From: Paragordius varius
Lineage: Eukaryota > Animalia > Nematomorpha
Reading direction: 5' to 3'
Assembly: GCA_964247055.1 (NCBI GenBank)
Contig: OZ176050.1
Location: forward strand, 5,828,001 to 5,892,000
DNA length: 64,000 bases
How positions within the stretch are numbered: position 1 is the stretch's first letter; each line of letters opens with the position of its first letter. Both the position numbers and the translations under genes were made by a program. This document shows positions 1-64,000 of the stretch, piece after piece. Below the pieces are notes generated by a model, which saw only the letters and a program-made list of their open reading frames with translations, was not told the origin of the DNA and made no database searches.

Positions 1-3000
1 TTTACAAGCACCTTCATCTCGATCATTGTCATGGTAACGACATTCAGTGTAATCGGTCACATTGCCCACATAAACAACCATGATATCGAAGAGGCTATAA
101 CACAAGGTAGAACATATTTTTATTATAATAATAAATTCCATATGTTGATTTTATTATATGGAGAATTTTACAAAATTTAATATTTTAAAATGGATACCAT
201 AAAAAATTGCTTAATTTTGGATTCAATATCTACAACCTTCAATTAAATATAAAAAATATATTGTTTTCGAAAAATTATATTTTTCTTTGCAGACAACGTG
301 ATTCACATATATTTAATTATATTTAATAAATAAATCTTGACGAGAAAATCATATCTTAGACACCTCTCAATTATCGCTATAATTTAGAACTTCAAAGAAA
401 GAGGGAATCAATTTAATCAATCACCTCGCATAAAAATTAAGTGGAACAAATTCAGGAATATATATTATAAAATGAGTATGAAGACATACACAAACATTTC
501 ATCCCTAAATCAACCAATATAATACATTGCTTGATTTTTTCGTTTATCGTTGGTCAAAGACTTGTTTCTATATTTATTTTTTTATTGTTTTAAGGTGCTT
601 TTTATAATGCAAACGTTTTATTGGGTACATAATACAGTAACGAGAGCCATATTGATTTCGGTTTTTTAACACTTCATTATAGTTTCACTTTTTATCCTAG
701 TTTACCTTTTGTGGTAGTATGAGAGCTGAATTTGGTAAATAAACTACAGTTTTAAAAGTTATTTTAGTTAAAATTTGATTTTTAAACATTGTTCTCATGA
801 TTAGATAAAGAAGCTTTTACTTTTTATTGTGACTTCTAGAATCTACAGCTGCAAAACACAATAAACCAGCTGTAAAATCAAAATATATCAAGGTTTTGCT
901 GGTAAAATGCTTTTTATAGTTAATTATTCTAATCATAATATACATTTATTTTCCAGTTGCATTAGCAAAAAAAATTTATTTAAAAAATGGCAAAAAAGTT
1001 TGAGATGAGGATTTTTTTACAATTTTTCAATTTTTTTAAAATAAAATTTTTATAATATGCTTAAAAGACTAAAAAAGTATATTTTCAAATTCGGCTCAAT
1101 AGCATAATTTTCAAGTTAAAATTACAAATCGCTCTGGGTCATAAAACTACCTCAAAAGGTAATGAGTGTTAAATGACTAAAAGGGTATTAATTTACATAT
1201 CTGGTATGTCACATATTACATTATTTTATTTAATTGATAAAGGATCATTGTAGGTCCGAAACATTTCATTTCATAAATAAATTTTAACTCTTTATATGAG
1301 CTATTGATACAATTTACGCCTATAATTAGAAGTCAACTCCAAAAATTTAATAATTTTATTTTTCAAATTCTATCGATAATACGTAAAATTAGGAAAAATT
1401 TGTATATTAATTTAACTTTAATTCAAAAGGGCTGTGTTTTTTAAAAGAGAGACATCATGATGCGGATCATGAGCTATCTATTTTTCCACAATCGCCATCA
1501 CTGTATTTGACATACCCGTTGCACATGATTTTGTGCAAAAATTAAAATACAGTAAAAATTAAATTATACGCGCAAAACGTAAAAATATAAGCACAAATAT
1601 TTTTTTCAAAAGACAACCATACTTTTTTACACTTAAATTTTTATAATATAAGTACAATTGTAAAATATATACATAATTGATTGTTTTACCAATATACATA
1701 TCAATTTCATACTTTACTGTTTTTTAAACAATGAGTTATATCTATAAAATCAACAAAAGTATGATTGCCTTTTGAAAAAAAATATCTTTATACTTTTACG
1801 TTTTGTCCGCATAATTTAAATTATTACTGTATAATTGAACAATAATGGTTTGGTGAAAACGGAGTGATATTTAACAATCGGTTTTATTTGTTCATAATCA
1901 AAAGTAATTTTTCGGGTGTAAATTTTTTTGGTTTGATTTTTTTCAGACATAGATAGAGCTTTTCAATTTACTTTAACCAAAATATCCGTTTTTGATTATC
2001 ATATTGACACTTAAAGATTTATGTGGTAAATAATAATTGATCAATCTACGTTTAGGAATATTAATAGAATAAAGGTTTAAAAAAATGTTTGCGCGCAACA
2101 TAAATGTAAGAGTGGGTAAATAACTTTCCTTGTCTGAAAAAAACTTTTTTGAAATCTGGTAAAATGGCTAAATTTTTATATATGTTGCATTAGCTTAGCT
2201 TTTTAAAACATAAGAAAATATTATATGTATTTTTAACCGTTTAATGGACCAATTTTTTCTAAAAAATATTATTTTTAAAACAGGTCCAGGTCTTATATTT
2301 GTCGTCTATCCGCAAGTGTTTTCCACGCTTCCATACACTCAAATATGGGCATTTCTGTACTTTTTAATGATAATATGCCTCGGGCTAGACAGACAGGTAT
2401 AATTTAGCATAAACTATGGGAATATAATACTTGGTATTTTTATTTTTTCAGAATTTATAGTTTTTGTTTAACAGAAATAACGACACCTTAAACCACCGGT
2501 CTTCGCTAAAAATATACTCTATTATAAAATTATAGGTGTTCTTTAATAAATTTAATTTATATAGAATATCAAAAACTTACATACTTTATCTTTAGATATT
2601 ATATTTTCTTAACCAAGTAGAACTTTAACTATATAATTCTAATGTAAATTTATATTAATAGTTTGCCACAGTGGAGGTTGTGGTTACTAGTTTTTACGAT
2701 GTCAAGCTTTTGGATAAATATTTACCTGGAAGACAATTTTTAGTCCTAATAGTGTGTCTAGTCTCCTATATATTGGGACTCTTTTTTCTAGTCCATGTAA
2801 AAACATTTATCTTATATCTTATAAATAGCGCATAAATAATTTTAGTTTATAATTTTATTTGGTTGAAAAAAATATTTAATGAATGTTAAATTTGAATGAT
2901 AAAATGTAATTTATAAAAAATATTTTAATATAACAGGTATTATACTAAATTTAAGAAACAAATTAACTATAATTTTGAATTACAAACCAAATTACCCTAT

Positions 3001-6000
3001 TATAAATTATTTTTTTAAAAAAAATAGAAAGGAATCCAATATTTACACTTGGTGGATTATTTTGTGGTTGGAATTTCGTTCTTACACGTCGCATTCTTTG
3101 AAGTTCTTATGGTGATCATATTTTTTGGTATAATTAAATAATATATATATATATATATAGGAAAAATTGAAAATCATATAAAGACAAAACGTAAAAAACA
3201 AAAGACTTATCTTTTTAATAAGACAACCATTTTAAAATTAAAATTTTGATTGTTACCTAATGAGAAATAATACATATATACAGTATGCATTTTAATGTAT
3301 GTTAAGTAATTTTATTGCCAGTCAAATAACATAAATGGTATATCAAATGCGTAAAATACTGACCCACGAAATTATTTCGTAGTACACATATGAAAGAGGA
3401 TTGACGTGAGAATTAACATAGGCTTTAATTTGATGGATATTTTGTAATGTTGAATTTTGAGAATATTATAGCAATTTATGTTAACATTTAAAATATTGTC
3501 GTTACGCATTTAGATGCGGAATTTGTGGGTTTTTATCTTTGATAAATTAATTATTTGTAAAATAGGTATTTTAAGATTATTTATGTTAATTATTCTTAAC
3601 TAAATTTAATAGTTAATATTTTTCAACATGATAAATACCTGTATTATTCAAAATTATTATTATACAGTTGTTAGTAATTAAAAAACACAGGTAAATATAT
3701 ATAGGTTTGTGAAAATTTATGTAGATTTTAGATTTTTTGCTTTTTAGGTTTTTCATTGTTAATTAATAATAATTTTTATATATTTTTATACAGGTAAAAA
3801 TTACGGTTTTTAATAAATTTAGGAAAAATTTATTTTTTTTGTTTTTTAGGTTTTGCATTGTTAATTAATAATAATTTTTATATATTTTATATAGTTAGTT
3901 TTTAATAAATTGAGCATAAATTTAATTTTTTTGTTTTTAGATTTCTCATTGTTTGAAATTAATTACTACGCATTTTGGACTTAATAAATACAGATAATTG
4001 CGGTTTTTAACTAATTTCAAATTTAAATTTTTTTGTATTTTGAATCATTGTTATTGTTATTAATAAAATATTTTGGATATTTACATATAAAAATTGCGGT
4101 TTTTAATAAATTAGTAAAATTTTGAATTTATTGTTCAACCTTGCTAATTTATTAATTAATATATATTTTTGATACATTGATATATACAGGTAAAATTACT
4201 ATGATTTGCGGTTTTTAAAATTTTTAGGAAAATTATTTTTTTCGTTTTACATTAAAATCTAATATATTAAATATAGGTAACATATATGAGCATACAGGTA
4301 AAAATGCATGTTGCGGTTTTATGTTTGACATTTTATTTATCAAAATCCAACTATGTATATTTTAACAAACACCTTATGTCACCAAAGATTGAAAATAAGA
4401 TCAAGATATATAAAACATCTTTTAAAGTATCTGAATATCGCCAAATATAAATAAATTTATTTAAATTATGTATAATTGCACAAAATATTCATAATATAAT
4501 GTTTGAAATTAGCATTCTTCTTATTGATATTCATACAGGTAATTTGTTTCTAATATTGATATACGATGCGGTGTGCGTTCATGATGATCATAACTTAAAG
4601 AAATATAATGAGATGCCAAAAAGTCGCTAGGAAATATAGATAATCCTGAAAATTATAATCAACATCATTTTCTGGGATAATTATATCAACTAAAATATAA
4701 GATAAAAACGTATTTGATTAAAGTATTTGAAAATTGATACCAGGATTCTAGAAGTATTTTCAACATAATATATTGGGTTCTAAAACATTCAAAGTTTGAA
4801 AGGGGACTAAATAAGGTTGACTTGGCTTAACAACTAAATTTGCAAAAAAATATTTTCGTCATGATAAAAATTTCAAAAAAGATATTTTATGTTTTTGCGT
4901 TTTTGTTCTACCAGCCAAATGAAAAGGTTTATATGATTTTACCAATGACGTCAAATAGAAAATAGCAACAATTTTTTTTTCAAAAGCCTTGAATGCAACA
5001 GCACTCCAATAACTAAGCAGTCAACTACCATTGTTTGCTCTGGTGAAGAAAAGTTTTTCATATTTAGTTTAGTACGGTAGAAAGAAAAAAAACATAAAAT
5101 ATCATTTTTAAATTTTTTATTATGAAGATTTTTTTGCAAATTTAGTTGTTAAAAAGCCAGGTCAATCCTCTTTCAAACTTTGGATGTTTTAGCCCCCAAT
5201 ATTTAAAATTATGTTGAATACTTCTAGAATCCAGTTATCAATTTTCTAATACTTTAATCATATAAGTTTCTATCTTATATTTTAGTTTATAATCATCTCA
5301 GAAAATTATGTTGATTGTATTCAGGATTATCTACATTTCCTAGTGATTTTTTGGCATCTCATTATATTTCTTAATCTAAGTTATGATCACCATGAACGCA
5401 CACCGCATCGTATCTCAATATTAGAAACAAATTACCTGTATGAATACAATATGAAAAATGCTAATTTTAAACATTATATTATGAATATTTTGTATAATTA
5501 TACATATTTAAATAAATTTATTTATATTTGGCGATATTCAGATACTTTAAAAGATTTATATATCATGATCTTATTTTCAATCTTTAATGACATAAGGTGT
5601 TTGTTAAAATATACATAGTTGGATTTTAAAATAAAATGTCAAACATAAAACCGCAACATGCATTACCTGTATGCTCAGATATGTTAACTCTATTTAATAT
5701 ATTAGTTATCAATGTAAAATGAAAAAAATAATTTTCCTAAAAATTTTAAAAACCGCAAATCATAGTAATTTTTACCTGTATATATCAATGTATCAAAAAT
5801 TTATCGTAATTAATAAATTAGCAAGGTTGAACAAAAAAGTAAAAAATTTACTATTTATTAAGAGCCGAAATTTTCACCTGTTTTTTAAATGTCCAAAATA
5901 TTTAGTTAAATAACAATGATACAAAATACAAAAAAAATTAAATTTAAAATTTGAACCGCAATTTTTACCTGTATTTATTATAATGTCCAAAATATGTAGT

Positions 6001-9000
6001 AATTAATTACAATTAAGAATCCAAAACCTAAAAAACAAAAAAAAACTAAATTTTTACTAAATTTATTAAAAAGCGCAATTTTTACCTGTATGTATTATAA
6101 TGTTTAAAATATGTACTAATTTCAATTAACCATGTTAAATAAAAAAACAAAATTTTTTTATTAAATTTGTTAAAAACCTCAATTTTTACCTGTATTTAGT
6201 ATAATGTCCAAATTATGTAGTAATTGATTACAATCAACAATGCAAAACCTAAAAAACAAAAAAACTAAATTTTTACTAAATTTGTATAAAAACCGCAATT
6301 TTTACCTGTATTTATTAAAATGTCCAAAATATGTAGTAATTGATTACAATTAACAATGTTAAATAAAAATAAATTTGACTAAATTTAAAAACCGAATTTT
6401 CTGATTAAAATGTCTGAAATATTTAAAAATTAACGATAAAACATAAAAGACAAAAACCTAAAATCTACTTAAATTTTCATAAATATATATTTACCTGTGT
6501 TTCAGGTATTTATGTTGAAAAATATTAATAATTAAATTTAGGAATAATCAACATAAAAAATCATAAAAAACGTATTTTACTATTTATTAAATTATCAGAG
6601 ATAAAAACCCACAGCATCTAAATACGTAACAACAATATTTTAAATGTAACATAAATTGCTATAATATTCTCAAAAATAACATTACAAAATATCCATCAAA
6701 TTAAAGCCTATGTACTTACGTCAATCCTCTTTCATATGTATACTACGAAATAATTTCGTGGGTCAGTATTTTACGCATTTGATAAACCATTTATGTTATT
6801 TGACTGGCAATAAAATTACTTAACATGCATTAATATGCATTCTGTTTAATATATATTTATAAAAAATTTAACATATGAGTTTTTACGTTTTGTAAATAAT
6901 TTTTTATGAAAGTTAGAATTATTATTATTATTATTAGATTCCCTTAAATAAATAAAGTACGTCTTTAGGTGTCAAAAAGTTGTCTTGCCTTTTGAGAATA
7001 TTTACGCATAAACAACCTCCTTTGTATATCATATTGTGTTGGTACGCGGCACCTGTATTTTTAATGGTAATATTTTTTCCCAATCAATAGATTTTATATT
7101 AATAATGAACACATAGAATTTCAAATAATTTTTTCACATTTCATGATTGGAAAACGCGTTGTCGATTAAAACTAATTGATCGTGTAAATATATTTTTATC
7201 AGACACTAATGTCTTTTCATTTGGCACAATACACAACTATTCGCTACGATGATATGTACAATTATCCAAAATTAGCGTTAGGACTGGGTTGGTTCATTTC
7301 CTACATGCCTATCATATGTGTATTCGTTGGTTTTTGTATAAAAATTTATCCAAACAAAAACCTTACCATGGGTCAGGTTAATCTATATTTTTTAGCAATA
7401 TACAATGATTTATAACTATGAAAACTACAATTCTTTGATGAATAGCGGGGATTGGAATTAACATTTCATTGTTTTGGGTTTCATTTTTTTCCATTTATAA
7501 TTGGCTAAAAATAACTTTCAATCAGAAACCTATAAACTTTAATTATGCTATATTTTAAAGATCTAATTCCAATTTTTAAATGAAAATCAAAATTTAATTT
7601 ATCACTTAAGGGTAGTTTTATTAAGATCATAAAAATTATTTAAGAACCGCGATACCGCTTCTTTCAAATTCCACAAACTTGATAGTTTCGATACAACATG
7701 GGAAATCCGTGTATAAAACCGATTAGGATCATTTCCAAAACTTATTATAATAGATTTACCCAAAAAGCATTTAAATTATATATAGATGACGACTTAAAAA
7801 TTATATTTTGCAAATTTGACAATTTAAATTATTCGCTTATAATATAATTAGGATAGAATTGATAAATTAAGTTGAAAATGTTGCTTACCGAGCTTTGCAC
7901 TATTTTTTAATTAGCTAATAGCTATTTTCATCAGTTGGCCTATATTTAAAACGTTTTAAAAAACTCACTATTGTCAAATCTGTTGTTATCAAAAATATAA
8001 CAAACTAAATTTAACTGAACTAAAATCATTAATTTATTTGCAAATAAATACCATTTTTTGATAATAGAGGTTTGTGGAAAGCTTCAACTCTGTCATGAGT
8101 TTGGAAACCTATTCATTTTTGGAGGCAGTTGACCCAAGTAAAATAGCTGAAATGAACCCAACACTGTTGAAATGTTATTGGCACTTTTGCAATCGTCCAC
8201 ACTCAAAGCATGATAGTCGTAATGTCAATTACAACCGATTACCAAGTATGAATAGCAATGAAACGCAAACTAAGACCCACGTTTCAGATTCAAAACAGCT
8301 TACGACCTCATCAAACCTATCATCTCCCTCATATCGTGGTATACACTTGCATCATCACAACAAATTAGCTCATCATCATCACCGTTACCACAAAAATAAA
8401 CATGGTGGCCATCATCGAAAAATGTCACTTGGAAATACGATATTAGCCGATTCGAATACGCCTGGTTATTGCGACCCGGAAGAATTTGTCCTGCAATTCA
8501 TGCCTGAAATGAGGAAATTGATTGCGGCTGAAAAGTTGCTGAAGCAAAAACATCAAAGGCCTCAAGGGAGCGATCATGACCAAAAACAATCCAAACATTT
8601 GAATCGACATAATTTAGCTTTACCATTACATCACCATAATCTGCATACTTCTATGGCGATAAAAAGAATAGGACAAAAACACCAAGTATTATACCCACAA
8701 CATTCTCCAAAAACTGATATAATGAATGGTAAACATGACAAAAATCTAACAATGAATAAAAACCGTAATAAATTAATTACAAATACAAAACGTTTGACGC
8801 ATAGTGATGATACACTCCTGAGATCTCTGGATAGTATTAGAGAAGAAACCTCCCCAACTGTGTTAACGCATCCAAATCAATATTATACCATTTCAAATGC
8901 CATGTTCATGCGTAATTATCCATTAAAATCTCATGCTCGAAATAAAATTGTTCCCATATACCCTGGGCTAATGTACAAAAATATTTTAACAAAAGATAAC

Positions 9001-9027
9001 ATACATCACACATTTGTCAAATTATAA
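1..9027 (+). CDS. SLC6 sodium:neurotransmitter symporter family transporter (inebriated/GlyT-like), 5'-partial (TM7 onward)
   Basis: Exons <1-106, 2284-2396, 2662-2796, 3028-3127, 6969-7066, 7203-7376, 8068-9027, all GT-AG with matching phases. Translation includes ...GHIAHINNHDIEEAITQ|GPGLIFVVYPQVFSTLPYTQIWAFLYFLMIICLGLDRQ|FATVEVVVTS...|KGIQYLHLVDYF...FFEV...|GVKKLS...PPLYIILCWYAAPVFLM|...YPKLALGLGWFISY..., i.e. SLC6 TM7-TM12, followed by a ~320-aa terminal exon. Subfamily is inferred from GPGLIFVVYPQ and FATVEVVVTS. Confidence 0.92.
1550..1829. mobile_element. Tc1/mariner-type MITE in SLC6 intron
   Basis: TA|CAGTA...TACTG|TA ends. About 90-bp imperfect terminal inverted repeats (cagtaaaaattaaattatacgcgcaaaacgtaaaa / ttttacgttttgtccgcataatttaaattattactg). 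No ORF. Confidence 0.7.
3281..6844. repeat. ~3.56-kb foldback (long imperfect palindrome) with internal tandem subrepeats, in SLC6 intron
   Basis: Arm ~3281-4911 is the reverse complement of arm ~5076-6844 (e.g. gtcaaataacataaatggtatatcaaatgcgtaaaatactgacccacgaaattatttcgtagta near 3321 vs its reverse complement near 6730-6805). Spacer ~165 bp. Both arms carry reiterated (t)acaggtaaaaattgcggttt units. Left end TA|CAGTATGCAT, right end ATGCATTCTG. Confidence 0.85.
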
Positions 9028-10083
9028 ATTTAAATTATAAATCCTAACGCGGTTAAATATACTCCAAAATATGATCTAATAAAACCAATTTTCAAATAAA
9101 ACATATTATCATTGTAAAATGGCATTATTTATTAACATAATGTGTGGTATATATTTATTATGTATTAAGTGGGTAAATTTTAGATAAACGGTCAATACAT
9201 TTTTTAAAAAAATAATTACGACATTTATATTATCTTGTACTTATACATATATAGAAAGAAATAGGAAAACACATTAAATATAGTAATAAAATGTATGCAT
9301 TAGCATGAAAAATTAATGAAAATAGCATAATGATCAAAGGTGAAAATCAATGTATGATAGTGCAGAAACTTAGATAGGGTGCAGAGAATTATTTTATCTT
9401 TTATTGTAGTACTTTTTTGGAAAAAATTGGGAAAAATCTTTTATACAATCTATCTCATTTTTTGTGAGTGAGGGAAAATGCATTTTGAAGATTGGGGACT
9501 TACAATATATATGTTAAATTTAGGTTAAGTGTGATGCTGTGTAGAATTTGGATGAAACATGCGTGTAAAAATTACAATAATAATATCATATTATTGATAA
9601 AATAATACTAATCTTGGGAGATACATATCAGAATCACAAGGAGCAAAAGTTACCAACCAAACATCAATCTGTCACAATTTATAGTTTAATTTTAATAAGT
9701 TGTATTATAAGTTGTATTATGAGTATCTATAATGGTTAAATAAAAACAAATTTTTGAAACAATATAAATATTTATCAAAGAAATTAACTATTAATAAAAA
9801 ATCCACTGTATTTCACACATAATAAATTTTTTAAGGTTTTAGTTAAAATAAATATAGTAGGGAAGGGGCACAGGCAAAAAAATTATAAAAAATGTAATTA
9901 AAAAATAAATAATTAACCTTTTCATGAAAAAAAAGATTGGATTCACGAAAAAAAATTCAAAATATATAAATCTTCCATTCAAACAACAGCCTTATTTTCA
10001 AAAATATCATAAACAAAAAAAACTTTCTCGTAAATATAAAAAAACGAAATTAGAACAAAAATGTAGACATATTAAATAGTTTA

Positions 10084-13027
10084 TTACTTTTGTTCATTTA
10101 TGTCATTTGCATTAGGAGGTTGATTTTCATTGGTATCATTATTATTATTATTATTGTTGTTGTTTAGGTTATTATTATTATTCGTCTTACCATTTGGATT
10201 ATTGAGATAGGTATTAACTAAATTACCATCAAAGTTATTTCCCGTCCCACGGCCCGCTATATTAGCCATCACTAAATAAAATAAATTATTTGGTGGATGA
10301 TTGTATATTAAAAAAAAAATCAAATTAGATAAAAAAAACAAAGCAATAAAATCTGTAATTTTTTCGGGCAACAATCTATTTATCAACACAGGAAATTATG
10401 TAATTTTAAAAAATATAAAACAACCATTTTACAGTGGTATATAAAATTGTTAATTTTTTATTACGATTCAGAATTAACAGTACATACTATTATCAATAGC
10501 CAGCGGTGACAAATTTTGAGCCATAGGGTTATTCATAGCCATATTTTTCCCTAACATATCTCTGTCGACTGGCATGTGATAATTATAATTACCTAAATAT
10601 ATATAAGAAAATTTATATTAAACATTGATTAAGATTAACATATCTAAAGGAGTTATAGATTTATGTAAAAATATGTTATAATATATTACCACTAGGCATT
10701 TCTGGAGCAGGTTCCTTGTTAAAATTCAAAAACTTAAAACCATCTCCGTAGCCATGCTGTAATGATAAGCGGTAAGCTTCCAATTTGTTTTCAAGATCAC
10801 TGACTTGGGATCTTCTTTCATCTGGATTTTCAACTTCTAAAGAAAGTATTAAAAATAAAAGGATAAGATTGATGCGTAACATAAAAAATAGTTTTTGTAA
10901 GTAAAAATGGTGTTGGGTAAACCATTTAGCAATGAATAATTTTTTTAATCTCTTAGCGGCGTAAATGTATATAGCGCCAGTTTTTCGATTTAAATAAAAA
11001 TTATCTGATAAAACTTTTTTTATCCATTCATAATATATAAATATATAGATTATACTATTTTGGTCACTCCCAGCTTTTGCGGTGTTAACGGCCCCCAAAT
11101 TACCAATCATGCTAGCATTTATGGCATTGTTATTGCTGGTTGATTCGCCCCCATTGTTTGCATTATTTGTCATTATGGTATTGAGTGGTGGCGCATTTAC
11201 TCCTTGTTGTCCAACACCTGAAGTGAAAAGACCCGTCGTCCCCGAAGGTCCAGGTTGTTGGGCACCTTTAAAGCAACACGAAAACGATTTAGAAAAATAT
11301 TTGTGTAGTTTTCATCATCATCAAAAATATGGCTTTAAAGATTCACTATTGGATAACATTTTTTTCGAAACATTCAAAAGCTAACACCTTTAACTTCAAC
11401 ACCTTTTTTCATTCAAAAAGATAATTAACCCGGAAAAATTTATTAATAATTGGTCAAGGAACAATCTTTTTCTTCAGGAAGCATCAAATTCTAAAGAATT
11501 TAACTATACTTAAACTTAAAATAAAATTGATTTTAATTGAAAAAAGAAAAAAAAAATATTTTCTATATATATATATATATATAACATACCTGCATTTGTG
11601 GTAGCAAAATCATGTTTTTGTTTAAGAAACGTCCAATCAAAACAATAATCATATTGATGATTCAAAGTTCGAAACAGAATGCGAAACAATTGACGCACAT
11701 ACATGTAATCGGGAGTTTCTTCAAACCGTATCGCTCGGCAGTAATTTAAGTACATACAAAATTCTGCTGGGTACCCCTTTTTTATAAATTATAAAAAAAA
11801 CATTTTAAATGGAAATTCGTATAAATGATGTTGGTTAGACATTTTCTTGTATAGAATTTCACACAACAAATTATTATAGAATTAAAATATACTCGGCATA
11901 AAACTTCAACTGGAGTAGACATCTTTTTCTCGCTAATTTTTTCATATTTTTGTTTTTTTGTCACAGCCTATTATGCAAGAATAAATTTAGATATATTTTT
12001 TTGTTTCATTAAAATAAATATATAGAAAATTTTACCTTAAGACCTTGCCATGGTAAACTAGTACGATTAAAGTACATTAAAATGTATCCCAAAGACTCCA
12101 TATCATCACGCCGACTAAACAAATAATTACATCAATATAATTTAAAATAAAAAATGCTCTCATACACATTATAAAGCGAAAATATATTTCTTTTATAAAT
12201 TTTCTCAAAAAATATAACCTTTGTTCTATGCCAAGATGCGCATTTATACTTGCATAACGTGCAGTGCCGGTTAAATTTTTGTCATCGCGATAAGGAATAT
12301 GTATCTTAGTACGGTTGTCACGATATTTTTTAGCCAAACCAAAATCGATAATATACAGCTAGTTAATTATATAAACAATAAAATATGGTGGAGAAATATA
12401 AATATATTATTTTGTATATGAAAAGGAATATACTTTGTTACAATGACGACCTATCCCCATCAAATAATTATCTGGCTTAACATCTCGATGTATAAAATTC
12501 TTTGAATGTATAAATTCAAGGCGAGATATCATCTATATATTGCAAAATATAAGTTACTTGATCCGCTAACATAAGCACAGTTTTCAATGTAAAGCGCCGT
12601 GAACAAAAATTAAACAAATCTTCAAGGCTTGGTCCCAAAAGATCCATTACCATAAAATTAAAACCACGTTCTTCCCCAAACCAACTATATATATAAAATT
12701 TTATTGGATTATAATTGAAGAAAAAAGCAGAATAAAAATGCATATATACCGAATATGCGGTATACCAATCCCGCCCTGAAAAAGTTTATAAAGCTTGCTC
12801 TCATATTGTAGTTGAGGATGTCTTGCTTTAACTGATTCAACTTTTACTGCAACTTCCTACAAAAATAGCTAACAAATTACCTCCCCATTAAATAAATTTA
12901 CACCAAGATATATATCACCAAAAGATCCGCTACCAATCTTTCTAATAAGCCGATAGCGGCCTCCAACCAGGGATTCGGGTTTTACTGATGCTAAAATTAT
13001 ATTAAAGTTACTACTTGGTGCATTCAT
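10084..13027 (-). CDS. CSNK1A1: Casein kinase I alpha with long Asn-rich C-terminal extension (~536 aa)
   Basis: Exons (-): 12881-13027, 12750-12856, 12558-12684, 12434-12532, 12219-12358, 12036-12114, 11893-11967, 11590-11776, 11056-11265, 10690-10836, 10488-10592, 10084-10271. Motifs [114 protein letters not shown] are CK1alpha-diagnostic. The last four exons rest on phase-compatible splice sites only. Confidence 0.93.
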
Positions 13028-13944
13028 AAACTAGCTATCCTCAAAATAGAACAGACAGGTCTAATGATTTGGCCAAATGAATGAAATGAGTGAATATATT
13101 AAAGCTGTTATGAAACAAAGGCTTATATTTGTAATTATTGGATAAAGGGTTGGCAAATATTGGTAGAATATTAAGTGATTATATTACAAAAAATAATTGC
13201 TTTAATTAACTTTAACTGGGTAAAAAACGTGTATTAAAATATTTTCATTGTACAGAAAAATGTATCAAGACTTCTTTAATACTTCTTAATATGACATTTT
13301 GTTGATCCCTACTGATTTAAAAAATTATATCATTTTTTGTATTTATCCAACAAACTTTCTCACATTATACGTTTAAAAAAAATATTTTTGGTAAAATAGA
13401 AAAATTTAATACTGGGTGGGTTACTATTACATTTATCTAACACTGCATTTGCTTTCTACCAAATAAATTACAGCTCTGTAATATAGAGTTTACAATTTAG
13501 GTATATCCATAAAGCTGATGCCAAATTTTAAAACTATATTAATTTAAATAACAAATAAATAATTTTTGTAACAATTTAGTATCCTAATAAATAGTGAATA
13601 ATATTTATTTGCCAGATAATGTAAATAAATTTAATCAAATATCTTTGATTCGATTAATAATATTTAAAATTTAAAAGCGCTAAGGGTATATATATACAAA
13701 ACAATTATATAATTTAATTTTTTACACTATATTCCACAAAAAATTTTAAAGAGGCGCATAAAATTTTTATCTTGACTCAAGGGGCGTTTATTATATAATA
13801 CCTATAAATAAATCGCTGCTGATATTAAGTTATTTATACTTAAAATAATTATAGTCATTAAAAAATATTTTTAGGGCCTGGTTTGAGTACCACTGTTATT
13901 CTCATTCAATTTTTATATTAAAACCGGTAAAAAATTGGCTGGCA

Positions 13945-14515
13945 TACTTCAATTCAAATTGGAGTATCTAAATACCCCAGACATTTAAGTTTATGTTTTT
14001 GAAAAAGTATTGAACGGAACGGGAACAATTAATTATGCTTCTATCCTAATAAAAATTATATAAATAAGCCGAAATATCTAAATAAAATTTGGTTTGAAAA
14101 AAAGTTACATATCAAACTACTTCGACGCCATTTTTATTTTACAACATTTTTGTTAAATATCGTGTTTATTTGATTTTAAAACTAAAATAAAAGCTAAATT
14201 TTTATTTGAATCATATCTAACATTGATAGAAACAGAAAAAGTGGTTTATTAAGTATTATTTTTAAAATTAGCTAATGCACACATGTCATGTTGACTAAAT
14301 GTTTAACTAAAGGTTTTACTTAAAAATAAGTAATATTAAGTTTTTTGAATAAACATTTTTATATATTTCAGTTTATTAATGTTATATGAGTGCAAATTTT
14401 TGCCATCGTTTCAATTCATTCCATATTATAAATTATTTAATTTTAAACAGGCCTGGGGTATCCAACTACCCCAATTTAAATCGAAGGACTGAAATGAATG
14501 TGTTGTATCCAAGTG
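13945..14515 (+). mobile_element. ~570-bp TTAA-flanked non-autonomous element (piggyBac-like MITE), left end degenerate
   Basis: Same sequence as the copies at 23886-24429, 24447-25025 and 43338-43904 (cacttcgattcaaattggggtatctaaataccccag ... aatgaatgtgttgtatccaagtg|TTAA). Confidence 0.7.
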
Positions 14516-15582
14516 TTAAGGGGAAATGCTGATATTACGCGATAAAATTATTTAAATAAGCTATATATTCAGAAAGTGAAATGAAAGGCAACTTTTGCTG
14601 TACTACAAAGTATTCGTGGAGACATAGCTAAAACAATTTTATAAAAACTTTCAAATCAACAATTTTCTACACAATATGATGCTGCCAAAAAAAATAATTT
14701 CCTTAAGTTTAAAAATAATTGTTATCCTTTACTGACATGTATTTAGCAAACAATCAACGTCCGAAGAAATCGTTTTTTAATTAATTTAAGTACATAACTA
14801 TATAGAATTTTTGTAACTAGCGATCCCGCTTTAGATATGTTGCAGAATATTGAAAAATTTGCTTTTCTATGTTCAGATATTTAAATGTGACATATGCATT
14901 TTCAGTAATGTGAAAATTCAACACGAATTTTTTGTTATATAGTGACAATAGCTTATTTTAAAGCATTAAATAAGAGGTACTCAACTGCGCCATGAGAATC
15001 CCTATACAATTATCTATCAGAATATATTTCTATTTCATCAATATATATTTTATGCGTAGTGTATATCCAAACAATAAAGCTTCAACCAAAATATTTCACC
15101 TAATCGAGACAAAATCAACAATTATTTTAGTTTATATCAGGATACAGAACCGATTGTTCACTGTTTATCATTCGTTTATTTAATGGTTCATATTTGAGCT
15201 GTGCACACTATGATATTTTTTAGGGATTATATAGAAATTTCATTAAAATTTATTACTTATCGCAATAAAAATTAATTCATCCTAAATTCAATAAATTTTT
15301 AACCCAAAATTGAACGATTCTAAATTTCATAATAGAATAATCCTTCTATTATTATTGTCAACACTTTATTATGGTTTGACTATCATGTTTCACAATATAT
15401 ACCAAAAAAATACAATTTGTCCATATATGCTGAACATCTAAAATTAATAATTATAATAGTAATCGAAAAAATTAGGAAAAAAATAGAATTTGCCAAAAGA
15501 CGGTTACCTAAAAAATATCTTTTGTTTTGGATTCGTTGCAACTGATTAATCAAAAAAATAAAGTGTATTTGATAAACATTGC

Positions 15583-15845
15583 CAAAGGCGTAGCTAGGGG
15601 GGATGAAAGGAAGGTTGATACACCTGGCGCCATAACTTGAAGGGGCGCTGGATTTTAAGCTTTTTACTTTTATTTCAAAAAATAGGTATATAAGTTAATT
15701 AATAATAGATAAAAAAATCATTCATTTAAGAGTGACATGTCCACAGTTTGAATTTAATTAGTTTTTATAATGCAAGGGGTCGAGGGGGAGGGGGCCCCAT
15801 CAGGGATTCATTCGCCGGGCGCCATAAATGCAAGTTACGCCTCTG
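15583..15845. mobile_element. ~260-bp MITE (CAGAGGCGTA-type ends)
   Basis: Ends caaaggcgtagc...gttacgcctctg. Internal tgcaaggggtcg and ccatcag/cggattcat motifs are shared with 45062-45319. No clear TSD. Confidence 0.55.
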
Positions 15846-16656
15846 CTCATTAAAATCTCCAACCAATGTCTTTAACTATGATTTTTGATCAAAAAATCGT
15901 GTAACATCGTTTTGTTTTCAATTTTAAAAAAATTAAACTGACATTAGATTTGTTTGTCTCCAAATTCTTTACCATTTTCCTTAAGCCGCCAAATCGAATA
16001 TTTACCTTTATATTCACCTTTATACGCTATTTTCTCCTTTCAAAGGAGGTAATCGTGTTATAGTTTCCTATTCCTTTCTGTCTTCTGCCTGTTCGGTTTT
16101 AATATTGAGAAAATCTAGGTCTTCTTGAATATAAGGTTTACTTTTTTTATTATTAGTTGAATCAGACTGTATAAGCTTACTTCAGTTTGTGTCTTAACTG
16201 TGGATGACTTTTTAAACATCTACATAAATCTCATCACATAAACATTCCATTTAAACAAATCTAATTCATCGTCATGTAATTATTTTCTACATTTTTTGCG
16301 TATAATATGCTAACAAAAAAACCTTTTCGTATTTACATATTCTTTTTCTAGAGGACCTTTTACGATGATTCTTAGGAATTCGTCGGTCTCTACATTTATT
16401 TTTTATAATGTTATTTTATTCAGATACATTTTTTTTGAAAAGTTAGTTGGAAACTTTTCAAGGGATTATATTAAATTAATGCAAGGGTTCATCACTAGGG
16501 ATGCGGTATTGTTTTATTCAAAGCCGTTGTTGACAGTATTTAAATCTTTTGATATTAGAAGTCTTAAAATTACTATATTCAGATCCAATATCCCTATTAC
16601 ATTCGTTTAAATCAATATTTAATATTCATGATAAAATTTATAAAAATATAAAAATA

Positions 16657-17109
16657 CTAGCGTAAATCTCGTGCTGCTACGCAGCCCGTGGAAGTCCTTC
16701 GGACTTCTGGGGAGGCTATTTGAAAAAGGGACAAGAAAATGATCCACATATGTGGATTATAAAAAATGGCATTTTACGGGAGGAGCGGGTAGGGCCTAAA
16801 TTAAAAAAGCCCGACAATGTTCGGCGCAATCAAAAATAATTAAACAAAATTATATTTGAAATTGAATGGTCCAACACGTTCTCCGAAAAGTCTCAAAGAC
16901 ACGATTTTTGTGGACTTCTTTTTTCAAAAAAAAACCGTTTTTTACCCGGGATGGGCCCGAACTAGGCGCCTAATTCAAAAAAGGGCGAAGCTATTTTCGG
17001 GGCATTCATTAATGCTTATAACTTTTTAATATTTGGATTTGAATGGGTTTACCGGTTTTCCGGAAACAGATCACAAAGCCAGCATTCTCCATTTTTATAA
17101 ATATATAGT
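16657..17109 (-). mobile_element. Non-autonomous Helitron copy H1
   Basis: Minus strand starts (a)CTATATATTTATAAAAATGG and ends with two hairpins (gaagtcc-gaa-ggacttc; gctgc-gta-gcagc), then CTAG|T. No TSD. Homologous to five other copies in the window. Confidence 0.8.
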
Positions 17110-17724
17110 TTAGGGAACCTAAAAGTTGATATCAGTATTTTAATTTATTGATTCTATAATATCATAATATTGCTTTATTATATTAGATTATATTTATAAA
17201 AATAGGTAAAAGTAGCCAATTTTTGCCCGACATTTGTAGTTACAATTTACTTTTCACAAAATAAATTTAATTTGTATTTTGCCACATTCACACAAATATT
17301 TTGGTACTCTTTGTATTAATAATTGGAATTCCTGCAAATTAATAATTTGATCCTGCAGTTTCTTAAAGTTTTGAAAAGAGATAGTTGTGCGAAAACTTAT
17401 GTGTATTTTATTCAAATTTATTAATAGGGTTGGTATTAAGGATATCATTAATAATTTAATAGTAAAACTTTTATTTTACAATTCACCATTTATGTATAAT
17501 AATGTACAAATTTAAGTTTAACACCTACACACATTATATATGTATTAAACATGTCATACACCAATGTCAACTGCTATTAAAAGCCAATTTTTGTATTTAT
17601 TATTTATGAAACATTATTGTTAAACCTACGTAAAGTGAGCGTTCGTGTTGTCTTTCTCGTTAGTATAATTTTTTTTAAGGAAACATATTAATATAATTAT
17701 TTATTCTCTCGGCCTGAAATCAAT

Positions 17725-19349
17725 ATGATGAAAATTCAAATTTGCTTTTTTATTTTATTGTCAACATTCTTCAGCAATATTAGTGCCCAATCTGGTAAAT
17801 TGTAAAGTTTACCTATGCTGCTTAATTGGGTTTATATTATCTATATTTTTTATTGTTTTGTAGGGTCAAATTCATATTATGGAACCTTTATATCAGGATT
17901 ACAAAACACATCAAACGGTGTCAAAGGAGATGTGTATGTAGCAAATATGACAACACTTTTCATAAAAAATTTCACATTTTCAGGCAGCCCGACCGGTTAG
18001 TTAAAGCTCAACTTTATGAAATTTAAAAAATTGTATAAATTAGTTTTCATTTATCCCTCTTATAACGTTCTTTTAAAATATAATTCTTTACCTTGATGCA
18101 AACTAGGTACACTGTTTTACGCTGGATCACAAAATACCGAACCTAGTGCATCTGGAACTAAAATCACCGTTAGCGCTAACTCAGGGTACGTATTTATTCA
18201 TAAAAAAATTAATTTTAAAAATAAACTTACTGCGTTTTACCAAAAAAACAGTCATATTTGATTAAATATTTAATACCATCAGAAATGAAAATATTATAAT
18301 CAGGTTAACATCCCTTCCAAAAACTAACCAAGATTTGGTCCTTGACTTGCCTCCGGCCATGCCTGCAAAAGACATAAAATGGTTATCTGTATGGAATAAT
18401 GATTTAAAGGTTTTGATTACTATTTGAATTTTTAATTGAGTATCCTTTTTTATAATATTAATTTTCTTGCAATTAATATATTTTTTAGAAAAGCTTTGGA
18501 AACGTTAAATTTATGTCAGGGGCATTTAAAATTCCGAAACCTTTTCTGATCGGACCGTTTCCAGGCGCTCACCATAATGTAAGCGCATCAGCAGTAACTT
18601 TAACAACTGATAGAACCATAAGACTTACCGATCTAATTTACGATGGCTTAGGTCCAGGTATATTAAAAAAATTATAAACAAATTTTATTTTAAATCGATA
18701 ATTATGTCGATAACTAAACTAAGTACCTTTTATTAATACAAATACAATTATTATTAATAGCTAGCTAGCTCTTTCTTTATTGTCTTTTTATTATGTTAGG
18801 TAATGTTCAATAATAGAAGGTTAAATTTATTATAAAAATTATATGATAATCATCATTCAAAAATAATTGATGGCAATTTGTTAAACATTTTAAAAAAGAG
18901 TTGGTTGACCATAACCTTGTGTGTACTATGTGAATAAATTAATATATTTCTTAATATTAGATGTATACTTCTTTGTTGGCAAAGGCGAAATTACACATAA
19001 AGGGGCCACAAAAGTCCCCAATGACAAAGGCGGGTAAATTTAAAAATTATATATTTTAATCTCATTAAAATTTTATAGATTAAATCCTTTTACGATCTAA
19101 AAAACACTTTTGATAGTTATTTAAAAGATATTTGAAGCATAAAATAATTTTGGGATTAGATTTCGCGTAGAATCTCCATACGTTGGTCAAACGATTGAAT
19201 TAACCTTACCAAACGGAACATCATGGCGAGATTTTGAATGGTTTAGTATGTACTGCGTTCAATACGAACAAAATTTTGGATCTGTTTTTATTCCTGATAA
19301 CTTTGTGGATCCCTTACCGCCTTACAATGTTTTACGAGTATATTCATAA
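17725..19349 (+). CDS. Secreted protein with two DM13 domains (Skeletor N-terminal-like)
   Basis: Exons 17725-17794 (signal peptide MMKIQICFFILLSTFFSNISAQ), 17864-17995, 18107-18185, 18283-18409, 18489-18657, 18961-19033, 19160-19349. DM13 motifs: GVKGDVYVANMTTLFIKNFTFSG, LDLPPAMPAKDIKWLSVW, HHNVSASAVTLTTDRTIRLTDLIYDGLGPDVYFFVG, LTLPNGTSWRDFEWFSMYCVQYEQNFGSV. The acceptor of the last exon is less certain. Confidence 0.85.
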
Positions 19350-19645
19350 AGCATATTATTTGTTCATTGATATGATTCCAATATAAGATATATGTCACTT
19401 TTTTTAGATGACAAGGCCATCCATATCCAATAATGCAAATCATTCTGTGAAGCAAACGCAGATAAATATCCTGATATACAGCTTTGTTATATTTATCATC
19501 GTTAATTTTTTTGTGCTATAGAAAAGTAATAAATAATTCATATATAATAATTTTGTTCTTTAATATGGTTACAAAAACTATCGCATAAAACAATAATGAT
19601 CAAATATAGGTATAACTTAAACCCTGGTACCTTGCACAAAATAAC

Positions 19646-19648
<3 letters not shown>

Positions 19649-19676
<28 letters not shown>
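19649..19676. repeat. (TA)n microsatellite
   Basis: Perfect TA run. Similar runs occur at ~3139-3159, 11565-11582, 35261-35304 and 58597-58620. Confidence 0.9.
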
Positions 19677-19681
<5 letters not shown>

Positions 19682-19952
19682 AGAGCAAAAAACGTATGGC
19701 CATGTTTTTGTAATTGGTAAAATCTAAAATTTACCATTTCTCGATACATTATGTGGTATAACATAATATTTGCATACATAAAAACGATCAACCGAATTTT
19801 ATTTACATCGGTAGTATGGTAGTTTTTTCATGAGAACATCTACCATAGAGTCTTAAATTTTTTGCATACCATTTCAAAGTCTCTTAAGAACAAATTTAAG
19901 TAACATTTAATTACACACTTTTTAACGGGATTAGACCAAATTTTCTAATTTC

Positions 19953-22378
19953 TAAGTTTAATGGTTATCTTGGTTCAAAAAGAGAATCTTTTGAAATATG
20001 GCACGGGGGACATTCTTATGGAGAAAGAAACGAGGAAGGAATTAATCTGCTCAGATTTGCACAATCTCACAATTTGGCGATAGCGAACACGTTTTTCGAA
20101 AAAAGAGAGAGTCATCTAGTTACTTTTAAGAGCGGCATAAACAAATCTCAAATAGATTTTATACTTGTTCCAAGAGACTTATTGAAGCTTGTAATAGATT
20201 GTAAGGTGCCAAACTTAGAGGTTAGTTCGCAACATAATTTACTTATTTGTAAATTTTTCGTGAAAGAAAAGTCTAAACAAAGTGGTTCTTATTCAAAGAG
20301 ATTAAAAAGTATTAAGTGGGAGAAATTATCCGAAAAAAGGCAGGCTTTTATAAAAGAAATACGGTTATCCGAGGATGGTGGGTTAAATGGTGATTGGGAT
20401 AAAGTAAGTCAGTTAATCAAAAAGGCAGGAACTTTAGTTTGTGGATTAAAAGGCGGAAAATCTCAAGTATACAGAGAGGCTTGGCTTTACGATGAAAGAA
20501 TAATATAGATGTCACGAGAAAAAGGTAAGGCTTTTGACAAATGGAGACATACAAGGAATGATGATGATAGAGATAAGTATAAAAGTTTAAATAAGGAATT
20601 GAAAAAATTAGTCGGCCAGGTTAAGAAAGAAAAAATGAATTTATTTTATGATGAGTTAAATAGTAAGCAAGGTACAAAGTGTATAAAGTTGCGCAGCAAA
20701 GGAATAAACGCAGGATGGATTTGCCAGGTTATGCGACTGCAATAAAAGGAAAAGATGGAAGCTTGCTGTGCGAAAATGTAGAAATATTAAAAAGATGGAA
20801 AGAGTACTTTGTGAGTTTAGATGAAGGGGTAGGCGAGATATTTTTGCCAAATACAGTTGAAGCTACTGATAGACCAATAGAAGCAATTACACAAAAGGAA
20901 GTAGAATCTAATTTGTTAGAAATGCCAAACAACAAAGCTGTAGGATCGGACGACATAAATATAAATTGTTGGAAAGTGCTTGGAAATTCTGGATTAAATT
21001 TTTTGGAGCGTGTATTTAATAAAGTTGTTTCAACGTATGAAATCCCGGTTGAATGGAAGGAAAGTTTAACTGTGCCTTTATTTAAAGGAGAAGGTGATAT
21101 AAATGAATGTAGTAACTATAGAGGGATAAAACTTATGTCGCACACTATGAAATTGTTTGAAAAAATAATTGAAAAGCGAATCAGGAAAATGATATCTATA
21201 GAAGGAAATCAATTTGGTTTCATGCCAGGAAAGTCAACAGTAGATCCTATACATGCGGTTAGGAGGTTGATTGAAAAACACATTGAAAAAAAGAAAGAAT
21301 TACACGGGGTTTTGATTGATATAGAGAAGGCGTTTGACAGGATTCTTAGAGAAATTATTTGGTGGAGTCTCCGTCGTAAAAAGGTGTCAGAAAGTTATAT
21401 TAAGTTGTTACAAATAATGTACGAATCACACACCTCCAGGATTAAAATTCCACAAGGTTTATCAGAGCCCTTTTCAATAAAGCATGGAGTCTACCAAGGC
21501 TCATCACTCAGCCCCTTATTGTTTATAATTTGTATGGACAAGGTAGCCAAGGTTGTTAATGTGAGTTCAGGATGGTATTAATGTATGCAGATGACATAAT
21601 CATCTTGTCTGATTCATTAATTGAGTTAAAGCGAACGGTAAACAGATGGGTTGTTATGCTGGATCAATATGGTCTGAAAGTAAACAAAGCAAAAACCGAA
21701 CTTATTACTTTTGGGGGTCCACAACATGAAATGGTAGTTGATGATAGTTGGGTTCTGAAGGGTAAAGAAAGTTGCAAATATCTGGGAGCTATGTTAAGTG
21801 CAGATGGTTCGTTAACTGACGATATTAATTTAAGAATAAAGAGCAGCTGGGTTTGGAAGAAAATTTCGAGCGTATTATGCGATCGAAATATTGATGTTAG
21901 AGTGAAAGGTAAGATTTACAGTTCAGTTGTCCAGCCCTCAATGATGTATAATTCACAGACATGGGGTGTCAAAAAATCCGAAGAGAGACAATTTAACGTG
22001 ACTGAAATGAAAATGCTCAGAATGATGTGTGGGGTAACTAGAAAGGACAGAATCGAGAATAGATTTATTCGTGGGAGCACAGATATTAAACCAATAGTGG
22101 AAAGAATGTCAAAAAATAGGCTACGTTGGTTCGGGCACATTGAAAGGAGAGATTCTAATTATATTGCAAAAATAATAGATGGTTATATAGTTGAGGGAAA
22201 ACGAGGACGTGGGCGACCTAAAACAAAATGGATAGATACAGTAAAAAGAGAGCTAGCAGAATACGAGCTTAATGCAGAGGACGCCATAGATAGAGTTGTA
22301 TGGCGAGACAGGTTGTATAACATGACCGCTCTCACGAGTGAAAACATGTAATGTAATAATAATAATAATAATAATAAG
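19953..22378 (+). mobile_element. RTE-clade non-LTR retrotransposon, 5'-truncated and inactivated (AP endonuclease C-half + reverse transcriptase)
   Basis: EN motifs (FNGYLG, GERNEEG, LAIANTFF, SQIDFILV) and RT motifs (NYRGIKLMSHTMKLFEKII, QFGFMPGKST, DIEKAFD, GVYQGSSLSPLLF, YADD, YLGAML). RTE-type C-terminus RWFGHIERR...GKRGRGRPKTKWID. (TAA)n tail at 22356-22378. Stop at 20506-20508 and frameshifts near 20690 and 21580. No TSD found. Confidence 0.93.
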
Positions 22379-23027
22379 TAAATCATATCCAATAATAACC
22401 ATTGAATTAATATTATAAATTCTAAAATAGATTTTAGCTACATTTTTTATTACAATATTTTAAAACATTTTTTAGACATAATTTGACATAAATATCTGTA
22501 AAAATTTAAAACTTCTTCTTCCGGAATATATCAATAAATAGATTTTGTGTGAAAACATTTTCCCACCAAATTTTAAGGAAACACTGTTTTGTTGAAATCG
22601 GTTTAAGGTGTATTTTTCTATATCGAAATGGTTAAAAACATGTTTGCTAAGTCTAACATAAACTATAGTTCCATGATAAAAAGAATCTTGATGACGCTTA
22701 ACGAAAAATAAATTTAACTTCTTAGTTTAAATATAATAAAATAGAATAGTAAAATTTCATCCAGAATCGCATATTTTTTAATACGTCACTAAAGCCATTT
22801 TTAAATTTTTAGCACGGATATTTTTTCGTTGATACTAAAATTGAATAAAAGGTATATTTAGCTTATAAATGTATTTTTTTATTATGAAATAATATTCAAG
22901 CTTTCTTTTGGCAAATTAAATAATGAGTTATATATTTTGTTTGGATTTTAATAATATATTTTTAAATGCGAAATACACATACTTATTACCAAATATACAA
23001 AAAGAATAAACAACTAATTCAATAATC

Positions 23028-23545
23028 CTCAACGTTAATAAGATTGAAACGGTAAACAGTTTCACGTATTTGGACAGCATTATAAACAGTGACAACAACT
23101 CTACTCCAGAAATAAAACGAATAATAGCCATCACAAAAGCAGTCACATTCAAATATAACAAGATTTGGACGTCACATGACATCAAACTAAAAACAAAAAT
23201 AAGACTACAGTTTTTTCCACTTACCTGTATGGGGGGGGGGGGGGGGGGGGAGGCACACACTAATAAATTCTTTCGAATTATGGGTTTGGAGGAAACTTTT
23301 CCAAATAAAATGGGCAGACAAAATTTCTAACACCACTATTTTAAATAAACGAAATGTCACTACTAGGCAGCTTAATACGAATAAAAACTATCCTTTTTTG
23401 GCCACATTATGAGATCTAACTCACTTGAAAAGTCACTGATGCTGGGAAAAGTTAGTGGTGCTCATAAAAGAGGAAGAAGACGAACTCGTTGGATGGATAA
23501 CATCCTCAAAGAAACCAACCAATTACTATCCGAACTAAACGATCC
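23028..23545 (+). mobile_element. Degraded 3' fragment of a second RTE/BovB-like LINE
   Basis: IETVNSFTYLDSIINSDNNSTPEIKRIIAI...IWTSHDIKLKTKIRL (RT thumb), and SLEKSLMLGKVSGAHKRGRRRTRWMDNI (BovB-like C-terminus). Interrupted by a G20 run at 23231-23250. Confidence 0.75.
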
Positions 23546-23885
23546 GGTATACGCAATAAATGGAGAAGTTATATTTTTAATGTTGCAGTTAGTCGGAATC
23601 GACCTTAGCAACAACAGCCCTCGAATTTGTTATTCCAAAAAATTTTCATTTGCGCATAAGAATATTGATATTTATAATATAATATGAACAAATTTTTTAA
23701 TATTTCATCATATTTTTATATTCAGATGATAAAAACAATATTTTACCATACTGCATCTTTTGATAATAATTTATTATTACGCCTGTAAGGAGGCCTTATA
23801 ATGCAAATTAGCGCCCACTTATAATTAAAAATTATATGATTATTTGGCGCTTGATATCCATCTATAATTCATGGGTGTCAATTAA

Positions 23886-25025
23886 CACTTCGATTCAAAT
23901 TGGGGTATCTAAATACCCCAGACTAAATTTGAGTTAGGATTTTTAAACTGAAGGAAACGGTCCCAATTTAAATTTATGCTTCTATCCTAATAAAAATTAT
24001 ATAAATATGCCAAAATATCTAAATAAAGTTTTGTTTTGAAAAAAATTTCATGTAAAACTACTTCGACGTCAATGTCTGAATTTAATATTAAGGGTAAAAT
24101 TAAAGCTAATTTTTTATTTAAAGTGAATCTAACATATATAAAAATAGAAAAAACGGTTTATTTTGTATTATATTTCAATTTTACCATTACACACATGTCA
24201 CGTCGACTAAATTTTTATCTTTCGGTTTTAGCTTAAAATAAGTAATATCAAGTATTTTTGAATAAAATTTTTAATATACTTCGGTTTATTAATGCTATAT
24301 AAGTGCAAAATTTTGCCATGATTTCAATTCCTTCCATATTTTTAAAGGAAATTATATTAAACATGCCTGAGGTATCTAACTACCCCAATTTGAATCGAAG
24401 AACCAAAATGAATGTGTTGTATCAAAGCGTTAAATCTTTGCATTAACACTTGGATACAACACATTCATTTTAGCCCTTCGATTCAAAATTGGGGTAGTTA
24501 AATACCCCAGGCCTGTATAAAATTAAATTCTTAAAGAAATATAGGGAAGAATTAAAATTATGGCAAAATGTTGCACCTATATAACATTATAAAACCGAAT
24601 TATATAAAAAATTCCATTCAAAAATACTTGATATTACTTATTTTAAGCTAAAACCGAAAGGTAAAAATTTAGTCAACATGACATGTGTGCAATGATAAAA
24701 TTAAAAAATATTACAAAATAAACCGCTTTTTCTATTTCTATCAATGTTAGATTTAATTTAAATAATTAATTAGCTTTAATTTCACCCTTAAAATTAAATG
24801 AATACGATATTTTGCAAATTTTGTAAAATAAAAATGGCGTCGAAGTAGTTGGACATGGAACTTTTTTTTCAATAAAAAATTTTATTTAAATATTTTGGCA
24901 TATTTATATTTTTACTAGTATATAAGCATAAATTTAAATTGGGACCGTTTCCTTCAGTAGTTTTTTAAAAATCCTAACTCAAAATTAGTCTGGGGTATTT
25001 TGATACCCCAATTTGAATAGAAGTG
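23886..25025. mobile_element. Inverted pair of TTAA-flanked piggyBac-like MITEs forming a 1.14-kb palindrome
   Basis: Copy A 23886-24429 (+) and copy B 24447-25025 (-). Each is bounded by TTAA (23882-85, 24430-33, 24443-46, 25026-29), with a 9-bp spacer atctttgca. Confidence 0.85.
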
Positions 25026-25065
25026 TTAATGGTTCACGATATTTGTTGAGCACATTTGTTTTCTC

Positions 25066-26737
25066 ATGGTTTCATTTCATCCAAAAATCGTATTACCAGG
25101 TATTAAAATTTTTGAATTTAAAAGGTGATAAAATTAGTTCGGAATCTAAATACGAACCGGGTACCGGTGCATATAAACTTGGTGAAAATATATTTTCATC
25201 CCTAATTGGTGAAATTTATTATGAAAAAAATGGACAAGTGTCTTTATATTAATCGTTTAGGAACATAAAGTTTGTGTTAAACCATTAGAAACATTTAATC
25301 CTTTGCCCAGAATGGGATCAATAGTTACTTGCAAGGTTCTGAAATTTTTAAAATTTTTAGGTCATCCATGTTTCTCAAAAATATTGTAAATGTCACATAA
25401 TTGCGATCGAAGATTATCTCCTAAAAGATACATATAAAGCGATGATACGGTATTATTTAATGTTATTTTTAGAAAAGAAGATATTGTGGAAGTTAACAGA
25501 GATGAAGTAACATTTGTATTAATTTTAGGTGGAAATATCAAATTGTTTTAGGCCAAATGATATAATATTAGCTCGCGTCGTATAAAATCATTAATTTTTA
25601 GCTAACATTAGGCGAAAATAACCATTATTTGCTCACAACTGCTGACGATTCTTTGGGTGTTTATTTAGCAAGAAGTGAATATGGTTATTATTTATTAAAT
25701 TTTCAAAATATTACCATTGTTTAATTAGGACGATACAAATTTAAATTTACGTAAAATCAAATTTCCATAAATTGCTTTAAAAACCAATAGGATTGATCGA
25801 AAATATTTAGTCTAATTCATAAAAATCAATTGAGCATTTTCTTTGAGGCTTTTTAATAGAATTTTTTAGCTATTATTATTCAAACTGGAACTCTTACTCG
25901 CTGTTATCATATTATGTCTCTAGCAAACATGTATTTGAGTGAAGCTAAAATCATCGATTAACACATATTTCTAAGCTTGGTATTGAATAAATTCAATGTG
26001 TTGATGTGATATTTTCTGTAAATAAAGGGTAGATCGCGCAAAGTTTTCCTTTTAACGCATTTTACAGCAACCGTGCTTTTTTCCCTTTCTATTTGTCAGA
26101 TAATATTCTATGTCCTTTAGTAATATGTCTGAAATATGAAAAATTTAAGGGATATTAGGTTTTTATTTTTAAAATAATGGAGTTATTAATTTTATTTTTT
26201 CATGTTATTTGCCAACCTCATTTTGTTCGTTCCCAAATCAAAAATAAAAATATTTTATTAGTGAATTTTTTCATAAAAATCAATAAAATTTCAATAAATG
26301 GTCTCATTGTTTTTTCCGATTAATTATTATATCAAGAAACATCCTACTTAAGTTTTTAATTTTAGTTAGACCAGCCATGCCCAACCCGCGCCTCGCACTT
26401 CTTTTTATAGGATCCCGCAAAAAGTTAAAAAGATAAAAATTTGGATTTAAATTAAAATTTTACAATAATTTATTATATATTTAATTGGATTTCAAACTAA
26501 ATTATTATTAATGCTCCTAGACATAAACGTTTTAAATCATTTAATATCAATCCTTTATTTTATCCAAAATCATATGGCAATATAATTACACCTATCTTAT
26601 TTATAAAAATACTTGAATCAATATTATTGAATAAAGGTGGCGTTATGTATCCCATAAGTTGGTCAGAAATGCAATGCCCTAAAACCTTTGTCCGGGAAAA
26701 ACGAAAAGTTGCCAAAATTATACGTGAAGATACTTAA
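25066..26737 (+). CDS. EXOSC1: Exosome complex component Csl4 (192 aa), split by six 22-25-nt introns and one 953-nt intron
   Basis: Exons 25066-25099, 25125-25237, 25261-25335, 25361-25449, 25473-25506, 25529-25579, 25602-25683, 26637-26737. Spliced product: MVSFHPKIVLPGDKISSESKYEPGTGAYKLGENIFSSLIGEIYYEKNGQEHKVCVKPLETFNPLPRMGSIVTCKVIHVSQKYCKCHIIAIEDYLLKDTYKAMIRKEDIVEVNRDEVEISNCFRPNDIILARVLTLGENNHYLLTTADDSLGVYLARSEYGGVMYPISWSEMQCPKTFVREKRKVAKIIREDT*. It is collinear with Csl4 (GxGxY..IFSSL.G, P..G.IVTCKV, IRKED, FRP.DI.LA.V, YLLTTA, PISW.EMQCPKT....RKVA). Confidence 0.93.
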
Positions 26738-26875
26738 CTTGTTAATATTCTGATACATTTATAATTATTTATCATTTTTATACATATACTACACATATTA
26801 ATAAATTACAGAATTTATATCACATTAAAGAGAGTATGATTATGATTTTTTTATATAAAAAATGGCATGCATATC

Positions 26876-29800
26876 CTACATATCCATATAATTTGGGTCA
26901 TCATTAGTTTCATTATCTGAAGAATTCTCAGTTATAGTTGCCTGTGTAGGGCTATATCCCATTTGCCCGCTTCTGTTAGAAATGTATGATGATGATTTAT
27001 GTATTGAAGGCATATTTCCTCCTCCTCCCATAAAAGCGTTTTTGAACATATTTTTATCAACGTCATCGGAAGGAGTTAGGGAAGAAAGGGAAGTTTTATA
27101 TTTGTGAGGTAATAAGGCCAACCCTAATTTCGATAATCTTGAGTCCCGTTTTGTTTTGGGTGATGTTAGCGTTTGTTGATTCGCAATGTTTGTCACTGAA
27201 GGAATGGTTGCGATATTTGGCACGACAGTTTCATCTGACTGGTTCCCTCCTGTTTCGGGAGAACCGTCATCCTCTTCTTCGTGAGAACTTGAGAGTCCTA
27301 ATGCATGCATTATAAAAAAATTTTTTTGAGAAAAGTCGTAATTAGAATACCGTGACGATTTATAGGCCATTTTGGTCTTTCAAATGGCTTAAGGGTATTT
27401 TTTATCTCTTGCCATGTATGAGATATTTCTTTTTTTTGTTAGTTACATTTTTAAAAATTGTATTCAATTAAATATAACTAATAAGTTGCGAAATATCATA
27501 CTTGGCAACAGAGTATAAATTCCCTTTTTAGCCATTTAAAATACCGAAATGGGAATAATAACAACTCTCATTACTGTAGAAACGCATGTTTTGGTTTTCT
27601 ATGAAAATGATCCTGAAAACTATAAAATTGGGTAAAAAAATTGTAAGTTAATACTAGTACTAATTTATTTTTGCGGTTTTTATATCTCCACCACCGCTTT
27701 GAATCATTATGCTGATAGTTTGGTGACTACACTATATTCAAAATTTTTGGCCCAAAGAAACTATAAATCTGTATAGAATTACATTTACAAGAAAAATACG
27801 GGTATTTTTTAGTCTAAAAGGTAAAATTTAAAAAAATGAATTAAATGTTATTATGGATTTTGTTTTTAGAATACTCGAATATTTTTTTATTATAATTGGA
27901 ATCATTATAAACTATTAATGGATGTTTTTCATGCATATCAATTTATTGTTATAAGGTCTAACTAATTAACCAAAAAAAATAATTTTTTTAAAAAAGCTTT
28001 TTATCAAGGCGGCCTCCAGCGTTTAGGATTGTAAAACATATTCAGAATAGAAATTGGATATTAAATGATTGAAGACAATAGACGTGAACGGAATACTTAC
28101 AACAGAAGAATAAGATACGTTAAGCCAATTTGACATGAAAGCACTCTGGTTGCCGACCACCTAAACTTTTTAGCTGTCATTAAGGCAAAAACCCTAGCAT
28201 AGCAAGCAGAAATGTGGCTAATTTATCGAATATTGAATAATTATTAATTATAAATTTACCAAATACACGAGACATTCTATCACGAGCTCTACTCATTTTT
28301 TTCTTCACAAAGTTTGTATGTTGTGTTGGCGTGATTGAGGACTTCGGTACGAATGTGGTGGTTAAAATGTCCTCACTAGTTTCATTGTCATTTGTTGACA
28401 TTGAGCTGCGGTTAGAATCGGTTATAGGTACGTCATCAATGGGCGGAATATAATTTGGATCATTATCTTTATTAAATTCTATCGGGGGGGACTCGACGAA
28501 AAATTTATTCTTCTTAGTTTTAATTTCTTCTTCTGACGGAATAATTCCAATCTTATTTTGTATTTGGTTAAATGTTGCGCTACTTGGAGCCTTATTTAAA
28601 CCTTGTTGAACGACTTTAGCCTTTGAAAAAAGCCCCTTTTTTTCTTCCAAATCAGAATTCCGCGATAGCTTAGCTTTTGCTGCACGAATTTTAAGTGGTT
28701 TTGCAATTTTCACCTAAAATAGTATAAAGAATTGCTTATAAATTGCATTATTATGTATCATAATGTAATCAAAGAAATTAAACAATACCTGTTTCTTTTT
28801 AATTTTAAGCTTTTTGGTTGTTTTGGAATCACTCAAGTCTTCGGATGAACTGGAGGAAGATGATGTTGATGATGCGGTAGTTTTTGCCTTATCATCCACA
28901 ATCCGGACAGCTTGAGATATCTGATCGGTTTGGGTGGGGAAAATGTTAACCACCTCCTCCAAATCAATACTGTAGGCCCGGAGAAGAACCTTGGGCAATT
29001 GATCATTTTCCATGACTTTTAACAATTTTTCAGATAGTTTTTTAATATCTTTGTCATAATCTGTGGGTGATACGCCTGGTCCGCCAGCTAATGCTGCTGC
29101 TTTACGAGCTTCCAAATTCCATTTCAACCTTTTTTTAATTTTTTCTGCCGCACGGTTATAACGGCTCCTAAAATAGGCTTGGAACACATTGATACACATT
29201 GAGGTGAGGGATAGCCCAATAAAAATATATACAGCTGCGATAAGCATGTTGAATGGTTTGTCTGGCACTAAATCCCCTAAACCAATTGTGCTAATGGATA
29301 TGAAGCAGAAATAGAAGGCTTGCACATAATCCCATGTTGGTTCAAAGATAGCAAAAAGGGCCCCACCCACAAAGAGGTATGCAAGGAGTAAAAACATAGC
29401 AATACTAACTGGAAGATTAAATTCGTCATCAACGGCAAAGTAAGAAAGCTTTAGGAGCTCTTTTTGCTTATCTTTATCAAGCTTAGAAAGGTCAGTTGTT
29501 GTTGGAGTTTGAGGAATTTTTTGAAACTTTTGTTTCATATTTGATTGATCGGATAAAATTTGAGCATTAGGCGTCTCTGGAATTTTGACAATTTGAGGCA
29601 TTATAATGGCTGGTTCTTCTTCAGCCACTTTAATTTTTGTAAAATTCGATACCTCCTTTTCTCCCGGAAATTCTTGTATACTTTCTGATTCCGCTTTTGG
29701 AGCTTCGGGAATATCTAAACTTTTCAGGATTTTTTCTTCCTCTGTAATCTATAAAATAAATTTAATCACAAATCACGGTTAATTAAATCACACGCTGGAA

Positions 29801-32800
29801 ATAATATTAGATATATTAAACCTAGTGTTTTAAATTTAAATGTCCGACTATGTAAAACAGAAATGTTTAAAATAAGCACCGATGTTTTTAAACAGATAAA
29901 GCGCTAACAAATATTTATTAGTTTTAAAAAAAAATTTATATTTCCACGTGGTATATAATCCAATTCGGTGGTTTCGCCCCTACATTGTAATTAAAAATTA
30001 GACAACAAATTAAGTATGGATTTTTTTAAAATTGAAATTGGCAATTATAATTTATATTATCTACCCATATAAAATTATTAATGATCAGTAACCTATTATT
30101 CATTATTATTATTAATGGATTACGACATACAATCAACCAATATACTTTGCAATGTGAAAATTAATATCATATTTTTTTGTAAACTGATAGTAAAAACAAC
30201 TTCTTAACCAATAAAATAATAAAATATACCTGGTTAGTGTTATTGGAAAAATCTGATATTTTATCACTCTCATTTTCTACTGGCTGTCCACTGTCTCGAT
30301 TGCTGTGGTTCATGTTGGATGAATCGCTTTTCGTAAATGAATCGTCAAAATTAGCCCATTTTGAAGTTGGATATATATTTTTTTTATTATCACTTAAAAT
30401 ATTGTAAACATTATTGAAAACTTTGAATTTATCCATAAACTTGGTTGACTTTTGTGTGTTATAATTATCTGTTAAGTTGGTATTCGTAGTTCCATTTTTC
30501 TGATCGAAATATATTGATGTCGCTTTAGGGACAAAATTTATAGAGTTGTCATCCTTATTGGGTTTATTTTGTGGATTTTGGTCTTCCATATCATTGCTAT
30601 TATTATTGTTGAAATTATTTACATTTATGTTTCTAGGATTAGCGTTTGTTATGTTAAAAATGTCAGAAACAGAATGCTTTGCAATTTGTGATGGAGATAT
30701 AAACTCTGGCTCTTCAAAAATTACAGGTGATATGTGTGTCACAATCTGCGGTGATATCATAATTGGTTCATTTGTCTGTGAATGGTTTGAAGGTAGAGTT
30801 ATGGACGATGGAATTGATGGTTTACGCATATTTATTTCTTGATTTTCGAAGGGGAGAGTACTTTTCTCTGGCATAAGTATTCCATTTTCCGTTGGTTGTG
30901 TATGTGTATCAGTTGTTTTATCATTATTATAATCCTTAAACCATTCTTGTTTAATTTTATTTTTCTTCCTTGTAGACCGTTTTGTCCATCGATCTTTTAC
31001 ATAAACGCCCGCTTTCGATTTTCCCAAATCCATCACTCGTTTTTCCATGATCTTTACCGCTTTAGTGTGGCGAGCTTTATCAACCGCTAGATTCATACTT
31101 TGCATAGCCTTTGTTTTTTGCATTTGTTTATAGTAGGAACTTAATTGAGCCATGGCAGTAAATTGTACTTCTCTACATTGACCAGTGTAATAGTAACGAC
31201 GAATAAATGCCCAGAAGAATTTAATTCCCCTCGTTAAAAGTTTTCCAAAATCACCTAATGCCACCAACATTAACGGAATACCAACGACAGCGTATAAAAT
31301 AGTTGCTAACCGTCCCATATTTGTTATAGGTGCAATGTTTCCATAACCTTTTATTTAAAAACAATACTGTGTACATGTCATAATGTTTATTGTATCAAAT
31401 AATTCAATTAACATTTAAGATTGGGTTAATGAAAGGCTTTAAGTTAAAATTGGGGTTAACCGCCATATAAGTGAAATGAATGCACAACCCAATATATAAT
31501 AAACAGCTGATGGAATTTATATTAATTTTATATGATTAAAACGACTAAAAATATTGGTAAAAAATAGGGAAAATAATTGGTTTATCTAACAAAATCTTTT
31601 AATTCAAATTTAACGCAATTTTTGATATCCTTGTATTAAAATTTAGGAAATACATATTGCTTTCTATTTTTTATAAAGCTATTTAACATATCTTTTTTAA
31701 TAATATTATTAGAGTAATAATTTTTATCAGATGTTAATCATATAACATTTATAAATGTTTATGTCATTTGTTGACATTATATAGCATTTCGGCCTAAAAA
31801 AATTTCGGGTTTAAAAAATCATCGACTTTATCTTAATTTGATATGTTGTAGAATTAATCAAAACAGTAATATTGTTGTATTATATCTTAAGTAATCAACT
31901 TATTAACCAAAGAAAAGCACAATACCAATAATATAATAATACATTTTTTACACTCTTAAAATACGATTATTGTCAAACGATGGTTGAAAAAAGTATATAT
32001 GAAAAAGTATTAATAAATTTATCTAAAATTGCCTGTCAAAAGGTGAACATAATATTTTTTAATTATTACTAAATATTTATTCAATTAACAGTGCGGGTCC
32101 TTCAATGGCCGGTGCATGAATCCTTATAACAATTCTTTCAAAATTATAAAAATCTCACTACGTTTATTATTATAAAAAGTCAAATCACTTTGGGAAAAAA
32201 AATTTAAAGCATTTTTAGACTAATTAAAGTATAAGAACGACTTGTGTATTTTAGAATTCAAAAAATATTATGAAAATATCATTTACTTATAATTAATAAT
32301 CACCAAATTTACTTCCATTGTGTTAAATAATTTTTTTAGAAAGATGATAATACTTTTATTAAGTAAAATTTGTCAAATGCCTGTTTTTAAAATACACAAA
32401 AGCCGTGATTGCGTGATGGTAACTTCAAACATATGCTATTCGCGATAATTTATTTTGCTCAAAAAAGCTTAAATTGCATTTTAAAATTAAATTAAGCGAG
32501 ATTTTGTGAAAGGGTATCTTTTAGTATATTGCATCATATCCAAAGCTTTGATAAAAAAGGACAATGAGACTTAATTGACTTTGCAGGTCGCGTTTTAAAC
32601 CAAAAAAATCCAGCAGCTGCATGCATATGACATTAATAAAAACTTGATTAGGTTTCATACATAATACTTTGAAAAGACAGGAACTATATAAAACTATTGA
32701 TTTATCAACTTTTTTGGAAAGATTTATCGCTAATTAATATCAATTTTACAAAGAATTAAAAGAATATTTTTGCACATATATTGTATATATTTGGGAATTC

Positions 32801-35257
32801 GCGGGCTAGACAAAATATCTCGGAGGGCTCCATGTTGGACACCTCTCCTCTAAAATGTATATTTATAGTACTAACAAAAATTGCACAAAAAAGTCACAAC
32901 GGTTCGTTTCACACAAATGTAAAAACAAACTTACAATAAAGGGTTTGACTCTAAATCAGTGCAAACCGCGGCCCACGGGCCGCATCCGGCCCTAAAAGTG
33001 TTTATATGGCCCTCATATATTTATTAATTTTTTGATGTATTAATTTTGAATATAAATATCTGCAAATGGTCAAACAGCTAATCGGTCTTATATGGTAAAT
33101 GTGAGACACGATAAATATTTATTGTGTCCCAGCTCTATATTATGATACATTTCACCAAATTATAACTGAAATACCAAGATATATTTATATACGTATGTTT
33201 AAATCTTTAATATAAAATTTCATATAATTTTCACCATAAAATTGGGGATTAAAAAATACATATAAATATCCTGATTAGTTGGTAAACAATTACTATAAAA
33301 CCATATATTTGTAATATTTTTATCATTGTTTTTCCTTTTCCAACAATATAAAACAAAATACTTGGCTAATCAAAACTGAATTTAATTAAAAATCATAATA
33401 TGGGAGTATATCTATCCATTCCCTATGAGTAGTAATTTAGATTTTTACGAATTACATTCAAAAGTGTCCAAATTTGTTGTATAGAACTTAATTTATAATA
33501 ATGAATGAGGGAGACTTTCTTTATATATAAATAAAATTTGAAAAAAATAGCCTGATAATATATGTAGTAAAAACTTACCGATGGTGGTAAATATGGTTCC
33601 ACTGTAAAACAGGGCGCCCCAAAATGTCCAAATACGAGTCTCAGAATTAATTTCCATTCTGCCTCTCTTATAAGCCTTGTACAGTATTTCCTCGAAGGAT
33701 ACCATGAAACGTTTCCCCCGTTTCATCCATTCCTCTTTCAACATTGTGTTTACCTTCTCATCGTTCTCGGTAACGTTGGAATCCCCTCGAATTTTATGGA
33801 GGGCTCGCATTTCACAATCCCGTCCAATGATAACCGATGCATTCTTCCATAACTCGCTCAATGCATAATCTCTGAATTGGGTTATGGAAAATTTGTTTTT
33901 CAACTCTTGGGGCCCTTCAATAGACTTAAATAGATAGGCGCCAGCAAAAGAGTAGGCCAGTAATAAAATAAGGAGTCCAGCATGGGAAAATACTATGCGG
34001 GCTATTGTGTTAACTCTTCCCGCATATGGGCGATACTTTTTCCATATCCATCGTTTAACTCTTCGTATTTGTTTGAGCCTTTGGTGGGGTGATGTCATGA
34101 GCAGTTTAGCAAAATCTTGGCTTCTTAAGGAATGGATTTTATTTCCACCTGGTATTTTGCGAGATCGTATGGAAGATGTAGTACTTAACGGTGGACTATT
34201 AGTGTCGAATGCAGTGCGCGGTTTTAGACACACGGGGGGACACCTGCAAATGTTTGATAGACAAATATTGCAATCATATTTAAATTGGCCCCATATTTGT
34301 CCAGCGCTTTCTTTGAACGATATTGGTTTCCCGTTTCGTTTTAGTTTAGACGTTAAATTTGTTAGGTTATTTGGTATATTCTAAGCAATAAGAAAACAAA
34401 TGATTAAAAAGGAAGCACTATAAATATTAACAAAACTTCTTCTAATTACAATGAGAAAAATTGCATCTAAATTAAGAATAAAATAAACTACTAAACTTAA
34501 CCATAGAGTATAATTATGTCCATTTCATATTGCCGATTTATATTGTGCGTTGTTATGCATATATATGAGATAGATCGTTATGAACAAAGAAATATAAATC
34601 AGAAATATCCAAATCTTTCTCTTTTAACAACACATGTATTAAGTACGCCAACAAGAATATTTATTTATCTATCTGTATATTTAAACAAATGTAAGAGCAG
34701 ACTACACATTTTATGGCAATGATAGGATATAGTCCACATTTTTTGAGGACAATTTGTTTTTACATAGTAGATTTAAGCGTTGTAAATCATTGGATAATTT
34801 AGGTTAGATTATTTTTCGTACTTTTATATTTTAGATATCAAAACTGGAAAAATTATTGTGCATATCGAGGAATATTTCTAAACAACATTTGTATCTTCTC
34901 GTAATGATTTCAACTTTTACAAAACAACCAACTTATTTTCAAAAGAAAACGAGCCTTCATGATATTAAGCTTTACATAAAATTTGAAGAAGATTTAATAT
35001 ATTTTAATTATATATGTGTAAGACATACCTTCAAATATAGTTTTTATTTAAGAAATTCACCACCTAGAAATTTTGCCACAAACAAAAAATATTGATAAAA
35101 TATGGAAATAATTTTGTATTCAAAATGATTTTGAAGTTGTCATGTTTGTCTTGAAACAGTCTCACTGAATATGGATGAGGGTATTGGGTTTATATAAATA
35201 AAGTTAAAATTAAAAATTACAGCTCATTTATTTACTGCCTCCAATTTTTATAAACAA

Positions 35258-35305
<48 letters not shown>

Positions 35306-35626
35306 TAAAATATTTAATATTATGGTCTAAAACGCTAATACCCTTTTCTGAATGACAAATAGCCAAAAAATAAATTTATTAAGTTTTTAACGAATTATGC
35401 AAATAATTTAGATCTATACTGCAAAAAGAAAAAATATTAGAGACCAATTTAAATCAGTTTTAATTAAATTAATGAGCCATAAATATGATAAACAATCAAT
35501 TTGTCAAATTTGTTATAATATTTTAGATTATTTATATTAGAGAGAGATTTTAAATACCCCAGATTTTTCTATATCTTCATAGCTCACAGGTCCTGGTGAG
35601 AAATGTGCCGATGCGATTAATCCCAT
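26876..35626 (-). CDS. Two-pore-domain (K2P/TWiK) potassium channel, ~1274 aa
   Basis: Exons (-): 35558-35626 (putative ATG exon, tentative), 33579-34380, 30230-31347, 28789-29748, 28260-28713, 26876-27297. M1 HAGLLILLLAYSFAGAYLFKSIEG; P1 WTFWGALFYSGTIFTTIG|YGNIAP; M2 LATILYAVVGIPLMLVAL; M3 LPVSIAMFLLLAYLFVGGALF; P2 WDYVQAFYFCFISISTIGLGDLVP; M4 AVYIFIGLSLTSMCIN. The channel core is secure; first and last exons are inferred from splice phase. Confidence 0.88.
27369..27550. repeat. Small inverted-repeat (MITE-like) element in K2P intron
   Basis: tttggtctttcaaatggcttaagggtattttttatctcttgccatgtatgagatatttc is an imperfect reverse complement of gaaatatcatacttggcaacagagtataaattccctttttagccatttaaaataccgaaa. 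Confidence 0.5.
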
Positions 35627-37675
35627 ATTAAGATGCTAATGTGGAAATGTGGAATAGGGAACGAAAATTGACGACCGTAGAATATATTTTTATTGAAAAG
35701 AAGCCGAGTAAAAGATAAATTTGTAATTTATTGTAAATTTATATAGGGGACATTAATGATTAATTTGATTTGGGCATCATTTCGAATATTCATATAAAAA
35801 AATCCTCATATACTATAATATATGAATGTGCGTCATTTTAAGGAATAATATCGATATATTTTATCGTTTTTATCATTATTATTGTGTGGGGGTATCTGGA
35901 AAAAACACTATATAATGATTTGCTTTTTGGATAAAAAAGTTATCAAACATTTTATGATATTGCTCATATATTTGATCATTAATTGTTTTCAAAAAGTCTT
36001 TTCTTCATATGATCGGTCAATATATTTAAATGCCTGAAACTGTTAAAAAATTAGTTGATGTGGTTATTATCAATATTTAATATGCGACTAACACTTATAT
36101 ATTTTAATGATTGATCATAAAATATTCATTTTACATGTTTTTATCTAAACATATCATGGGTAGAGTGCGTTTAATTAACCTAATTTTGTTGAAAAGTTAA
36201 TCCGTTGGAAAACAAAAACATTGTTATTGCAACATAGACATATTTTGTAATATAGAGTATAAGTAATTTGGCGGAAACCCATTTTATCCACTTTTATGAT
36301 GTATGAAACATACATTTATATTTATTCCCTCGCTTGCTTAAAATAAAAAGTATAGAATATTATTGATACCGCTAACATTACGTATGTGTTTTCATAAAAC
36401 AAAACGGGTAAGTATGTATATAAAAACTATTATCAAAGATTTTATCTTTTGAATTCTAAATTCTATATTCTTTCTAGATGAGCTTATAATTATGGAGTGA
36501 ATTTAGTATATTTTATTGATAACACCTATATACAAAAAAAATTTCTTTCATCATGAAAGCATCATTATACGATATAAAGAAAAAAATTTTAATAAAAGAA
36601 TTTTAGTAAAAATGATATATTGGTTTTTTATTATCATTGTAAAAAAATTTTGGTTTTATTTTTTTCATATTTGTTATGATCATGGCAATTACAAAATCTT
36701 TTTTACATATGCATTTAAACTGATATTAAACGGGATTATAAGATAATTCTTACCATCGGTATTTTTGTTTCATTTCATTTTATTTTTTTCATTTATAATA
36801 TTCACAAATATTGAAAGATTACGATATTTTTTAGATGAATTTAAAAATAAACCACAAATAAATATATGAGCACTGCAAAAATTTATTGATTGAATTACAA
36901 ATTTAAAATTGACTGATATTTTTAATTTTATATTAGGCACATATAAATACATTTTTAGTATAAGGCGTAATCTTCCTTTTTATTATCAAAACCACGTGTA
37001 TTAATTCATAAGTCATCATCCTTAAAACAAACTCTTTTGCTTAACAAAAAACAGTTATGAAAGAATACTTTGCAATCGCAATCAAAAAACCGTAATTTAT
37101 TTTCGATTTCTTTGATCTTTTGAAAAAAAAATAATGGGAATATCTACCATAGCAAAGTTATCAATGTAACGTTATATTTTTATAGTATCAATATGGTTGA
37201 ATAATTTAGATATATAGATTATTTGGTGTGATGTTAATGCATTAATTATGAAATAATTAATTCATAAAAGTTTTCAACCAATAGACTAATGGATGGTTGC
37301 AGTTATATATTTTTCTACTTGTGTATCTAAACTTGTGCGGCAGGACACAAATGATAAGGAACTCTGTTAATAATCTCATAAGTTGAGAAAATGAACTAAT
37401 AATACATATTGAGTGTAAACATAGTTGCACAATATTATAGAGAGGGAAATAAAAGTTGCGCTGTAATACATAAGCGAAGCAACAGCATCATTGGATTTCT
37501 AATACTGTATTAATTTAGCATATTCCGAATTAACTTTATATTCGTTCTTATTTAAACTAAACCCAAACTATCAAAATGGAGACACTTTTTTGTCCACTAA
37601 AGACCAATAACCTTACTTGTTTCCGTTGATTTTTGGTTTATCTGATCTTTCGAAGGTTCTATTTGTTGGGAGTAA

Positions 37676-39910
37676 TCTATAACTATATATTCATAAAAAT
37701 GGAAAGGGCTGAATTTGTGATCTGTTTCCGGAAAACCGGTAGACCCATTTAAATCTAAATCGAAAAAATATAATCATTAATGAATGCCCCGTAAATAGCT
37801 TCGCCCTTTTTTAGAATTAGGCCCCCAGTTCGGGCCCTTGGTGTAATAAACGGGTTTTTTTGAAAACAGAAGTCCACAAAAATCGAGTCTTTTTCCGGAA
37901 AACGTGTTAGACCATTCGATTTCAAATATGATTTTTTTTATTTATTTTCGATTGCGCCGAACATAGTTGGCTTGCTTTTTTGATTTAGGCTCTCTTTTTA
38001 CCCCCTCCCCTCCGCGTAAAATGCCATTTTTTTTAACAAAATCCATAAAAATATTTTTTTGAATCTATTTTTCGCCCATAGTATGACACCGTAAAAATAT
38101 AATGAGGTTTCCAGGTATTCCCTGTTAAAAGTAGTCGTGCGTTTTTTTATATTGGCTGTAGGGTAAACAGATATCCGCTAAAAACTGCCCCGTCATATCG
38201 AAATAGCGTGCCTCTGGGGCTAAATTTCAGAACACCTATCAGGCAATATGAGTTCAATAAATGTTTAAAATATCATCCGTAACAAGGCATATTTGGGTCG
38301 TGTGGTTCAAAGTTAGCCGTTAATTAGACCCTTCACGCCCTGAATGCGCCACCATAGAATGATTTTTCAGTTTTGAGGCAATTTTTCAAAAAACTAATGT
38401 GAGCATACAGAATCATGATTCCAGGTATTCTCCATAAAAAGGCAAAAATCGCTTTTTTTTGTATCAACCACTGTGTAGGGAGCTACCCACCTAAAACTGC
38501 CTTACCATATCTAAATTGCGTTGTTTAGAAGTTAATTTTCAGGAAACTTATCGGGCCTAATAAGTTTAATAAGGGCCTGAAATATTACCCGTAAAAAGGT
38601 AAAAATTTAAGTGAGCGGTTTCTTTTATATTAGCCGTTAATTAGGCCCTTGACGCCCGAAAAAATTATTTAGTTTTCTGAAGCCATTCTTCCAAAAACTA
38701 TTTGGAACATATGGAATGAATGATGATTCCAGGTATTCCCCTATACAGGTAAAAGTTTTTATCGAACGTCTTTCTTATATTGGCCTCTGGGTAGGGGGCT
38801 ACGCGCCTACAACTGCGCCACCATATCGATACAGCGTGACTTTGGAGCCAAATTTTAGAAAACTTATCAGGCCATATGAGTTCAATAAGGGCTTGAAACA
38901 TTACCGTAAAAAGGCAAAAATTTAATTAGGCGTTTTATTAAATTACCCATTAATTAGGCCCTTCCCCTGAAAAATGAGCCACCTAGAATGACTTTTTGGT
39001 TTTGAGGCAATTTTTCTACCCGAATTAAGGCAATAATTTTAATCGAGTGTTTTTTGTTTCAACTCTGATTAGGGGGTTACCTGCGTAGAACTGTGTCCCC
39101 ATATCGATACAGCATGCCTTTGGAGCCAAATTTCAGAAAACCTATGAGACTATGTGAGTTCAATAGGGGCCTAAAATATTTATTAACCCTTAAAAAACAA
39201 ATATTTTAGTAAAGGGAGTTACTTCAATGAGTCGCTTACGCCCTGGAAAATGCACCGCCATAGTTTTTTAGTTTTGAAGCAATATTTCCATGAACTTATG
39301 GGAACATATGGAATCCATGATGATTCCAGATATTTTATACTTGCCCATGGGTAAGGATCTACCCGCCTAAAACTGCGCCACTATATAGAAATTGCGTTGT
39401 TTTGGATCTAATTTACAGAAAATTTATGAAGCCATATGAGCTCATTAAAACGAAATATTATCTATAACTATGTAAAAATTAAGGTCAAGCGTTTTTTTGT
39501 TAGCCGTTAATTTGGGTTTATGCCAAAAATGTGTCCTATATTGAGGTATTTTTTCGAATAACCCATGAGATGATGGTATTAAAGATGATTCCAAATATTT
39601 GCCCTATAAAGGCAAAGAATTTAACTCAGCCCTTTTTTCATATAGGTCTATGGGTAGGGGTCCACCGGTTGAAAACTGAGAGGTCATACAAAAATGGGGT
39701 GGTTTTGGAGCTAATATTTAAATAACTTAAGAAGCCATACGAGTTCAATAAAGGCTTTAAATAATACCCATAAAAAGGTAAAAAGTATAGCGGTTTTTTC
39801 CGTTAGCCCTCAATTTGGGTGGCCTTCACACCAGTAAACAATATATTAGTATGAATTTGAAAATTCTATGGATCATATATTGGATAATGTTTCGAAATAA
39901 TCCACATATA
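37676..39910 (+). mobile_element. Helitron-family copy H2 with an internal tandem array (~6 x ~300 bp), 3' end missing
   Basis: Starts A|TCTATAACTATATATTCATAAAAATGG. Positions 37690-38090 match the other H copies. The motif ttccag(g/a)tatt recurs at ~38109, 38418, 38726, 39322 and 39588. A subterminal motif (agtaaacaatatattagtatgaat...ttcgaaataatccacata) lies at ~39830-39910, but there is no hairpin-CTAG end. Confidence 0.75.
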
Positions 39911-41620
39911 TTGAACACAATTTTTACTTTTTGTAACATATGGTCATATTTTCTACTGAAAAACTAAGAGGAAGTTTAATTGATCTGGATAAATTGATAA
40001 ATTTCTATAGCTCTTATATGCATTTGTAGTTGTAAAATTTTAGCGAAGACACTTTGTCTAGGGCTGACGTATAGACTCCATCATGATAAATAATTTATTT
40101 TTAACAATGATAGTGTTTTACCATAAGTTTACTGCTATTTAAATTATTTTTTAGGAACAAAATTATTGTAATTTTGGTGCTGCTACAAGTAATCATTTCC
40201 CAAATCTATTTATTGATAAAAATATAGTTAAAAAAGAATATTAATTAAAAATGAATATAAATATATATATATATATACATGGCTGTAAACCCGCAATATT
40301 AATTCCATATATTATATTAGTAAGTTTATACAATGCTAAGGATTCTATTTAAATTTATTTTCCATATATATATATATTCAACCTATTTTTATCGTGGACA
40401 GAAATATTTTATAAGGTAAAACAATCCTCTTTTTTGTACCAACACTAATCTCAAAAATGATTCCGACCTAGTTCGTCCACTTTCTCGCTTTTTGAGCGCT
40501 TCATATAAAACACATTTGAAATTGAAAAAAACCTAATCACAAAGCCTCCGTTTTTCTCTGTTTTAAAGTTGAATCGCAAAAAAACTTGCTAATTAAAATT
40601 ATAAGAAATGCTTTAGATTAAAGTTGGAGATTTTTTATTTTTAATGATTTTATAATTGCCCGTCTTTTTCTATTGGGTTTAGGAGCTATCCCAACCTCCA
40701 AAAAATTGAACTGTAAAAATAGATTTTTTATCTAATGCATGAGACATTTGTTTTGAATTATAACGAAACATCTTTAACAGTAGTTTATATACAAGTTTTG
40801 GCTGGTAAACTAAATTATCCCAAAATCTAATGGTTAGAAAAAAATGAGGTAATGAAGTGTTATTACTGTTAGCGATTTCACTCATAAGGTACAGTTTTTG
40901 ATTCTTCAAATAAAAGTATCCTACAATAATTTTTAAGGTTATGCGAAAATTCATTCACACTGGATCCAAATTTTTAACCACAATTTTTTAATGCAAACAA
41001 AATCGATATTATTTACTAAAAAAATACAGAAATCGAATTCGTCCAGAATGTTTTCCTTATGTACTTACCAATATAAAATTGTAAAACTTTATAATATAAA
41101 AATACAAAATCTGTAGCCATATATAACCGGTTTGATTAAAAGACGCCAGGGAATACATAGATGATTAATTTGATTCAGACCATATTTTGTTCATCTGACA
41201 TTAAACTACAAACCTACTTAATTTGAGTTCGCCAAAATTTAACTTATTATTTTTATTTTCCACTAACGTCGGATTTTGTGCCTGAAAAAAATGCTTGTGG
41301 CACGCATTGACAATACAATAATAGGTGTTGAAATTTATTGTTTGTTGGAGTAAGCTCTTTCAAATATATTTTTCGATATCATTATCTTGCATATATTAAA
41401 AATAGTTATCGCAAAATATCCACACTTTTGTGTTTAAGAGGACTAGCTTATTTGTCCCTCCGAGCTCGCATAGAAATATTATTATATTATATAGATAATA
41501 TTGTTTGGCATTTTAAATATAGTTTAGTTTGCATTTAATCATAAATTTGGAATAAGGCAGTTAGCTTACGCCAAAAAACCTTATTCAGCATAATGCGCTA
41601 ATTTTATGATATATCATGAT

Positions 41621-44492
41621 TAAGGTGACCAGACGTCCCGCTTTTGGCGGGACAGTCCCGCTTTTTCACACTTTGTCCCGCGTCCCGCTACGTTTTTGAA
41701 ATGTCCCGCTTTTTCACGATATAAAAATTTTTTTTAATACATTTAAATTTTTTATAAAAAGATTATTTTTTTATCCCTTTAATTAAATTTTTTATCATTA
41801 GTTATCTTTAAAATCTATATCAATTTTAAATGATTTTTTTTATATTAAAAATATTTATTTTTTTCGAATTCATATCATATGATTATACACTTTGCTTCCT
41901 ACTCCTACTGCCAACATTATTAAAAAGACGAATTGATACCACAAATCGGTAGTTTATATGTTTACTCCACAAAATTAAGGTAATATAATATTTTTTTATA
42001 CTAATATTAGTTTTAAAATATGAGTATAAAAAAGGTTGTAAATTCAACGATGATTAATGAAAGAATTTCCTTTTATCAAAAAGAAGAAGAATCAATCATT
42101 TGTTAAATGTTCATTATGCAAGGGGGAATTCACCCTAGCAATGGGGCAAGCATGATATTACAAAGCATATGGAAACACAGAAACATAAAAATTTTTAAGA
42201 TATGGCGGCATCATCCTACAAAATGAGCGATTTTTATTAAAAAGCTTTTGGAGAGGAAGAAAAGAATTTGGCACAAGCCGAAGGCGCTTTATCTTTTGAC
42301 ACTCGCAATCATACCTTTAGATATGTGGATTGTACCACACAGGTTATTACCTTATTCAATAAACATGTACCCGTACAAAGGCAGCCATTGTATGTAATGT
42401 CCTTTCACCACACGAATTTTCTGAAATGCAAAAGCTTTGCTGAAAATTAATTTCATATCGCTATGCTCTGATGCATCAAATCCCAAGGAAACAAAATTAT
42501 TTTCCTCTTAAATAAGATACTTTGATTCAGAAGAGTAGAAATTAAAACTTTAGATTTTTCTCTACCCGGTGAAAATTTCGACATAATATTTATTTCAATA
42601 ATGAATATTCTAGGAAAAAATAATTTAAAAGACAAAATCATCGCATATTGCGCTGACATCACCAATACGAACTTCGGTGGAAAAGCAAGGAGGGGAACAA
42701 AAAATATTTTGTTGGGTGTATGCTCATATACACAACGTATTCAAAGAGCTGCTGATTTTTAGCCCCTGGATGTGGAAAATGTAGTTGTTAAAATATAATA
42801 CTATTTTTATATATACACGGTGCGCGATGAAACACTTAAAGAATTCTGTGAAAATGCAGAAGTTCAATATCAAAAAATGCTTGGATATTGTAAAACTCGT
42901 TGATTGGCTCTTCTGCCAGCTATCGAAAGAATTTTAAAAATGTATGATCCTCTAAAATCCTATTTTTTATCACAGGACAAATGTCCTACAACTTTAACTT
43001 TTTGACAGTGATTCTCTAAAAATATGGTTAGAGTTCCTACATAATCAAGCTTCTCTCTTTCAAAATGTTATTAAATTGATAGAAGGTGCCGAAATTTCAG
43101 CATTCGAAGTAGCCAATGAAGTTATTAACCTAAAATTCCAATGTCAAGAATGGTTAGAAAATAATTTTATACCATTAACCCTCCGCAATATTATAAATAA
43201 TTTAGAAAAACAAGGCTTCATAAATCGCCATCCTGTACTGTACCATATAAAACTGTTTTATACAAACTGTAAAGATTATTTGGAAGATTGGACGGTGCGA
43301 TTCATTGAAATCGATCATTTTCATTGGATAACATTAATTGGATACAACACATTCATTTTAGTCCTTCGATTAAAATTGGGGTAGTTGGATGCCCCAGGCC
43401 TGTTTAAAATTAAATTCTTTAAAAAATATGGAATCAATTGAAATCATGGCAAAAGTTTGCACTTATAAAACATTAATAAACCGAAATATATTAAATTTTA
43501 TTTTTAAAAACACTTGATATTAATTATTTTAATGAAAAACCCAAAGGTAAAATTCACCGTGACATGTGTGCAATGGTTAATTGAAAAATAATACAAAATA
43601 AACCGCTTTTTCTATTTATAACATTGTTAGATGTAAATTAAATAAAAAATAAGCTTTAATTGTACCCTTAAAATAAAAGACAATATTTTGCAAAATTTTT
43701 GCAAAAAAAATGGCGTCGAAATAGTTTGATATGGAACTTTTTTTTCACAACGAAATTTTATCTAGATATTTTGGCTTATTTATATAATTTTTATTAGGAT
43801 AGAATTATAAATTTAAATTAAGACAATTTCCTTCAGTAGTTTTTTAAAAATAATATTTTAAATTTAGTCTGGGATATTTAGATACCCCAATTTGAATCGA
43901 AGTGTTAAAACCATAATTTGATTGGTGCGATGTTTTAAAAATTATTTTACATCAGCATCTCCCAAAATTCCCAAAAAGTAATCTTTCAGAAAAAGATTAA
44001 AAAATATATTTATAATGAAAAACTTAAATTATGGACAACAGAAAAACATACAGTGGAAAAGAAATGGTTGAAAATTTTTCATCATTATAAAACAAACTAT
44101 GTTCGATACAATAATAATTTAAAAATTGTGGATTACTATCTTTACCTAGAACGAATGCTGCTACTGAGCGCGTTCACAGTAAATTAAGTGTGGACATCGG
44201 AAAAATCAAATTTAAATGTTGAAACTTTAAAGGCCATTTTATCTGAATATAATTTGAAAAATTCTTGTGAAGATTTCTACAATATTTTAAAAAATGATGA
44301 CAATCTGCTAAAATGCATTCACTCATATAAAAAATATACCAAGGAATAAAATATTTTTTATATTTTTAATGTATTTGTGTTAAAAAAAATATTACATTAT
44401 ATTTTTTGTATAAAAATTTTTGGTTGTCCCCCCACATGCCCCCTTATCTCAGATTTGTCCCGCTTTATCCTTTAAAAAATCTGGTCACCTTA
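41621..44492 (+). mobile_element. hAT DNA transposon copy 1 (TAAGGTGACCAGA TIRs), transposase pseudogenised
   Basis: TIRs at 41621 and 44480-44492. Perfect 8-bp TSD ATCATGAT (41613-41620, 44493-44500). Subterminal GTCCCG repeats. Fragmented transposase ~42021-44350 with an N-terminal zinc finger and a C-terminal ATERV...SE/KSNLNVETLKAIL dimerisation-type motif; many stops and frameshifts. Confidence 0.93.
43338..43904 (-). mobile_element. TTAA-flanked MITE inserted into hAT copy 1
   Basis: Same family as 23886-25025, bounded by TTAA at 43334-37 and 43905-08. Absent at the homologous position of hAT copy 2 (near 46545). Confidence 0.85.
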
Positions 44493-45061
44493 ATCATGAT
44501 ACGCATTAACCACAAAATGGAAATAACCTTTTTAAATCACAAGCAAGGTCCAAAACCTATAATTTGTTTGTGCACACTGTGTCTAATTATAATGATAGGA
44601 CACGAACATTGAAAATTATGATAAAACGGAAATTTTCAACTATGATTTTCTTCAAAGTTTGTAATTTTAAAATAAATGAACAGTTTTTTAAATAAATAAA
44701 AATTATATTATGTTTAAACTGCACCTCCAAACAAAAAATTGTCTATCATGAGTATTGATGGAAAATGTTATTTGCTGATACACAACTTTAAAGATAATGC
44801 CGACTTTGTACAGCGCGTTACAGGGGACAGTTAGTTTCTTTTTGAATTATTTTCTCAATGATCCTTTCATTATAATATTTTAAATAAGTTAGTTTTTATC
44901 TTATAAGGTGTGTGTCTTCATCAACTTTCAAATAAATTTAATATAATTTTTTAAAGACATTTTAAAATTTAGTTTACCTGTGGGTAAAAGTTTTGACCCT
45001 ATTATTTTCGCAAAAGATAACCAGTCAAACACCAATCGATAAATAAAAGCCATTTCAAATG

Positions 45062-45319
45062 CAGAGGCGTAGTTAAAGGGGGGAAGGGGGGCTGATGCAC
45101 GAGGCGCCATAGTTGAAAAGCGCCAAAAAAATATAATTTTATTTTAAAAAAATAGGTAAAGTTAATATTTCAAATAATACATGGCAAAATCACCAATATA
45201 TGAATGCTCATGACTATGATTTGATTATTTTTTAAAAATGCAAGGGGTCGCATGGAGGACGAGTAAGGTGCCATCACGGATTCATGCACCGAGCGCCAGA
45301 AATGTAAGCCACGCCTCTG
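45062..45319. mobile_element. ~260-bp MITE (CAGAGGCGT...ACGCCTCTG)
   Basis: 9-bp perfect terminal inverted repeats. Internally similar to 15583-15845. Confidence 0.6.
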
Positions 45320-45408
45320 GAAAAATGTATCAGGCTTATCATGGTGCTTTTGGTTTTGCCTCTTACGAATGATTTAATAATTCACACTTTTGTAGTAAGG
45401 GCTATATC

Positions 45409-48400
45409 TAAGGTGACCAGATTTTTTGAAGGAAAACCGGGACAAATCTGAGAAAGGGGGCGGGGGGGTATTTTTATAAAAATGGAAAATGCTGGTTTTG
45501 TGATCTGATTCCGGAAAACCGGTAGACCCATTCAAATCCAAATGTGGAAAAAATATAATCATTAATAAATGCCCCGACAATAGCTTCGCCCTTTTTTGAA
45601 TTGGGTTCCCAGTTCGGGGCCACCCCGTGTAAACGGTTTTTTTGAAAACAAAAGTCCACAAAAATCGTGTCTTTGAGACAATTTTCCGGAGAACGTGTTA
45701 CACAATTCAATTTTAAATATGATTTTATACTTATTATCGATTGCGCCGAACATAATCGGCTCGCTATTTCAATTCAGGCCCTCTTTTTACCCGCTCCCCC
45801 CGTAAAATGCCATTTTTTCAAAAAAACAAAGTCCACAAAAATAATTTTTTAAATCTAAATTTCCCCGAGTAAACAATATATTAGTATGAATGCACCGTTT
45901 TAAATTCCTATGAGATCATAGCTGTTAATTAATTTTTCGAAATAATCCATATGTGGATCCTTTTATCCCTTTTTTTCAAATAGCCCTCTCCCCCAGAAGT
46001 CCGAAGGACTTCCTCGGGCTGCGTAGCAGCACAAGATTTACGCTAGTACATTATAAATACAAAAAATATTTTATTCCTTGGTATATTTTTTATTTGAGTG
46101 AATGCGTTTTAGTAGATTGTCATCGTTTTTTAAAATATTGTAGAAGTCTTCACAAGAATTCGTCAAATTATACTTGATAGATAAAATGGCCTTTAAAGTT
46201 TCATTATTTAAATTTGATTTTTCCGATGTCCGCACCTGATTTACTGTGGAAACGCGCTCAGTAGCGTTTGTTCCAGGTAAAGATAGTGCAAATTCCACAA
46301 TTATTAAAACATTATTGTATGGAACATAGTTTGTTTCAAAATGATGAAATATTTCTAACCATTTCTTTTCTACTGTATTTTTTCTGGTGTCCATAATTTA
46401 AGTTTTTCATTATAAATATATTTTTTAGCTAATTATACTTCAAAAAAAAATCATTCTCTGAAAGATTACTTTTTGGGAATTTTTGAGAGATGCAGATGTA
46501 ATCAATGATTTTTGAACATCGCACCAATTGAATTCTGGTTTGAATGTTATCCAATGAAAATTATCAATTTCATTGAATTGCACCGTCCGTCTTCCAAATA
46601 ATCTTTACAGTTTGTATAAAACATTTTTATATGGTACTGAATATCTTGGCGATTTATTAAGCCTTGTTTTTCTAAATTATATATAATATAGCGGATGATT
46701 AATGGTATAAAAATATTTTCTAACCTTTAGTGACATTGAAATCTTAGGTTATTAACTTCATTGGCTACTTCGATTGCCTAAATTACCTTCTATCAATTTA
46801 ATAACATTTTGAAAGAGAGAAGCTTGATTATGTAAGAACTCTAACCATATTTTTGAAGAATTTTCAAAAAACTTTTCCAAAGTTTTAGGACATTTGTGTG
46901 ATACAAAAAAGATTTTAAAGAATCATACATTTTTAAAAAATTTTCGATAGCTGGCATAAAAGGTAACCAACAAGTTTTACAATATCCAAGCATTTTTTGA
47001 TATTGAACTTCTGTATTTTCACAGAATTCTTTAAGCGTTTCAACACGTACCGTGTATATATAAAAATAGGAATATATTTTTACTACATTGATGGGCCAGC
47101 AACTCTGTAAAAAGCTTAGGGGTAACAAATCAGCAGCTGTTTGAATAGCGTTGTGTATTATATGCGCTGCACACCCAACGCCAATAATGTTTTGATTAAG
47201 ATTATCTCCTAATTTATGAATATTATTCGTTCCCCTCCTTGCTTTTCCACCGAAGTTCGTATTGGTGTTGTCAGCACAATATGCGATATTTTGTCTTTTA
47301 AATTATTTTTTTCCAGAACATGCATTATTAAAGTACATATTATTTCGGAATTTTCACCGGGTAGAGAAATTAAATCTAAAATTTTAATTTTTACTCCGGT
47401 TTCTGAAATATCTTATTAAAGTGGGAAATAATTTTGTTTCATGGTGATTTGATGCATAGTATAGAGATAAGAAATTAATTTTCAGCAAATCTTTTTGTAT
47501 TTCAGAAAATGTATGTGGCGAAAGGACATTGAACACAATGGCTTCAGCCTTTGTAAGGGCACATGTAAATTTTTTATGGAATAACGTGCGAATAACCTGT
47601 GAGGTACAGTCCATAGATCTAAAGGAATGGTTGTGATTAACGTGAAAAGATAACATGCCCTCAGCTAGTGCCAAATTCTTTTCTTCCTCTCCAAAGCGGT
47701 TTTTCGAAAATCGCTCATTTTGTAAGATGATGCCGCCATATCTAAACATTTTTTATGTTTCTGTGTTTCCATATGCTTTGTAATATCATGCTTGCCGCCA
47801 TGTGCTAGGGTGAATTCCCCCTGGCATATAAGACATTTAACAGATGATTCATTCTTCGTTTTTTTGATAAAAGGAAAATCTTTCATTAATTCATTGAATT
47901 TACAACCTCTTTTTGTGCTCATATTTATAAACTACTATTAGTATAATAAATATTATATTACCTTAATTTTCTGAAATAAACGTGTAAGGTACCGATTTGT
48001 GGTATCAATTTGTCTTTTAAGCTACCGATCTGTGGTATTAATTAGGCTTTTTAATAATGTTGGCAAGTAATAAAACTAAAATATTAGTATAATAAATATT
48101 ATTTTACCTTAATTTTCTGGAATAAACGTGTAAGGTACCGATTTGTGGTATCAATTTGTCTTTTAATCTAGAGATTTGTGGTATTAACTTGCCTTTTTGA
48201 TAATGATGACAGTAGTAGTAGGAAGGAAAGTCTATAATCATATGATATAAATTCGAAAAAATAAATTTTAATTTAAAAATAAATTTTAACTTAAAACTTA
48301 TATAGATATTAAAGATATTTAATGATAAAAAATTTAAACGGATAAAAAAATTTATTTGTATTAAAAAAATTTTTTTTATATAATCGTGAAACGGGACATT

Positions 48401-48459
48401 TTAAAAACGTAGTGGGACGCGGGACAAAGTGTGAAAAAGCGGGACGTCTGGTCACCTTA
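45409..48459 (-). mobile_element. hAT DNA transposon copy 2, inverted relative to copy 1, transposase pseudogenised
   Basis: TIRs TAAGGTGACCAGA at 45409 and 48447-48459. Perfect 8-bp TSD GCTATATC (45401-45408, 48460-48467). Transposase fragments: 47665-47922 (CLICQGEFTLAHGGKHDITKHMETQKH), 47384-47749, 46841-47128, 46071-46394 (LSLPGTNATERV). Carries a ~145-bp tandem duplication at ~47930-48190. Confidence 0.93.
45469..46046 (+). mobile_element. Non-autonomous Helitron copy H3 nested in hAT copy 2
   Basis: Begins (ta)tttttataaaaatggaaaatgctgg and ends with the double hairpin and CTAG|T at 46043-46047. Absent from hAT copy 1. Confidence 0.8.
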
Positions 48460-49461
48460 GCTATATCAGAAATCGGCAAAATTTGCTCACATTTTTTTAA
48501 ACAATTTTTTTTTAATGAAAACTAGAGGCTTCATTGCAAAAAAACTACTAAAATATATCAAACACTACATATACATAACAAAACAATATTTTAAAAAATT
48601 TTAATTTTTACATGTTATCCGAAAGTCCTAAATAATTTTACGTTTCTAAAATGGGCTATTCTCTTAAAAAACGCCAAAATGCCGGGATTGCGCATTGAAA
48701 ATTTTAATTAAATTTTGTTCTAAACTAAAATTTTTTAAAAAATGTATGCTTTTTTCAAAAATTAAATGGCAAAATTTCGATGAAGCGTCTTAATACTATT
48801 TTCAGTCATGATGGATAAAAACGCTTTAAGATATCATAAAAGCACTTTTTTCAACAATTAAATGATACTGAAAATTTTTATCACATCAGAATTTTCATTT
48901 AAATTCTCGTTCGACTTCAAATTTATGTAAAATATTAATTGTGTTTATTTTACAAAATTCACCAAAAATTTTAAGCAAACGAATCGCTAAATTAAACCGA
49001 GTGGGAATGTTCAGCATCAATGAATTATGTGGAAAATGCGTTCGCCTCAAAATATTACGAAGTACGCTTCAACAAAATTTTGCCAAAAATTAAATTGTTG
49101 ATAAAAATATGTATATTATCCAAAATATTTTAGTTGATTGCATTTATCACGCAATGTTGGCATTTTTGCGTTTATTTTAAAAGAATTTGCCATTTGGAAG
49201 GACGGAAAAATCTTTGAATTTCGGAATCCTCATCTAAAAATTTATAAAAATATTGTTTAGCTTTTTTTATGTAGTTGTTGATATTTGAAATGACTCCAGC
49301 TTTCACCAAAAAAAATATTTAAAGTGCGCAAATTTTGCCATTTTCTGATATGAATCAATTACTGAAAATGATAATAACTTTCTTATAACACTGGTAAGGG
49401 TTAAAACCAAAAGCACCATTATTATCAGAATATATATATATGTTTTCCAATTATTATACCA

Positions 49462-50165
49462 CTAGCGTAAAACTCGTGCTGCTACGCAGCCCGAGGAAGT
49501 CCTTCGGACTTTTGGGGGGGTGGGGGGTTATTTGAAAAAAGGGACAATAAAATGATCCACATATGTGGATTATTTCGAAACATTATTTAATAGCTATGAT
49601 CTCATAAGAATTATAAAACGGTGCATTCATACATTGATTGTTTACTTGAGGGAAAAATAGATTTAAAAAAATATTTATACATATGATAGAAACTTCTTAC
49701 TCAGCAGCTATCATCAAAGAAACGCTTGACTAAAATTTTTGCCTTTTAACAGGTAATACGAAAAATCCTTATCCTATTTTTACAGTCTCATACCTTGGCA
49801 AAAAAATACAATCAAAAAATTATTTTTGTGGGTTTTTTTTGAAAAGAATGGCATTTTACGGGGGTAGCGGGTAAAAAGAGGGCTTAAATCAAAAAAGTGA
49901 GTCGACTATGTTCAGCGCGATCAAAAATAAGTAAACAAAAATCATATTTGAAATTGAATGGTCCAACACGTTCTCCAAAAAATTGACTTAACCCATTTTT
50001 TACACGGGGTGGGCCCGAACTGGGGACCTAATTCCAAAAAAGTGCGAAGCTATTGTCGGGGCATTCATTAATGATTATATTTTTTCTATGTTTGGATTTG
50101 AATGGGTCTACCGGTTTTCCTGTACCAGATCACAAAGCCAGTTTCCATTTTTATAAATATATAGA
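49462..50165 (-). mobile_element. Non-autonomous Helitron copy H4 (both ends intact)
   Basis: A|TCTATATATTTATAAAAATGG 5' end at 50165. Hairpins and CTAG|T 3' end at 49462. Confidence 0.85.
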
Positions 50166-50233
50166 TTACCATAAATAATATTTTAATATCCATATATCTT
50201 TTGACATCCTATACATATGATGGATACTCCATA

Positions 50234-51212
50234 CTTAGCAGCTATCATCAAAGAAACGCTTGACTAAAATTTTTGCCTTTTAACAGGCAACACGAAAAAT
50301 CCTTCTCGAATTACAGTCTCATACCTTGGGCAAAAATGTACAATCAAAAAATTATTTTTGTGGACTTTGTTTTTTTGAAAAGAATGGCATTTTACGGGGG
50401 TAGCGGGTAAAAAGAGGGCTTAAATCAAAAAAGTGAGTCGACTATGTTCAGCGCGATCAAAAATAAGTAAACAAAAATCATATTTGAAATTGAATGGTCT
50501 ACGTTCTCCAAAAAATTGACTTAACCCATTTTTAACACGGGGTAGGCCCGAACTGGGGACCTAATTCCAAAAAACGGCGAAGCTATTGTCGGGACATTTA
50601 TTAATGATTATATTTTTTCGATATTTGGAATTGATTGCGTTCACCGGTTTTCCGGAAACAGATTACAAAGTTACATGAGAAATCAGTTTTTAGCGGGTAG
50701 CTCCTTACCCAGCAGCTATCATCAAAGAAACGCCTGACTAAAATTTTTGCCTTTCAACAGGGAATACGTGAAATGTATATAGAATTTTTACGGTCTCATA
50801 CCTAGGGCGAAAAATCGATTTAAAAAATTATTTTTGTGGACTTTGTTTTTTGAAAAAAATGGCATTTTACGGGGGGAGCGGGTAAAAAGAGGGCCTAAAT
50901 CAAAAAAGTGAGTCGACTATGTTCAGCGCGATCAAAAATAGGTAAACAAAAATCATATTTGAAATAGAATGGACCAACACATTCTCCGGAAAATTGTCTC
51001 AAAGACACGATTTTTGTGGACTTGTGTTTTCAAAAAAAACCGTTTTTCACACGGGGTGGGCCCGAACTGGGGGCCTATTTCAAAAACAGGGCGAAGCTAT
51101 TGTCGGGGCATTCATTAATGATTATATTTTATCGAAGTTTGGATTATGGGTCTACCAGTTTTCCTGTACCAGATCACAAAGCCAGAATTTTCCATTTTTA
51201 TAAATATATAGA
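50234..51212 (-). mobile_element. Helitron-family copy H5 with internal tandem duplication, 3' end missing
   Basis: A|TCTATATATTTATAAAAATGG at 51212. Two ~450-520-bp subunits (cagctatcatcaaagaaacgc at ~50239 and ~50713). Confidence 0.75.
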
Positions 51213-51600
51213 TTACATCACGGTCTACATATCTCAACAACACCCTTCTAACTATTTTCTGATAAACGATTTTTAACCTATTTTTTTATTTCTCGTCTAT
51301 TTAATCTTCTGTAGCGCAAGATGCTAGCATTGGTTCTAAAATACAATAGGATAATAATAAGAAAATAAATTAACATTTTGTAAACATCGCGGATTCGTTT
51401 GATACTTTTTATCTCCCCGTCAGAAAGCGTGAGTTGCAACACAAGGGTAAGTTCAGAGTTTGAGACCTGGGAATCATAATTTTTATAGATTTCAATCTAA
51501 TTTGTAACAAAATCCTTCACATCCAGACTGTCGTAGTTTTCTGTTAATCAGCTCCAACACCCGAAGGATTAAAATCTACTTTATCTCCAGCTCATATTTT

Positions 51601-54600
51601 CAGTGGCGTACCGAGAATTTGCGGCGCCCGGGGCATAAAACTTTTATGGCGCCCCCTCCCCCCCCTTTCCCTTTTTTTTATAAAAGCTAATAAAACAATT
51701 TAGTAAAAAAATACAAACGTTGTAACCTAAACACCATAGATAAAAGACAGCACAGTTATTTTAAATTAATTATATATATTTATATGATACTAAATTTATT
51801 CCTTTTTAAATGCATAAGTATTTTAATAAATTTTATAATATGGAAATCTATATATTTATAAAAATGGAAAATGCTGGCTTTGTGATCTGGTACAGGAAAA
51901 CGGGTAGACCCATTTAAATCCAAACTTCAAAAAAATATAATCATTAATGAATGCCCCGACACTAGCTTCGCCCTTTTTTTTGAAATAGGCCCCAGTTTGG
52001 GCCCACCCCGTGTGAAAAACGGGTTTTTTTGAAAACAGAAGTCCACAAAAATCGTATCTTTGAGACAATTTTCCGGAGAACGTGTTGGACCATTCAATTT
52101 CAAATATGATTTTTATTTAGTTATTTTCGATTGCGCCGAACATAGTCGTCTCGCTTTTTTAACTTAGGCCCTCTTTTTACCCGCTCCCCCCGTAAAATGC
52201 CACCTTTTTAAAAAACAAAGTCTACAAAAATGTTTTTGAATCGATTTTTTGCCCAAGGTATGAGACCGTAAAAATTCAATATGGATTCCAAGTATTCCCT
52301 GTTAAAAGGCAAAATTAGTCCACCGTTTCTTTGATAGCTGCTGGGTAAGGAGCTACCAGCTAAAAACTGATTCCTCATGTAACTTTGTGATCTGTTTCCG
52401 GAAAACCGGCAGACCCATTCTAATCCAAATATCGAAAAAATATAATCATTAATGAATGCCCAGACAATAGCTTTGCCCTTTTTTTGAAATAGGCCCCCAG
52501 TTTGGGTTCACTCCGTGTAAAAAGGTTGATACTATTTCCCGGAGAACGTGTTGGACCATTCAATTTCAAATATGATCTTTGTTTACTTATTTTTGATCGC
52601 GCCGAACATAGTAGACTTTTTTGATTTAGGCCCTCTTTTTACCCGCTACCCCCGTAAAATGCCATTTTTTTCAAAAAAAAACCAAGTCCACATAAATAAT
52701 TTTTTGATTGTGTTTTTTTGCCCAAGGTATGAGACCGTAAAAATTCAATAAAGATTCCACATATTCCCTGTTATTAGCAAAATTGTAGTCAGGCGTTTCT
52801 TTGATGATAGCTGCTGAGTAAGGAGCTACCCGCGAACTGATCCGTCATATCGAAATAGCGTGCGCTAATTACAGAAAACCTATCAGGCCATATGAGTTCA
52901 ATAGCTGCTTAAAGTATTACCCGTAAAAAGACAAAGATTTTAGTCGAGCGGATTTTTAGAATTAACCGTTAAATAGGCCCTTTACTCCCTAAAAATGCTC
53001 TATCATTGAACTATTATTTAATTTTGAAACCATTCTTCCATAAACTATTAGGAATGAACGATTATTCCAGGTATAAAGGCAAATTTTTTTATCTAACTAC
53101 ATTTTTATATTGGCCTCTGGGTAGGGGCTTCCGCCTACAACTGTTATATCCATACAGCATGTCTTTGGAGCCAAATTTCAGAATATGACACTATGTAAAT
53201 CATTTAAAAACTTCGTGCCGCATAAAAAATTTGCTTATAAAATTTAAAATGCCCCCCTCCCCCCAGAAGTCCGAAGGACTTCCTCGGGCTGCGTAGCAGC
53301 ACGAGATTTACGCTAGTTATATATAAAAATAATATTTTTGTATATATTAAATTGATATTATCATAATGGCGAACAATAATTTAAAAAATAATTGTAAATC
53401 TAAGCGAATTTTACGATACAATTTTAACAGAATTATAATGCAATTTATAAAATATTAATTATATGAAGATTTTATCACTTGCAAAGGAAAAAAGCAATTA
53501 AGAGAAAAATATCTTTTATGTAAAAATTTTTTCTGGCTTTTGATATTGCAAAATTAACTATCATATTAAATTTTTCTTTTTCCAACAATGTTAAGTCATT
53601 CTCGTTTTATGGTACGTAGGTAAATAATAGAGTATATATTTAGGGATTATTACCTAAATTGCTGAAAAATCTCGTTTGAAAGTTCTTATTATTTTTGCAT
53701 AATTAAAACACTGCTCAACAAGGTTTTGCACCACCCCATTATTATTGCATTTTCTGATACCTAATGGCATGGAAAGGCCAAAACAAAAAAGAAAATTGAG
53801 GCTACCAATAGGATTTTTCCGAAATTTAATTTTTAAATTTGTATTTAATTTAAAAATAACAATCATTCCTCGTGTACATATGTTTAAATATTCAAACGAA
53901 CAAGTCGATACAAGTAATAATCCATGCAGGAATAACAAAATTCAAGGCATTAAATAAGATACTAAACAAGCTAAGAGCCAAAGTATTAAAAATCTAAAAG
54001 GGGCTTATGTATAGTGTGATAGATCCGGGCGGCTACACAAGCTCTGCATATCCCCCAAGCGATCCAATTATGCCAGATATGGCAAAGATAACAATAAATA
54101 ATCGTAAAGCCCGATAAGAGAGACTCGCAAGCAAAATCCAGGCAAATTGACATGTCAAATTAACCAATTCACAGAATAAAGTTAGATAAATTCTACAATT
54201 AAATTGAATAAAAAGATTAGGTAAATACAAATGGTCCAATCCCATAATAGTAAATTCTACTAAAAGTGGCTACACAACATCCATCTCAAATTAAAAATAC
54301 AAAACAACCAATAATTTCAAAAAATAAAGTATATCCACTAGGTATAAATAAAGGATTTTTTGTAAGAACCAACTCAAGAAAAAAAGCCTAATAAGTACTC
54401 GAAAGGACGAAAACTAACAAAAAAAATATAGCCTATCTAAAAGCCGAAGGTTTAAACCATAGAATGCCTTTTTTAGTATTTTTGTAAAATTTTTTTATAC
54501 GTATTAAAAATATACTTGAAAGAAAAAGACTAAATTTTGACGTTTAAGTCCGTACTATTTTTTTCTCTCAGATTTTTAAATGACATATTTATATTCAAAA

Positions 54601-54934
54601 GATAGAGATTAAAACGCTTTATTAAATGATATTATTATAATATAATAACAATTTATTATAAAGTAATATTTAATTTTCTCTCGATTTTCTCTTGTTTTTG
54701 AAAAATTGAAAAACCTATAATATTTCAAAATTCTGATTGGCGGGATCAAAAAATTTTTCACATTCGGTTTTAAAACACTGAAATTAGTCATAATTTAAAA
54801 GTTTGAGTGGTGGTGCTCAAAAATGTCCAAATTTGTCGACTAGTGAAACTTATTTCAAAAACCATTTAGGCGCCCCTAAATAACGGCGCCCGGGGCATGA
54901 TGCAACCCCTTGCACCCCCCTCGGTACGCCCCTG
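51601..54934. mobile_element. 3.3-kb hAT-type non-autonomous element with unidentified interior
   Basis: TIRs CAGTGGCGTACCGAG / CTCGGTACGCCCCTG. Perfect 8-bp TSD CATATTTT (51593-51600, 54935-54942). Subterminal ggcgcccggggcat repeats. Contains Helitron H6; no recognisable transposase. Confidence 0.85.
51847..53316 (+). mobile_element. Non-autonomous Helitron copy H6 (both ends intact, internal duplication)
   Basis: A|TCTATATATTTATAAAAATGG at 51847. Subunit repeated from ~52380. Ends gaagtccgaaggacttc...gctgcgtagcagc...CTAG|T at 53313-53317. Confidence 0.85.
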
Positions 54935-55280
54935 CATATTTTTTTCCAAAATAACAGCACAACCACATTCACCACATTCACCACGTTCTTTCCCTTTTCT
55001 CAAATAATTTCATTAAGCAAATGATAGTAGAAAGTTTATTATGAAATTTATTTGTAAATTTGGTTTTAACAAATTTTGAAATATTAATAAATAGCATGAT
55101 ATTATCATAAGTTAAATTTCGGATCTGTTTGTACATTATGGACCACTCAAATGAGTAAATAATAGGCTTAGATAATATTAAAGGGTTAAATACGTTCTAG
55201 AAGAATAAATGAAAAAAATCAAAAAGCAACATAAGGCTAATTATCAGTATCTCTGTTATAGTTTTATAAATCATCGTCTC

Positions 55281-55580
55281 CAGGAGTGTCCAACACATTT
55301 GGCTGCAAGGGCCCCATTTATTAATTATATAGGAATTAATAAATATTTTTAAATATAAGACATTAAAAAATATGAAAACAATATAAACACTTATTCGAAC
55401 ATTTTATGCATTCGTTGCCAAAACTTGGAGGGCCATATTGAGAAAATTTGTTTCAAAAATGTCAATTTTTCTTAGAATTTGTAACATTTTTCTTAATTAT
55501 AAAATTATGTTTGGTATTTTTTCGAAATTTTTTCGCGGACTGCAAAAAAATTTTGGAAGGCCGCATGTTGGACACCCTTG
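55281..55580. mobile_element. ~300-bp MITE (CAGGAGTGTCCAACA...TGTTGGACACCCTTG)
   Basis: Imperfect 15-bp terminal inverted repeats. A related end lies at ~32830-32847. No TSD. Confidence 0.5.
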
Positions 55581-56240
55581 TTCAGGGGAAAAGTCAATTT
55601 GAAGGTGCTTTTTATATAATGCCGATTAGATTGGACTTGCCACGTAGTTTACACCACCCCTCTATTATTTACCTGCCTGCCATTATTTGATAATCAAAAT
55701 AATAAGCTCCCGTAATGTGATCAATACAATACAGTAAGATAATATTAATTTATAATCTTCTTTTTGATAAAGAACCCGTTGTTTAAATGTAATCTTAAGC
55801 AATAGGTGTGTTATATATCAAAGACTATCCTCTCATAAAAACTTATGATCGATAATTAAAAAACATTAGATATGTTAAAATTAAATACTTTGATAAACAG
55901 TAGGTTTTTTCGAAACTTATTGGAACGTTATTTATGTCCCTATCAAGAAATATTTGTTACATGTATAAAAAATACAAAGTTTAGCCTATTGTCATATACC
56001 AATAATAAAAATATGTGTATAAAATATATTATCATGCATTTTTTGGTATACATTGTTCGATGATCGGTTATGCATTGGAAAAAATTGATGTTCATAAATC
56101 ACTGTGTGGTGTGTGTGGCTGTTGCGTTTTATTTAAACATACCTAGAATTTTTTAACAAAAAAAAACAATCATACAACGTTCATATTGCTTGTTCATTTT
56201 TATATAATTATTTTTTCTGTTCAAAAAATATTTTCATACA

Positions 56241-59200
56241 ATGATACAATTTAAATTATGCCTTTTTGCCACGCTATTGTTTGTGTCTTTATTTCTGCGC
56301 TCTGGGTGCGATGATGATAATGAACCCACTCCTATTTATAAAACTGAAAGTAAATTAAGGAAAAAATTATTTGAATCTTATGACAAAGATGTGATCCCTT
56401 TAAAGACATACAATGATCCCATAGATGTTCAAGTTGGTTTAACGCTTGCGAAAATCAAAGAATTGGTATATAATATAAAATATTTATTTTTTTATTAGAA
56501 TTAAACTATATTTTGGTAAACGTTGAAATAAATTTTAAGAGTATTGAATTTTTAGATTTTGGCAGACAAATAAAAGTTCGACTCAAATAATTTGACTGAT
56601 ATAAACATCCTCGTACCTATATTTTTAATTTGTTTTGGGGGAAATTTGTATGGTTAAATCTTAAAAATGAATTATTATACTGTTGAATTATTATTAATCA
56701 TAATGAGTTGGACTTCCCAATTAATCTTTCAATATAATAAAAGTTGAATATTAAATGAGAGATTGGAATTGGAACCAGAGCCATTGTTACTTATAGAATT
56801 TTTTCTTAACCAAATATTGATTCCTAAAACAGCTACATCTCCGTGTCCTAACCTATAAAAAGGTGAATTTTTACTTTCCCTCGTACTTATTACGATGTTA
56901 CTCTTGTTTTTTTAGAGAAAAATAACATACATCAACAATCCTAAGTGCACAGTTTAATATGGTGATTATTATTAAGTGATCTATATAATCACAAAAACGA
57001 AACCGATATTTAACCATTTGACCAATAAACAATAGAACCGAAATCAAAAATATATCACCATTGGAACCAAACCAAAAACGGTTTGTCCCTAATTTAAATA
57101 CAAGGTAAAAAATATAGGTTTTAGAAAAAATCCGTTATATTACCTGTTTTTAAACCGTTCTTATAATAATAACTTGTTGTTCATTCTAACAGACAATATC
57201 TTAAAAATGACATAATTAATAAATGTGTTTCATAATAGTCCTAAGTTTCCTAACAATATAAAAACTGTATTTAAATTAAGTTCAATCATTTATAAGTTTT
57301 TATGTGTTAAGTCTCAAAGACTACAAAGACTAAGTCGAATAACTCTGGTAAAACACTGATATAGACATCTACTGCACTAAATTTATGATAATATTTAACA
57401 ACATCAATCGCGCAAAATAGTAACGTTGTCTGTCTCAAGGCTATTTAATATACACTATGATTCATTTTTAATTCTAAATAAAAATACGTATGCCACTGTC
57501 TCTAAAATTGGAGTGATGACAGTTTTATCCAAATAAACATTTCAAACTTTACGCTATAATTTATTGGCACAAACCTAATCCTTATCTTCTGATAACATAT
57601 GCATCAAAACCATACCAATGTGGAAAGAAACAATTTTACCTATTTTATCATAAAAACATTCGCATATGAGCGCCTGTGTATTTATAATTTGTGACAGATG
57701 TCAATTGGCCATCTTGATTGGATATTGGCCAAAAAACTTTGGTTGCCAAAGTCATTAGTAACCACACAACTTTTTATATCAAAACTTAATATTGTTTTTT
57801 TGAGGTTTAGTTTGTAATAATATTTTTTGGCTCAAAAAAATAATTTTATTTGACGATTAAATATATTTTTATATTCAGACTCACCTGAAACCAGCTGCTT
57901 AATCCGTTATTGTTAAACATTGTTTTCTACAAATTTTTTCTTTAAATAAAGTTTTCATTCACTCAGACCCAAAAAAGCATGAGATGCTAAATGGTAATAA
58001 TTTGAAAAGGTTATTGAGTTAAAATATGTTATTGCAATATTTGCATAATTAGCCAAAATAAAATAATCGCAGAATCGCTCAAGTTTATGAATTTTTAAAA
58101 TCTTTGTATTAAAATTTTAAGAACAGATATTATAAAGTATTTTTCAAAAAACGATGTTCGTGTTCATCATAGTTTTTTGATCCCCTAAAAATTATTTTTA
58201 AAATTATAAATACACTGGTACCTTTGAAATTAACGCAAAAAAGGCAAGTTACGCGATCTAAAATTTGCCTTAAAATTTATTGTTACTTAAAAAACTGGGT
58301 TTTTAGATTAAAAGATAAATTTCGCAAGGTTTATTTATGGTGGATTCCATATTGAAGGAAGTTTTCTATAAATTTATGCCACTGAAAATATTTAGCCCTT
58401 CAAAATTTGAATTAGTTATTGTGACACAATATAAAATACCGTATGAAAAAATAGGGAATTGTTTTTATTTAGAAGTGTTTATTACGACTCACGTTTTGAT
58501 GCAATATAATACCATGAAATAATCTTTTACAACATGTAACTAAACTTTAATTTAACATTGAATTAAAAATTTTACATTTTTAATCCATATTTTAGCATAT
58601 ATATATATATATATATATATTTATTTATTATCGGTAAATTCAGTTTTTTGCGTTAAGGATAGGAACGTATTTTGACAAATTCCAAAAGTATAAAAAAAAT
58701 ATGATGAAAGTTAACATCATTTTTATTTTGAATTCTATTTTATACTATGTATTCACTAAATATATTAGCGTACATTCAGCTTTCCAATATTACTTTATTT
58801 AATGTGCCTGAATGCGATTTTTTGATTTTAGCTGATATTGCTATAACTTTCATGAGATTGATAACCATTTATAAAATTTACATCATTCGAATCCTTATTG
58901 TTGACTTAATCAAAAGATAATTATATAATTTCCATAATTTGACCTCCAATTTTAGTTATAGTAAAAGTTATTATATGTCAATTCGGTATTTAAATGGCTT
59001 AAACGGGATATAATTTACATGTCTTTTTTTATGTATTAGATTTTTTATATTAAGTTACATTTAGAATTATTGCTAGCATTTCATTGCCAACAGGTGTCAC
59101 TGTATTTATCCTCCCCAACAATTAAATATAACTAATAACACTGAAAATTCAGATATACCAATAAACATGAATTTTATGCCAATAGATAATCTGAATGACC

Positions 59201-60838
59201 AATAATAACTCTCGTTATTATACAAAAACATGCGTAAATTTAACTTTTTGAGAATTAAACATGGAAAAACAAACATTAGCATGTTTAAATTAAGCCTGAA
59301 TAATCTAACGATGTGTATATGCAGATAATAATCTTTATATCATTTGCATTGTATTATTCTAATTTTATGATAGGGAGACGATGATGGTGAATTCGAAGGG
59401 CTATTCTTTGTTAAACTGGTATATATTAAGTAATTTTTTTTATCGCCTTAATAGTTAAGAAGGGAAAATATATTATATTTATAAAGAGTTGGAATGATCC
59501 CAGGTTAGTTTGGGATGCCAAAGACCAAGGTAACATTAAAGATATTGCTGTCAGCTATGACAAGATATGGATTCCTGATATAGTCCTTTATAATGGGTAT
59601 TTAACCTTAAAGTTTTAACATCGAATTATCTAAAAATGATTTCTAGTCAAAGTTTTAATTAGTAACCTATGCAATAACACATTTTAACACCCCTTTTATG
59701 AATTTATAAAGGTTATTTAATTGGAGTCTAGAGAAAAAAATAAATATATGTAAGCAAGTATGATCTTTTTTGCCTTTTCTTGCTCAAACATTTTCATCCT
59801 TTTCACCAAATTAAAAACCTTAATCACCAATAATTTTGACTATATTGTAATAGTGAATCGGAATTGGCTTATAAAGTAACGCCATTACAGGCTATAGTAC
59901 AAAGTTCGGGAGACGTTTTATGGGTGCCACCGGTTGAAATTGAATTACTATGTAGCAATGGTACGGAAATTTCGAACCCGGATGAGAAAAATGGAAATCT
60001 TACAATAAATTCCACGTCCGAAGATGAATTGGTATATTTTTAATACTTTGAATTAAACATTGTTATGTAAATTGTTTACCTTGTCCCATGGAATGAATAT
60101 AAATATATGTTTGTATTTTTTCTAACATTTGGATACAACACATTCATTTCAGTCCTTCGATGTAAAAAGTCGTTTACCTCAGGCCTGTGTCGTATTTAGA
60201 AACCCCAATTTGAATCAAAGTGTTAAATCGAAATATATTGAATAAACGCGATCTTGCATGTCGACTTTTTTTCCTTAATTTTTAAATTTAATTACCAGTA
60301 TAAGTTAAATCATGGGTCAATGTACAGACAAATAGCTATTAACGTAATAAAATTTTATCAAGATGATAGTATTCATTAAATTTAGATTGTTTTTACCTTT
60401 TTGCCTAAGACCGAAAGAACCAAAACCAGTTCCAGTTTTACAAAAAAACTAAATCGAGATATCGAATAGTACAATTTATCATTTGAAAATCCACTTTGAT
60501 TTGTTGATTATTTACACACATTGGTCTGAACTCTATTAGTTTATATTAGTTTAACGAAATATTATTTAAATTTAGTGTTATTTTCTCACCTTTTTTTCAC
60601 ATCATATATATACATATTAAAGGTGTGTGCTTTCAAATATGGTTCATGGGTATTTGATGCTAGGCGCATTCATTTGACTCTCGCTGATGATGGATTTATT
60701 GTTGAAAAAGATGCTATAACAGATCCCTGGAAATTGGTAGAAAAGCAGGCTGTCTTATTGAACAAAACGTATCCATGTTGTCCGGATGCGCCATATACAA
60801 GCGCCAGTTTTGTAGTGAAACTCAAAAAAGGAGACTAA
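56241..60838 (+). CDS. Secreted acetylcholine-binding-protein-like Cys-loop ligand-binding domain (257 aa, no TM region)
   Basis: Exons 56241-56465, 59374-59418 (45 bp), 59487-59596 (110 bp), 59854-60031, 60623-60838. Signal peptide MIQFKLCLFATLLFVSLFLRSG; ESKLRKKLFESYDKDVIP; WNDPRLVW; KIWIPDIVLYN (loop A); VLWVPP; CAFKYGSW (loop B); TYPCCPDAPY (loop C, vicinal Cys). Ends FVVKLKKGD* directly after beta-10. Confidence 0.88.
60126..60222 (-). mobile_element. Internally deleted derivative of the TTAA-flanked MITE family
   Basis: ttggatacaacacattcatttcagtccttcga joined to tttagaaaccccaatttgaatcaaagtg|TTAA: both ends of the ~570-bp element without its middle. Confidence 0.65.
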
Positions 60839-61726
60839 ATATATTATATTTTAATACAATAAGCATTAGAAATAGATTACAAAATTTGTTTGTTCGTATG
60901 TTCATAATTATTGTTTCACAAACATGTTTTAGTAGATAATTTACTTTAGATGTTACAAATTTATTATAAGACCTTTAAATTTTAATATTCACCCTTTGAT
61001 TGTTTTTAAAATAAATTTTAATTTTGCTTTTCCAAAAAAATATTAGCGTCAGAACTTCTATATACAGTAGATCGTCCTTAATGACCACTCTAGAGTTCTT
61101 AAAAAGCGACTATAAACTAATTAGCTCATAGTATCCGTCATGCACTTTTGTTAAATGTATGTATGTTGGGTGAATAAAGCATTTCAAACATCATACCTTT
61201 TGGGTTTTACTCGAGAGCGATATTATATTCGAATATCTTTATAAGCATTTGAGATATTAGGCTTAATTTAAAAATGTGCAATCTTGTAAATTTTTTAAAA
61301 AAATGATCATAAAATTCTCATTAGAAAATATAATTTTTTTTATCTTATAAAGAAGAATAATTACAGGTACAATATTTTGAATTTTTTGCATATGATGTAT
61401 GTGAAATATTTTATTAATTTTTGAAGTAATCACCAAAGCGATGTAAAATTTAAATATTATAAATAAATTTATTTTAAGGCAAATTTACAAATATGTATTC
61501 TATTATTTTGAGAGCTTCATAAAGAAGTAAAATTGTAAAATATCCTTAAACCTTTTGCGGTTTTTTTGGATATACTATGTTTAATATTTGCTTATGAAAA
61601 TATAAATTAAAATTATTGAATTTAATTATCTTTCGAGAGAAAAATTTCGGTAATTAATGGGAAGTTGATGAAATGCTGACATATGGACTTTTATATTTAA
61701 ATAGTAACGCAGCTGTAAATTTACAC

Positions 61727-62502
61727 ATGCCTGATCTTGTTTTAAAATTGGCTGAATGCAATTTGCAATTAAAACACATTATTAATGTATTTAATTTTAC
61801 ATCATAGAGGATTAATGATTTACCTGAAACACATCACATACTAAATAGTTTGAACCAGGAAGCACAACAAATAATAAAAATATATAAAGCGATTTTAGAA
61901 GTATTTTTGATTTTATAATAGGATTTGGATAATGGACAAAATTTAAAGTTACAAACAAATTATAAAAAGTAAATAATAATCGAATGTCAGGACAATTCAG
62001 GAATTACGCTTAGCTAATTTAAAAGCACAAATAAATTTTGAAAAATATAACAGAAACGCTTTGTTCACAGAAAAATCAGATAAAAATGATGATTTTTTAA
62101 TTAGGAGGTTGAATAAATTTTAAATTAAGGAAGAAGCAAAAACAGGATGAAATATTGAATAGATCTGTACATTTAACTACTGGTATGAAAGATATTACCA
62201 AATTTATTGCTAAAAGTGTCAAACATAGCGAAGATAATTTAAATTTATTAGGTATAAATCTTTTAATTGTAGCCGAGTCATCCAACAAAATTTCCAGCAC
62301 TAATAAAGAACTCAAAACTATGGACATTAATTTAATACATTCCAAAAAACTTTTGCAAAAATTCGAAAGACGGCATTTAACTGATAAATTACTTATAGGT
62401 CTGGCCATCATATTTTTCTTTCTCACAGTTTTATATATTGTTATAAAACGTGCTAGTATTTGGGGCCTTTTGAATCCCCGAAAATTGATACCCTTTTTAT
62501 AA
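61727..62502 (+). CDS. BNIP1: Vesicle transport protein SEC20/BNIP1 (~222 aa), split by five 21-22-nt introns
   Basis: Exons 61727-61786, 61808-61900, 61922-61968, 61991-62107, 62130-62251, 62273-62502 (alternative in-frame ATG at 61673). Spliced product contains ELRLANLKAQINFEK, IRRKKQKQDEILNRSVHLTTGMKDITKFIAKSVKHSEDNLNLLAESSNKISSTNKELKTM, SKKLLQKFERRHLTDKLLIGLAIIFFFLTVLYIVIKR: the Sec20 SNARE motif plus C-terminal anchor. Confidence 0.9.
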
Positions 62503-64000
62503 ACTATATAAATAAATTATTTTTACGAATAATTGTTATTTTATTGTATAAAAAACGATCATCTTAAATTTTACTTTATACAAATAATATACTTTTTTAT
62601 TTAAAATCAATAATTTTTATCCATGTTTAACATTTTTTCATTTAAAAAACTTTTTAAATTAAGGATGGAATATTTGAAACCTATAATATTTATTCAAATC
62701 ACTTTTATTAGTTTGATATGATTTTTGCATTATAAAAATGTGTGTATGAAAATTTAAAGAAATATAAAATTTTTATTATATAATACAATTTGTGCCCAAT
62801 TGTTATCAAATATTACGGCTAAAGTATTAGAGAGCTGAAGGAATTTAACGTTTTGAGATTCTCAAACAATTTTTGTATAGTCATCCAAAAATGTTAATTT
62901 TCTAAAAGTATATGAAGAAATGAACAAAATAAACAGGCTTTCGAATCTGAAACCCAATTCTTAATATTTTTGCAAAAATCAACCCGTGTCGGTTTCAACC
63001 GTTCAGAAACCGCTACCGTTCCGGCTACACAAGGTAGTTTAAAATAAAAAAGTTATTGTCCACTTCGTTCCCTTTTTGACCTGATTATTTAAAAGACAGA
63101 ACCAATTCCTCAAAAATGCGGTTGCTTATGCCGTTACGCATATAGTCGAAGGATGCATTAAAATTTCAAGAAAAAAATATGGCTCGCTATTATTTATTGA
63201 TACAAACGCATTAAAGGATACTGTTCATAATTTTAAAATTATTAAAAAAATATAATATTTAGTCTTTATTTCATTAAGCAAACTTACATTTATTCCCCAT
63301 CAGTCAATATATCCAAAAAGTGAAGAAACTACTCATTGATTATAATTTGGCCAACATTACAATGGCCTTACCAACTCAAGTTTTTTTTTAATACAGAGCA
63401 TATATATTTTCAGATTGGAATTAGTTTGACCACTATCCAATCTTAAGGCACGATAAGGATTTTTAATAAATATGATAAATGATATAAATAAACATCATTG
63501 CCTTTGTACTTTTTTCACCATGCATTTAGTCATTATATCTTTTCCAATAAATTGTATTTGACTGAAATTAGTTGATATCAAAGGTTTTTATATTAAAAGT
63601 TTTATACAGAAACCAATATAGGAACCGTTTCTAAATGTCAATTACTGGTTCATTCACTAAAAATATAATAAAAAATTATTTGGCCAGTAATGGGCTCTAA
63701 AATAAGTAAAAAAAAAATTACAAAGTGAGATTATAGATTAGAACATAAATATAGAATTATAAATTATTATTGTTATGTTCGCATTGAATTTATGTAAAGT
63801 TTTGGGCTCTGTTATAAAAAATTACAGTATGACATCTATGCGCCTTTTTCACATTGGTCAATTGATAACACAGTAGCGTGTGTTCTTAAACAATTTTTGT
63901 CCATAATTAAAGAAACAAAAGGAAAAAACTGTTCACTACTGTCCAGTGGCCAACAATAAATGGATCAGAAAAAATGCGCATACTATAACTTTCTCGATAT

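Follow-up and report, generated by a model that had tools for sequence, protein, structure and literature searches.

Six probable spliceosomal introns of 22–25 nt in a nematomorph Csl4/EXOSC1 gene

The locus described here raises the question of whether an animal gene can be interrupted by six consecutive introns of only 22–25 nt and, if so, how introns of this size arose. To our knowledge, introns shorter than 30 nt were long thought to be absent from animals. The short-intron mode usually quoted for animals is 50–90 nt. Positions 25066–26737 of the 64-kb window (the whole stretch of DNA that was analyzed) read as a gene for the RNA exosome subunit Csl4, also known as EXOSC1, once six such segments and one much longer segment are removed. 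The nature of these segments was assessed through the coding frame, the identity of the product, the positions of introns in other animals, allelic variation, and public sequencing runs.

Gene structure, product, and surroundings

Scripted splicing of seven segments from 25066–26737 yielded a continuous frame of 579 nt from ATG to TAA, comprising 192 codons and the stop codon. All seven segments start with GT and end with AG; their lengths are 25, 23, 25, 23, 22, 22, and 953 nt, and the exons between them measure 34, 113, 75, 89, 34, 51, 82, and 101 nt. The gene is laid out as follows, with reference to the orthologous gene of the hairworm Gordionus (locus L001) and to allelic variants in public contigs, both of which are discussed below.

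25066–25099 (+): exon 1, 34 nt; ATG, codons 1–11 plus 1 nt
25100–25124 (+): micro-intron 1, 25 nt, GT..AG, phase 1
25125–25237 (+): exon 2, 113 nt; N-terminal ECR1_N domain
25238–25260 (+): micro-intron 2, 23 nt, phase 0
25261–25335 (+): exon 3, 75 nt; same length in Gordionus; two allelic variants, both synonymous
25336–25360 (+): micro-intron 3, 25 nt, phase 0
25361–25449 (+): exon 4, 89 nt; same length in Gordionus; three variants, two of them synonymous
25450–25472 (+): micro-intron 4, 23 nt, phase 2; one allelic variant
25473–25506 (+): exon 5 (micro-exon), 34 nt; Gordionus counterpart also 34 nt (L001 3498–3531)
25507–25528 (+): micro-intron 5, 22 nt, phase 0; one allelic variant
25529–25579 (+): exon 6, 51 nt; same length in Gordionus
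25580–25601 (+): micro-intron 6, 22 nt, phase 0; one allelic variant
25602–25683 (+): exon 7, 82 nt; same length in Gordionus; three variants, all synonymous
25684–26636 (+): intron 7, 953 nt, GT..AG, phase 1, single-copy sequence
26637–26737 (+): exon 8, 101 nt including TAA; C-terminal ISWxEMQCPKT motif

The coordinates, lengths, and GT/AG ends of the six short introns agree with those given in a preliminary description of the locus, and none of the six lengths is a multiple of 3. The gap-free 192-aa Csl4 that it had proposed is reproduced by the open spliced frame, and the 34-nt exon that it placed between introns of 23 and 22 nt corresponds to exon 5. Keeping any single segment introduces a premature stop, at codons 21, 54, 92, 135, 130, 134, and 173 for introns 1–7, respectively. 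When alternative GT..AG pairs that leave the frame open were sought within 15 nt on either side of the boundaries, none was found for introns 1, 2, and 4, and one each was found for introns 3, 5, and 6. A 192-codon open frame has a chance of approximately 6e-8 at the local base composition, a figure that does not count in the choice of segments; because it ignores this freedom, homology and intron orthology constitute the stronger arguments. With these added, the earlier judgment that chance is very unlikely holds. The G+C content is approximately 27% in the window, 16% in the micro-introns, and 33.5% in the Csl4 exons. The possibility that the 953-nt intron is a recent transposon insertion was considered and rejected: it has no further copy within the window, its depth in sequencing runs equals that of the exons, and it contains no notable repeats.

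To identify the product, the exons were searched one by one against Pfam and PDB, and the whole spliced protein was compared in full-length alignments. Exon 2 alone (37 aa) matched Pfam ECR1_N (PF14382) with an E value of 1.4e-5 and 25.2 bits, just below the whole-protein cut-off of 27 bits because the query was only a 37-aa piece; it also weakly matched a fungal exosome subunit chain (PDB 8pel_I, E 0.06). Exon 8 matched the human CSL4 chains 6d6q_I, 6h25_I, and 2nn6_I (E 1e-6, residues 166–191) across the ISWxEMQCPKT..RKVA motif. Exons 3, 4, and 7, searched singly against Pfam, gave no match. Against 1.84 billion representative proteins, searched without a profile, the best match of exon 8 was a 195-aa protein annotated as "exosome complex component CSL4-like" from Gordionus sp. 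m RMFG-2023 (CAK9298907.1 / XP_065318397.1), which is 90% identical over the exon (residues 163–191 of the Gordionus protein) and carries both PF14382 and PF10447; the short fragments among the matches of this search included none that was nematomorph-like.

The whole spliced product is 69% identical to this Gordionus protein over 184 aa (E 1e-96), in an alignment that begins at residue 7 of the latter and contains a single one-residue gap. The remaining Csl4 proteins found are at most 50% identical to the window product. In a maximum-likelihood tree of 27 Csl4 proteins, the window and Gordionus sequences formed a clade with support of 100/99, in which the window branch is approximately three times as long as the Gordionus branch. 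A homologue search with the Gordionus protein retrieved neither a second nematomorph Csl4 nor a transcript-derived Csl4 of the window species, and no second Csl4-like match was seen in the window. Judged from these comparisons, the product is identified as Csl4/EXOSC1, the S1-domain cap subunit of the RNA exosome, in line with the earlier assignment, which full-length identity to an annotated CSL4-like protein now substantiates. The protein in itself is ordinary. It resembles known Csl4/EXOSC1 proteins in its N-terminal ECR1_N domain, central S1/EXOSC1 region, and C-terminal motif, and its length of 192 aa is close to the 195 aa of the human and Gordionus proteins.

The surroundings of the gene contain repeats, retroelement sequence, and further open reading frames.

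20679–22351 (+): two adjacent RVT_1-matching ORFs, probably a single retroelement gene interrupted by a frame break
24502–25030 (no strand assigned): interspersed repeat of ~530 nt, outside the Csl4 gene, ending 35 nt before its start codon
26876–27370 (-): 164-aa ORF converging on Csl4, their stop codons separated by 138 nt
28180–31318 (-): two-pore potassium (K2P) channel (Ion_trans_2), with long uninterrupted exons

Further copies of the repeat, ~80% identical, lie at 23881–24375 (inverted), 43389–43908, and 13946–14461, so that an inverted pair of copies is situated just upstream of Csl4. Words from the repeat reach depths of 1e5–1e6 in DNA-like runs. Since the repeat ends 35 nt before the ATG, the promoter and 5' UTR of Csl4 must lie in it or at its edge. 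A K2P channel exon is most similar to arthropod TWK-18-like proteins (45–54% identity), and the long uninterrupted exons of this gene indicate that fragmentation into small exons does not affect all genes here. The 164-aa ORF belongs to no convincing family; its weak Endomucin-like match (E 0.002) is probably compositional. Rfam and tRNA scans of the 64-kb window found nothing.

Intron positions shared with other animals

The Csl4 gene was compared with the loci of Gordionus (L001, GCA_954871325.2, OX940785.2), the sea urchin Diadema (L002), the mealybug Planococcus (L004), and Tribolium, and intron positions and phases were read off a five-species protein alignment. The Gordionus CSL4-like protein mapped exactly onto its locus, where the gene occupies L001 3001–5198 and contains five short introns of 39–49 nt. 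The Tribolium Csl4 gene is intronless. The intron lengths in the other species are as follows.

Intron 1, phase 1: window 25 nt; Gordionus 39 nt; Diadema 886 nt; Planococcus 78 nt
Intron 2, phase 0: window 23 nt; Gordionus 48 nt; Diadema 1105 nt; Planococcus 77 nt
Intron 3, phase 0: window 25 nt; Gordionus 44 nt; Diadema 533 nt; Planococcus 79 nt
Intron 4, phase 2: window 23 nt; Gordionus 49 nt; Diadema none; Planococcus none
Intron 5, phase 0: window 22 nt; Gordionus 42 nt; Diadema none; Planococcus none
Intron 6, phase 0: window 22 nt; Gordionus 933 nt; Diadema 1478 nt; Planococcus 94 nt
Intron 7, phase 1: window 953 nt; Gordionus 455 nt; Diadema 466 nt; Planococcus 3050 nt

Positions and phases are identical between the window and Gordionus for all seven introns, and exons 3–7 are equal in length in both (75, 89, 34, 51, and 82 nt). 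Five of the seven positions (introns 1, 2, 3, 6, and 7) are also common to Diadema and Planococcus, the 1105-nt intron 2 of Diadema being offset by two alignment columns in a gapped region. Among the species compared, the positions of introns 4 and 5 are shared with Gordionus only. Because their positions and phases match those of Gordionus, and several also those of Diadema and Planococcus, the six short segments are best identified as inherited introns, four of them ancient. In the 3 kb on either side of the Gordionus gene, only the Csl4 exons matched the window.

At every shared site, the six short introns are smallest in the window, which by parsimony points to derived shrinkage, although this polarity is itself deduced from the alignment. 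Given that Gordionus has introns of 39–49 nt at corresponding sites, the shrinkage probably took place within or near the phylum. The size class does not appear to be fixed by position, since intron 6 measures 22 nt in the window versus 933 nt in Gordionus and intron 7 is long in both. Furthermore, the short introns of Gordionus are already below 50 nt, and thus a trend toward small introns may predate the split between the two lineages.

Allelic variation, sequencing runs, and alternative explanations

Three public runs of one 2024 study (X1, X2, and X8) matched the locus, and their contigs were placed on 24800–27400. These contigs run unbroken across the micro-introns, with no joint at any intron, and the runs cover exons, the long intron, and intergenic DNA to an even depth. 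Owing to this even depth, X1, X2, and X8 are read as genomic DNA; the kind of run is unrecorded, and were they RNA, they would represent unspliced molecules. Three DNA-like runs, representing two samples, yielded contigs that contain the segments, which are therefore not assembly errors. None of the words sampled from the locus occurred in the RNA-labelled runs of the species, one of which, X3, gave no contig there. Excision of the six segments from RNA would accordingly be a prediction of the gene model, drawn from genomic sequence.

The contigs of X1 and X2 represent a second allele or individual at the Csl4 locus. Seven of the nine exonic differences are synonymous in the spliced frame, compared with an expectation of 21% (binomial P = 4.6e-4). 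The synonymous changes in exons 3, 4, and 7 fall in three different genomic frames, and one of them affects codon 104 (CG|A), whose bases lie on either side of intron 4. Three variants lie within micro-introns 4, 5, and 6, and all leave GT, AG, and length unchanged; no indels were seen in the micro-introns in the public contigs. Relative to Gordionus, dN/dS is 0.11–0.19, with dS near saturation. The spliced frame is under purifying selection. Additionally, ~3% of positions across 25264–25673 and 25920–26121 differ between the window and the public contigs, a divergence suggesting either high heterozygosity or the presence of a second individual, and 3-nt indels in these contigs occur only inside the long intron (25953 and 26009).

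Considering that the spliced frame carries mostly synonymous variation and that intron positions and phases are shared with Gordionus, the micro-introns are regarded as genuine and selectively maintained. Other explanations were weighed against this one. The absence of the Csl4 locus from the RNA-labelled runs, together with the commonness of GT and AG dinucleotides in any sequence, might be thought to indicate a decaying pseudogene or a chance pattern, in which the segments are small insertions or frameshifts that end in GT..AG and are never spliced. However, neither decay nor chance would be expected to place all seven interruptions exactly at Gordionus intron positions and phases, five of them ancient, to preserve 192 codons without an internal stop, or to yield the observed excess of synonymous differences and the low dN/dS; since the window also holds no other Csl4-like match, this explanation is very improbable. 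Removal at the DNA level, through ciliate-like internal eliminated sequences or programmed somatic DNA elimination, finds a parallel in the size of the segments, which resembles that of both ciliate eliminated sequences and ciliate introns. Nevertheless, their boundaries are GT..AG rather than TA, ordinary spliceosomal introns occupy orthologous positions in three other animals, and all DNA-like contigs from the two samples keep them, none having a joint at a micro-intron. We consider DNA-level removal scarcely credible.

A different possibility is that the introns are real but inefficiently spliced, so that a pool of transcripts with premature stops is degraded and the introns, instead of being neutral, restrain expression. 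Each retained intron does produce a premature stop, and PMC13644364 cites a microsporidian precedent in which extremely short introns are spliced with a median efficiency of ~25%. Against this stands the nature of the gene, an essential housekeeping gene under purifying selection, and we regard such inefficient splicing as unlikely. The reading that we prefer, with a probability of about 0.88, is that of a functional single-copy Csl4 gene, from a nematomorph distinct from Gordionus or from an animal very closely related to the nematomorphs, with seven inherited GT–AG introns, six of which have shrunk to 22–25 nt. The earlier proposal of a real gene with six consecutive 22–25-nt introns and one long intron is thus upheld by the orthology of the introns, the synonymous variation, and the dN/dS values.

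Proposed splicing and comparison with known short introns

To characterize the motifs of such introns, the six Csl4 micro-introns were pooled with four introns of 21–22 nt from a second gene in the window, SEC20, giving ten AT-rich sequences. This gene matches Pfam PF03908 (E 7e-15 on 62155–62499), and its frame is open only when four segments are removed.

61727–62502 (+): SEC20 gene
61787–61807 (+): obligatory intron, 21 nt
61901–61921 (+): obligatory intron, 21 nt
61969–61990 (+): obligatory intron, 22 nt
62108–62129 (+): obligatory intron, 22 nt

A fifth candidate intron in SEC20 (62252–62272) is free of stops, and its length of 21 nt is divisible by 3; from sequence alone it can be read as either spliced or retained. 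Among the ten pooled introns, the donor begins with GTA in seven, and conservation does not extend to positions +4 to +6. Toward the 3' end, A occupies positions -9 to -7 in five to six of the ten, and positions -6 to -3 are mostly T, followed by AG. The A patch at -9 to -7 is suggestive of a branch point, a candidate drawn from ten introns in AT-rich DNA.

In the model that we propose, the gene would have received its seven canonical GT–AG spliceosomal introns from an ancestor that it shares with Gordionus, and five would date to the bilaterian ancestor. Six would then have shrunk in the window lineage to a narrow minimal class of 22–25 nt, with only the last remaining long (953 nt). What would be left of each short intron is a donor reduced to GT (mostly GTA), a strongly AT-rich body (G+C 16%), and a 3' part consisting of an A-rich patch ~7–9 nt before the end, a short run of T, and AG. 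Ordinary U2-type splicing by intron definition, with introns near the physical minimum, is the most likely means of their removal. A transcript left unspliced would be non-productive, since each of the introns either contains a stop or disturbs the frame. The unusually compact spliceosomal geometry suggested in the preliminary description is a reasonable conjecture, as is its prediction that such genes may be falsely reported as lost.

Across 51 genomes, a survey published in 2026 reports animal introns below 30 nt only in Dicyema and the Myxobolidae, both of which have compact genomes, and nematomorphs do not appear in its main text (PMC13644364). There, Dicyema japonicum and the myxobolids Henneguya, Thelohanellus, and Myxobolus are described as having ultra-short introns with medians of 22–27 nt, a "GTa" donor, and a weak A patch that was proposed as the branch point. 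The introns described here resemble those of Dicyema and the Myxobolidae in being animal GT–AG introns below 30 nt (21–25 nt here) at conserved positions between conserved exons, in their reduced "GTa" donor, weak or absent polypyrimidine tract, and weak A patch before AG, and in the adjacency of short introns to other short introns (PMC13644364). However, the nearest relative of the window lineage is a nematomorph, an ecdysozoan, and the genome from which the window comes is not compact, as seen in the 953-nt intron, interspersed repeats, and retroelement ORFs. The preliminary description had noted that the novelty would fall if the organism belonged to a lineage already known for such introns; its nearest relative proved to be a nematomorph rather than a dicyemid, myxozoan, or ciliate, with 69% Csl4 identity to Gordionus against at most 50% to the other proteins in a comparison that contained no dicyemid or myxozoan Csl4. 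The nematomorph placement also fits the two intron positions shared with Gordionus only, the arthropod TWK-18-like best matches of the neighboring K2P channel exon, and the G+C content of the window (~27%), compared with 26.9% published for the Gordionus assembly. A dicyemid or orthonectid origin was likewise considered and was abandoned in view of the Gordionus match and the tree. A literature search pairing hairworms with intron size found no relevant paper, and introns go unmentioned in the Gordionus genome preprint.

Flatworms offer a further comparison. Microintrons with a peak of ~37 nt in Opisthorchis, Clonorchis, Schistosoma, and Echinococcus form clusters, lie preferentially toward the 5' end of a gene, and occur alongside introns of ~3 kb in repeat-rich parasite genomes, and they are missed when the minimum intron length in annotation is set too high (PMC6530080). 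Similarly, in the one Csl4 gene, the first six introns are micro-introns and the last is long, although the introns here, at 21–25 nt, are ~12–15 nt below the flatworm peak and occur in another phylum (PMC6530080). The finding is thus one of ultra-short animal introns in a new lineage, in a flatworm-like arrangement of two size classes.

Tiny introns are also characteristic of ciliates, measuring ~25 nt in Paramecium and 15–16 nt in Stentor. Those of the window are similar in length, high AT content, GT..AG ends, and the stops that result from retention, but they differ in occurring in an animal gene with animal orthologues, under the standard genetic code, alongside long introns, and in a repeat-rich genome. 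A ciliate origin of the sequence was rejected, as TAA serves as a stop here and the orthologues are animal.

Beyond the gene itself, we lean toward the view that a nematomorph lineage independently evolved a discrete class of 21–25-nt introns by shrinkage without losing its kilobase introns or its repeat-rich genome, the ancestral introns that shrank here still measuring 39–49 nt or ~930 nt in Gordionus. This would constitute the third animal origin of introns below 30 nt, with no precedent either among Ecdysozoa or in a genome that is not compacted, and it would mean that extreme intron minimization does not require genome streamlining. In the Csl4 locus, another phylum provides a clean gene-level case in which orthology anchors each of the seven introns. 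The locus also offers a before-and-after comparison between sister taxa (39–49 versus 22–25 nt, and 933 versus 22 nt), through which the tempo and mechanism of intron shrinkage become testable within one phylum. Furthermore, some gene finders and completeness tools assume a minimum intron length of 30–40 nt or are unable to place exons of 34 nt. Such tools would break genes of this kind, which bears on claims of large-scale gene loss in hairworms; if the proposed history is true, part of the reported loss could reflect annotation that is blind to introns of this size.
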